Shown here piece by piece: positions 1 through 64,000 of a DNA stretch of 64,000 bases. Made by a program: the position numbers and the translations under genes. How positions within the stretch are numbered: position 1 is the stretch's first letter; each line of letters begins with the position of its first letter. The notes beneath the pieces were generated by a model. That model made no database searches and was not told the origin of the DNA. It saw only the letters and a program-made list of their open reading frames with translations. This DNA comes from Peribolospora baueri (taxonomy: Eukaryota): contig JAMDHS010000018.1 in the NCBI GenBank assembly GCA_029717555.1, forward strand, positions 1 through 64,000, in the 5' to 3' direction.

Positions 1-44
1 GGGGGGGGGGGGGGGGGGGGGAAAAAAAAAAAAAAAAAAAAAAA
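1..44. repeat. Adjacent homopolymers (G21 then about A23; the G run is truncated by the window edge)
   Basis: Read directly from the sequence. Confidence 0.9.
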
Positions 45-152
45 GGCAGTTGTTTGTCATTCCATTCCATTCTACTCGCCTGCCTGCGCTGTTGCGTTGT
101 GTTCTGCTGTCTTCCGATGAACCAACCAACGGACCCAGGGCGGAAGCAATGC

Positions 153-185
153 GACTCGGACTCGGACTCGACTCGACTCGACTCG
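153..185. repeat. Imperfect (GACTC/GGACTC)n microsatellite
   Basis: gactcggactcggactcgactcgactcgactcg. Confidence 0.85.
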
Positions 186-702
186 TCCGCGTGACGAAGA
201 CTGGACTCGACTGGGACTGGCTCGATCGCCTGGTTGGCTGGTTGGACTCGCGCGGACGGCTCCTCTTGCCTCCTCGCTGTTGCCGCAGCTGTTGCCGCAG
301 CCCGCGTCCGTCCGTCCGTCTCTCTGTGTGTGTCTGCCTGGCCCGTCCTCTCTCCGCCATCGTCACCGCCCGCGCCTGGTCGGCGGCTCTCCTTCTCCCC
401 ACACCCATCCTGATCACCATCGCCGGTCATCATCATCATCATCGCAACTCATCCATCCACATCCATCCATATTCACATCCAGCCACATCCATCCACTCAC
501 ATCGCACATCTCCCACCGACACACTCACTCCCTCCTTCACCCCCACTCCTTCCCTCCCCGCTTCCCTCCGTCCGTCGCCCGCCTCCGCTTCACACACACG
601 CCCGACCACCGACCACCACCACCACCGACCCACCCTCGCCCCGCCGCACGCTCCCTTTCTCCTTCCCTTCTCGCCCGTCGTGTCCCCTCGTAGGACAACA
701 TC

Positions 703-2487
703 ATGGCTCACGGACCCGTTAACGGGGTCAAGATCAATCGTGAGCTCCTTCTTTCTCCCATTCCCCCGCCACCCTCCCCAAAAAGGCCTTCCGCCGCAAC
801 CGTTGCATCCCCCGTCGCTCCCCTTTCGTCTCCGCTCACACCCATCTCTCCACGCCCCTCCTCCATGCTTTCTCTCCGCTCTCGCCCTCGAATTCCCTCG
901 CGTGCTCCACCCTCCATCCAGCCCTCGACGACCCGCATCGCGTGGTCAAGGTACTCGCGTCCGACGGCAAGACAGGCGAGCAGCGCGAGCTCGGCTACAC
1001 CAGCTGCAAGGTCATCGGCAACGGCTCCTTCGGCGTCGTCTTTCAGGCCAAGCTCGTCGGCTCCTCCGATGGTCAACCGGATGGCGGGGACAGCGCGGCG
1101 GCAGCGGGAAGTAGCAACAGCAGAGACGGCGTTAGCAGCGGCGACGTGGCGATCAAAAAGGTCTTGCAGGACAAGCGGTTCAAGGTGAGCTCAAGCGGAT
1201 CAGCCGCCTGTCCTCACCAGCGGCGCCAGCGCCGATGCTGGCGTCGGCTCCATCGCGCTGACACCTTTCTTCTCACCTCGTCTCCCTCACGCCCACAGAA
1301 CCGCGAACTGCAAATCATGCGGATCGTGAAGCACCCAAACGTTGTCGATCTCAAGGCCTTCTTCTACTCCAATGGAGAGAAGAAGGACGAGGTCTTCCTC
1401 AACCTCGTCCTCGAGTTCGTCCCCGAAACCGTCTACCGCGCCTCCCGCCACTACGCCAAGATGAAGCAGACCATGCCCATGATCCTCATCAAGATCTACA
1501 TGTACCAGCTCCTTCGCTCCCTCGCTTACATCCACTCCCTCGGCATCTGCCACCGTGACATCAAACCTCAGAATCTGCTTCTCAATCCCACCACTGGTGT
1601 TCTCAAGTTGTGCGATTTTGGAAGCGCAAAAATTCTCATCGCCGGAGAACCCAACGTGAGCTATATTTGTTCCAGGTACTACCGCGCTCCTGAACTTATC
1701 TTTGGAGCGACCAACTACACGACCAATATCGGTGAGTCTCCGTCCGTCGTCTCGCCATGGCCTCCCGTGGCTTGCCTCTCATCCACCTCCCTTTCTCACC
1801 CTGCCCCGCCCAGACATCTGGTCCACCGGATGCGTCATGGCCGAGCTCATGCAAGGTCAACCGCTATTCCCCGGAGAGAGCGGCATCGATCAGCTGGTGG
1901 AGATCATCAAGGTCCTCGGCACGCCGAGCCGAGAACAGATAAAGACCATGAACCCGAACTACATGGAGCACAAATTCCCCCAGATCCGACCCCATCCTTT
2001 CTCCAAGGTGCGTGCGCTTGTTGTCCGACGCTCCCTCGCGCTACCGCCGACCTTTTCTCCTTCCTCTTTCGCAGGTCTTCCGCCCGCGCACGCCTCCCGA
2101 GGCGATAGATCTCATCTCTCGTCTGCTCGAGTACACCCCCTCGGCCCGTTTGACCGCCATCGAAGCCATCTGCCACCCCTTCTTTGACGAACTTCGTCAA
2201 CGAGAGGGCGTGCGGATGCCCAACGGCAGGGAGATGCCCTCGCTTTTCGACTGGACTCGGGAGGGTGAGAATGGTGTTGCATTCAGCCATTCTGTCGTCG
2301 CTTCCGACCGCCGTCTTACCTTTTTTTTTTTTTCTCCTTCCCCTCGCTCTCAGAACTCTCCATCCGACCCGATCTCATCTCTCGATTGGTGCCCCCGCAT
2401 GCCGAGGAGGCCCTGATTCAGCGCGGCATCGACGTCAAGAACTTTGTTCCCATGCCGCCCGAGCAGCTTAGGGTCTCCCTTGATTGA
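703..2487 (+). CDS. gsk3: Glycogen synthase kinase 3 (GSK3/Rim11/Skp1 family); 6 exons: 703-739, 922-1184, 1299-1731, 1814-2007, 2075-2264, 2354-2487
   Basis: Spliced product [33 protein letters not shown]...GNGSFGVV...[18 protein letters not shown]...HRDIKPQN...CDFGSAK...[21 protein letters not shown]. All introns are GT..AG and restore the frame. Confidence 0.97.
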
Positions 2488-3525
2488 GCCGGCGGACGCA
2501 GTGGGCTGCGGTGGCGGTCGCGGCGGGCGGCAGTGGAGGTTCAGGAGGCTCCGACAGTCCGCGGACGCGGACGTGGGACATCGGCCTGGCCGGCTCGGTC
2601 TTTTTCGCCGCGTCCTGATCCGCCCGTCTCAGCCCGTCCGTGGCCACCCTTTTTTCTTCTTTTTTTTCACATTTCTCTTTCTTTCGCCCGCTGCCCTCCC
2701 CGCTCTCCGACCGAGGCTGGCCCCGCCCATTTTCTATCCCCTTCTTTCGTCGTCCACGCACGACCGTAAATATTTTCTCCTTCCCCCTTCCCTTTCCTTC
2801 CCTTTCCCCTCCCCGCTCCTTGTCCATCCATCCCTCCGTCCTGTCCTGTCCATGTTCACCACCGTCGGCCCCCTTTTGTAAGGTCTCCCCCGGCTACCCT
2901 CGTCGTTGTCCGTGCCCTTCTCTGTTCTGTTCATCCACCCCCATCCCGTCGACATGAAAACCGTCGCCTCATCGTATTCTCGCTCGCAATTAACTGAATC
3001 GCCTCGACTGACCTCCATACACAAACCTGCGCACGAGCACGAGCACGCCACACCCGCTTCCGTCTTCCCCGGTTCTGTATGTGTTTGTTCTGTTTGTTGA
3101 GATGCTCGATTGGTTTACTTCCGACGGGCCCCAAACCGGACTCGGAGACGGATTGGACTCGATTGATTGAATGAATGAATGAACTGCAAGTCGCGCGTGG
3201 CAAGTAGTCGGTGCGAACCGTCCGTCCGTTGTCTTCCGGCTTGAAGATCGATGGCCCGAATGAAACTTCCTTCGTCTTGTCTCCCAAAAAACCGACGCAC
3301 CTCCCTTCCCTCCCCTCTCCTCCGTCCCAGTCCAGTCCGTCGTTGCCAGATCTTATCTATATGAAAAGGCGATCGGGTCCTCCACGTACGTCCGTCCCAC
3401 GTCATCTCATCTCATCTGTCTTCTCCAGAATGGTCTGGCCTGACCTGACCGGACCTGACATGGCCGGACCGACTGGGCTCCAGTCGAGGAACGGGTCGTA
3501 CGCGCGCGACACAGCCAAAACAAGA

Positions 3526-3549
3526 CGATACGATACGATACGATACGAT
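3526..3549. repeat. (CGATA)n microsatellite
   Basis: cgatacgatacgatacgatacgat. Confidence 0.9.
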
Positions 3550-3712
3550 TGTCGCTTCTTTCGTCGAGTGGACATGTTCGACGGACGTCACGCGACGCGT
3601 CGCCGATCATGACCCGATCACCGATCGCAGCCTTCCGTTAGTTACCATCACCATCACCGCCGGCTACGACGACAGCAGTTCCGAGTGCAGTTGGCGAATA
3701 GCACGACCGACA

Positions 3713-5194
3713 ATGCCACGTCCACGCCCACGCCGCCCAGTCACCTCCCTCTTCCCTTACCCTCACTCGTCCCACTTCCTATCCGCTCTCGAGGACGACG
3801 TCGACGACCTCTTGGCCACCTTCGCAGAGCGATGGCAAGTCGGCCTCGACCTCCTCCGACGACATCGGGGTCAACAACATCCACGTCTAGATGACGACGA
3901 CGAGGCCGAGCAGACCATTCTTTCGCAAGTTCGTCAAGGCCCCTACCGCCTCTTCTTGCTCTGCTGGGACGAGCTCGGCTGGACGCTCGTTCACCTTGCC
4001 TTTGGAGAAGATCGAAAGACCAGGCGGGCTTTTTACCAGACTGCCTTTCGCGGCCTCCTCGACCACTTGGATGACACTTCCGAGCCTCTCGTCGCCGCTG
4101 GAGCGCTTTTCGCTCTCCACACTCTATGGGCTTCCCAGCCCCCGCCGGACGTCCTTCCGCGCACGGAACATATCGACATTGAGCTCGGTGCGTCTCTTTC
4201 TTTCTTGGTTTGTCTTTGTCCTACGACGTCCATCGTCTCTGACCGAAACCGCCGCTTCCCGTCCCCTTCAGACCGCTACCACGCCCTCTTCGCCCTTCCC
4301 GAAGCTTTGCGACCAGCGTTCACGTTCCCGGTCACGACGGACTCGTCCGACGACAGACCCTCCCTGCAGCCTTATCACGACATCTCTCAAGTCCTCTCCC
4401 TTCTTCTCACCTCGCCGTCGGCCTCCTCTCGCACCGGCTGCTTCGCCATCCTCCCTCCCACCTCCTTCTCCCCTCGCAGCCCACGCGATCTGCCAGCCAA
4501 TGAAGTGCGCCAGCTTCGCGGCGAACTCCGAACGGAGGCCTTGAAGGTCGCCTCCGAGGCCGAGCGGTGTCTCTTTGCGACAGGGCGCCGATGGCGTCCC
4601 GGAGAGAGGCGACCGGGGGAGGATACGTCTGGCAAAGAGAGCGACAACAGCGGCGACGACGTGAAGTTGTGGGATGAGACGACGATCTCGGAAGATGTCG
4701 ATCGCGACGACAGCTCGGAATACGAGCTCTCCGTCGGCTTGTTCGGAAGCGCGCCGGACGATTCGCAGGCGGAGGCCGCCGCCGCTCAGCCTCGACGCTC
4801 GCGGCGGTTGCTGGATGCCATCGAAGAGGCGATGGCGGCCAGCGCCGACTACGATGCAAAGCGCCACAAGCTGACGGCGGATGCGAATCAAGACGGACGA
4901 GACGAACGACCGCAGATCTCCATCCGAGACCGCCTACTCCAGACAGCCTCTTTGCGCACCATGTCACGTCTGCGCGACCTCCAGGCCGACGTGCGTTCCT
5001 CCTCCTCCGTCACTCACGATTCGCCTCTCGCCACCTCTCCTCCTCCTCCTTCCACCGCCGACCTCGGCAAGCTGGACCGCGATTCCGAACAAGCCGGCAC
5101 ACTGTTGAGCCTCGACGATGGTGGGACTTCTCTTGACGAAGTCTGGCGCGCGCTGCGAAGGAAGAAGAGGGGGCTAGCGGCGCCAGGGATATGA
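3713..5194 (+). CDS. Putative snRNA-activating protein complex subunit 1 (SNAPC1/SNAP43)-like protein; probable 84-nt in-frame intron 4188-4271
   Basis: 493-codon ATG ORF. The N-terminal pattern DVDDLL..F..., F...W..LGW..VH, F....F..LL..L, GALFALHTLW.SQP, HIDI resembles the SNAP43 domain. A GTGCGT..CAG intron is present. Confidence 0.6.
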   Translation: MPRPRPRRPVTSLFPYPHSSHFLSALEDDVDDLLATFAERWQVGLDLLRRHRGQQHPRLDDDDEAEQTILSQVRQGPYRLFLLCWDELGWTLVHLAFGEDRKTRRAFYQTAFRGLLDHLDDTSEPLVAAGALFALHTLWASQPPPDVLPRTEHIDIELGASLSFLVCLCPTTSIVSDRNRRFPSPSDRYHALFALPEALRPAFTFPVTTDSSDDRPSLQPYHDISQVLSLLLTSPSASSRTGCFAILPPTSFSPRSPRDLPANEVRQLRGELRTEALKVASEAERCLFATGRRWRPGERRPGEDTSGKESDNSGDDVKLWDETTISEDVDRDDSSEYELSVGLFGSAPDDSQAEAAAAQPRRSRRLLDAIEEAMAASADYDAKRHKLTADANQDGRDERPQISIRDRLLQTASLRTMSRLRDLQADVRSSSSVTHDSPLATSPPPPSTADLGKLDRDSEQAGTLLSLDDGGTSLDEVWRALRRKKRGLAAPGI

Positions 5195-5390
5195 TCCGCC
5201 GTTTATCCGTAAGGCGTACTCGTTCTGAGGATGAGCTCGGTCCCAACATCGCTCCCTACCGCTATCGTCCTCGTTCACAGGCGAACATGACCACCGACCT
5301 CGCTCGTCCGCTCCGCACGCCGCCGCCAACTATCATTTCGGTGGCATCGTCGGGGCCCCGCTGGCGTTTTTTTAAAGCGGCGAGGGGCAT

Positions 5391-5423
<33 letters not shown>
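5391..5423. repeat. (CGAGGA)n microsatellite
   Basis: About 5.5 perfect units. Confidence 0.85.
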
Positions 5424-6621
5424 ATGGAGAGAGCACATTGTCACGGTCAGCAAGTGCGCGTACGACACCAGCTATCCGTCCGTATCCTTGAATGCGTGAG
5501 TAGGAGACGCGGGGAGACGAGACGGACACCATGGTACGGCATGTCTTTTATTTTCGGATCGCTACCATCGTTCATCTTGGATTCGGGCCGTCCATCCTTG
5601 GATCGCCTCTCAGGCATCTTCGCCCATCTTAACATGGGCATCGCCCGCCACGCCCACTACTCCGCCGCGCTCGTCCAGGTCGACCCTTCGTCTGCCGGGC
5701 AGAACTCATCAACGCAGGGTATGGCCTCTTTCGCGACTCACCGTCCACATGCGGCATCACCTTTATCACCGGCGACACGGCGCCGCCAAACGGCCTTTCG
5801 GCCTTCCACCACAGAATGATGGCACTCTATGCCTCAAGGTTGTGCCACCTCTTTACGAACCGTCCCAGCTGTCACTCGCCAGACACGCCTCACGTCTGTC
5901 ATGTCCCTTAACGCGAGCACGAGAGACAAGCCGGCAATGCTGTTCGGCAGCTACGGCGGGCAAGTCGGAACGAGCCGAAGACGATGGCCGATCATCTCGG
6001 CAGGGACAGGTTCGGCCACGGTCTCGAAATGTGAACGCTGCTTTGGGAGGAACGGGCTTTGTTGGACGAGAAGGGAGGGACAAAAGCGTGGTGATTGTCA
6101 CGGCCGCAGGTATGTGGTTGCCCGGCGAGCCGGGCGCCGCGGGGCCCGAGGACGCGGCCAATGACGGTACCATGCCGGAGTGGTGTGTGCAGCTGTGGAG
6201 GGAGTGAAGCGAGGTTCGGCCGCTGCTAGGGCGTCATGGGGACTATACCAAAGCATGACCTCCACTTTAGCTAAGGATTCCAAATGGAACAAGGTAAACT
6301 ACAGGCGTCGGACAGAAGTTCCCTAGGTTGTCGCGTGAGTGGTCGCCCGACGGTATGTAACCGACCATCTTCGTACTGGTCGGTTCGCGGCTTGCGAGTG
6401 GAGCGTCCGGCTGTGACTATCATCCATCACCTTCGCCCGGTATACTGTTAATGTCTTTCCCCTTGGGCACGGCCCACAACGTCAGCATCACGTGACTTCT
6501 CCGTAACTTCCGCTGCTTCATTGTGATGAGCGTCCGTCACCTCGTGGCCCTACCTACTGAATTTGCAGTTCTTGCCCGTTCATACCTCATCTGTTGCACA
6601 AACACGGCAACTCACCGTCGC

Positions 6622-7243
6622 ATGTCGTCCTCGGCTACCCTTCCCTCCGACGCGCCCTGGCACGTACAGTTTCCCGCGCCGCGGAGCTCGCCTCCGCGTT
6701 TGGCCGCGAGCGAGGTGGCAGAGTTGGTGAGGACGAAGAACGTTGGCACAGACTACGTCGTCGTCGACGTCCGCAGGACCGACTTTGAGGTGAGTGGATG
6801 CCATGCGCACTTGGGCTGTAGCCCACTCATTTTTAGACCATCCCAGCGAAGCGGCGTCCTTCATTGTTCCCTCTTCGAAATTTGACGTGTCATTACGTAA
6901 CCAGAATGTGTGCGTTCGCGGTGCGATCAACGTCCCAGCCCAATCCTTCTACACTACTCTTCCCGGCCTGCTGCCCGTGCTCGCGCGGACGCCAAAAGTC
7001 ATATTTTACTGCAACAGCTCGAACGGAAGGGTGAGTTGGTACGTGAGGAACCAATATCGCCACACCTCTCAACCGGTCCTCCCCTTCTCTCACCTTGCCC
7101 AGGGACCGCGCTGCGCCGGGTGGTACCAAGACGCCCTCGATACCGCTTCGCAGACACAATCACAGGCATTCATCCTTGAAGGCGGCATCAAGGCTTGGGC
7201 GGAGAAATTTGGCGACGATCCAGAGCTTGTGACCAAGGTGTAG
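6622..7243 (+). CDS. Single-domain rhodanese/Cdc25-like phosphatase or arsenate reductase (Acr2/Ych1/Ibp1 type); 2 introns
   Basis: Motifs VVVDVRRTDF, GAINVPAQSF, active-site CX5R loop IFYCNSSNGR|GPRCAGW, and ILEGGIKAW. Confidence 0.88.
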
Positions 7244-7706
7244 GAGGCGGGCCGGGACCGGCGTCGTCGGGGACGGGACTGAGGCGGACGAGAAGGAAAG
7301 GAGATACCCTACGGTACGGGCATGGATGGACATCAGACTGGAATTGGATGATCGTTATGAAGCGATGACCGATTGAAGCAACCGACAGGGAAAGGGATCG
7401 AAATAGGCGGAAACAGGAAGGGGCCTGTGCAGTGCGCCAGGGTGGCGGGAAAAATCGTGCGTCGTGATCTTGAAGCACTGTCACTGACATTGAGCGAGGG
7501 GTAAGAGTGAGACGCACCGCGGCCGTATCCGAGGGAGGCGGTAGGTAGGGCAGGGCTTGGAGCGGTGGGCGAGTGTGCTTCCTCAATAGATGAATGGACG
7601 GATGGATGGAAGAGAAATCGCGGTCGTTCGCAAAACGGCCGTTATCTACGAGGACGGCGGGAAGCGCAAGAAAAGAAGGAAAGCCGGGACAGAGTCCGAT
7701 ATCTGC

Positions 7707-10295
7707 CTATATATCTGGGCGTCGAGCAGCGCAAGGAGTGGACCCCTCCATGCTATTCCACCCCCGCCCCTCCAGCTTCCCATCATCGAGCAAATGACCC
7801 ACCCAATCACAGACTGCGCTTCTCCATGCTGTGACGCACCGGTGAGTTAGGTCAATGGCGGTGCCGGGAGAACATGTCGAGCTGATTCGCCTCCACTCCG
7901 TCCCGTCCCGTCCGTCCACGCTCTTTTGCTCGCCCGTCGCAATCCGGGCCTCGTCTCCTGCTCGCCTTCCCGCCCGCTTGCCCCCAGCCAGCACGAGCCA
8001 CAGCGCAAATAGAACTGCAGCGAGGGCAAGACTGATGCCGGCGCCGATAAATCCCGCGGCAAGCGGGCTCACGTCGTGCTTACCCGTCGTGGAGGTGACG
8101 CTCGACGAGCCGTTATAGGCCTGCACGACGCCGCAGCCTCTCTTCTTGGTGTTCCCGCACTTGGTGCACCAGGAGGACAGATCAGCAATGCTGAGCGGTC
8201 CGAGTTGGGCGTTGAGCTGGTGGAGAGTGGTGGACGTGGGCGTCGAGCCCGGAAGCGAGTTGGGAAACATGGCATACGGCAAAAAGCTAGATGGACCGGT
8301 TTGGGAGGTGCCGTTCCGGAAGAGGAAGCGGACCGTGTTGTCCGAGTGGACCTCGAACAGGGCGAGCGAGGCATCTGAAGAGTGCGCAAACAAACGGACG
8401 GTCAGGAACGATGCCAGAGGCAAAATGGGGGCCGGAGAGAGGAACTCACAGTCGACGATGCCCCACAAGTCAAGCTCGAGCAAGTTGAAGAGGGAGATGA
8501 ACGGCTTGTAGGCTAGCGCATTCGATGGCATGATGCGGAGGGCATGTGGATGAGAGCGGGGTAAGGAAAGGCAGCCAGGTGACGGTGAGCGGTCGCCGCT
8601 CCCCAGTAGTACGTCCAGAATGAGAGACTCACAAACGCTGAGGTAGGTCAGCTTTACGTCCTGGCTCGTGTTGGCCATCAGGTTTAGGTTGTCCAGGATG
8701 GGACGAAGGATGGCTATGGTGGTAAGACGCGTCAGTCGTCTGCTCACATAATCGCCTGCCCGTCCTCGGCGAGCACTCACCCTGTCCGACGACGTTGCCA
8801 ATGCCGTCCTTGGTCTTGTCGGTGAAGGAGCCCTGTTCGTGTAAGTCAGCGAGGTAGTGCGCCATGGGAAGCACCGAAGGGTTCTGATCCAGCTGGGAGC
8901 GGATGGAGGCGTTCCAAGTGGAGCCGACGTTAAGGTAATCGAAGAAATTCCAGGCGTTTTCCAGCGAGGTGGAGCGGTTTCCGCTGAGAGTGTGCGGGAG
9001 CGAGAAACGGCGCGTGAGTGATGCGGAAGGAGACGGAGAGGGCGGGAAATCCCCATTCTTCGTTCGAAGAAAGACGGAGTGGCCGCCTAGAATGAGACAC
9101 CCACACATAGCTCCCAAGCTGGCTCAGGAATACGGAATTGTTCTTCTGGATTTGTTGGAAGATGTCCGAGCTGTAAAAGTTCTGAACGTGAGCGTTCCAG
9201 TTGTCGCAGTCGATGTAGCCTTCGGTCGGTTCGGGTCGATTAATGGACGGGAGAAGAAGGCATGGTATCGATCAGGTCGGCAAACAACGCCGGAACAACA
9301 AAATCACATTCACGAGCGCAGGAAAAGCACACAGGTGCATGAGCGACAGACAAACGCACCAGCAAGGCTCACGTCCTGGTCCTGCTCGACCGTCTCGATG
9401 GGAATGAGCTGGGCGCGGTTGAAGCCTACCGATGTGCTATAAGATGGAACAACATGTGGGAGATGACCAAGGACGAGAGAGAGATAGAGAAAATGATCTA
9501 ATTTAGCGGCCCGTTCCCAAGGTCCTCTCCTCCGTTGAGCAGAGGAGGGGGCCCAGTCGATGGACGGAAGGAAAGGTCAAAACAAGAATCACCCATTAGC
9601 AAGCTGCCTGGTGTCGCCGGTAGCGGGGTAAAGGCCTGCATGTGTGCAATGATAGAGCAGGCAGAAAACAGAGCAGGCCGCGGAACGCGAAATAAGGGAA
9701 GGAGGCAAGGCGAGTCAGAGCAGAGTACGTGGGAAATCGAACCGAAAGTTGTCTCCTTCCCCTTTCCGGCCGTTCACTCCTCCCAAATGTTTTCAACGTC
9801 CCCGCGTCTCCTCTCCGCCTCCACGCTCCCCTCCTCGCCATCGTCGTCGGGTTGGGTCCGGGTCGGGACCCCGCACAACGCACCCTGCAAGAGCGCCTGG
9901 GCGCTATCGACAATAACGCTCCCTTCTCCGCTCGCATCAGCAATGACTTTGAGCTGAGCTTGATCAGCATCGTCCGTCTGAATCCCACGTACGTAGACGT
10001 TGCTCTCCGGGGAGAGGTAGCGCAGACGGAGGTCGCCGCCGTTCTGGAGCTCTTCGCGGCCGCCGAGCGGGGTGAGAGCGGTGTCGGAGGCGGTGTACGT
10101 CGAAGGGGATTGATAGAAGCCCGAACCTGGTGGGTGGAACATGAAGAATCAGGAAAAAGAGAAAAAAAAATTAGGAGAGGGGCGATCAGAGATTGCGTTC
10201 GTTGGCAGAGGTCAGTCTTCCGATCACGCACGATCCCCGTGTCTGGATATGACTAGGACGCCGATCACTTCGCTGGGGGAATCGTTCGTAGCCAT
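7707..10295 (-). CDS. Histidine (acid) phosphatase, branch 2, with a C-terminal transmembrane helix; multi-exon, 3' end uncertain
   Basis: Starts MATNDSPSEVIGVLVISRHGDR (RHG motif). Also has LTPLG...LRLRYL, SAQALLQGL, NAWNFFDYLNV and a TM segment AAGFIGAGISLALAAVLFALWLVL. Confidence 0.85.
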
Positions 10296-11284
10296 GTTCC
10301 TTTGAGGTCTGTGAAGATGGGACGCTAACTGAGGAGGGGAAAGGAGGAGGATGGTGGGGATGATGGGTAAGACACGAGAAGAGATGGGAGTAGGAAGGAG
10401 AGGAGGTGGTGATGCAACGAGCGATAAGATGGGGCGATGGAATCAAGTCGGGCGCGGGATCTTGCACCCGCCAGTGATCGGATGCGGGGATGATCTTCCA
10501 TCTGCTACACAAGAGGTAGATAACGCGATAACGCGCAGAGGCGGCCGCGGTTGCGATTGGTACGGTTAAAAGTGTCCATCTTCGGAGACCGCATACAGAG
10601 CCGGCGAGAGATCTCAAGAGATATGAGGAAAAGAAAGAGGAAGAGAAATCTTTGTTCTCATCTTGGGTTCTTCACACGACTGACGGAGCCTATCTTTGCG
10701 GAATACGGACGGGACGAGAAGGGACGGACGAAGGAGAGAGGGAGGAGAGGGAGAAGAGATGAGAATGACGGGAATGGAATGAGAAAAAGGCGAGGAGGTA
10801 AGTGTGTTGGGATGGGTAAAGGGGAAGGGGGGGGAAGTAGGGGGAGCGGGTAGAAGGGGGCAGGTGGCGACGAGGATCATGACTGCGCGGAAGAGGCGGC
10901 GGGAGGAAGGCAGGACGAGGAGGAACGCGCACATGGGCAATGCGTCGAACGGACGAGCGAAGAGATGGAGGACAGAGGGGGCGAACGGAAGAGATGCGAA
11001 GGAAGAACGGAGGAAGAAAGGGAAAGCGAAGGTCTGGCTAACATGACTGCCGGATTGAACCCACGAAGAAAGGGCAAGGGAGGGGATGAACACTAGACAA
11101 GGAAGGGGAGGGGGACGGCAGAAAAACAGGATCGAGCAAATGAGGGGCCAAGAAGAAAACAAAAAAGTCGTTCTATCCGTCTTCCGTCTTCCCTCTCCTG
11201 CTCGCTCGCTCCGGCCGGCACTCCTTCCCTTCCAATGCGCCTCTAGCCACCATGATCCACCGCCACTGCCTCCACCGTCCGCGT

Positions 11285-13823
11285 TCACTCCCTCATAGCT
11301 GTTCCCCCCCCATTCACAACGTCCCTCGCCGTGACCAACGCCCTCTCGGCGAAAAACCTCACGTCCGCGTCGTTGTCCTCCTTCAGCTTTTCCAACCCAG
11401 GCACGATCCTCTCCCCGGCCAGCTGACGGCCCTCGTCACCTCCGTCGGCGGCAAGCGCGGATGCGAGCACCTCGAGCGCCTTGGCAACATTGAAGCGGAT
11501 GTTGGGAATCGCGTCCGTGACCAGGGAGAGCACTGTATCCAGCACCGAATCACGGATCGTTGCCACGTTCAGAGAGGGGGCCATGGTCTGCGAGCGGACG
11601 AGAAGGAATACGTCGAGTCGACAAATAGTCGGGTGAGCGTCGGCATAGGGCAATACGTCGAGACGACGACGGAACGGGCGAGCATCCGGTCTAACACAGT
11701 CCGCTCCTCCGCCGGCTCGAGTATGACTTACGGTGATGGCAAAAATGGTAGTCATGCGATAGAGGTAGTTGGGGTTATTGCCCATAGCGAGCACCTTGGG
11801 TATAATGGTCTCCCTCGCCCAGTCGACGCCGAAGACGTCAGTGAGCTTCTTCAAGTTGACCGTAGCGGCCTCCCGGATGGAGAAGACGGTGTCGCCGAGC
11901 CAGGACATGCACAGATTGGAAAGCTGCTCGTCGAAAAAATCGACACCGAGCTGGGTGGCCAGCAGAGGAATGTACTCAATGATCGCCTGTCGCACTCGCC
12001 ATTGTTTGTCTTCCGCCAGCTCGACGATCGCGGGGAGAAGGGATTGGGAGAGGAGGTCGACACCGATGACTGTGTAAGGAGAACGCAGTCAGCGCCCATC
12101 CTTCGAACTGGCGTCCCATCGCACCCATTCCGACTCGCTCCCCATCGTGCCCACTCACCCTCGTTGACCTGCTCAAGCTTGGAGATGATGTTGAGCCTGA
12201 CGTCCGGGAAGTCGTCCTTCAGGAGCTGCAAGAAGAGCGGCAAGAGGTGCTCGATGGTAGCCTCCTTGCCCAACAGCGGTGCCAGGCCGCTGATCTGGTT
12301 GGCGAGCGCGGCGCGGACGTGTTGGGACGAATCAGAAGCGAGCTCGCGCACGCACGGCATCAGTCGGGCAAGGATGATCTCTTGGTCGACGAGCTTTGCA
12401 AAGCCTGCGCAGGAGAAAAAGGGCGTGGCCGAGACGGAAACGTGAGAGCTCGCTCATTGTCACCCGCAAGGACGACGACGACGAGGACTCACCAGGAACC
12501 TGACCCGCGCCGGCGGTGCGCACCTCGGCCTCGTTGTCTTTGAGCAAGGATACAAAGGCAGGCACCAGGTCGTCTCGCACCACGTCCTCTCCGACAGCGG
12601 ACGCGAGCTAGGACCCAAAGGAGGTCGTGGAAAGAGGAATCGAAAGGGCAGATAGTCCGGCGTTATCAGAGCCAGTTCAAACGAGATGAAGCCAGCCAAA
12701 AGCGAGCTCTTCTCTCCCGGGAGACGGGACGGCTCCCATACCACTGTTCCCTAATTCATCCTCGATCCTGATCTTACGGGCGGACCGCCCGCCCACCGAC
12801 TCGCTCATGCTCACCTTGACATAATGATCAGCGACCATATACCTAACTCTCCAGCTCTTGTCCTGCACAGCCGCGCGGAGGCTGCCCAACAAGTAGTTCT
12901 TCGCCTCTTCGTGGTCAAGCATCTCGGCAATGGAAATGAGGTCCTGCACTGTCAGCAGGCGGACGCTGTCCTGGTCGTCCGAGGCGAGTTTCCGATAGAG
13001 CGGAATGAGGTCGGAGATGACCACTTTTTTGGTCAGGTGCTTCGCGAACGGCTGTGGGCGAAGGCGAATCAACAAGAAGGGAGCACGTCATCCTCGTCAG
13101 CCGAAGGTGGTCCATGGAGGGGTTAGCCCGCTGCCGCCGCGACTCACACCCAAATCCCTCGCGGCGCTTCTCCTGACCATCGGCGTATCGTCGTTACAGA
13201 GCGCGGCAAACATCCTCCTCATGTCCTCTTGGGTGTTCGGATTGACCTTTTCGTAGACGGCCGAAAAGAGGGAGGTGGCCGAGGTCCGAGAGGTGAACCA
13301 GTCACCGCCAGAGAGGCGCTTGAGAAGCGGAATGTAGTGCTCTTCGATTTGCGAGGGCGAGAGCGACTCGGAGACTTTCGTGATCGATTCGGATGCCTAG
13401 CGGGGTGAAAGAGATGGGAGGGGAGGGGGGCAGGGTTAGAAAAAAGAAAGAGAGGAGAAAGGGGAAAGAGCACGTCGCCGGCTGACGGACGACGCGGTCA
13501 GGACGCACCTTTTCCCTGACCACCGTCTCCTCCACGGCGGCCAAGTTTTCCAAGGGGCCGAGTAAGAGGTGAGCGTAAGCAGGGCCGCCGAGGTACTCAA
13601 CGAAGCCGACGCCGAGCTCCTCGGCGAGGGCCAAGAGCACCTCATCCTCGTCGTCGAGGCTGTCCTGCAAGAAAGGGATCAACTCATCGCGCGCCCTATC
13701 GGGGCCGAGGGCGAGGGCGATGGTGGAGATGCGGCGGACGGCGTTGAGGCGGAGGGTGACATCGTCGGATTTCAGCTCGTCGATCAAGATGGCGATGGGG
13801 TAGAGCTCTGATTCGGCCTCCAT
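11285..13823 (-). CDS. tpd3: Protein phosphatase 2A scaffold (A/PR65) subunit, HEAT repeats; multi-exon
   Basis: [27 protein letters not shown]..., [37 protein letters not shown] segment, [19 protein letters not shown]. Confidence 0.97.
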
Positions 13824-15044
13824 GGTGGGCAAAGGGGGCACGAGACGGGTGTGATAATGGCGGCGGCGGCAGCAGCGAGAGACGAGCAGCTGCTATGGAC
13901 GGGACGAAGGACGGGAGGGTGGAAGAGGTAAGGAGAGACAATAAGCACGGAGAGCGTGTGTGATATGTGTTTTGGCGCTGGTCGTCGCGTTCGGTGGTGT
14001 CGTCTACGCCGTCCGTCGTTCTTCTCGGTTCTTCTTGTTCTTCTTCTTCTCGTCGCCGTCGTCTTTCTTCTCCGTGAGCAGCCGGTCGGGCGGGGTGTAT
14101 GGGTAGGAGCGAGAAGGAGAAGAGAAGGCGAGAAGGGATGGAGAGGAGGGGAAGGGAGGTGGGAGGGAGATGCAAGTATGGGTTGTGAGGAGAAAGGCGG
14201 CGTAGGACGAAGGAGTGGGATAAGAAGATGAAGATGATGGAAGGGTCGATGGATGGAAGTCTCTCGTTGAGAACAGAACAGAACGCTCCCGCCAATCCAG
14301 CCCAGCCAAGCCAAAGCAGGCGACAAGCCAGCCTTGGCCGGGCGCGCGAGAGACGAACGACAAGTGACCGCGCCCGTCCATCTTCCCACCCTCCCAAGTT
14401 AGGGTTACCACACCACCACACCAACACCGACCACGCTTAAGCCTGCCCAGCAACGCCCAGCCCAACCGATAAGCCAGTCGCCCCAGCTAGGTCAAGGGAA
14501 GAAAAAAAAGGAAGGAAGAAAGATAGCTACTGGAAAGGTTCTGTAACAAGTCCCCCTCTTCTTTGTTGTCCTACTCCTCACAGCCGAAGTTTTGGCGAGC
14601 AGACCGGGGCAGACAGAGAGAACGGCCCACTCTCTCCCTTCCCACTCGCCCATAACCTGCTCCCGATCATGGATGGCCCTCGTCACAGTCCGAATATCAC
14701 CTTGATCACCACTCGCAAGGGCAACACACGCTTAAACCGCCCTCGAGGCCGGCTTCAGGCCGGGAAGGAAGGGTCAGGCAGTCGTCCAAAGAAGGGGAGA
14801 AAGGCCATGCGCATGGACACGAGAAAGACCGAGGTGCACGACGAAACAGCTTGCAGGACCCGCACGTTCGTCCCTCTCTTCCTCTCGTCTAACTCTATTT
14901 ATTCATCCCCGTAGAGGGCGCAGAACCGTGCGCTGATGCTGATGCTGACACCGGAGCTTACGAGCGAAGCGCTGGGAGGCGAACGGCGTCTTCCGAAGGA
15001 GACGTGGCGAGGTGAATGTCGATCATGGAACCGGCGACACGCCG

Positions 15045-16309
15045 TCAGTCGACCTCGGGCAAGGAGACCGGGGACATGGGCATGGGCGTGGGCGAGGGCG
15101 TACCGCTCCGTTTTGGCGAATGAGGTTCGCCATTCGGCGCGCCATTTGTGTATTCTAGGACAATGCTGCGCGTAGAAAAAACTCGACCGTACTCGTACAT
15201 GACATGACTATGAAGCCGGGCACCGAAGAAGATGCACAGGCTATGTGGAAGGGAAAGTGACACAAGCCCGTCGTCGTCGTCTTCACCCTCACGTACCGTC
15301 AAGCTTCATTATCGGCTCAGGCCTCTTGGAGAAGACGAGCTTCCGGCGGACGATGGTAACGACATCGTAGAAGATGCGGTCCTTCTCCTTCGAGTGTTCT
15401 TCTCCTCCTTCCTCCTCCCCTCCCGCTGCCGTTTCTCCGCGCTCGCTGTTCCTTGTTTCGTCTTCACCTTCCCCATTTTCGAGCTCTCTTCCTCTCAACC
15501 TCGCCTTGCCAAACCGATACGCCCCGTCGCTGTCCTCCCCTTCCGGCGCACCGCGCCCTCCGATAACCCCTCGAACGGGGCTCGAGCTCGAAAAATCGTG
15601 GGCATCCCTGTAGGTCCCTAGCACGCCGTCCCTCCGCTCCTCATACTTGCCGTCAGCCTCACGCACAAGTGCCAGTCCGCTCTCCACGCCTGCATTCCCG
15701 TTGTCGCCCTCCGGCCGCTTGCGCTTCCGGACCGCGTCTGGTCGCCCCGGGTCGGAAGGGTTCGTACTCCCCATCTCCGCGCCCGCCACGGCCATCTCCA
15801 TCTCCTGGACCACACGCTCGCGCTTCTGCAGGATGGCAAGCGGTCGTTGAAGCTTTACGAGTCGGCCTTCAAGGCGGTGGTGAGCTATTGTTAAGACTGG
15901 TTTATCCTGGAGTTGTGTTAAGGTCAGACGAGAGAGGACAAAAGATAAAGTTGGGTGGGAAGGCGAGCGACTCGGACAAGGCAAAGAAGAGATAGGACGA
16001 GCGATGGAGATGTCAAATTGAGAGCGAAGAACTCACCTCCCTCCCCTTCGTCCACTCCAGACCTCCTATCCGATGTCCCGCCCACGCTTCGCCTCGCGTC
16101 GTCGCTGTCGTTGACCTCTCTACCCCCTCCATCTCTAACGACCCTTGCAACTCGATGAGAACGAGTTCTCCGTTGGGGGAAAGCTCTAGGAGCGGCGCTG
16201 GAAGGGGCGCGGTCGATCGACCGCCGGTGGACCGCTCTGGGGAAGATGAAGCGAAAGGGAGTGTAGGAGGCGTGGGGTTCGGACCTGGGATGGGGACATG
16301 GATTCGCAT
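15045..16309 (-). CDS. ctf8: Ctf8, alternative RFC (Ctf18-RFC) cohesion factor; probable last exon ending at 15045 (unspliced stop at 15289)
   Basis: LVLIELQGSL, IGGL, LTIAHHRLEGRLVKLQRPLAILQK, YDVVTIVRRKLVFSKRPEPI. Confidence 0.88.
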
Positions 16310-16433
16310 GGCTTGACTAGCTTCCTACTCATTCGTGGCGTTGGAGGTCTCGAAAGGTGCACAGGCCGATGGCGGAGATGAAGAAGAGGCTCACTGTCTT
16401 CGCTCGACGTCCGAAGCTGTTTTCACAGCAATC

Positions 16434-16470
16434 ACGCGTCGCGTCGCGGTACTCGCGTAAATGACGTAAC
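16434..16470. promoter_or_regulatory. MCB-like (ACGCGT/CGCG) cluster plus CRE-like TGACGTAA upstream of ctf8
   Basis: acgcgtcgcgtcgcggtactcgcgtaaatgacgtaac lies about 125-160 bp upstream of the ctf8 ATG. Confidence 0.45.
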
Positions 16471-17123
16471 CGCTGCGGCTCGGTTGAGTGCACGCAAGGC
16501 AAGGGCTTTCCACGCTCCGAGGACTAGATTTCGAGAGCTGTTTGACCGTTTCAACCCTCCTTTCTTTCGCCGGGAAAAGCTGGAGGCGTGGGTCAAGGGA
16601 AGGCTAAAGGAGCGATAGCTTTGGCGTCGACCGACGGAAAAGAAGGATCGGCCAAAGGAAGACCTGGTTCAGCCTTTCAAAAAACAGCCAAATCGCACCG
16701 ACACCCATCTTGTGGTCGGACACCATTGTTGACTGGTGCCGGGGAGACACCAATACAGGAGTTCAAGAAAACGACAGGAGCAAAAAGGCCAGAAGCGGCA
16801 AAGACGCGACCGCGACAGTGGAGGAAAGGCTAGGCAGGCGGGATTTGGCCTCCTGGGTTGTCGCTATCTTTTTGTATGCTGTAGCCCTTTCCTTCGAGTC
16901 TCACATCCTGACGACGGTCCAAACACAGAAATCACGTTGACGGACACTTCCCTGGAGATCTATCCGCTAGTGTGGCATGAAATGGTCCCTCGGCCGAAGA
17001 AACGTCTGTCGCGAAAGGCGACGAGTACGCACGGTCTATCGCGATGCCGCACCCTGCCTTGCATCCCTGCCCGTCCGCTTGCCGGTGCAAGCGGATCGTT
17101 CCAAAGCTTACTCAAATCTCCAA

Positions 17124-17867
17124 TCAAATTCGCTTCTCGGGCGAAGGAGACGGAGCCGCAGAAGGAGCCGCAAGAGGAGCCGCGGGAGGAGCTGCAGCAC
17201 CGCCTCCGATCCTACCGGAGAGCTGCTCTCGCTCCTGGTCGCGAAGGACGCGCACGCCTGGAATGGCCGTCGGGTTGAAGGCGCGCTCGCAGTCCGAGTA
17301 GGCCGACCCGAGGCCAAAGCCTAGACCGAGGAAGACGGGCCAGGGACGACCTGATTGGCGAGCCGACAGGGTGGTTTGGACAATGAAGAGGAAGTGATGA
17401 TAGAAAAAGGAAATGAATATGGACCAAATCAGTATGATACTTGTGGAAAGATGACTTTCAGAAATTCGTCTGTTCTATCATCCCTCGGCAAAGGAGCAAT
17501 GGAGCACCCGTGCGTGCACCTACAGACCAAGGCGATCGGCAAGCTACATGTGAGAGGAAACGGTCGACGAAGGTCGCTACTCACGCTTGAAGAGAATGAC
17601 AGAAAGAACGACACCGGCTCCGAGACCCATACCGGCTTTGACGATGCCATTGGAGAGGCAGAGGTCGGTCTGGGCAGAATAAGAAGAATGGCAATCGCAA
17701 TCAGCCGCTGCATCTACGCGTTCGAGGTTCGGCCGGTCGACCAGTTGGTGGAGACGACTTGAATGTGGAAATTGCCGCTCGCTTGCTTGGGGCCTCACCT
17801 TCTGAGCAAGGATGTCCTCGCTCGGGACCTTCGCGGGCCCGGCGCTGGAGGACGGTGACGAAGACAT
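17124..17867 (-). CDS. mic10: MICOS subunit Mic10; introns 17670-17798 and 17351-17584
   Basis: Spliced product VPSEDILAQK|TDLCLSNGIVKAGMGLGAGVVLSVILFKR|RPWPVFLGLGFGLGSAYSDCERAFNP, with two GxGxGxG TM motifs. Confidence 0.93.
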
Positions 17868-18342
17868 AGTAGGGAGGAGAGGATGCGAGTTGGAAGATGG
17901 GCTTCAAGTTGATCAACGTGCGTCGCTCGCGAGCAATCGGAGGGAAGAGCCGAGAGTTAGGGTTATGACGGAGATTAACACTTGGTCTTCTAGTGCACTG
18001 CGTTCCCGCAAGAAAGACAGGCCAGTCTCACTTCACTCCCAAAGCTACTCACTCATAGACCACCGGACGGCCGCCTCCGGTGACCCGCTCGCTTCACCAT
18101 GCGACCCAAGGCATTCAAGGGCAAGCGCTGAGTCCGACGGATCGTCGTCTCGCAGGTTCACGGTCTGTCGTACACGCTATGTGCAGCCCCAGCTCCGCGC
18201 GCCCCCGATCAGATATATATTTGCGGGCAAGTGCCTAGAGACGATTTATTTATTCTCATTCAGGTCCCTTTGGTTACTCTATTCGAGTGCTGTCGCTGCT
18301 TTCTAGCCCTGAGGGCGTCTCACAATTCCATTCTGGCACATC

Positions 18343-21300
18343 ATGGAGCGCGGCGACTCGTGTCATGACTCGGCACCGTCTTCAACGAAATGCTTCGAGT
18401 CTCACCCTAGCTTGACATCGAACTCCCGAGACGATCTGCCTCCTGAATCTGGCCCAGCTTTGAGGGTCCAGACAGCCGCGGACAAGATTTGGTCTTTGTC
18501 CACTCGGTCGCGTTCTCCTTTGGGTCGAGCCTTCTCTCGTCCTCCTTCACCCGCCCGCCAATCTCGGGTCCTTCACCACAGGGCATCGGCCTCCGACGTT
18601 CTCTCTTCTGGCTCTCTCAGTCAGCAACGTCGCGGAGACGTCGACGCAGGCGACGCTTCCAGCACATACACGCCCTTATCGTCACGCGCCTCCTCGTGTA
18701 GCGCCAATTCTTCCGTCTCCGGCAGCTTTCGGGGCAGCACTATTTCGATCCTTGCGAGCGGCATACGTAAGGTCAGGCGAGGATATGACCGCTTGAAGAT
18801 GACCGCCTGGGCTCGAGAGAGCGTTGATGAGAGCGGGAAAGATGAATTCAAGGCGGTTGGTCAGAGAATGGGAGAAGGCGCAGAAGGGAATGAAACGGAA
18901 GCGCGCCGTCTTCAACTCTTACGACTTCAAGACTGGCATCAACCACGGTTTCATAGACAGATCGAGGAGGATCGTGCCGAGGCATCTGCACTTGTCAAGG
19001 ACGCTCAGGTTCATCTCAGCGAGGGAAATACCAACGCACCTCAGTCTATGAAAGTCAACACCGCTCAGCCGTCTCGTCGCGACATCGCTGCTCAAACCCT
19101 ACCCGTCAATCCGCAAGCCATGCGGACCGACGTGCCTGGCGCCTGTGCCTCCGGAGGAAGCCCGACATTCACAATATCATCGCCACAAATGGCCGCAGCG
19201 GCTCCCTGCCAGAACGGCAAAGAAGCTGGACTAGTACCAGGTCTGGTGGCTACATCGGACGTCGTACCGAAGGGTACTTCCCTATGCTCTCTAGAACCAA
19301 CAGTCCAGCTCGTTCCGACCGCCGGTACAGCTTGCGACGGAACCCCAGCAGATTTGCCCTCATCTCCGCCTGCAAGTCGCCCCCGAGCTTCCCTCGTTTT
19401 GGGTCTCTCTCCATTTGGTTCTGTCAGCGCCAGCAGGAACTGCGGCAGCGGTCCGAATAGTCCGACGGTCGGATCGCGGCGTGCTTCTCCGCGCACGTCC
19501 CCCGTGCGAGACAAGTTTATCTCCTTACCTGTCGTCCCTCCTCGATCGTCTTCTCCCTCTCCTACGTTTTCGTGGAATGATCCATCGGGTTCACCTGCTG
19601 CTTCAATGGCGGCGCAAGAGTTTGGTCTTTCTCCTGTCCAGCGGGGCGGTGACGATTGGGAGGAGCTCGATGTTCCTGTCGAATTGCAGGAGGGGACGAC
19701 TTTGTTGAAGGTCACAAGCAAGAAGGTGCAGCAAAGAGTGTTTCGGTTGGATGCGGACAGAGGCGAGATTCGATGGGAGAGTAAGAAGGGGAATAGAAGT
19801 GAGTTCTGTTTGTGACTGCACTGGCGTTCTTGATGGGGAAGTTGCTATTGAAGGTCCGTCAGCGCCTCTGTGCAAGTCCATCGCTTACTCTGATCGCTTC
19901 GCGTTGGGGACGATTTTCGGCCTGTTGCGGCCTGATCAGTCAATATTGATTCTATCAAAGAAGTTCGAATCGGCTCCGAAGCGCGCTCTTACCGATTGAC
20001 GCTAAAGATCGCTCATGAGCATGAGCAGCGCTGGATCAGCATTATCTACCAAACCATGGGCGTCTACAAGGCTCTGCACCTCATCGCGCTCTCTCCCGCC
20101 ACGTTTATAGCCTGGAGAGATACGCTCACCCGTCTCACTGGGCTCCGACGAGACCTCATGGGTGGACTAGGCATGCTCCAATGGAGACAGCACGTCTGGC
20201 TTCGTCAGCACTGGAGCCAGGCGGACGAGAGCGGCGACCAGAAGCTCGACCTCGACGAAATCGTCAAGTTGTGCCGCCGCCTCGGAATACAGTCTTCTAC
20301 GGAGGACCTTCAGAGACTCTTCACCACGGCCGACCACAGGAAGAGGGGTTACCTGGATTTTGAGAACTTCCAATACTTTGTCAAGTTGCTCAAGCGAAGG
20401 ACTGAGGTGGAGAGGGTGTTTCGCGATGTGTCTGACGCGACCTGGCCGAGATGTGCGCATCGAGAGCCGGCGCGAGAAGGCCAGCACGGGGGGAAGAGGC
20501 AAAGGTCTGATGACTTTAAAGTTGGCGACGCAATTGAGGCCATAGGCGATGGCCAGGGTGAGGAGCCTGCGATGACGTTTGAAGGATTCAGGAGGTTCGT
20601 GAAGGAGGTGCAATTTGTGAGTTTGGCTCCATCAGGTCATCCAACCACTTTCTTTTCGCCGACGTCATCGTTAAGCTGCTTGTGTTGATGAAACGCGGCG
20701 TGTGCCTTCCTTTTCTGGACAGTGCCATGAGGCAAGCGGTGCTTGGCTTCACGCCGTGTTCAACAAATTCTCGACAGCACTACCCAACTGTCCGCCTTGC
20801 GAGCACGGGCCGATGACGCTTCGCATGGAGGAGGAGATGAACAAACTGCTCACGCTGGAAGGTTTCACCGGATTTCTTCTCTCATCCGACAACTTGCTAC
20901 TTCGGGATAGCCAAACAGCGTCTCACCAACAGGGCGGGGCGCCAACGCGCTGGAGCTCGAGCTCAGAGCGGGGTTACGAGGGCAAGAACGGGTACAACGT
21001 GTCGCACGATATGACCAGGCCATTAAGCGAGTACTACATCAGCTCAAGTCACAACACCTACCTCGTAGGTAATCAGTGGAAGGGAGATTCGACCGTGGAG
21101 GGTTACATCCGCGCTTTACAGCAAGGGTGTCGAAGTGTCGAGCGTGAGTTAGATGCAAAAGTAATACCGCTTTTGGGACCGAACTACATTTTGCCTACTA
21201 CTGTCTTTCCCACTCCTTCCACGCTATCGAGCAGTTGACTGCTGGGACGGCCCGAACAACCAACCTCAGATCACTCACGGCCTTACCCTGACCTCTAAAG

Positions 21301-23800
21301 TACCTTTCGCGGACGTCATGGTGGCCGTAGCGCGCTACGCCTTCGTCGCTTCGCCATATCCGTTGATCTTAAGTTTGGAGGTGCATTGCGACATCGAGCA
21401 ACAGGATCGCATGGCAGAGATCTTGAAGGAGACGCTCGGTGACGCGCTAGTCACTGGGATGTTGGAGGGGAGGAGTGGGAAAGAAGGCCTATTACCCAGT
21501 CCGGAGGAACTTAAGGGCCGCGTGCTTGTCAAGGTGAGCGTGCCAACAAGTCTTAACGTTGGTGTGAGATGTTGCTTTAAAATGGAAGTGATGACGGACG
21601 TATTGGACGGCCAGGCAAAGAATCTTCAGCGGCAGGCTTCTGTGGGCGATGGGAATGCGAAGATAGCCCTCGCTGAGCCTACGGAGATGACGACGACAAG
21701 CCCTGAAGTTACCGAATCCGAGACGGATCACGGGAAGTGTGAGTACATTGCTGCCACTATCCCCGTTTCATTTGTCCGCGTATGGAGGCTGATCACGTGT
21801 TATTCTCACAGCACTCTTCAACGCCAAAAGGCTCATGCGTACCGCTCGCAAGCGTCTTCAGCGATCGCCGTCTTCGTCGGAACTGGATCGCTCGGGCAGG
21901 GAAGATGTGCGTCCGGAGTTTCCTCCGCCAGGTTCTCATCCTGACGCTGGCGCAACGTCGCTAGCGTTTGAATCCTCAGAGGCCACTCTAGCTTCCGACG
22001 TCGCAGTGTCTTCTGCTCAACAAACTTCCCGTGGTCAGCAACGGGGCAAGGTCCTCATGTCGACGGCACTGGCTTCGCTTCTCGTCTACACCGTTGGTGT
22101 GAAATATCGCGGGTTCAACAAAAAAGAAAACTACGCCGTCGAGAACGTCATCAGCCTCTCTGAGAAGACGGCGACAAAGCTCATCAAGAGCAGCTCCGGC
22201 TCCGGTGCTCACGAACTTGCGAAGCACAATCGGACGCACCTGACGAGGGTGTATCCGAGTTTGAGCTTGAACAGGCTCGGGAGTAGCAATTACGTGCCGA
22301 CCAATTTCTGGGCCGCTGGCTGTCAGCTCGTGGCGCTCAACTGGCAGACCATGGGTGCGTTTTGGTAGAAGACGCCACAGAGACGGCATATCCTGTACGG
22401 TTTTGCCTTAGAGTGTCTGACTAGCCCTGTCTGCCCTGTATTGCCGTCGCAGACCTAGGCTTTGAGCTCAACCAAGCCATGTTTGCCCGCAACGGGAGGT
22501 GTGGCTATGTACTAAAGCCAGAGGCTTTACGCATCAAAGACACGTGCAAGGAAAAGGACTCTCCTCCCAGGCCACTTCGGTACTTACTTAACATTAAGGT
22601 GAGAGCGTGCTTTCTCCAAAACTTAAGTTAGAGGAGAGCGCGTTTCTCATTCTCCTCTTATTTCTCACCCTTCCGTCCGCAGATCATGTCGGCACAGCAA
22701 TTACCTCGGTTCAAAGGCGTGGTGAAGGAGAAGGAGACGGGCAGCGGCGAGGTTATTAACCCGTTCGTTGCCGTGACGGTGTACACCCCGCCAATGTGGG
22801 GCGAGCAGCCGTCTCTCGCGGATGTTACCATTTCCTCTCAAAATTGTCTCCCGTATCCTGGCAAGACTGTATCCAAGAACCCAAGCCAAGACCAGATCGC
22901 TCCAAACGTGGCCTCTCCGACAGGTCCGTTGTCCACGACTCCCACTCGGCGCGTGCAGAGCAGCTTTACGAGTCTTCTGGGCACTTCCTCGCCCTCCTTT
23001 ACTTCTGCTGCTTCAACCTCTTCGCACCAGTCCGAAGGAAAAGCGCCTGCCCCACTGCTTCTCTCGCCGTCGCAGGGATCGGCGCTAACGTCAACGGCAG
23101 GAATGGGGGTGGGATCGACTTCCTGTCCGCGCCCACGCCCACCTCGCAGTTTGTCCCAGCAATCCATAGCGTCCGTGGCTTCGACGTCGACATCCGCGTC
23201 GGCCTCCGCTTCCGGCACCGGTTCAGCTTCGATGCCAGGCTCGGTTTCCGCTCTGGCGGCAGCATCATCGAACAATCTGACAGTAGCCTCGGCCGCCCAG
23301 GCTGGTCGGACCGTCCGGCTTCGTACCAGGACTGTGAAGGGGAACGGTTTCAACCCTGTCTGGGAGGAGGTACTCTCTATTCCTTTGGACGTCCCTGCGT
23401 CGGCGTCGGCGTCGGCGTCGGGTTTGGAAGGATGCGCCTCGATCTCCACCGCTGCCGACCCATCTCGCGGTCTCCTGGATCTCTGCTTTGTCAGATTCGA
23501 GGTGTGCGAAGAGGACGCTCTGACGGGACGAAGCCTTGCGGGCTATTGTATCTCGCTTGGTAGCATGGGGTTGGGTGAGTTGTGGGAAAAACTGAGGAAG
23601 GGACGAGTAGGATGGAAAGGTACCGGGATGCACGACCGGCTCACTGATCGCCTCGTTCATCCCTGGTTCCCATCTCTGCTTCGCCTTTCCCCCTTTTTCT
23701 CCCGCTCGCAGGCTACCGCCACGTCGCGCTGTATGACAGCCAACTCTCTCAGTATCTCTTCTCGACGCTGTTCATCCACACTGATCTGCGCTTGGTCTGA
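18343..23800 (+). CDS. plc1: Phosphoinositide-specific phospholipase C (PH, EF-hand, X, Y, C2); multi-exon
   Basis: X box [47 protein letters not shown] box LTRVYP...[20 protein letters not shown]2 NGFNPVW and GYRHVALYD. Confidence 0.95.
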
Positions 23801-24815
23801 TTGGTGTCGCTCGCGCCTTTATCGTCTTCCCTCTCTGTCGTGTGCCTCCCTCTCCCTCTTTGTTCTCTCTCCGATTGAGACATGACACCGATGTACTCCG
23901 TTTTCTCTCGCTTATCATCATACCCTCTCATTCTGGCTCTTACCCGGCCAAAAAAAGCGTTTCATTTAGAGGTAGTCTTGATCCGTTTAGAAGCTAGGAC
24001 CTTTCCTCCTCCGTCTGTCCCATTCGTTCCTCTCACCCTGGCGTTTGGTGTTTCGTGTTGTCTCCACCTGTATAAACCATGTTGTCGGGGCGCAGAGGTA
24101 GATGGGGTCCCATCATCTCGTCGAAGGACGGGAGAACCAGTCGTCCGTCTACGCACCGCGAACAGCTGGCCGTGGTTAGTTATCGCCGTGTCGTCCGTCG
24201 CTGTTGGATCGCCGATCATATATATGTTTGTTAACATCCGAACGTGTTGAGTCTCGGTGGGGCCACCAAAAGCCGTTCTCTCCGCGCACTCGACGGCCTC
24301 AACAGCTCCCACCAACAAGCCGCTCCGGACACGATCACCCTCGTCGTCGGCACCTCGCCAACCAAGTAACTAGACGCCTGTCTCCTCCATATTTGGCGTC
24401 TCCTCTCCGAGCAGCCGTCGCTCGAGGAAAGCAAGACGCTAAGGGCACGGCGTCGCAGGTGCGTCGTCGCACCCATCTCGACGACGACGTAGAGCGAGCA
24501 AGCGAGCGTGTGACGACGTTGTCGTTGGTGAAGGGACGTGCCGGGTGGCGTCATTCGTCTGACAATTTTTGGTAAGTGTTTTGAAACAATCGACGAAGAG
24601 CGTACGCTCAGTTGTCCTTGTAGTCAGTCGTCTGATGTCGCCGATGGCCCCAACATCCGCTTCACTTTTGTTGTCCTTTCTCGCTTCTCTTCCCGTTCAA
24701 GTCGGACGACCACTTCACGCCGTGTGGCGTTCCTCTCCTCCCTCCTCCAGGTCGACCTTTTTGTAAAGACTCTTTAACCCTGCAAAATCCGACCGACTCA
24801 CGAGGAAGACTGCAA

Positions 24816-26067
24816 ATGACGGCGTCCATCATCGAGTCTGCCTATCCTCCGGTCTCTGTACCTCCGACTAGGGAAAGGCCACTACACGTGGTGTTAGCTT
24901 GCTCGGGGAGCGTGGCGAGCGTAAAGGTTCCCTTAATGGTCGGCAAGCTGATGGAGGTGGGCGTCGTCGAGTCGAGTCAAGGTCGATGGTCGATGGTGCT
25001 GCTTAGTGGAAGGACGTGGAGCGCTCACTACCGCCCACGCCACTTTCCCTTCTCTCCATGGTCTCAATTAGTACGAGAACGTTCAAGTACAAGTAATTTC
25101 TACCGCCTCCGCACGCAGCTTCTTCGACCTCAGGTATGTCCAGTCGCTTGGCACGCTCGACTTGGAAGCGAAACCGCCAGCGGAGATGCCGATGGGCGGC
25201 CTGGACCCAGACCTGGGAATGAAGCAAGGGCGGGTGAAGTGTTGGACTGATGAGGACGAATGGAAGGTTAGTATACTGATGGGTTGGCCGACTCGATGAG
25301 GACTTATTCTGACGGGGGATTCACTCTATAATCCCCAAAGACGTGGACCAAGGTGTCTGACCCGATCCTCCACATAGAGGTAAGAGTTCTAAGCGCACCA
25401 GCCGATATGGTCCGCCTCGGTCCGACATGCCGATCCCTCCCCTTCCTTCCCATATCCGCGGTGAACAACCAGCTCCGTCGTTGGGCCGACATTGTCCTCA
25501 TCGCACCATGCAGCGCAAACACGCTCGCCAAGATCTGTGCGGGAATCTGCGACAATCTTCTGGTTCGTTTCGTCTCTCGTCCCTTCCCCTCCCACTATGG
25601 GACCCGTGTCCGCACCCTTGCCGATGACGTCCCGTTTGTATGCCGTACCCACGGCTTGTTTCGCAATCGGCGCAAACAGACATGCTTTCTCCGCGCCCTC
25701 TCCCCGTCGACGCCCACGCTCCTCTTTCCAGCGATGAATACGCTCATGTTCGAACACCCGCTTACGGCCCGACATGTCGAGTTTGTCCAAGAGGTACTCA
25801 AGTACGAGGTGCACGGGCCCATCGAGAAGCTACTCGCTTGTGGCGATGTCGGTGAGTCGAGTCGACCCAGGTCGAGCTGAGCCGTTTATTCGATCACACG
25901 CGATGCGATGCTCAACGAGGCCGGTCCATGACACCCGTGGTTCATCTCGTATTTCATTCTATTTTTTTTCAGGCAACGGCGCCATGCTCCCGTGGGATGA
26001 TATCATTGAACTCGTCATCGGTCGTTTCAAGCTACAGCAGCGGCCTTCTTCCCCATCTCCCGTTTGA
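24816..26067 (+). CDS. Phosphopantothenoylcysteine decarboxylase (HFCD flavoprotein, Hal3/Cab3 family); multi-exon
   Basis: SGSVASVK, PILHIELRRWAD...APCSANTLAK...GICDNLL, PAMNTLMFEHP, KLLACGDVGNGAM. Confidence 0.93.
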
Positions 26068-26499
26068 GGTCGAAGCACGTCTAGAGCATAAGGGACATTG
26101 GACATGAAAGTTGAGGGCGTGACGCGATGACAAGGGACGGGGGAGCCGAAGCCGGCCGTGCCGATACGAGGCAGGAGGAGGCTTGTGGCTTGGCGTGACA
26201 CTCTCACCCGACTTGTGCATGTATTTATACGGCTGGAGCGAGGCATCTGGAGAAGGGCTTATTGGATGCATTTCCGTGTGCTTCAAATAGGGATAGGGTG
26301 GAACTGGTGAGAGGACAGGCGGGTGTGGAAAGCGAGGTGAAAGTGCAAGACGGAGGAGGAAGTGTAGGAAGAGGTCCATCCACAAAGGCACCAGGGAAAG
26401 ATCCGCCGATGGTAGCGCCGACGTGAGCTCGACATGACATAGGCAGACGAGTTTAGTAGCTGCCATAAACCGACCAATGACCCCCATCTCATCGCTCCG

Positions 26500-29400
26500 A
26501 TGCTTGGCAGCCGACCGGCTGGCTCACCTTGCTCGCTTTTCCCACTGCCACCACCCTGGATGCCCAAAAGCTGGCCACCGCTGCCACCGTCGCCAACGCC
26601 GCTACCGCCATCATCGCAAGCCGTGACCTCGGCGACGGCGACCACGACGGCCACCGATCGTCCGACACCCTCGTTTTTGTCCGACGAAGCCTCTTCATCA
26701 CCACCCGATAGAGCTCCCGGTACAGCTCCCGTCAGAGCTGGGCAAGAGGAACGGGATCAGGATCAGCAACAGCATCAGCAACAGCAACAGTCGTCCGTCG
26801 TCCGTCAACGCAAGCCATCCAAGCACGACCACCACCCTCACTCCCCTGTCTCTCCCTTTCACTCCCTCCTCTCCTCCTCTTCTTCTTCCCTCTCCTCTTC
26901 CCCCACTTCGTCGTCACCCCCTTCCTCGCCCACCATCACCACCCCCCCCACCACCCTTCATTCTGACATGCCCTCTTCCGCCTCCCTCCTTCCTGGCGGC
27001 ACTCGCTCTTCACCCCTCACCGCTTCCTCCTCCCGCCGCGCACCTTGGAGGCGATACAGGCTCGTTTTCCTCCTCCTCCTCGGCGGTGCCGCATGGTGGT
27101 TCCTCGTCATCGGCCCGGGCGTTCCACCCTTCGCCCACCGTTTGGCCAAGGGCGTCGGAGACGAGGAGGATGGGTGGTGGACCGCGGGGTGGGAAGGTGA
27201 GTGCTCGTGCTCGGTCCGAAAGGCGAAGGAGGGGAGCGAACGAGCATGCGACCCGGGCACGACACACGGTCGACTTGGCCGTGGGCGGGCACAAGGACGT
27301 CTCTCCACTGCTAACCGAGAGCTGCTTCTTTTTCTTTCTTTCTTTCTTTCTTTCTTTCTTTATTTTTCTTATTCTTTCCCCCCCTTTTGTGTACCTCTTC
27401 CCTTTCCGAAACACCACCTCTTATGGGCATTGACGATGCTTGTTGGTTTGCAAAAACTGCAAAACCCCCGTGCGTGTCCTTCACTCACAAATGCCCATGC
27501 CCCGAATCCCGCTCTCTCGTGCGTTCCCCTTCATCGTCTGCCTCGCGCATTGCCATCTCACTTTCCTGCTCTGGTCACCCCCGTCGCCATGACCAGGTCG
27601 CCCTCCGCCGCCCCCTCCCCCGGGCACCCGTCCCAAAATCGTTGACTCCATCCCTCCCGGGCTCGATGGCCCTCATCTCTTCCCTCCCTCGGCCGACAAC
27701 TCGGGCGACTACGTCGACGATGGCCACGATCTCGCCTACGATACCGCCTTCCACACCTCTGAACTCAACCCGGACTGGATCCCAGCTTGGCGACCCTCTC
27801 ATCCTGCGCCGCCCATGTCTACCGCCGATGCGCTGGCGAGACTGGAAAAGGAGCCAACGCGCCTGCCCCCTCCTCGACCCAGAGAAGCTCCTTCCATCCC
27901 CAGCTCTTGGCGCCCATTCGGCAGAGAAAGAAACGCCCCGTCCAGCGGCGGCGGCGGACGCTTCGGCGACGGAAACGTGCGGGGAGGCATGAAGAAGTGG
28001 CCCGCTGCGATCGACGCGCAGCGCAAGCCGCTGGACGTGGACGACTCTTGGACGCCCCCTGTCTTCTCCGATAATCCCTCCCCTCTGCCTCGGATCCAGT
28101 TCGACTTTGCGAGCAAGGGCCCCGAGAGCGAGGAAGAGAGGAAGGAGAGGGAGTACAGGAGGAGGATGGTCCGCAACGCCTTCTTGCACGCTTGGGAGGG
28201 ATATAAGGCCTTTGCTTGGGGCCACGACGAGCTCATGCCGGTATCCAAGGTTCCGAGCGATCCGTTCAACGGCTGGGGCGCTTCCATCGTTGACGCACTG
28301 TGAGTTCGTCGAGGAGGCGCCGCGCCGCACGTGGTCGTCGGGGGGGGGGGCCTACGCTTTCCATCTTTAAGCATGTGTCTCAACCCCGGAATCTCTTCCC
28401 TCCCTAGCGATACCCTCCTCGTCATGGACCTCCCAGATGAGTACACTTTGGCGCGCAGCCATGTGCACGATATGGACTTGACCTTTTTGGCCGGCAAGCG
28501 CTCCGCCTACGGTAGCGCCGACGGCTCCCTTCCCGTCTTCGAGACCGCCATCCGGTACCTCGGAGGCTTCGAGGCCGCGTACGACCTCTCCGGGGACGAG
28601 CTCATGAAGGAGCGCGCCGAAGAGCTTGCCCAGCTCATTCTTGGCGCTTTCGACACCAGGTCGGGCGTGCCCATCGGAAGGTACAAGTTTGGCTCCGAGG
28701 TTTCCAAAGGCTTTCAGGGCGTTGTCGCCCTCGCTGAAGCCGGTAGCCTGGTCCTCGAGTACACGAGACTCTGGCAGGTCACCGGGAACCGGACTTACTT
28801 CGATAAGGTGAATGGCTCCGTTCTCGGAGGCGCGCGGTCGCTTCCCGCTTCATTATCTTGACCCACTCTTTCTGCTCCATTTTCGTTTCCGCTCCCCCCA
28901 GGTCCAGCGCGTTACCGACTGGTTGGACCGCAACATGACCAACCCCATGCGACTCGGCACACTCTTTCCCACTCACATATACCCCGACGACCCCTCCCAG
29001 ATGGCCGGCACGTACACTCTCGGCGCCATGAGCGATTCTTACTATGAATACCTGGTGAGAGCTTGGCCTGGTCTTGTCTGGTTGCTCCGATTCTCGCTGT
29101 ATCGCACGGTCTCGTCTCATCCTCGAGCTCGCGATCGCGACGCCTCGTCCACTCTCTCCCTCCCAGATCAAGGAGCATCTCCTCCTTGGCGGACGACTGC
29201 CCCAGTACGGCAGAATGTACGCAGAGGCGATGGACTCGGCACACAAATACCTCATCCGCGACGTCAAGGTCGTTCCCGGCCACCACCTACTCACCATCGG
29301 AGAGAGCAGCGGCATCGTGTTCAAGCCCAAATTGGACCATTTGGTAAGCCCGCGCTGGCAAGCCTTTTCTCTCTCCGCACGGAGATGCTCATCGCCCTCC

Positions 29401-30381
29401 TTTCCCTCCCCTCTTTCATCCGTTCCGCGCCTTAGACCTGCTACGCTGGTGCGATGCTGGGCCTGGGCTCCCGTCTCCTGTCTCGCGAAAGCGACCTCGT
29501 CTCAGGTCGTAGGTTCGCGGAATCGTGCTGGTGGGCGTACAACTCGTCGGCGACGGGCATCGGTCCGGAAGGCATCCATTTTTACAACATCAACGACGCT
29601 GACCGGTTCGAGCTTAGCGTCGATGCTACGGGTATCACTAGGAGGGGAAAGGCAAAGGGAAAGCCTTGGCCTGGGGTCAGGAAGATGGACGCCACGTATT
29701 CGAATCGGCCGGAGACGATTGAGAGCGTGTTCTACATGTATCGTATCACCGGCGACAAAATTTGGCAGGTGAGTCCGAATGGCACGCGCAAACCCGTCGG
29801 TTCAAGCAAGTGCCCTCCCCGAGCTGACCTCATCTCTTATTCCGCCTCTTGCCTGCCATCCGCAGGACCGAGGGTGGCAGATGTTTGAAGCCTGGGTGAC
29901 GCACGCCATGACCGATGCGGGCTTCTCGTCGATCGACGACGTCAACAAGGTCCCTCCCCGTCAGACGGACAACATGGAAAGCTTCCTCTTCGCAGAGACG
30001 CTCAAATACTGGTACCTTCTCTTCTCCAAGCCGGACTATTTTTCTCTCGACGTGAGCGCCGCTTCCTTCCTTTCTTTCTTTGCCAACTCATCATCCCGCG
30101 CGGCGTCATGCGCCGTCTCCATCGTGCTCGGACGTACTCACCCGTCCGTCGGCTTCCTCCTTCCACAGGAATATGTCTTCTCGACGGAGGCCCACCCCTT
30201 CCTCCTGCCTCGCAATGGCCAACCGGTCAAGCCAGGGTCACAAGGGCTCTGGAGCCCGGACCACCTGGCCGCGTACTCGGGAGGTTACACGGGCGGCGAA
30301 GGCGGCACGAGAGGTGGTATGACCAACGTCCAGAAGTGGCACTTGTTCCGTTCTTGGGACAACGCTGGAAGGCCCAAGTAA
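26500..30381 (+). CDS. Class I alpha-1,2-mannosidase (GH47), type II membrane protein; start uncertain (ATG at 26500, 26560 or 26968)
   Basis: N-terminal TM FLLLLGGAAWWFLVIG. Motifs FLHAWEGYKAFAWGHDELMP, GASIVDALDTL, FETAIRYLGG, LAEAGSLVLE, DSYYEYLIKE, RPETIES, MESFLFAETLKYWYLLF, STEAHP. Confidence 0.93.
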
Positions 30382-31065
30382 AAAAAAAAAACAAAATAAT
30401 AATGAACCGCGGCCGTCAGGAAGCGTGGCGCATTTAATTATTGCCTTTTGTCGGAGCTACCAGACCTTTCTTCTTCTTCTTCTTCTTCTTCGTCTTTTTT
30501 TGTATGACGACGCCTTTGGAAGATAGATAGACATATAGCATCGTGGAGTCAACCTTGCAATCGGACGAGGACAATCGTTTCAATGGTAACGAACTGTTCG
30601 CGTTGGCGTCGGTCGGTCTCCGTCTTTCTGGTCCGAACACTTTGTCGTCCCGTCCCTCTTGTGACGGTCCGGAAGCGGCTTGATCCGCAGATGGCAGCGT
30701 TCGTGGCCGTCAGCCGTTCTGACCACGCAGCGATCTGTGTTGCGGACGATCATACAAACCGTCCCTATGATCTTTTGAGCGTGCCCAAAACATGAGGTAG
30801 AGTAACAATAGGAACTTGTCTGGCGGACTCCAAACCATTTGGAATACGAGAAGTACCTGGGAGAACGGCCAGTGATCGAAAACTGTGGTGTGGTATGCTG
30901 CTGGTACCTTCTCGACCAGCGAGCGAAATCCCATTTCTCACAGATCTCATAGGGTAAAAGTAATGCCTAGAATACATAGAGCATGTACCGAGAAAAACAC
31001 GAACAGACTCGCATTGCGATCATCTAGCCACGAATGAACGAGCAGCATCGAAAATGAGGATGAAC

Positions 31066-34000
31066 TTAGCGCCGCTCGCGCTTCCCGCCTCCAGTTGAGC
31101 CTCCTTTCCGATTACCAGGAAGTCTGTTGACGTTATCGTTGGCCGGCTTCGGCGTTTTCTTGTTGCGATTCTTGTTCTACACAAGGTCAACGAATCGAGT
31201 CAGCGATCGACCTTGGCGACGATCAAATATGAGAGACGTATAGCTAACCTTCACGTTCGCATGACTGAAGAAGTTCTCCGCGGCCTTCTTGTTCGTCGTC
31301 ATCCTCGGCTCTTTGTTCTGTAGCCGCTTCGAACCCTTGCCCGCCTTCTTCTGCTTCTTGGGACTTGGACCTTCGTCTTCGCTCGCTTCGGCTGAGGACA
31401 CTTTGCCGGTCGGCCCTTCCTCTACCGTGCCGAACACTTCATCCCATCCTAACTCCTCTTCTCCGTCCACAGACGCTGCATCCTCCTCCTCGTCATCATC
31501 CTCGTCATTCTCCTCGTCATCCTCCTCCTCGTCAGAGGCCACATCAGAGACGCCTTCTACTTCGACTTCGTCATCGAAGTCATCCTCTGTCCCTCCTTGT
31601 GTGTCCTCGGTTATGAACTTGTTCACAACCGCGATTTGACGGAGAGGTTGAGAGACACCCTTGACGGTCGGGATGGACCGCAGCCCGTGCTGCCGATCCT
31701 CTTCTGTTGGCTCTGTGGCCTGCTTGCCTTTGCCCTTGCGGTCAGAAACGCTTTCGCCCTTCTCGACGCTCGAAGCTTCAGTTCCGGGATCCTTGTTCTC
31801 CGGGGCAGGCGGTGGCACGAAGTAGGGGACCTTGCCTCGGAGCCAGTCGTTCAGGACCATCTTCGCAACCGTCTCAATATCCGGTTCGCCCCCTTTCAGC
31901 AACTTGCCCATCCGCTTGGCGATCTGACCGAGGAAGTCCTCGTGGTCTGTCCAGCTCGTCAGATTGTACGTGCGGCGCAAGTACTCTGATTTCACGCGCG
32001 AGAGCACCGCTGGTATGTGCTCTGCCGGAGTGGCCAAGTTCTCCACTCGAACGACGCCCTTTAGGACCGTGCCTGTTTCCGAGTCATGTGCGGACGCAGG
32101 CACGATGCCGGGACAGTCGATCAGGTAAATGCGGCGCATGAGAGTGATGTATTGCCAAACCTAGATCCAAGTTCGGCATGTCAGCAAAACTCGCCTCTCC
32201 TGTGGTACCGTGATGGAAGATGAACACACCTTGGTCTCGCCGGGAATAGGCGCGACGTCGCAGACCTTCTTCTTCTTGAGCGTATTGATAATGCTGCTCT
32301 TGCCTGTGTTGGGATAGCCGACAAAGCCCACGGAAATTTGCTTCTTGTCCGAGTGCAAGACTGAGAACTGGCGGAGAAGCTGAATTAGGGAGCCCTTGCC
32401 GAACGAGTTGTTGATGGAAGCATGGAAGGCGAGTGTAGGATATTCTTTGGACAAGATCTTGACCCAACGAGCCTGAACACATGGAGGCGGGCGTTAGCTT
32501 TGGAAATCCCCAAATACCCGAGGAGCAAAACCTGCGAGGAGAAACGCAGGCAGGCAACAGGGACCCAAATGAACGAAGAAAAAAGAAATAGAGATGTGCG
32601 TTCCAAAACTAAGAAAGCAGAAACTCGTCTCTCACAACTCTCAAGAGAAGTGGGAGATCCTGCCTTCAACTCTGCGGAACTTTCTTGGCAGCTGTCCCTA
32701 AGCCCCATCTCCGTCGTAACTCAAAACGAGCAGCGACTGAACCCTAACACTCGAATAACTCGAGTTATAGGGCGAGAAGAGAAGGACGAAAGGCTGCAAG
32801 TCGCTCTTCCACACTCGTAACAGAACTATGCGACGGAGAAAGACGTCATGGCAAAGATGACCGCATAGAACTTGACTTGAGGTGTGGTGCTAAATGTCCC
32901 AAAGTCGGGGACGGAAAGAAGGAAAGAAAGGAGAAGAAACCAAGACGAAAGACTCACCGTGACCCACGTGGGCACTAGGTCCACCTTGTTGAGCAAGAAG
33001 ACGAGATGCTTGTGACTTTTCTCCTCTTTGATGTGCTTCTCCACGCTCCTACATCGGGTACCCATGGGGTCGCGCACGTCGAGGACGTGAATGACGACGT
33101 CGGAAGAGTCGATGACCTTGTACAGCTCTCCCCAGATCCTCCTACTTTGTCCCTTGCTGTAGATAGGTTCTGAACGCCCCCGCTGTACGGGAATCTCATA
33201 CGGCTCTACATCTACGAGAGCGGTTGAGCCACCCGCCACGCCAGACTCAACTTCAGCTTTCTCCATGGCCCGAACAAAAGCTTCTTCCTCTTTCTCATCC
33301 TGATTCTTGACTGCCTGAGCGCTCGATTCGGCCAAATCGGCAAAGGATGCCGTATCGCCATCGAGACGAGGTCGCTTGCGCTGTGCGCGCGGTCCAAAGG
33401 TGGAAGCAAATGATTCGGTGGCGACGAGGGAAGGCTTAGACGTCTACAAACCGTCGAAAAAATGGTACGGCAGAGCAATTAGTCATCAGCGAAGAGCGGA
33501 AGCGATACTACAGTTAGGAAAGAACATAAGCAGACACACCGTAGAGGAATCTTGAAGCAAGCTCATGGGAAGCTTGTTCCTCCTCAGAAGAACGCTGTAG
33601 GGGTCATCGACCTTGTTGCCAAGAGAGGTTCGAAAGTGATCAAGGGCAGTCTGGGAAATGACTCGGGTGTTGCCTGATTGATAGAACCCAAGTGCCGGAT
33701 AACAACGCTATCAGTAATGCTGGTATAAACTCAAATCGTCGAGCACCAAGTCCTCGAAGGTGCTTTCCTCTGCCTCGCCTTCTTTTCCATGGGCATACCT
33801 GTCTTCTGCTCCTCCGCATGGAGCCCTAACACTCACCGAACCATCTCCTATCAGGCTGGACCCTCCCAGGAGTAGCCTCAGAGCTTTGAAACTCGGCAGC
33901 TTTGACGATTCTGCCGTCCCTATCGCGAATGGCCTTACTGGCGTTCGAGTTGCCAGACAGGAGCTTGACCCTCTTGGCCTTTTTCGCATCCCGATAGAAG

Positions 34001-34092
34001 TTCTCGCCCTTCACATGGCGGATTCCCGGGACGGAGGACGGGTGGCCGCGAGAGGCCCCGGTCGTCTTTTTAGTCGTTTTGGAAGGCGCCAT
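31066..34092 (-). CDS. nog2: Nucleolar GTPase Nog2 (circularly permuted YlqF/YawG family); multi-exon
   Basis: [70 protein letters not shown]. Confidence 0.97.
32592..32890 (-). ncRNA. snR191: Intronic box H/ACA snoRNA, snR191/U19 (SNORA74) type, in NOG2 intron 32473-32957
   Basis: Two guide hairpins with pockets AGTCA/GTTAC and AGAGT/TAGTT complementary to LSU helix 69 (GUAACUAUGACUCU). Each 3' pocket strand starts 14 nt before an H-like box (AGAGCGA) or the ACA box. The host gene matches the established yeast arrangement. Confidence 0.9.
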
Positions 34093-34281
34093 GGCTACGA
34101 TGCTATCGGTTGAAGGCGTGGGTAGGAAACGAGACGCACAGGAACGAAAAAAAAAAAATCTCAGTGGGAAAACTCCACGAAGGCCCTGCCGCAGTCGGAT
34201 GTCGCTTGCCGCAGTTTCTCGTCCACCGCGGTGTTCATGTCCGTCATCGTGCTAATCGAATTTCTCCACCAGTGGCATGCC

Positions 34282-36292
34282 ATGTCGCTGCACACACTCC
34301 ATAGCAAGCTCGCCCAGAGTTTGCCGGTGTTCAAAGCAAAAGGAAATGCACTCGAGCTTGTGGAATCGCCGAAGGAGTTCTTCGATCTTCTCAAGGTTAG
34401 CATGGCGTCAGATCTTGAGTTCTGAGTGAAGTTGTGAGGTGTTCTGATCTTTGCCAATCATTTGTTTGATCGACGTCTCTGCTGCAGCGCAAAATCCTCT
34501 CTGCTCGCCGGCGAATCTTCATTTCATCGCTCTACATAGGCAAAGAGGAGAAGGAACTGGTGGGCGTTTTTTTGAGGCCCGTGCACGTCCCACTTATCTC
34601 TTATGGTCTTTCGCACTCACCAGTACTCTGTCCATCGTCTTCTATTCGCATCTAGATTTCGACCGTCCATCGTGCCCTCTCCACTAACCCTTCTCTCCGC
34701 CTTACTATCCTCCTCGATTACCTGCGCGGCACGCGTGAGCATCCTCAACCGTCCTCCGCCTCGCTCGTGTCTACGCTCTCCGCCGCCTTTCCAGAGCGTG
34801 TCGATTTGAGGCTCTATCATACTCCAACCTTGCGAGGTCCCTTGAGGAGACTTGTAGGGAAGAGGTATAATGAAGGATGGGGTTTACAGCACATGAAGGT
34901 GTATGGCTTTGATGAGGATGTCATTGTTAGCGGGTAGGTGGTAGGTGGGCTATCCGTCTGCTCGCATGACTCCACGAGGCGGTATTGGCTCATACCTTTT
35001 TAATGACCGTCCTCGCCCCCTTCGTCAACTCTTTCCAATCCATACGCACACTCTCGCATGCTTGCATGCACGCACAATCTTCGCTCCAGCGCGAACCTCT
35101 CACACGACTACTTTACGAACCGTCTGGACCGATACATGCATTTCCCCTCCCACGGTGCACTCTCCGACTACCTCTCCTCGCTTGTCTCCACCGTGTCCCG
35201 CTTCTCTTACTCCCTTCACGGCCGCTCGACCTCGTCTTCCTCTCGCCCGGAATTCGACCTTCGATGGTCTGCCGATCCAGTGTTCGAGGGCAGGGAAGAG
35301 AATTGGGAGGACCGAGCGGCGGAGGAGGTGCGCAGCTTGACGAGGGAATGGCATACGAGGACGTCGGTAGCTGGTGAGAAGGCCGACGGGCTTGCAAAGA
35401 CGGAAGAAGACACGACCGTCGTGCCGCTTCTGCAGATGGGGCCGATAGGCATAGATCAGGAGACACAACACTTGCCGCTCCTGTTCGACCTCGCGGACAC
35501 CATGTCCGAAGCCAACAAGGATGGCAACGAAAAAGCGAGATTGGATCTTACCAGCGGTTATTTCAGCCTGTTTAAACCCTATAAAGCTAGGGTCTTGGAT
35601 GGGAGCTCTGACGTCAAAATCGTCGCAGCTGCGCCAGAAGTGAGCTTTATGTCTTCATACGTCTGATGCGGCGTTTTCCGCATCAGCTCTGTTCACCCCC
35701 TGCATCTGACCGTGTCATTTCTGTTCCGTCCCCCGCGCTCCCAACCAAGTCAAACGGCTTCTTCAACTCTCGGGGCATCTCGTACTATATTCCTCCCGCA
35801 TACACATACCTTGAGCGGCGCTTCTACGATGAGATCGTGAGGAGAGGGCAAGAGCACCGGGTAGAATTGAGGGAATGGAAAAAAGAAGGGTGGACGTATC
35901 ATGCTAAGGGTGAGTCGCTCCTTTCGGGTCTATCCATCTTATCACCTGTGAAGGGCCATTTCCTGATGGCAGGAGAGGGGCGCTGATGTTTCTTTCCGGT
36001 AGGATTCTGGCTTTCTCCGCCCGGAGCGACGGGCAAGGACGATTGCTCGCCGCTGCCAACGCACACTCTGATCGGCTCCTCCAACTACGGTGCTCGCTCG
36101 GCGCGACGGGACTTGGAGTGCAGCCTGCTCATCTCGACCTCTTCATCGGGATTGCGAGCTAGGTTAGGAAAAGAAGTAGAACGAATTAGAGAGTCTACTG
36201 AAGAAGTGGACCGAAGCACTTTTGAGAGGGAGGACAGAAGGATCGCGCTTGGGGTCAAGGTTGGAACTTGGTTGATCAAGGATATGTTGTAG
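34282..36292 (+). CDS. pgs1: CDP-diacylglycerol:glycerol-3-phosphate 3-phosphatidyltransferase (PLD superfamily); multi-exon, start uncertain
   Basis: RRIFISSLYIG, LDYLRGTR, QHMKVYGFD..IVSGANLSHDYFTNRLDRY, TSGYF, WTYHAKGFW, IGSSNYGARS..RDLE. Confidence 0.94.
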
Positions 36293-36519
36293 GGGAGAAC
36301 GCTGGACGATTCAGATGGATATCTGGGCCAGGACTTACAAGGCTTTTGTAGAATGCGTCCCATTTTCCTCGAATATTGAATGGAGCACGTTCGTGACTCG
36401 GAGGCCCTGGCATATACGTTGCTATACATCTAGTTTCGGAGACAGCCCGCACCCTAACAGACGAACAATCCTCTCCCGTCGGTCCGCCCGCCTTCTTTTC
36501 CCCCGTTTCCCTTCCGCGC

Positions 36520-37431
36520 TCAGTTTTCGTGAAGGTACTGCAAACTGGCCCTGTAGCCCGTGTCCTGGTCTCGCTGGACCGTCACTGCGGGCGCATCCGC
36601 GGTGCCCGGCGTAAGGTAAAAGTCAGGACCGGTGGTGTCCTTGGGGTGACCGAGGTAGGTGAGGTTGTACTGTACGATTTCTTGGGCGTCGTTTTCAGTG
36701 ACGAAGACAAGCTCAAAGTACTGGTTGACCTGACTTTGGTCGTCATTGAAGCTGCAAGGCTCGTTGACGAAGAACTCGACAGTCGGGTTCACGCTGTCGG
36801 GGTAGGAGCGGAGGGTGGTGCAGTTGGAAGGGTTGGTAGTATGAGGGGTAAAGCCTTGCGGGGAGAGAAGACCATACCTGGTGAGGCAAAAACATCGAGT
36901 GGGAAAAGGGACGGTCAGAGAGAAGACCGCGGACAGAAGCCAAGCAGGCACAGGTGGTACGCACCACTTCTGGACGCCATTCGAGTCGGTTAGGCTGGCG
37001 GGGTAGCCCATATACGACGACGCGCATGCGAAGCTGTGGGGGCGAGGTGGGAAGCCGGTGTAGAAAGCTCGGGTCAGCAAGAGGCCGGACTGCAACTTGA
37101 AGCCATAGTAGAAAGACATCGTTCAAGGCTTGCTTGGCCCTCACAAGGAGAACTGTTGGAACATGGCAGCATTCCGTTCCAATACCTCCGGGTTGTCCTG
37201 GGCATCGAAAGAGGTCTTGGCCGCGGTAAGGGCGTCCTGCAAGAGGTAGTTGCTGGAAAATCCCGGAGTGGAGCCACCTTGGCCGCCGTTCGTAGGGGTG
37301 ATCAGTAAGTTGGGAGCCTTCGTTTCAGCTATGGTGCAGTTCAGCTGGTCAGCCCGAGACTGGAGGGGAGACGCTGCGCTGGAGGAAACGAGGGCGAGCG
37401 TGAACAGTGCGGCTGCTGCTTGGGTGAACAT
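36520..37431 (-). CDS. Secreted protein of unknown function (signal peptide, about 4 Cys); 2 introns
   Basis: Signal/propeptide MFTQAAAALFTLALVSSSAASPLQSR. GT..AG introns restore a continuous frame to YLHEN*. Confidence 0.75.
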
Positions 37432-38079
37432 TGTCGGCTTGGATGACCAGTGGGGAGGAAGAGGGCCTGTTTATCCGAGAGAAGCAGTGAGGAAGAAAGC
37501 GATGGACAAGAAGAGGTCGTACGATGCCTTATAGCGTTCGTCCCTTATATGCTAAAGGAACGATTGCATGGCATGGCAGTGCAGCGTTCGTTCCGTACGA
37601 AGCCGTGCCAGCCGACACCAACGTCGGCGGTCAGCACATGCCGATGCCGATGTCGTTGCCCGACAGATAATGAACGGTACAGCCGGCTCGCTTGCGCGGA
37701 ATGCGGTGGCGTAGGCGTAATGATCAGCACAGCCCGTATGCTCGGGCCGAACGCGCAGCATCGCTCCGCCGCGTTCCCGCATCGCTCTTCTCGCTACTGT
37801 ACCTACTTGCTTGCGCAAGAAATAGAAAGAACAACTACAGCCAAACCGAGGTCTACCCGCACGTGGGGTGGGGCCCAAGCCGGATGAAGGTCGAAGAGTG
37901 ATAAAAAATAGGCTCGCTCGCCGTGCTTCGTCTAAAGATGGCGTGGCGTCTCTCTTAGGCTGTGCTCTGCGTCCAGGGTCAACACCATGTTCCTTCACGT
38001 CCTTGAACCATGAGAGACGGGGCGCGACGAGCGTACCAGGCCAGGGAGCGATGAAACCATGTGTATTCGCGCAGCATGG

Positions 38080-39237
38080 TCAGTGACGATGGGATGATGA
38101 TCTGCGGACCGCGCTCATTTCCATCTCCTCCTCCTCCGCCCCTCTCTTTGTCCTCAAAAACGACGCCCTCTCCTCGCCCTCCTCTAAAGCCTCACCCTCC
38201 ACCTCGATCCCAGCCTCCTCCTCAAGCGTTTTGACGCCCAGTCCCTCACGCATCTCTCTCCGCACGCACAGGTGCTCCGCCCAGACGATCATCACGACGG
38301 CACAGGCACCCATAACGAGATAGAAGAAGACCGAGGTGGGGAACGAGCTGCCGTACCATGTTGTGAGGACAAGGTGGATAAAGAGGAAGGTGAGAGAGTG
38401 GTCTAGGATGTGCGTCGGCCGGCGAACGAGGTAGTAAAGGAAGAACACGCTGTGAAAAGCAAAATAGAAAGAACAAGCCGGAAAGAGGAGTGGGTGGCAC
38501 ACCCAGGTCAGCGTGCCCGAGGCGGAGGATAAAGGGACTGCCGGGTAACAAACAGTTAAGAGAGACTAAACCTACTCCATGCAAGTGGTCAAGAGCCAAG
38601 CCACGGCGAGCACCCATCCTCGCATCGGATCCCGAGCGCTCTCCCACTCCCAGCTCTCGATGGACATGGCCTTTGCCGGGATGCCGGCCACGCCCACCTC
38701 TCCTAATGCGTCCCTCGTCCCCAACCTGTGTCCATCCCACCACGACTCCAGCTTCTCCACCCCTTCCCACCCAGGCGCCTTGACAGGCGCGTCCAATGCG
38801 CCGGCCTGACCGACGACGTGGCCCCCCCTCCAAGCTCCGCCCCAGACGTTCCAACTGCCCCTTGCCGTCCGGTCGATCTCATCCCACGTCGGCTGGCCGG
38901 CGATCTCTCTCCAGTCCATGATCATGCCTAGGTTCCATGCGCCGCCTTCGAAGGCTAGTGCGCGTGGGTCAGAGAAAAGATATAGTAGCGGGGGGGCGAG
39001 GAAGGCTAGGACGAGGTAGTGAAGCGCTTGAAGGGCGACAATCTGTGGTAGTCGGTGGACAAAAACAGGAAGGGAGATATAACAATTTTCCGAGGTGGAA
39101 GCGGGCGGTAGAGCGAGGGAACACGTCAGCGTGTACGCCCGCCGCAAGCAAAAATCGACCATTGGGGACGCCATCACACGCACCTGGGAAATGATCATGA
39201 TAGGATCCCATCCTTGAACCCTCGTCTTGAGAACCAT
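38080..39237 (-). CDS. sys1: Sys1 Golgi integral membrane protein; 2 introns
   Basis: WDPIMIISQIVALQALHYL, LVRRPTHILDHSLT..FIHL, WAEHLCVRREMRE. Confidence 0.92.
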
Positions 39238-39666
39238 TCTCGACTCCGACGTGAAGAGCTCGGTCGCTGTCCCGCCCGCTCAGCGGATGGTGCGAGCGGG
39301 CCAACTAACAGGGTGAATGCGAGCTTGAGGGAGGCTTCTGGCGCTACCACGTTCGGCGTCCGGCCGCTCCGTTCTAAAAAGGCAAGAAAACGAAGAGTGT
39401 CGAGGCAGACAAGAAGGCGGAAGGAGATGGTCGTCGAGGTCGTAAAATGTCGTAAAGGGATGACCTGACGCCGGCTTCCAAGATGGTGACGGTGGTGGCG
39501 ACGGTCGAAAACCTTGGCGGCGTCACAGAGCGTGGTTATATTGCCGGCGACGCGCCTGCCGATCATTTATTTCGCTGGACTGGGCTCGATTGATTGATTG
39601 CCGCTTCGCACCGTCAACTCCATCACCCTCCATCGTCTCCCTTGGACACTCGGCTGGCTTCCTGCA

Positions 39667-41477
39667 ATGGCACCTTCCACTACCGCCAACCAGACCTTCC
39701 CGTCTGCCACCGTCGCCTCTCAGGGAAAGGACGTTTCGGACCTCCTGGTCGTCGTGCTAGACGTCAATCCCGTTGCTTGGGCCGACAGCATGGCGAGCTC
39801 CGAGGATCCTTTCAGCCTGCAGGACGCGTTGCAGCACATCCTCGTCTTCATCAACGCCCACTTGGCCGGCCAAAACGAAAACAGGCTGGCTGTCTACGCT
39901 GCAACGGTTGAAGATAGGTTAGCCCTATTCCGCTCGGCTAGTCTTTCTTGCAGACAGGCGTATTCATCTCGTCCACTCACGCTTGCATTCCTCTCCGCCG
40001 ACCCCGCAGCCGACTGCTCTTCACTACCGCCTCTTTGTCCAGTCTGCTCTCCTCTCGACAAACGCCGGATGCGAACACGTACCAGTACTTCAAGCTCGTA
40101 GACGACAAGGTGTCCAGCGGGGTGAGAGGCATGTTGGTCGCCCAGGCGGGCGCAGCGAAGGCGGACAAGGGTGAGTAGATGCCTGTCCAGGTTATAGCCG
40201 GTCTAGAGTTACCTACAGCAGCGGCAGAGGCCTCATCGGAATTTTGTATGTCCACAGCACCGGTTGGCCTTGTTGGTGCAATGTCAAAAGCGCTCTGTCG
40301 TGAGTATTTCGAGCGCCGCGCCCTTTGCGCAAGGCGTTTCTTTATGACGTCGCCTTTGACGCATCTATTGCTTTGGGTTTTGTCCGCATGGGACGTCAGA
40401 TATCAATCGCCTACGCATCGCTGAGGATCCATCGTCTTCCACGTCATTTGCAAGCGGATCCTTGACCGCTTCGTCGGCGAATGCAACGGGCACCATATCA
40501 GTAGACCAGGCTACTGCCCCGTTCAAGCCTCGTATGCTCGTCTTCAGCATCACCCCAGACGCAAGCGCGCAATATGTTCCGATAATGAACTGCATTTTCA
40601 GCGCGCAGAAGGCGGTGAGATTACGCTTTGCGATTCTGCGTGTTTGCCAAGATCTATTGTTGACTTTTCTGTCTCTGCAGGGCATCACCATCGACGTCTG
40701 CGACCTCTCAGGTCCTTTGAATGCAAGTACATCCAACCCTACTGATATTACAAGAGGCGTGAACGGTAGTGTGGGCGCCACCGACACGAAAGTCGTTACC
40801 GAAGAAGCAGTCTTCCTCCAACAGGCGGCACACCTCACGGGTGGCGCCTATTTTCGACCAAGGAGAAGAGCCGGTCTGATCCAGAACCTTATGGTAAGCA
40901 GTTCTGATCCATATTCGCCGCTCTCTCCCCTTGCGGCGGCGGCTTGTTCATGTCAAGGCTTCTTATCTGATTTTTCACAGGTTACCTTCCTTCCTTCGCG
41001 CTCCATTCGTAACCTTATCGGTTTGCCGTCTGAGGATCAAGTCGACTTCCGGGCCGCCTGCTTTTGTCATAAGCGCATCGTCGATATTGGCTTTGTGTGC
41101 AGCGTGTGCTTGAGTAGTAAGCAATGTCTTTTCTTTGGTACCCGCTCTGGTCTCGTCTCAAACCTTCACTCCTGTCTGTAACTTCTTCTCGCGTTCAACT
41201 GCGCTACAGTATTTTGCACACCTATCTCAGAATGCTCTACTTGTCGGTGCGTGCATGCCATGCCGCCCTCCCCAGGCATACTCGACATGCTCGAAATGCT
41301 TGACCTCTCCTGCAGAGGATTGAAACCGTTGGTCTTGTCTCACTTGGCTTTGTCTGCAGATCAAAGTTCCCGCCAGCAAGCATCGCACGTCTCAATGCAC
41401 TACCAGCGTCAACCTCTTCGGCTTCCAACACGGCTCAGACAAGGACTACCTTAAGAGCAAGTACGAGTGAACGATGA
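39667..41477 (+). CDS. tfb4: TFIIH core subunit Tfb4/p34 (vWA + C4 zinc finger); multi-exon
   Basis: LLVVVLDVNP, LVFINAHLA, QYVPIMNCIFSAQK, FLQQAAHLTGG.Y, VDFRAACFCH...DIGFVCSVCLSIFC....C.TC. Confidence 0.95.
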
Positions 41478-41590
41478 CGCTTCAAGGAATTTCAGCGTCA
41501 CTTAAGCAATACATAATGTATCAGTAACATGCAATGTATTACCACGTTGACAAGGTTGGTGCACTGGGGTTTCAAAGGGCTGATGAGCCC

Positions 41591-43566
41591 TCAACACGGT
41601 TGTCTCGGTGCGTCTTGCTGTGTAGACTGCTTTTGAGCAAACGGTACTTCCCAAACGGTCACCCGACCGTCTTTGCCGCCGGCGGCTATCCAATCCTGGG
41701 TTCTTGTAAGGACGCCACCCGGATCATGTTCATCCTCAGCGTCATCCTCGTCAGTGGTCTCCAAGGCCTTGTCCTCTTGCGGACAGGGTGCCTTGTTAGA
41801 GATGCGTCGATGAGCGAATGTCAAACCGTACACGCTGTCCTTGTGGTACGATAAGACGGCCAAGGGACGAAAAGAGCGTGTCGAATGTAGTCGGATGCTG
41901 TATGGCGGGCAATTGAATACCTGGCTTAAGATCCTGAGAGCGCAAGCCGTCCCTTAAACGCAAAGGCGCACCTTCCATCCCACCCCGCTATGCCGACGAC
42001 TCTGCAATCGTCCCTTATGCATACGCGCGCTTTTCCGGGCCTTTTTGTCTTGAAGATGGTGGCGACCTCCGCAGTTCTCTCGCGTGAGAACGACTCGGGG
42101 GACGAGAAAAGAGACTTTCTTGTCGGAAAAGCATATGGAAATGAGTCAAGAAAACGTGACATGACATGGCGCTTCTGAGCGAGGGAGTTTGAGAACAGTG
42201 CTCCTCACCGTAAGATCATATTTGACTACAAAATGATCTGCTGAGACGGAAAATGCGAAGAGCGCGCCCTGCGCAACGGCAAGAGACATAACTGTATGCA
42301 TACGAAAACGACAGTGAATGTCGCGGGTTCTCGTTAGCAAATGAAGAGGCCAAATATGCGTTCAGGGCGACGGGCGACGCTTACCTGGTTCTTTGTGTGC
42401 TTTCCAACACCATAGCCTCTCCCACCCTTCTCCCATCTTCCTTTGTGTTCGCTCGCTTGTGTCCGCCTGAAGTTCGCGCCGTTTTCCGAGCCAACCCGAC
42501 TTGTGGCGCCATATGATGACACGACCGTCTTCGTATCCCGCGATCAAGCACAACTCACTCCCAGTCATGACCCGGTTCCGTGAGCTGCTACCAGCGTCCG
42601 TCTGAGGAGAGACGGGAGGAGAAAAGAGCTGCAAACACATGCAAATGCCTGAAGATAGTTGATGTCGAAAGATGTTATCTCCATGAATTCCAACGAAACC
42701 CTCGCTTTCGTCGAGGAAAGATCCCTACCTGTCTTGTCGTCAGCCTCACGGTGCTTAGACCCGATGCCATCGTGAACGCGTCTGCCGGAAGGCAGATGAA
42801 AAATGTCGATCTGTGATATCGGAACGCAGACCCGTCCACTTGCCGATTTAGTCAATGCGAAGGGCCAGAACAAAAAGACGTAAGAGCCTACAGGAATCAT
42901 CGGATTTCTTACCCAGGAAGCATCGAGAGGATTGGGGACAGCTACCAGGGCGCTTAGACTTTGGTCGGCATCGGCTTGCGTAGACGTCGGACCGCCCATG
43001 TCCACGTCATTGTCAACCTCCAGCAGAGAAAACTTGCAGTAGTTAAGAGAGTTGACTGGCAGCTCGCACTCCAGTTCAGGGGTTGTTTCCGTTTTCTCGG
43101 AGGAAGAGCTAAAGCTGACGGACTGGTCCGAGACTGAAGGTACAGCAGCCTCAGTGCCTAGGGAATAGAGCAGAGGTGGCAGCGACCACACGCAGAGCCG
43201 ATTGTCTCTTCCGTGCCTGTTGACCGGGGCCAACGGCGGGCAAGCATTAACAACAAGAGCGACTTGAGATCGGCAAGCCACAATATACAAAAATATTAGC
43301 TTACGTACTCACGTAACGACCTTCCCTCCCCACCACCCAACGCCTAGTACCCCTCCGCCCTCGCCCCCAGCATGCGGCCTCCACCAGCCTCCAAACCGCC
43401 GTCGCATCGTCCGAATGTCTGTCACGTTCACGTAGCCTTCAGCATCGGCCGAGAGAAGATAAACATTGGGCCCCGTTGAAGGGAAGTCGGGGGAAAATGC
43501 GACGTCATTCACTTGTGTGGCATGCCATCGTAGGATCCAGCGAGGAGCCGGAGGAGGGGCAGCCAT
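41591..43566 (-). CDS. asa1: WD40 protein Asa1 (ASTRA complex, GNB1L-like); multi-exon
   Basis: P.P.WILRWH...V, THGRDNRL.VW, LPVNSLNYCKFS, LIAGYEDG, HKEPVMSL, AGWDGR, AVLSYH, WIAAGGKDGRVTVW. Confidence 0.85.
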
Positions 43567-43785
43567 GTCATGGATGGTAGAGAAGCAGCATGCGAGCCGG
43601 CCGTAACGATAACGATAATGGGTTCAGAGTGATCGACTAACCCTACTTCGCCGATCACTTGCTCTGAGCTCGGCTTACGTACGTACAGTTAGGCATCTAA
43701 CATGGGAACGCAGAACAGCCCGTCTTTTTGAGAGATGCAAGGAGAGAACACAAGGGGCGCGGGTCACTAAAAGGCTCTTCCCGTG

Positions 43786-45101
43786 TTAGGTAGTCGGAGG
43801 GGCCTTGTTGAGGAAACCTGCCAACAGGCAATGCACAAATCAACGGCTGCCTTGTTCGTGGTCGCACGATGCATTTGAGGCTCTCAAAGAGAAGCGCACC
43901 TTTAAGTGCCGCTTCGCTCTTCCTCGTCCTCTCTGCTTCCTCCCTATCAAGTTTGGCCAATTCCGCCTTGACCGCCGAATCTTCCGGAGGATAGCCGCAT
44001 AGCAAGGTCAGCATCCGCTTCTACCCACCACAGGTACCGGACTAACCGACACTGAGGCAGCTTCTCACCATCTGGCTTCTTCGACTGCACGCCTTCAAGT
44101 ACTTTGCGAGCTGCCGTGATCTCACCAAGCCCCTTCAAAGCTTGAGCTTTGCGGAATGACGCTTTGATGTTCGAAGCGTCGACAGCTAGAGCTTGGTTAG
44201 CGCTCTCCAGCGCTCGGCGGTGGTTATCGAGCTTGAGACTGGAACAAAGAGGCAGGGATGACGGAAAAGTCGCGCAATGGTTTGAGTCTGCAAACTTTCC
44301 ATATGATGGTCCTTCCGTTAACTTTGCAGGCGAAGAGCGTTTGTTCATGAGAAACAGGGAAACCCTTACTGGCAAGCTAGGAGCGTCGTGAAAAGCAAGA
44401 GGAGCAGCGATGTCAACGATAGCCCAGCCCTGCTCTTCAGCCCAAATATGCTGATACTCACCGGCCATGTTACTCCTAATCAATCCAACCTGCTTTTTGG
44501 CTTCCTCCACGGCCTTTTTTGCCTCGAGGCGTTCGGAGAGCTCCTCGTCCGACCCCGGCCGGTCTGGAGCATTACCACCGACCATGTCGACGAGGAGGTT
44601 GCGATCTAGGCCGGACAGGTACAGGAATGCTGAATGATAAGAAGATATGGCTGTTGGAAGATAGAAGGGGAGCAAATGCCCTTCTCAGTCCGGACGAAGA
44701 CCAACTTGGCTAGACATGAAAGAACTGCAAGCGAGTTCGACGACAGCCCACCAGCTCTGTAGTCACCCCGCCCGTATAAAGCATTGCCTGAAGGGACAAT
44801 CAATGGCGCTTTCAGTTAATCAGAAAACGAGTTGCTTGTATGCCCGTACAGAGCGAAGCCTACCTTTTTCCTTGTACGCCAGACCGATGGCAACCTGCGG
44901 AAGTTGGACAACAATGGATGAGCTGCTGTAGTAGATCAAGGCGCCAGCTGATCAAAGGAAGCGAAGACCAGCAGTGCCAAGCTAAAACCTTCCTTCCAAA
45001 GGTCCCGCTTCCGGCTCACGGACCTTCACATGCACAGTCGAGGGCTGCTCCTTGGAAAGCTCTTGAATCCTGGCGTCGCTACCGTCCATATTATTGCTCA
45101 T
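43786..45101 (-). CDS. Small TPR-domain protein (TTC9/immunophilin-type three-TPR, probable Hsp90/Hsp70 co-chaperone); multi-exon
   Basis: YKEKGNALYGRGDYRAAISSYHSAFLYL, SNMA...LKL....RALE....AL..D..N.KA.FRKAQAL, DSAVKAELAKL. Confidence 0.8.
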
Positions 45102-45939
45102 CGTAAGCCGTCGAGGTCGAAACGGCCCGAAGAGAGCGAGAAACCGATGGAGTGTGCAGAAAGGGATGTCAGAGCTGTCCCTCCCTTCCTCCTCTTTTAT
45201 TTCTTCCTTCTTCTCAAGAGTGTTTGTCCTTCGTCGTATGCAAGCGCCGTCTTCCTCGCCGTCGTCGGCAGAGCAATGAGCGCATTCACCCAAGGAGGTC
45301 CGTGACCCAGCGACGCCTACCGCAGCCGCCACACCACTCCTATATCAAGGCAGTGAGCACAGGGCCTGCTGCAAGCAAACAAGCACCTCGTGTGTGCTAC
45401 ACTACAAGTAGTTCTAGAAGTCATAGACTGGATGTTCTTGGACTTGATATTCTAGCTCCCACGGCCGACGTGTGCCGTTGTCTTGCGGTCTTGCAATTCG
45501 GATTTTCGTGACGTTGTTACGTCGGCCCGTTATTTTTCATCGTCCTTACATCTCAAGGTCTGGGGTTAAGATGTGTTCTGTCATTCGAACAGTCTGAACG
45601 ACAACGTGTTTAAGCGGAAGCTACAGTCTCCCCCCTTCGAGACTTGCACGAAAGCTCTTCCTCTCAATGCACATGGTCACGACCAGTTCCGTCGGAGCAC
45701 TACAAGGACACTGCCAAGGAGGGGAACGTCAGGCACAGCTGTATCGCGCGCCTGTCCGAGCTCGTCAGAAGTCCATTCTCCAGTGGAGCTCGATACGTCA
45801 ATTATCCTCAGCCTTTTTCTCATGGCTTTCAACCACACATAGCGACATGAAATTGGAAATGTAAAGAGAACGGTATGCCAAGCGTAGGTGAAGATGGAAG
45901 GGGAGCCTTCCGCGTTCCACGGGACTTGTCGGAAGTTGT

Positions 45940-48900
45940 TTAATACGCGAAACGAAAATCGAGGCGACGGTTTCCTTGATCCGTCGTAGTCTTTAGATAT
46001 TCGGCTTGCTCCTGGTGAAGTGGGAATGACGTGAGATAGTGTTCATACGAGCCGTGCGCTTTACTCTGCCGGGAGGACTAGTAGTACCACGACGAACGAA
46101 CCTCTCTCGTCATCGAAGACCATTTGCGCTCTTTCTCTCTATTTCGGAACTTGTAGTACGCCCGGCTCAGGGCTAATTGTAAGGCCATGAGCAGGGGCAA
46201 GTTGGTCAGTTCGTCGCTCCGCATGAAGAGCGAGCGACTCAAGAGGAACACGCTCACGGTACAAGGCCAAGTTGGTGCAGGCGATCGCAATCAGCTGCCT
46301 GTTTCCTCGACGGTCTAGCAAGGCGGGATGGGGAACACCAAACATACTGAGTTCATCCGTACCGTTCATGCCAGTAGAGGGGGCTACTCACACTCTGGTG
46401 CATCGTCCTGTCGATAGATGTTGGAAGAAATGATGGCCGAGACTTGCACCATCCTGATCGGGTACGAGTGATTCAATACAGAAGGCGCGAGCCGTTCGTG
46501 ATGAGCCATGCAATCAGATTTGCGTGGACGACGCAGACTTACATGTTATACAAAGAAGCTGACACGGTGCGAGTCCTGACGGAGCCCGAGTTTCTGCTGC
46601 ACCATGAGACCTGAATCGCATGCACTGAGGAACGATAGGGAGGAGGACACCAGGATCAGCGGCTAGCATGCACAGGGATGCACAGATGAAAACGAGACCC
46701 ACCGTACGGGTAAGCGAGTAGAACCGTCGTGAGAACAAAGTACTGCCAGGGGCCAGGATCGCGGAGGGAATACAAGGCTATGAGACAAGGCAGTGCCCAC
46801 AGGTTTTCAGCCATGCCGAGCCAAGAGCGGCTGTCAAATTTCTCGGATAACCATGTGATCGCGAAAAGCTGAGAAGGAAGAGAGAGCAACGGAGCGCAAG
46901 ATGAAAAAGGGGCGCGCGGCGCGGAAAGCGACATGATCGAGGGTAGCCCACCGTCAAAACTTGAGCAAACTCGTAGGGAATGCATAGGAGATTCGTCTTG
47001 AAGGTGCTGAAGCCTGGTGCAGGCCCGGCCGTAGCGACGAGGTTCAGCGAGTTTACGACGCTTCACGACCAAGAGCCATGATAATGGCGATCACGTTTGA
47101 ACGTACCGAGCTGTCTCAAAGATAATGTGATGTACGTCGTCACTGGAGTGGTGGGAATCTCGAAGGTGAGACCGATGAGATAGAGAGGCCAGAGATCAAA
47201 GTCCGTGAGGGACTGCCACAACATCTTCCAGGTGAGGCCTTGACGATTGTGCATGTCGCTCTGCAAGGTGAGAAGAAAAAAAGTTGCCGAACATGACATA
47301 AAGCTCTTCGGGCAATGCGTCCAAACGCTGACTGACCTTGGTTGGGTCGTCCCTTAGCACCCTGTTGACTATGATCTTCTCTTCTCGTTCGGTGAACCAA
47401 CCTCCCGGCCGGAAGTATGTTTTGGTTTGCAGCGGGCCCGGTACCATGAGGAAGAACGACGCGACACCTAAGAGCAAGGTAAGGATAGCCTCGAGGAGGA
47501 ACAGCCATCGCCAGCCGGCAGCACCGCCGACGCCACGCATGTGAAGGACACCGAAGCTGTCGGGAATAAAGAGATCAGGACTCGATTCTTCAAATGTAAA
47601 AAGGGGAAGCGCGCGAAGTGCAGACTCACGCCATGAAACTTTGAAGAATGCTGGTCATATCGAGCGCCATCCAAAAGCCCGCGAGCCTCAAGGAGAGCTC
47701 ATCCTTCGTGAAGAAGTACGAAAAATAGAGGACTAGGTCCGGGATAAAGCCACCTTGGGCTAGGCCGATCACTGTGGAACGATCGGTAGGCCGAATCAGC
47801 ATGGCGCTACGATGGAGCCGAGATGAACGGGGACGAGCTCACGAAATCGAGTGGCCAGAAAGCTGTGCAAAGCGAACAAGGGGTTGAGGGTGATGTGATC
47901 GGTGTGAGGAGAGGAGACATCGAATGGCAGCACTCACCCGGCGCGCCCTTTCAGCCAGAACTGGCTCGCGGAGATGATGCTCCACACGCACATCTGCCGA
48001 GACAAGAACAAGCGCTTCATTGGTCACTTGCATGGACGAACGTGGCTGCACCTGCGAGCGATGGCTCACCTGCATCGGTATCCAAACATCTGGGCCAATG
48101 CGTTTGGAGATGAGCTGAGAAGGAAGCTCGGCCAGGAGGAAAGACAGCTTGGCGAGGGTATTGCCCATATTGTAATCTGTTCCAGATCCGAGAGTGGACG
48201 CGCCCCACAAGGTAAGCATTCGAGGCCCCTCCGCCCCTCGGTCAGGCTGAAGATGCTCTTCTAACCATCAGTAGTCAGGTGAAGGTCGTTGAGCATATTG
48301 TCGCTGACCGCTTGTATGATATTGCTCCGGTCGATGTTGAGAGCCTAGAATCGACGCGACAGTCCGATCGGGTCAGTGGAGGCCGGTGAAGACGGGCGGT
48401 TATGAGAACTCACGACAAACATAATGCATCCCCACGCAGTGATGCGCCAGTCCAGGTGTCTGACCAGCTTCTGCAAAGCAACGTGAAAGTACAATGGGTG
48501 AGGGACGCTTCCAAATACGTGAGCGAAGTTCGTCCTGCTCCACCTCCCAACTCACCTTCTCCTCCCTCCAGGTCCACCTAAAGTTGGGGTCAAAAGCCTT
48601 GATGTTCTCCCATTTCGCGTTGGGCTGATAGGCTTTGGCTGTCACCGGGTCGTCAAACACGCTTGGCTGGGTAGCTGCAGGAGACGATGGGAATGGGGCA
48701 GGAAGGATGAGATTTGGTTAGCGCAGTCAGAATAAGAAAGCAATTGAGGGCCATTATCGCACACTCACCGATATCGTCCAAATCCACCGGACGTCCGTCC
48801 GCTCCCTTCTTCTTTCCGAACCAGGCAGATAAAAGGTTGGGTGTTCTGCCGTGTCGCGGGGTATCAAAGGTCGAGGGAACGGGAGGGTCCTCGCTAGCGG

Positions 48901-49024
48901 TGGAAACAGCGAAATCCTGTGCGACTTGCTCTGGCGCCTTGGCCACTTCTTTCTCCGAGTCCGAATCAAAAGACAGACGAGCAAAGTCATCATCGCCTGT
49001 GGACGGTGAGCCTGGAGCTGACAT
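45940..49024 (-). CDS. MFS transporter, allantoate permease/anion:cation symporter family; many introns
   Basis: [77 protein letters not shown]. Confidence 0.92.
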
Positions 49025-50142
49025 GACGTTCTGAATGAAGAAGACTCGAAGGGGCGGTGAGGGCGTGCAACGAATTCGAAGAGGTCCGTGCCAACGCCGT
49101 TTTATGAACTTTTTTGCACATGGCCCTTGGGCCCACGCCGCTCCTCCCATCATGGAGGGGAGGGAAGGGATAAGGGCCTGCCTGGGTCTGAGGAGCGACT
49201 CAATCCATCAGTAACACAATCCAGGGGCTCGATGACACAAGGTGGACCCGTAGAAACCATCGTCGGGCAGAAGCCGACGTGCGTTGGGGCGGGGATGAAG
49301 AAGACAAAAGAGAGGACGATTAGGCAAACGGCGCGGATGAGGGATAGCAACATGCTGATCGGGGTGTCAGGCACATAACGCTAACGCAGACGGAGGTGTG
49401 GGCCATCCCTCCCTTCCCTGGTACGGCCAAGGCAAGGCCATTTGCGAGTTGACGGGAGACGATGGCGTGTGGACCTCGTCCAGCAGTCGAGCACGTCATC
49501 CGACGGTCCTCGCTCGCCCACCAGCGAGCAGCGCGCCGGACCATGACATGACATGACGCCCTTCGACGACGCTTGATGAAACGGCCAGTGGAGAATGAAT
49601 AACTGCGCTTAAGATTGTCGACTCGTCGAGCCTTCCTCGAGACGAATGACGAGATCAGCATCAATCACCCTTGCACGCAACCCAGCCCGCACGGCGATGA
49701 TGATGATAATGGGCAACTTATTATGTGCGCGATAAGCGCGGTTGGCGTCATCGTCGCGCCAGCGATACGGTTTCGCTGGAGGCTACCCGCATGGCTGGTC
49801 CACTGTAGAGGTCAGGAGCGAGTCCGGTCGATGGACTCGTACAGACAGACATGCGATCGACCGAGAAGGGTGCGCCGGCGTCGTCTTCCCCGGCACCGCC
49901 ATATCCGCCGCCGGAAGCTTGCCTAGGTCGATCAATCGATCATGTCCGTCGCCAGCGTCTCGTCTCTCCGCGCAACCGCAGCCGAAACCTAGCAAGGTAC
50001 GCGACGGTTCGGGCGTGGGACGGGATGAGGTTGACGCTTCGTGCTGGAGGAAGCAACAAAGCTCGATACGGTGAGCGGGAAGGACGATGACGGACCCGGC
50101 CGGATCAGTAAATCGTAGGTAGATTCGAGTGCGCTCGCTAGC

Positions 50143-50171
50143 GGGGGGGGGGGGGGGGGGGGGGGGGGGGG
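50143..50171. repeat. G29 homopolymer (a second G15 run lies at 50383-50397)
   Basis: Read directly from the sequence. Confidence 0.9.
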
Positions 50172-50418
50172 AGAAGGACAAACAAGCGGGTCTACATACA
50201 GCGAGCGAGATGGATGGGCGGAAGAGAGAATGAACCGGGGGTGGAGGCGTAAATAAAAAGGTTACATGCTCTAGACGAGAATTCGATAATCCAAAGGTCT
50301 GCGCCATCGTCGACGAGAGGGGGGACCGAAGGAAGGCAATGATACAGCGAGCGACGTTGTTAGGGGTCTTTAGGGGCAAGGTGGGGGGGGGGGGGGGACG
50401 ACTCGGCGCCTCGGCGTC

Positions 50419-52919
50419 TCAAAGTCTCAACGGCGCCTCCGCCGCGCCTTCGTCGTCGCCATCCTCCGCCGACCTCGCCCGCGCCCTCGCGTCCGCCCTT
50501 CTCCAGAAAAACAAATTAGGCTGCTTCGACTTATCGCCAAGGAAGAACCAAGCGATGGGGATGCACAGCGTGGCAATAGATCCCCAGATCATGCAAAGCG
50601 CAAGCCAGTTGTTCGGGTGGCGGACGTGCGTATATATCTGGCCTCCCACGATAGCTGCGGGGGCGGGTGGGGTCAAAGAGGACGAGGACGGAGATAGGCA
50701 GGCAAAGAAGGAGAAGAAGGGAGGTGGAGTCAGAGACGGGGCAGACAGACGGGGGAGGGTCGATGAACGGAAGTGGCGACTCACGTCCGACGAGCGTGGC
50801 GATGGAGAAACACAGGTTGAAGGCGCCGTAGACGGGAGCGTAACCGATCCCAGGGATGGAGCGAGCGACGTCGGTGAGCTCCTTCATGATGGGGGAGATC
50901 ATGAACGTCGCGATGCCGCCTGGAGGGGGAGTCGGGACGGGGGTACACCGAGGAGGGATGGGGTGCGGGTCCGTGGTTAGCCTGAAGCGTCCTCACATCG
51001 ATCCACCCCTGCGACAGACTCACCTTCCATGCCGAAGCAGACGATCCAGAAAGCGAGCGGGCCGCTAATGGCGAGGAAGAACATCCACGGTGTGAGGCAG
51101 AGGATGCCGATCAGGGTAACCTTCTTGACACCCCACCGGTCGGCCATCCAGCCGCTGAGAGGCCCGGTGACGAAGGTGGGGCCGACCTGGACAAAGTAGA
51201 CGAGGCCGACGACGAGCGGGCTGAGGTGGTAGCGGTCGTGGAGGTAGAGTGGCACCGTAGGGTCTTGGGTGCCGACTACGAAGCCCCAGGAGGTGACGAT
51301 GAGGAAGGCGGAGAGAGCGCGCGGGGATTGCATAAGGGCGAGCACGGCGAGATGGGCCGAAAGCGGCGGCGGCCGCGGCGGAGGTGAAGGCGGCCGTGCC
51401 GGCGCAAACAGCGCGGGCGGCGGGTAGGCATCAGAGCCGGCGACGGAGGAGCGCCGTCGCAGGGTTTCTTCATCACCGAAGCCTCGATCGACCTTTCTTT
51501 GCCCCTGATGGACTGCCTCCATCGCCGCCATCCGGCTCGCGTCCCCCTTGGTGCCGCTGAACTGACCTATATCCACCCCTTCCTCCTGCTCTTCCCTTCG
51601 TCTCTCCATCGCCTTGGTCTTCCCCGCACCCTTGCCCTGGCCATTAGCTTTAACCTGGGCCATCGCCTCTCGCCGCTCGCCATTTCCCAACCACCGCACA
51701 GCATGCCTCTTCTCGATGACGAGCAACCGGAGTATAGCATCCAAGGCGACGACACAGAGGGCAAATACGAAGACTTTGCGAAAGCCTAGACGGTCGTACA
51801 TCACGCCGCCGACCTGGAAAGAGAGAAAAAGGGAACAGAAAAAAGGAAAGAGGCCGAGGATGAGAGATGAGCCGAGATGGGCGGCAAACCGTATCTGATC
51901 CGAGAGTCTCGGGCGACATTCACCGGAGGACCGAGGAGGAGACCGACACTATATCCGGCCATGACGAAGCCCTGAGAGAGAAAAACAAATAAGCGAGGGC
52001 AGGCGAGAGGCATCATCGATCACTTGTATTCGATCATTGGGAACTTTGAACGAAAGGAAACGGAAGGACACGCAGCTGCTCACCATGATCTGGCCCGTCT
52101 TTTCCTCTTCGACGGTATCACCGATGAGGGCCAAGCCGAGGGTCCAAATGCCGGTGCCACTGACGCCCTGGCAAATGCGGGCGATGGCGAGCAAAGCAAA
52201 GTCTTTGGCGAACATAAAGAGGACCAGCGAGGCAGCCATGAAGAGGAGGGTGATGAGGAGGGGGATCTGGCGGGAGGAGAGGCGTTCGCTGAGGAGGGCG
52301 ACGGGGGGGGTGGACGCGATGAGGCCGACGGCGTAGGCTGCGAGGAGGTAGCCGGTCAGCGAGGACGGGTGGTGATAGTGAAGGGCGGTTAGGCTGCGAG
52401 GCGGGGCGAGGGGAGAAGAGAGGAGAAGAGCGGGCAAGCGGCTCGCGCGTCAAGGACAGGAAGGCGAACAGCGCTTGGCAAGGAAAGGAAAGGAAAGTCA
52501 AGGACCGGCGTTCGGCTCGGTGCGCACCGAAAAGGCATGATGGGCACGATGAGGCCGTAGATGAGCATGTCGGTGCCGACGGCGACGGCGACGACGAGCG
52601 TGACGAAAGCGGTGGACGAGCGCCATCGGAGGCCCCATGGCGGCGGCGCGTTGGGCCGGCGGGCGGCAACGGAGGCGGGAAGGAAGAAGAGGAAGAAGCG
52701 ATGGAGCAACGAGCGAGGCTGGCGGTGCGAGGGCAATGGCGCGTATGGACCGCCGGCGAGGAGGGAGGGAGTTGGTGCAAGGGTGGGAGACGTAGACAGC
52801 GTGGGCAAGGTGGACGTCGGCGTGGGTGAGAGAGGGTAGAGGGTGTGGGGGTAGGTGGAGGTGACGGGGGCGAGAGACGAGGGCGGGCGAGAATCTGGAT
52901 CGCTCGACATGGCCTGCAT
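50419..52919 (-). CDS. MFS transporter, vesicular amine transporter (SLC18)-like fungal family; start uncertain
   Basis: WRSSTAFVTLVVAVAVGTDMLIYGLIVPIMPF, ARICQGVSGTGIWTLGLALIGDTV, GPPVGGVMYDRLG, YGAFNLCFS. Confidence 0.88.
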
Positions 52920-53379
52920 GACCAGGCACTCCGGAGGGACCAAACGGCGAGGCCTGGGAGGTTGAGGGGATGGGAGGAGGTGGGAAGGGCCGGGTCGGGA
53001 TGAGGCGAAGGTGGAAGCAAGGAGGAGTGAGCAGAGAGGGGGCGACGACGTCGTCTTGCCCTCGCCGTCGTTTTGTCGTCGTCGTTTTGTCGATTTGTTG
53101 TTTTGTCGTCGTCGCTTTGTGGACGAGGTCAAGACGAAGACGAAGACGGGCCGGGCCGACGCAGGATGAGGACGAGGATGATGACAATTGCGGCAAGGAA
53201 CGCCGGTAGGCCCCGGCCTGGACAGTGGACGGTGGACAGTGGGGGAAGGATCCGACGCGCCTTGCGTGCCATCACATCGTCCATCGAGAGACGCCGGGGC
53301 CACGCTTCCGGGAGAGGGGATGGTACGATCATGAATTCATTCCGCCTGCTGTCCATGGCTGGCGATCGACGTAAACAAG

Positions 53380-53400
53380 ACACACACACACACACACACA
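53380..53400. repeat. (CA)n microsatellite
   Basis: Read directly from the sequence. Confidence 0.9.
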
Positions 53401-53993
53401 ACACCCCTCCCCCCCCCGTCGCCCCTTCGCCTGCTCGACCGACTCCAGGTGAGCGAGTGCGAGCGAGTCGATGCACATACTTAGCATGCCTTCTTCCAAG
53501 CCGACGTCAGAATTTGTCCGAGCCGCCGGCACCGGTGCCGCAGCCGCGTTTCATGGAGCTTAGCTTCGACCCAAGCCTTTTCATCTCGTCAGCCGCGCCA
53601 TCCGCGAAACCACGCCACGAACGAGCAGCCTGCCCCCAAATCGTCGAGTGGGCGGAGAAGGAAATGAAGGAAAGACGGATGAAAGGAAGGATGGCGCTCA
53701 CCAGCCTCGACCGGGCCGAAGGAGCGTCCGCCGCAATTTGAAAATTGATTCCCCATCCGACGACGGCATACGAGAAGGAAAGCAAGTAAGCCAAAGAAAA
53801 ACGAAAGGCCCGCGACCTCTCCGGGCCGGCGATAGACGGCGTTAAGCGTGTCCATCCGGCACCGCCGATCACTGCGCTGTGGGGCGGCAGTAGGCGGCGA
53901 TAAACACGTCGGACGGTCGATCGTTCGGGTGGCCTCCACCGCTGCTACCCTTCGCTCTCCGCCTCCATACCAGATCGGAAACCGCCAAACACC

Positions 53994-55926
53994 ATGGCGT
54001 GGGCGAACGGAATCGGTGAGTAGTCGAGCTGGAGCCCCCAGGAATGCGCCTGTGCGGGTGGAGGGGAGGTTGGATGGCCACCGCCAGAAGCACCGTGTCT
54101 CTGCGTGAATGGGACCGACGGATGTCATGCCCTCCCCTCTTCCCGCGTGTCATAGATCACGACGTGCCGGTCGACTTTGTGTGGGACGAGGAGTATCGGA
54201 GACGGATCGAAGAGCTCGCAGACATAGACCAGTACCTGTGAGTGAGTGAGCGAGCGAGCGAGCGAGAGGGCCGACACTTCCAGGCGCCTTGCACGAGCAG
54301 GACGCCGATCACTCGTCTTCCGCCCCCCCGCTTCCCTCTTTCAGCCCGCCCTATGATAGCTGGCCGATGCTGTTGATCGCGCTCAAATACCTCGTCGCGC
54401 GTAACATTGAGACCCTCGACAACCCGCCCCCGGCCGCTCATCCAACCCCCGTGCACACTTCTGCCGTTGTCCCCGGTTCATCCGCGCCCCTAATCCCCAA
54501 TCCCTTCACCACCGGGCGCACCATTTCTTTTGTCTCCGCCCAGCAGGAGACGCCTTCTACCGACGCCGATGCCGACGGCGACGCTGAACCCCGGGAGCAG
54601 CCGGACGACGGCGCGGTCGTTGCCCCTGTCGTGCCCGTCAACCCGGCGGACGCGCAGGGCTTTTATCCATATCGCCGGCCTGGCGGCCATCGTCTGCCTG
54701 GAATGTCCGAGGACGAGGTTAAGGAGAGCAAAGCCAGGATCTTTGAGCTCATGGACCAACATCAGAGGTGAGTCAGATGCGCGTGTTCTAACCGGTCCAG
54801 TCGGACCCGCCTTCGAGCCTCTCTCTCCTTTTGTTCATTGGCGTTTTCGCAGGATCAGATACGTTGCGCGTTTTATGTTTCCTTTGAGTTAGTATTCATT
54901 CCGCTGCCTTTTCCCATTCAGTGCCCCGCCGTTCACGCTCCAACGAGTGTGCGAGCTTGCCCTCATCAGCCACGTACCCCCCGAGCGACGCCACTACCGG
55001 ACGTTGGCCAAATATCTCCGCGCACTCGAGCGCTCCCTCCTTGTTACCGCCCCGCACCACGCCTTCCCCCTTGCTCCCGGAGACGGCGACGACTTTGGCG
55101 CCGAGGGAGCTAGGGCGGCCATGGATCGTTCGGTGCCGCGACACACCGTCGATCCGATGGACGTCGACACTGTCGACTTTGGCACCGTCCGTCCTGCCCC
55201 CAACTTCAATGCCGCATCGAACTCGAGCGGATCGACGAATGGCTCGACCTCGTTTCCCTTCGTTCCCGACGGCCTGCCCATGGCGTCCGGCTCTCATGGA
55301 TCATTTTCAGAGACGTCCATGGTCACTACATCCATCTCTCCCTCCGCGCGCGCCACCCCTCCCTCCCGCTCGCCCTCGCCGGCACCGAGGCACTTTGAGC
55401 CGCTCTTCCACCCCATCCCTTGGGTCAAGCAGGATGACGACGACGAGGAAGCTAAGGAACGGGAAGAGGCGCGATCCACCTCGCTTCCCTCCACTTCCAT
55501 CTCTGCCTCCACCCATACCCTTGGTGAACGGTCCCAAGTCGCCGACGCCGAAGCGGGGACAGCAGAGGCGGCTCAGACGGCGTCTCCGCTTGACTCGACT
55601 GCGCCCGCGGCGCCGAGTCCTGTTGCGGGCACGGGCGGACTGGTGGGCGACCTAGTGGGTAGCCGTTGGCGTGTTGTCATCTTCTCTAGCTGGGGTCGGG
55701 ATGAGGATATGATCATCGTCAACTGACTCCTTCGTCCACCCACCTCGGTGCTCTTTCTCCTCCATTCCCATTCATTTTTGTCCTTTTTTTTCGTGTCGAT
55801 GACCAGGACAAAGGAGAGGGACTCGGACGCGCACACGAAACTGCCACCGCGTCCCCATCTGCCACCGCCGACGGCGGCGCTCTGGGCTTGGTGGGCGCGG
55901 AGAAGGAGGAGGGCAGCGGTGTGTAA
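53994..55926 (+). CDS. Protein phosphatase 4 regulatory subunit R2 (PPP4R2/Psy4)-like; multi-exon, terminal exons tentative
   Basis: APPFTLQRVCELAL.....RHYRTLAKYLRALERSLLVT is the PPP4R2 signature. The first exon MAWANGI is joined by GTGAGT..TAG. Confidence 0.82.
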
Positions 55927-56605
55927 TGGGGCGTGCCGGAGCGAGGCTCTGTCTGGTACTGAAAGAGGGGGGAGATGGGAAGGTGGCGACGAGTCTGGTC
56001 TTTTCTCCCGTCGTCTGTCCGTCCATCCGTCTGTCTGTCTGTCTTCTGTCCGTCTGTCACCTGACCTTGGTTGCTTCGGTGAGGTTCCTCCGCCGCGCGC
56101 GCCTGGAGCGCCCCTCCTTCCTGTATCAATGTATCAATACGTACATGCGCTCCTTTTCTTTCCCTTTGTCGGTATACCCGAATAACCCCCCGCAGGAGAT
56201 CTTTGTGGCCGGTCGTCGATGGCCGGTTGCGTCAGTCAAGCCCCGACGGTCATCCCATCCCTTCGCCTGCGCGCGGGTCGTGCGCGTGTTGGGCAACTGA
56301 GTTAACAAAACTCTCCGTCCTCACAGAATCTCTCTCTCTCTCTCTTTTTTTTTTTTTTTTTTTTTTTTTTTCCCCTTTCCTCCCTTTCGCGCACACACAC
56401 GCTCTTTCTTTCGATCGGAACGGGGCGTCATCTCATCTCCAAAACCAGGGATATCGCAGTCGACGGCGTTTCAGTCAGCCACGGCCACTGTTCACGACCT
56501 TTTTCTTTTTCTTTACTTTCTGGTATTGAGCGCTCGAACACGACGCATGTATGCATGCACGGACGGACGGAACGGAACGGACGTCGCTACGAAAGGAGCC
56601 GCGAA

Positions 56606-59236
56606 TCATTGAGCTGGAAGCGGCCAGTCGAGCTTCTCGCCGCTGTGCCAACAACAACGCGACCGGGTTATGGATGGACGAGAGAAAAAAGAGGGGACGA
56701 GACGAAGGGAAGAGGACGGAGCGGGTCGTGTCAGATCGCTTTCGACCCGAGCTAGAGAGAGACGCTTTGCGGGCTTAACGCACTAGTTCACGTGGACGGC
56801 CTTGACCTGGGTGTATTCCTTGACGGCGTCCACGCCTGAAGACGCCGAGGAATAAGTGAACGTTTAGTCTTTCGCTCTCGCAGGAAGAAGAACCTCGCCT
56901 CCAGTCGATCGATCCCGCCGCTCCCAACGCTCGTCCGCTCACCGAGCTCTCGACCGATGCCGCTCTGCTTGAACCCGCCAAAGGGGACGGCGTTGCTGAG
57001 CATGGCGTACTGGTTGATCCACACCGTACCCGCCTCGATGGCCGACGAGAGACGCATGGCCTCCTGGAGGTCGTTGGAGAAGATGCCCGCGGCAAGGCCG
57101 TAGGACGTGTCGTTCGCCAACTCGATCACCTCTTCTTCCGTGTCGAACTTGGCTGTACGGGCGGGGACGCATCATGACGTAGGCATGCGATGCGGGACCG
57201 TTGTCGTTAAGCGGAGCCATCTCGCGCGACCTGACAGAATGCAGAGCGAGCGGCCGATGGAGGCGCGCTTACGACGACGGACTCACCGATGGCGAGGACA
57301 GGACCGAAAATCTCCTCGTCCACAATCCTCATGCCCTTCTTGCACCCGCTGAAGATGGTCGGCTCGACAAAGTACCCCTCCTTGAGGCCTTCCGGCCCTT
57401 TGTTCCACCTCTTCCCTCCCAGCTCTAGCTTGGCCCCCTGCCTCTTTCCCTCCTCTATGTATCCCAACACCTTGTCCATCTGGGTCTGGGAAATCTGAGG
57501 CCCCTGGAAGGTGGAGGAGTCAAAGGGATCTCCGACGACGTGCTGCTGCGCTACCTTGACCAGCTCGGAGACGAAGCGGTCGTGAATCGAAGCGTGGACG
57601 TAGAGCCGCGATCCGGCGGTGCAGTCTTGGCCCATATTGAAAAAGATGCCCATCGCCGTCCAGCGGAGGGTCTGTTCGATGTCGGCGCTCTTGCAGACGA
57701 TCACGGGTGACTGGAGAGAGGGAGAGCACGGACGAGACAATACATGTATAGCGAAAGGCCACGCAAAAACCGGTAATCCGTTCATTTGTCACTCTCAGAT
57801 CTCGAGGGAGCTCCCCGACCGCCAAGCGAGCACGACCTTGACCGTTATCTGCCAACACCGCTCACCTTTCCACCCAGCTCGAGCGTGCACTTCTTCAAGT
57901 TGCTCTTGGCAGCGGCCTCCATGACCCTTCTCCCCGTTACTGTGGATCCCGTGAAGGCCACCTTGTCAATCTTCATGTGCGACGCGATAGCGTGACCCAC
58001 GTCCGGACCGTAGCCGTTCACGATGGAGATGACGCCCGGCGGGAAGCTGGGCGATGGAAGACGAAAAAAGCGGGAAAAATGCGTGGTCAGGGGGCGGAAT
58101 GCGGTCGACTGGGCTTTTCCTTCGTCCTAATCCATGATTGCTCACCCAGCCTTGACGGACAGCTCCGCGACTTTCTACGAGAATTATGAGAAAGAGAATT
58201 TCGTTTCAGACCTTCAGATGCCACCAAACCGTCAAGACAGATGGACGAGGACTTAACCATCGCGCTCAAGGGCGTCTGTTCGGCCGGCTTGAGAATGATC
58301 GTGTTTCCCGCGCAGAGAGCCGGGGCGACCTTCCAAGCGAACACTGACAGTTTGAGCAGAAAGAAAAGAGAGTATGAAGTAGTGGGATGGAGATGGATTG
58401 AGTAAGGGTTCATCCGGGTCAAGCCACAGAGGACAGGCGCGCACTCAAGATAGGGTAGTTCCTGGAGATGGTTACGAGGACATGGTACGCGTCAGCCGGT
58501 TTCCAAACGCCACAATTTGTACTTCTCCTGAGACACACCAGGGAATGATCTGTCCGCAGACTCCGAGAGGCTCGAGCCTGGTGAAAGCGAACTTGACGCC
58601 TTCCCCTTGCTCGATGGTCTTCCCTTCGATCTGAGCCGTAAACAAAAGATTGGACGGACTTAGATGCCGTCGCCTTATCTCCCTCATGGGAAGAGATGAA
58701 GGGAGACGAATCTGAGAAGATAGGTTTGCGCACCTTGTCGGCCAAACCCGCATAGTATCGAAGACAGCCGACACTGTCGGCGACGTCAAAGTCCCTCGCT
58801 AGGGCCACAGCTTTCCCTCCATCCAAACTCTCGATTTCCGCCAGCACCTGGGCGTTCTCCTCAATTAGATTGGCCCACTTGAAAAGCAAAGAGGCGCGCT
58901 GAGACGGCGTTGACTTCTTTCCCCAAACGGTCTTGTACGCCTTGCGAGACGCTTCGACAGCGAGGTCGACGTCAGCGGCCGTGCCAAGTGCTAGCGTACA
59001 GAGTGGTTTGGCGGTAGCTGGATTGATCGTCCTAAGTGAGGTCAGAAGCGGGAGCCGACGAACCGCCGTTAGCTATGAAAAAAGCATAAATGAGCTGGCG
59101 GAACTGGTACAACTCACTCGAACGTGCCCTTGTTGACGGCCGGACGGAATTGGTTGTCGATAAAGATACCGGTGGGCACAACGATGTCGCGCCCGCTGGG
59201 GGACCGGAGGGTGGTCTGGACATCATGACTAGCCAT
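56606..59236 (-). CDS. Aldehyde dehydrogenase (ALDH1/2-like); many introns, last intron 56643-56783
   Basis: GQIIPWNYP, KPAEQTP, FTGS..TG, LELGGKSP, catalytic [49 protein letters not shown]. Confidence 0.96.
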
Positions 59237-59406
59237 GTCTGAAACAATGTAAGGATCTCTGGAAAGTATCCAAGCACAATATGGGCGACAGTGGAAGGTC
59301 GATGGGAAGAAGAACCAGCGGGAGGGGGGGGGTCTGGGGATTAGTTAATAAGGGTCTTACGAATATTGCCGCCTGCCCCGCGCCGGCAATCTACTGCGGC
59401 GCTGTG

Positions 59407-59450
59407 TTATCGCACTATCAGACGGATCCCTTATCTTGCCTTTTCTTATC
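59407..59450. promoter_or_regulatory. Cluster of four GATA-factor sites in the divergent ALDH/permease promoter
   Basis: TTATC 59407, CTATCA 59415, CTTATC 59430 and CTTATC 59445, all in the same orientation. Confidence 0.55.
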
Positions 59451-59769
59451 CATCCGGCGGCTAAATGACGCTCAACAGGCGATCGTCGGCCAAGACGAAG
59501 GACAGGCAGACGAAACTCGACAATCACAGACCCATGGCCCAGTGCCGTCCTGACAAAAACGCACGCTCCTATCGCAGTACTGCAGACGTCAATCTATACT
59601 GGGCTTCCCCTCGTCCACCTCCGTGCGTGCCCGGTGCGCTGACCTGACGTTCTCAACGCGTGGCCGGCCCCCTCAAGCTCGACCTCAGTTAGGCGAGCAA
59701 AGCCTCTCAGCCTGGTATCTCTCGTTCTTCTCCTCTCCTCATTCAGCGCCTATCTTATTGTTGATAACT

Positions 59770-62700
59770 ATGACGGCCCAAGTCATCACACGAGTCGTCA
59801 GCGCTGGCAGTGGAGAAGCAGCAGCACCAAGGACCACCCTTGATTCCACCCCAGCCGGCGCACCGGGCCAATTGACAGTCACGCTCTCTAAGAGCCAGGT
59901 TGAGAAGGCCGACGTGGAGCTACTCGCCAGTCTGGGATACAAGCAGGAGTTCAAAAGGGTTTTCACCAAGCTCGAGGTGGGTCCAGGACGCAATGTGTCA
60001 ATACGTGACCCGTCGTGGGCGTGGCGCGACCTTATCCGGCTTGTCTAGCTGGCTCAAGAACCTATCCTGGTCGCCGATCTCACTCGCTCTTCCCTCCTCA
60101 TGCCGTCTTCCACTATTTTGCTATGCTCCCACCTCACAGGTCTTTGCCATCGCCTTCAACATCATGGGCGTCCTTCCCTCCATCGCGTCCACCCTCATCT
60201 ATGCTCTTCCTAGCGGAGGGCCCATATCGGTTGTATGGGGATGGGTCCGTCGGTTTTCGTCCGGTCCTACGTCCAACTCTCCTAATTTTGCTCTGATAGC
60301 GCCCTCTTGTCCTCGCCCTCGCTCTCTCGTCAGGCCGTTGCTTTCACTCTGATCGTCGTCATAGGTCTGGCTTTGGGAGACCTCGGGTCAGCCATGCGTG
60401 AGTCCGTCCACACCTCATATTCTCTTCCAAGCTCCCTTGATCTCTTCGCTCACTGCAACGTAGCCAATTCTCTTCCATATACTTACCTACTGTTTTGCAG
60501 CGACCTCAGGAGGTCTATACTATTGGACCTTCGTCCTCTCCTCCGAGCGCAGCCGCCGTGTCCTCTGCTGGGTCGTCGGGTACGCCAACACGCTTGCCTC
60601 CGTCGCCTCCGTCGCCTCTATTGACTGGGCCGCCGCGCAGATGAGTGAGTCTATCCCTATATTGTCAGCCTCACACTGTGGGTTGTTGGACAACTTTGTA
60701 AGCTTTCTGATTTCGAATTGAACCTACTGCCGTCTCTGCGCTTCCTCGTCTACTATCGTTCCCGACCCCAGTCATGGCGGCAGTTTCAATTGCTTCGGAC
60801 GGCTCCTTCTCTCCCACCAACCCACAGACGTTCGGCGTCGTTTGTGGTGAGCGTCACCTACTGTAACCCAGTCGACCATGTAGGTATTGTTCACATCCGT
60901 CCTCGGTCCGTACGCCATTCCAATCCCACCAGCCATCCTGCTAGTCCATGCCATTATCACCTCTAATGGTACGCGCACCCTAGCGCGCCTCCAAAACATC
61001 TACACCGTTATATGTGCTGCCCTCGCTCTTGCCACCATCATCGCTTTGTCCGTCTACACCCCAAAGGGGTACAAGAACGACGCAAGTTATGCCCTCGGAG
61101 GATGGGAGAACGGTGAGCAAGGACGCTTCTCCGGTGCGATTCTGGTCGCGGATCTCTGGCGTCCGCGTTTGCGGGTCGTCGTCGGATCGGAACAGCCTCA
61201 ATGGTTGAGTAGCTCGCTCACGCCTTCCTTCTTTATGCGAAACCGTAGACTCTGGTTGGAATAACGGAGTGGCTTTCTTCCTCGCCATGTTGATGCCCGT
61301 ATGGACCATTGGTGGGTTGCACCATGGGTCGTTCAAATGCTTCTCCCCCTCTAGACATCACCGCCAATGGAAAAAAAGCACTTACCACCTTCTGTATGTT
61401 TGTATGGTTGCAAAACGATGTAGCTATGTATGACAGGTACGTCCGCCAGAGCTGTAGACAGGAAGTTGGCTCCCGGCCCTCTACCGACCCAACTCCCATC
61501 CATCCCACTCAAACCAGCTGCGTCCATATCTCCGAGGAAGCGAGCAATGCTGCCACCGGTGAGCGTGCTCGCCCATTTCTCTCCTTCTTTCCCAGACGAT
61601 CCCTGACTTCCCTTACGCTGGTTTCGTTCTGGAAGCCGTACCCCTCGGTATCGTCAGCTCCATCGTCGCAGCTGGCCTTCTCGGTTTCGGCATTTGCATC
61701 GCTATCACCTTCAACATGGGGTGAGTGCGAACGTCCATCGTTCTCGCTCAAAAGAAGGCTATTCTTACTGGACGGCCCCGTCACGAACGGACGACTCTGC
61801 GGCCCCCCTTCGCTTGTCCTCACCTCATCCTTGCGGGTCAGAACCGACATCGACTCAATCGTGAATGCGCCATCTGGCCAGCCTATGGCGACGATATATC
61901 TGAACAGCCTCGGCAAGACAGGTTGTCTCATCATCTGGTCTTTTGTGATCATCGTCCAGGTGCGCTCTGATCTCTTACCAGCCAGCACGAATTAAAATGA
62001 CAGTTCAATTGAGCGTTTGTATCTATCCGATTTTCCGGTCGGTCACACAGTTGATGATGGGAAGCTCCATGATGCTGGCGTCAAGTCGGCAGATCTTCGC
62101 CTTCAGCCGAGACGGGGCTTTGCCGTTCTCTAAAGTGAGCGGGAAGAGGTCATTGCATCACAGCATGGCCTTCGCTCATCCGTCCATTGGCGCGCTTCAA
62201 TCATGAATTGCTGCGTTCTTCTGTTTGTCAGTGGCTCTATCGAATCCACCCCAGGACGCTCACGCCCATCAACACGGCCTGGTTCACGGCCATTATCGCC
62301 GGCCTGCTTTGTCTGCTTGGATTGGCCGGCACCGCGGCCATCTCCGCCGTCTTTTCTCTCTCTGGTGAGGCGCCCGGCATGGATAGATGACGCGCATACG
62401 TTCAAAGAATCCTTGTCTCTGACTCCATTCGTGCCATCTCATACGAACAAAACGTTCCTCGACAACAAGTCGTTGGCTCCTACATTGCCTACGCGATCCC
62501 CATCGGTGTCCGTCTGCTCAACCCGGCCAAGCTCCGGCCGGGGCCGTGGTACCTCGGCGACAGGTGGTCAATGGTGGTCGCTGTCGTCGCCGTCACTTTC
62601 ATGGCTTTCATGAGCGTCGTTGTCCTGTTCCCCAGTTCGCCTGATCCCGGGGCTGGTGATATGAGTGAGTGACGACGCTTTTCTGACGCAGTTAATGGTG

Positions 62701-63125
62701 AAGGGGTCCGCTCGTGGAGATAAAATATCAATAGCGTCGTTTCCTTCCGTCTCGTTCCCGCTTTCATCTTTTGCAGACTACGCCGTCGTTGTCACTGCCG
62801 GAGTCATGGGCTTTTCCCTTCTGGCGTTCTACTTCCCCAAGTGGGGAGGAAAGTACTGGTTCTCGTGAGTATTGCCCCGAGGTGTCCCGCTCCACCTAAA
62901 GTGTTTGTCTCCGGCTCCTTCGGCCACTCTGTGTGCTATCAGGGCTAATTTTACCGCTTTCCTTTCCTCCGAACCTCTTTCAGTGGACCTCTCATGACCG
63001 TGCACGACCCTCAGACACGCTCTCATCCCAACCTGGCGGAAGATGCAGGCAGCAGAGAGTTGGAAAAGGAAGTCCCTCAGCAGAATCTCAAGTCCGATCA
63101 CGACAAGTCTGGTGAAACCTCGTGA
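59770..63125 (+). CDS. APC-superfamily amino acid/polyamine permease (GABA permease Uga4/ACT-family-like); many introns
   Basis: LLASLGYKQEFKR.F...EVFAIAFNIMG, GGP..VVWGW, AMPTSGGLYYW, YDSCVHISEE, SRQIFAFSRDGALPFS, PGPWYLG. Confidence 0.93.
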
Positions 63126-64000
63126 ACGTTCCCCCCGCCCGGAAGTGGCTCTTTCGGACCCCAAGGGCTGTGCTGCCCCTTTCTGCATCTTTCCTTTCTT
63201 TCGGAGTGCCGTCCTCCTCTCCTTTCGACTTTACGATACCTTATTTGGCTCATTGTGAATTGACAATCATGAGGGGCACAACCCCCCATTGAGCGAGCGC
63301 TTTTCGGAGGCCACTGTGATAATCTTCTTTGAATTGCTCTTGCTCGCTGTTGATTTGGAGGCTCGTCTTGATGTTGCCTACTCTCTGTTTGGATTATGCA
63401 CAAAGGGGTCGTAGCTCTGTTTTCGTCCCTCACAGTTATCGTCTGGGTGTGTGGTTACCCTTTCACTCCTCAACGACAGCTCTACGTGGTTACCTCACGG
63501 TTCTGCTTGTTTCGCGTACCTTTTGTAGTGTGCGCTGTGCTTCGACGACAGGAGGAGAGCGGGACATCGTTGGCAGATCTGTCAGTTGACCTTTTCAGAT
63601 TCTGCTTTCTTTCTCGGTACGCGTCTTAACAGACCGCCTTTTCTTCGAACCGCCCTCTGTTCTCGCTTCTCCAGTTATTTCGAGGCGTCCATGGTGTCTG
63701 TGCTCGAGGACTTGCATCCCGCAGCGCTCGCTTGCCCACAATGACTATGCCAGCTACCGAGATGCGAATATATCATTCGTGATCTCGTAGTCTATTCTTG
63801 TCCCCTTGTAGCTCCCACTTCTGGTTCAGCCCGGTATCTCGCAGCTTCCTTTATCTACTCCACACCTTCAACGTATAAAAATCGATTTTGTGTCGCGTCT
63901 GGTCGTTTCTCTTGTTGTCAACCTTCTTCCCTTCTTTCAAACTCTTTTTTCCTTCACTAGGCGCATTCGGTCTCCAACCCGCACGCATCAACCCTCAATG

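Follow-up and report, generated by a model that had tools for sequence, protein, structure and literature searches.

Box H/ACA snoRNAs are stable RNAs bound by Cbf5, Nop10, Gar1 and Nhp2; their H box, with the consensus ANANNA, lies in the hinge that follows hairpin 1, and pocket and box are ~14-16 nt apart. The described systems closest to the locus presented here, which lies in a 64-kb stretch of DNA (the window), are yeast snR191 (RF01263) and vertebrate U19 (SNORA74, RF00090), both members of the Rfam clan CL00043. Yeast snR191 guides 25S Psi2258 and Psi2260 (PMC5699541; bioRxiv 10.1101/2024.02.02.578723), and U19 guides human Psi3741 and Psi3743, one site per stem-loop (PMC7075261); here and below, statements from the literature refer to excerpts of the cited works. 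Both assignments agree with what an earlier note on this DNA had stated, namely that snR191 guides the two yeast sites and U19 the equivalent vertebrate ones. Conservation of the two helix-69 pseudouridines is described as reaching from bacteria to humans, and their loss in yeast changes ribosome dynamics, the maintenance of the reading frame and IRES-dependent translation (bioRxiv 10.1101/2024.02.02.578723). In Haloferax volcanii, the equivalent pair of helix-69 pseudouridines is likewise guided by stem-loop 2 of sR-h45 (PMC7075261). This stem-loop uses one pocket with an unpaired UNUN for both uridines, in contrast to the two hairpins with one UN each in yeast, human and the window.

The arrangement of an H/ACA snoRNA within a NOG2 intron is already described for fungi, basidiomycetes included: in the excerpts of Lim et al. 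2021 (PMC8476143), 72% of fungal species retain the position of this intron, and a snoRNA is reported within the intron for eight intron-poor species, four of which are basidiomycete smuts and allies. The window shares both the intron position and the H/ACA snoRNA with these fungi, but its NOG2 gene, having four introns or more, is intron-rich.

Our analysis indicates that the long NOG2 intron of the window very probably encodes an orthologue of snR191/U19, a predicted H/ACA guide RNA of ~297 nt (Table 1). Read from the sequence, the 485-nt intron lies in phase 0 between ...VPTWVT and ARWVK... of NOG2; the remaining NOG2 introns of the window measure 163, 96 and 69 nt, so that it is 3 to 7 times longer than these, in agreement with the earlier claim that it is several times longer than most introns here. 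The translation of 32227-32472 aligns with residues 271-352 of yeast Nog2 (E 1.1e-42), and the gene is split between the codons matching residues 270 and 271. An intron at the same position was found in 51 of the 72 NOG2 loci in which the upstream exon is present. In one of these loci, L029, the exon pieces are identical to yeast Nog2 upstream (60/60, residues 211-270) and downstream (82/82, residues 271-352), and a 532-nt intron at exactly the 270/271 boundary contains snR191 at 300.5 Rfam bits. Via this yeast-identical locus, the comparison of intron positions that had been proposed for the window places both introns at the same codon boundary. With the snoRNA on the sense strand of NOG2 at this boundary, the window has the NOG2-intron arrangement of fungi.

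Table 1. Features of the NOG2-intron snoRNA locus in the window (R1 and R2, covariance models of the 5' and 3' hairpin).
Feature	Position	Strand	Evidence and details
NOG2 upstream exon	32958..33443	-	Frame translation and junctions; NOG2 loci align over its last 60 residues
NOG2 intron, phase 0	32473..32957	-	GTGAGT 32957-32952; branch-type CTAAC 32497-32493; CAG 32475-32473
Predicted mature snoRNA, ~297 nt	32592..32888	-	From start of R1 match to ACA plus 3 nt at end of R2 match; ends inferred
5' guide hairpin	32809..32887	-	Lower stem CCACAC (32887-32882)/GUGUGG (32814-32809); pocket strands AGUCA 32877-32873, GUUAC 32821-32817; 14-nt stretch ahead of H box 32821..32808
H box AGAGCGA	32801..32807	-	ANANNG, then A; starts 14 nt past pocket top
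Central domain, 117 nt	32684..32800	-	Enclosing stem with two inner hairpins; aligns to Rfam snR191 central domain
Central hairpin A	32742..32772	-	CCCUAUAACUCGA-GUUAU-UCGAGUGUUAGGG; holds palindrome ATAACTCGAGTTAT 32768-32755
Central hairpin B	32716..32733	-	Family-conserved loop CGUUUUG 32728-32722
3' guide hairpin	32600..32680	-	Lower stem GUUCC (32680-32676)/GGAAC (32604-32600); pocket strands AGAGU 32673-32669, UAGUU 32611-32607; 14-nt stretch ahead of ACA 32611..32598
ACA box	32595..32597	-	14 nt past first base of 3' pocket strand
NOG2 downstream exon, ending ...PGETK	32230..32472	-	Protein match to yeast Nog2; 69-nt intron next

All motifs listed in the earlier note were found on the minus strand where it had placed them. 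In the predicted folds, the RNA has a hairpin-hinge-hairpin-tail layout with the ACA box directly after the last hairpin, and this box would lie 3 nt from the 3' end of the real RNA. The canonical 14-nt spacing claimed for both pockets is borne out by counting, and the pocket-to-box distance of both hairpins is thus within the range of the H/ACA class. A 303-nt segment folds at -105.6 kcal/mol (z -3.24), and none of 100 shuffled sequences folded as low. In the minimum-free-energy structure, the first pocket (AAGUCA / GUUAC) stays open as an internal loop; the second is partly zipped, with three weak pairs (AGA/UUU) and one isolated U-A. Accordingly, the expectation that folding would place the guide strands in internal loops holds for the first pocket and in part for the second. 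A second H-like box, AGAAAG, ahead of the 3' hairpin was dropped as a candidate, since the relatives do not keep it.

Each pocket pairs over 5+5 bp around one of two helix-69 uridines that are two bases apart, the 5' hairpin being complementary around the first and the 3' hairpin around the second, and the targeted uridine and its 3' neighbour are left unpaired. The pairing with GUAAC-UA-UGACU and AACUA-UG-ACUCU claimed earlier was thereby recovered in full, the target string being taken from the LSU rRNA of other organisms. The target strings of the two pockets overlap and agree at all six shared positions, giving one consistent 14-base target. The helix-69 string is present in 23 fetched loci, and the 14 of these that were tested are eukaryotic (11) or archaeal (3) LSU rRNA. 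These loci were found by a 26-base pattern that does not fix the upstream flank, and wherever this flank is present, its positions facing the guides are identical.

Covariance models built from relatives, with the window excluded from both, single out the two guide hairpins. R1, made from the 5' hairpins of 27 relatives, has a single match in 64 kb at 32801-32888(-) with 35.3 bits (E 1.4e-5), and R2, made from the 3' hairpins of 32 relatives, a single match at 32592-32683(-) with 36.1 bits (E 2.8e-6), where the E-values are rough. Both models also match the yeast-identical L029. The resemblance is more than chance, since R1 and R2 match only these hairpins in 128 kb of searched strand and the targets of the two pockets agree. 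Profile search thus establishes the homology of both hairpins to snR191/U19 members, and the matches fall on the very hairpins for which a snR191/U19-type H/ACA snoRNA in the NOG2 intron had been claimed. The RNA type, host gene, pockets, targets and spacings of that reading are all supported by the present sequence comparisons. Short guide-motif patterns served to choose the relatives in R1 and R2, so that guide conservation within both sets is partly by construction. Ten of the 37 distinct 5' hairpins (L004, L024, L029, L030, L031, L038, L049, L054, L056 and L058) were left out of R1 as too long or mis-registered, and all ten were later matched by R1; likewise, L004 and L031, left out of the R2 alignment for their long insertions, are both matched by R2.

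Host and guide are linked in a sample of 80 NOG2 loci, of which 38 have a complete long intron at this position, 13 a short one and 21 none, while 8 are cut off upstream. R1 matches 38/38 long introns (249-932 nt), and R2 matches 36/38; neither matches any of the 13 short introns (49-111 nt) or the 21 intronless loci. The eight truncated loci gave two R1 and six R2 matches. The earlier note had proposed that this linkage is conserved across Dikarya: the linkage itself stands in our sample, but it was already published, and its Dikarya-wide scope is a matter of the excerpted PMC8476143 and not of the window.

Covariation supports both hairpins. In the 3' hairpin alignment, 17 of 18 pairs show changes on both sides (102 cells), a level reached by 0/500 shuffles, and slid controls are far lower. 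For the 5' hairpin, 6/9 pairs changed on both sides, again with 0/500 shuffles as high, and the two inner pairs of the lower stem fail to form in 18 and 21 of the 27 relatives. The 5' hairpin result was obtained with re-cut sequences and a structure given by hand; in the initial MAFFT alignment, where variation of 1-2 nt in the length of the 5' pocket strand put the lower stem out of register, RNAalifold saw no pairs.

The Rfam search that had been suggested gave a weak match. The snR191 model finds the right intron with 23.8 bits (E 0.024 in 6 kb, 0.0014 in the intron), below its gathering score of 46, which is an operational criterion and no biological feature; the SNORA74 model has no reported match on the window, and no Rfam gathering score is reached anywhere within its 64 kb. 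The snR191 alignment covers hairpin 1, the H box and one central hairpin. We rejected its placement of the ACA box at 32696-32691, which skips the true 3' hairpin, and prefer 32597-32595, which is supported by R2. Among 18 related loci that were scanned, the snR191 gathering score is attained by nine, and the NOG2 intron of 16 contains a match to snR191 or SNORA74 at E<=1. Five of the 14 snR191 matches lie below 46 bits (22.8-39.8), and four loci have no snR191 match, two of which match SNORA74 instead, indicating that this part of the family falls outside the RF01263 model. The window snoRNA would go unnoticed in standard Rfam annotation.

Compared with yeast snR191, the window element has the same NOG2 host and codon boundary, the same succession of elements (5' hairpin, H box, central domain, 3' hairpin, ACA), the same two target uridines with one per hairpin, and the C-GUYYU-G central loop. 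It differs in its diverged sequence, as reflected in the 23.8 Rfam bits, in its length (~297 nt versus 274 nt in L029), in a compensated change of the lower stem of hairpin 1 (CCACA/UGUGG versus CCAAA/UUUGG), in an H box that ends in G, and in longer guide arms (5+5 and 5+5 versus 4+6 and 4+4 in L029). SNORA74/U19 shares the targets (PMC7075261), the pocket strands GUCA/GUUAC and GAGAGU/UAGU and, in its consensus line, the central hairpin loop CcGUUUUgG, and its H box AGAGCAA is one base from that of the window; in contrast, the SNORA74 model is shorter, with 201 positions, and is unmatched on the window.

We weighed three other explanations of the locus. Structured long introns exist, and with the Rfam threshold unreached the intron might be long and structured for another reason, e.g., splicing control, and resemble snR191 by chance. 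We regard this as exceedingly improbable: R1 and R2 each match once in the expected place, order and strand, the pockets define one consistent target, and the element is found in every long intron at the same position. Alternatively, the element could be a decaying, inactive remnant of snR191, its altered H box blocking assembly into a stable particle. The window AGAGCG fits ANANNA at 5/6 positions, with a G at position 6 followed by A, and the Rfam score is low; yet the box is correctly placed 14 nt past the top of the first pocket, both pockets are perfect at 5+5, and both stems and the ACA box are intact. Moreover, the same G occurs in 13 of 37 distinct relatives, followed by A in 12 of the 13, and four of these relatives (L007, L016, L035 and L064) reach the snR191 gathering score, while low scores are common among the relatives. 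Judged from these sequences, the non-canonical H box is a recurrent variant of the family: AGAGCGA does depart from ANANNA, as had been pointed out, but it is not peculiar to the window. A remnant therefore appears very unlikely to us.

Another reading assigns helix 69 to the 5' hairpin only, with the 3' hairpin directed elsewhere, e.g., to U6 snRNA, or lacking a target. In the excerpts of Canzler et al. 2018 (PMC5824354), predictions of the yeast hairpin-2 target are confined to Saccharomycotina and Taphrina, and for many Pezizomycotina the prediction is U6-85; in addition, the 3' hairpin of locus L002, closely related to the window by its NOG2 protein (91%), lacks the GAGU/UAGU strands and has no R2 match. 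A U6 gene was not found within the 64-kb window. On the other side, the 3' pocket of the window forms 5+5 pairs around the second uridine, more than the 4+4 seen in L029, and GAGU, UAGU and ACA are invariant columns of the 3' hairpin alignment across the 32 relatives, themselves chosen partly by these motifs. We thus consider a guide with one helix-69 pocket unlikely.

If the intron encodes a snR191 orthologue with two helix-69 pockets, as we favor, exonucleolytic trimming of the spliced intron would release the snoRNA, which would assemble with the Cbf5 (dyskerin) complex. Its 5' hairpin would direct pseudouridine formation at the first uridine (yeast 25S U2258), and its 3' hairpin at the second (U2260). 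Host and guide being on one transcript, the guide would be made together with a GTPase working on pre-60S particles near the same helix. According to the excerpts of PMC7385084, the NOG2 GTPase works on pre-60S particles at the point where helices 68-70 begin to form and is named among the helix 69 remodelling factors. The location inside NOG2 fits co-ordinated expression of guide and host. The snoRNA would explain the long NOG2 intron and locates in this genome a predicted guide for two helix-69 modifications; the window is one more case of the published pattern of a guide inside a GTPase gene and opens no new question.

Between H box and 3' hairpin lies the segment that had been described as a structured insert of about 120 nt. 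It is indeed structured, it measures 117 nt and it contains the palindrome at 32755-32768, but by sequence comparison it is the family's own central domain and no oddity of the window copy. The H box is separated from the 3' hairpin by 44-214 nt in every relative, and a central domain is present in the Rfam consensus structures of both snR191 and SNORA74. The domain of the window folds at -46.6 kcal/mol (z -3.86), and a separate calculation with our own shuffles gave -47.1 kcal/mol (z -3.9); Rfam aligns hairpin A, with high posterior probability, to yeast snR191's second central hairpin. The palindrome ATAACTCGAGTTAT was discarded as a separate feature: the favoured fold pairs ACUCGA with UCGAGU around the loop GUUAU, and hairpin A is less conserved than hairpin B.

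The loop of hairpin B carries the motif C-GUYYU-G, which 33 of 36 central domains contain and which also stands in the Rfam consensus lines of snR191 and SNORA74. Since this element is kept from the window fungus to yeast snR191 and vertebrate U19, the hairpin could be a third functional module, e.g., for protein binding or pre-ribosome docking, rather than a spacer, a suggestion that we offer tentatively and hold to be possible though not probable; if it were true, the window would add a further instance of a conserved element. Our literature search found no discussion of the C-GUYYU-G element, which Badis et al. 2003 or Bortolin and Kiss 1998 may describe, and nothing on U19 RNA together with MRP RNA. 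Pairing of the loop with rRNA just upstream of helix 69 was rejected, as it fits GUUUU loops and not the commoner GUCUU. The pair just outside the closing C-G of the loop is C-G in 22 cases and U-A in 13.

The RNA encoded in the long NOG2 intron is the orthologue of snR191/U19, residing in the host gene usual for fungi, and, judging from its sequence, very probably a functional guide for two pseudouridines in helix 69 of LSU rRNA. NOG2, the gene for the Nog2/Nug2 GTPase, lies on the minus strand of the window, and its 485-nt intron is much longer than the three others that could be placed in the gene (163, 96, and 69 nt). Direct counting on the sequence confirmed all motifs and coordinates of an earlier note that had proposed the snoRNA, including both 14-nt spacings; its snR191/U19 interpretation is supported by matches to two covariance models, by 5+5 pairing to the target, and by the yeast position of the intron.

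Coordinates of features in the window and in related NOG2 loci (L numbers)
Feature	Location	Strand	Details
NOG2 upstream exon end	32958	-	
NOG2 intron	32957 to 32473	-	485 nt; GTGAGT from 32957; CTAAC 32497-32493; CAG up to 32473
NOG2 downstream exon stretch	32227-32472	-	translation ends in PGETKV; yeast Nog2 residues 271-352, E 1.1e-42
R1 match (5′ hairpin and H box)	32801-32888	-	35.3 bits, rough E 1.4e-5
R2 match (3′ hairpin and ACA)	32592-32683	-	36.1 bits, rough E 2.8e-6
Conserved central hairpin	32716-32733	-	loop CGUUUUG at 32728-32722
Nog2 C-terminal tail	31260-31760	-	low complexity
3′ hairpin of L002	L002:2900-2975	+	lacks GAGU/UAGU pocket strands
Large insertions in relatives	L013:1312-1781; L031:2310-2436; L004:839-951; L038:2373-2588		pocket strands and boxes kept
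U5 spliceosomal RNA match	L001:4928-5045	-	40.7 bits (gathering score 40)

As a window-independent test, we collected NOG2 from metagenome contigs (80 loci) and examined each locus for the intron. At this codon boundary 38 loci carry a long intron (249-932 nt), 13 a short one (49-111 nt), and 21 none; the contig is cut off upstream of the boundary in the other 8. In one locus, L029, the residues flanking the boundary are all those of yeast Nog2 (60/60 for residues 211-270 and 82/82 for residues 271-352), and the 532-nt intron contains snR191 (300.5 bits with Rfam), so that the window intron shares both position and phase with that of yeast. Lim et al. 2021 (PMC8476143) report that NOG2 intron positions are conserved in eight intron-poor fungi, four of them basidiomycete smuts and allies, that each of these introns encodes an H/ACA snoRNA, and that 72% of the fungal species in their survey retain the position. 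The window snoRNA adds a further case to this already known host-guide arrangement.

The two covariance models were built from relatives with the window left out, R1 from 27 sequences and R2 from 32, and each gave a single match in a search of both strands of the 64 kb. Among the relatives, R1 matched all 38 long-intron loci and R2 36 of them, and the truncated loci gave two and six matches, respectively. Guide conservation inside the training sets is partly by construction, because their sequences were gathered using short guide-motif patterns; ten R1 and seven R2 matches lie outside these sets, excluding three exact training duplicates for each model. The two long introns lacking an R2 match are those of L013, whose 3′ hairpin is expanded by a large insertion in its apical part, and of L002, a close relative of the window (91% identity in the NOG2 exon) in which the hairpin ahead of the ACA lacks the pocket strands; in L002, the second-uridine guide may have been lost or changed. 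In several relatives, the apical portion of a guide hairpin, or else the central domain, is enlarged by insertions of up to about 150-210 nt. Neither model matched in the fetched flanks of the 13 short-intron loci (L019, L025, L034, L066-L068, L071-L076, and L080) or the 21 intronless ones, indicating that the snoRNA is elsewhere or absent there; some of these loci may be transcript-derived contigs or non-fungal.

The reverse complements of the two pockets are overlapping strings that agree at 6/6 shared positions and thus define one joint 14-base target. Our target test rests on the helix-69 string from LSU rRNA of other organisms, which was sought in genome contigs and is present in 23 loci, the 14 tested being 11 eukaryotic and 3 archaeal LSU rRNAs. 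In the upstream flank, which the search pattern did not fix, the guide-facing positions are identical wherever the flank is present. Against these rRNAs of other organisms, the pockets fit the two uridines as proposed: the 5′ hairpin forms 5+5 pairs around the first and the 3′ hairpin likewise 5+5 around the second, compared to 4+6 and 4+4 in the yeast-identical L029. In yeast, snR191 is assigned to Psi2258 and Psi2260 of 25S rRNA (PMC5699541; bioRxiv 10.1101/2024.02.02.578723), and human U19 to Psi3741 and Psi3743, one site per stem-loop (PMC7075261). According to Canzler et al. 2018 (PMC5824354), the first-hairpin target is conserved at least in Dikarya, and the second-hairpin yeast target is predicted only in Saccharomycotina and Taphrina. 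Unlike this prediction, the window and 32/32 relatives (metagenome sequences without taxonomic placement, selected partly by guide motifs) retain 4+4 or more pairs with the second uridine, no fewer than the yeast type.

The predicted fold of the 303-nt stretch (-105.6 kcal/mol, z -3.24) presents the first pocket as an open internal loop (AAGUCA / GUUAC), but AGA-UUU and one U-A pair close part of the second, which we regard as a weak point rather than a refutation of the guide reading. In a MAFFT alignment of 32 sequences with specified structure, 17 of 18 pairs of the 3′ hairpin show both-side changes (102 cells), a result matched by 0/500 shuffles, with a covariation score of 0.48 versus 0.10-0.19 in slid controls. 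The 5′ hairpin is less variable (both-side changes in 6/9 pairs, 0/500 shuffles), and 18/27 and 21/27 relatives, respectively, leave the two inner pairs of its lower stem unformed. The lower stem CCACA/UGUGG of the window differs from the yeast-type CCAAA/UUUGG by a compensated change.

At gathering thresholds, Rfam yields no match across the whole 64-kb window, and in that sense the snoRNA is hidden. The snR191 model does match in the intron, but with 23.8 bits stays below its gathering score of 46 (E 0.024 over 6 kb, 0.0014 over the intron alone); the alignment is good from the 5′ hairpin through the H box and over one of the central hairpins, passes over the true 3′ hairpin, and misplaces the ACA. 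When 18 relatives' loci were scanned, 9 attained the snR191 gathering score, and in 16 the NOG2 intron matched snR191 or SNORA74 at E<=1. The long C-terminal tail of Nog2, acidic and lysine-rich (D/E runs, then K-rich), is a source of spurious weak Rfam matches (SNORD62, sR53). No U5 match reaches the gathering threshold in the window; L001, the closest relative, has one about 1.7 kb downstream of NOG2.

Two apparent oddities in the earlier note, the H box and a structured insert of about 120 nt, recur among the relatives. The H box AGAGCGA indeed departs from ANANNA at position 6, but in alignments A1 to A3 of the relatives G is found there in 13 of 37 distinct sequences (L007, L008, L012, L016, L020, L022, L027, L030, L031, L033, L035, L056, and L064), followed by A in 12 of the 13. 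Four of these loci exceed the Rfam threshold, so G appears to be tolerated in the snR191/U19 family; the H box of snR191-type relatives appears to read ANANNR, then A. The insert is present, about 117 nt separating the H box from the 3′ hairpin, but relatives have 44-214 nt there. Their central stretch folds with z below -2 in 24/36 cases, and a central domain is part of the consensus structure that Rfam gives for snR191 and of that for SNORA74; the insert is a trait of the family. A central hairpin loop, C-GUYYU-G, occurs in 33/36 snR191-type central domains (L003-L064), compared to a background of 0.03 per 100 nt over all loci, and in the Rfam consensus lines of both snR191 and SNORA74; the pair just outside its closing C-G switches between C-G (22/40 instances) and U-A (13/40). 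The palindrome pointed out in the earlier note lies in the other, more variable central hairpin.
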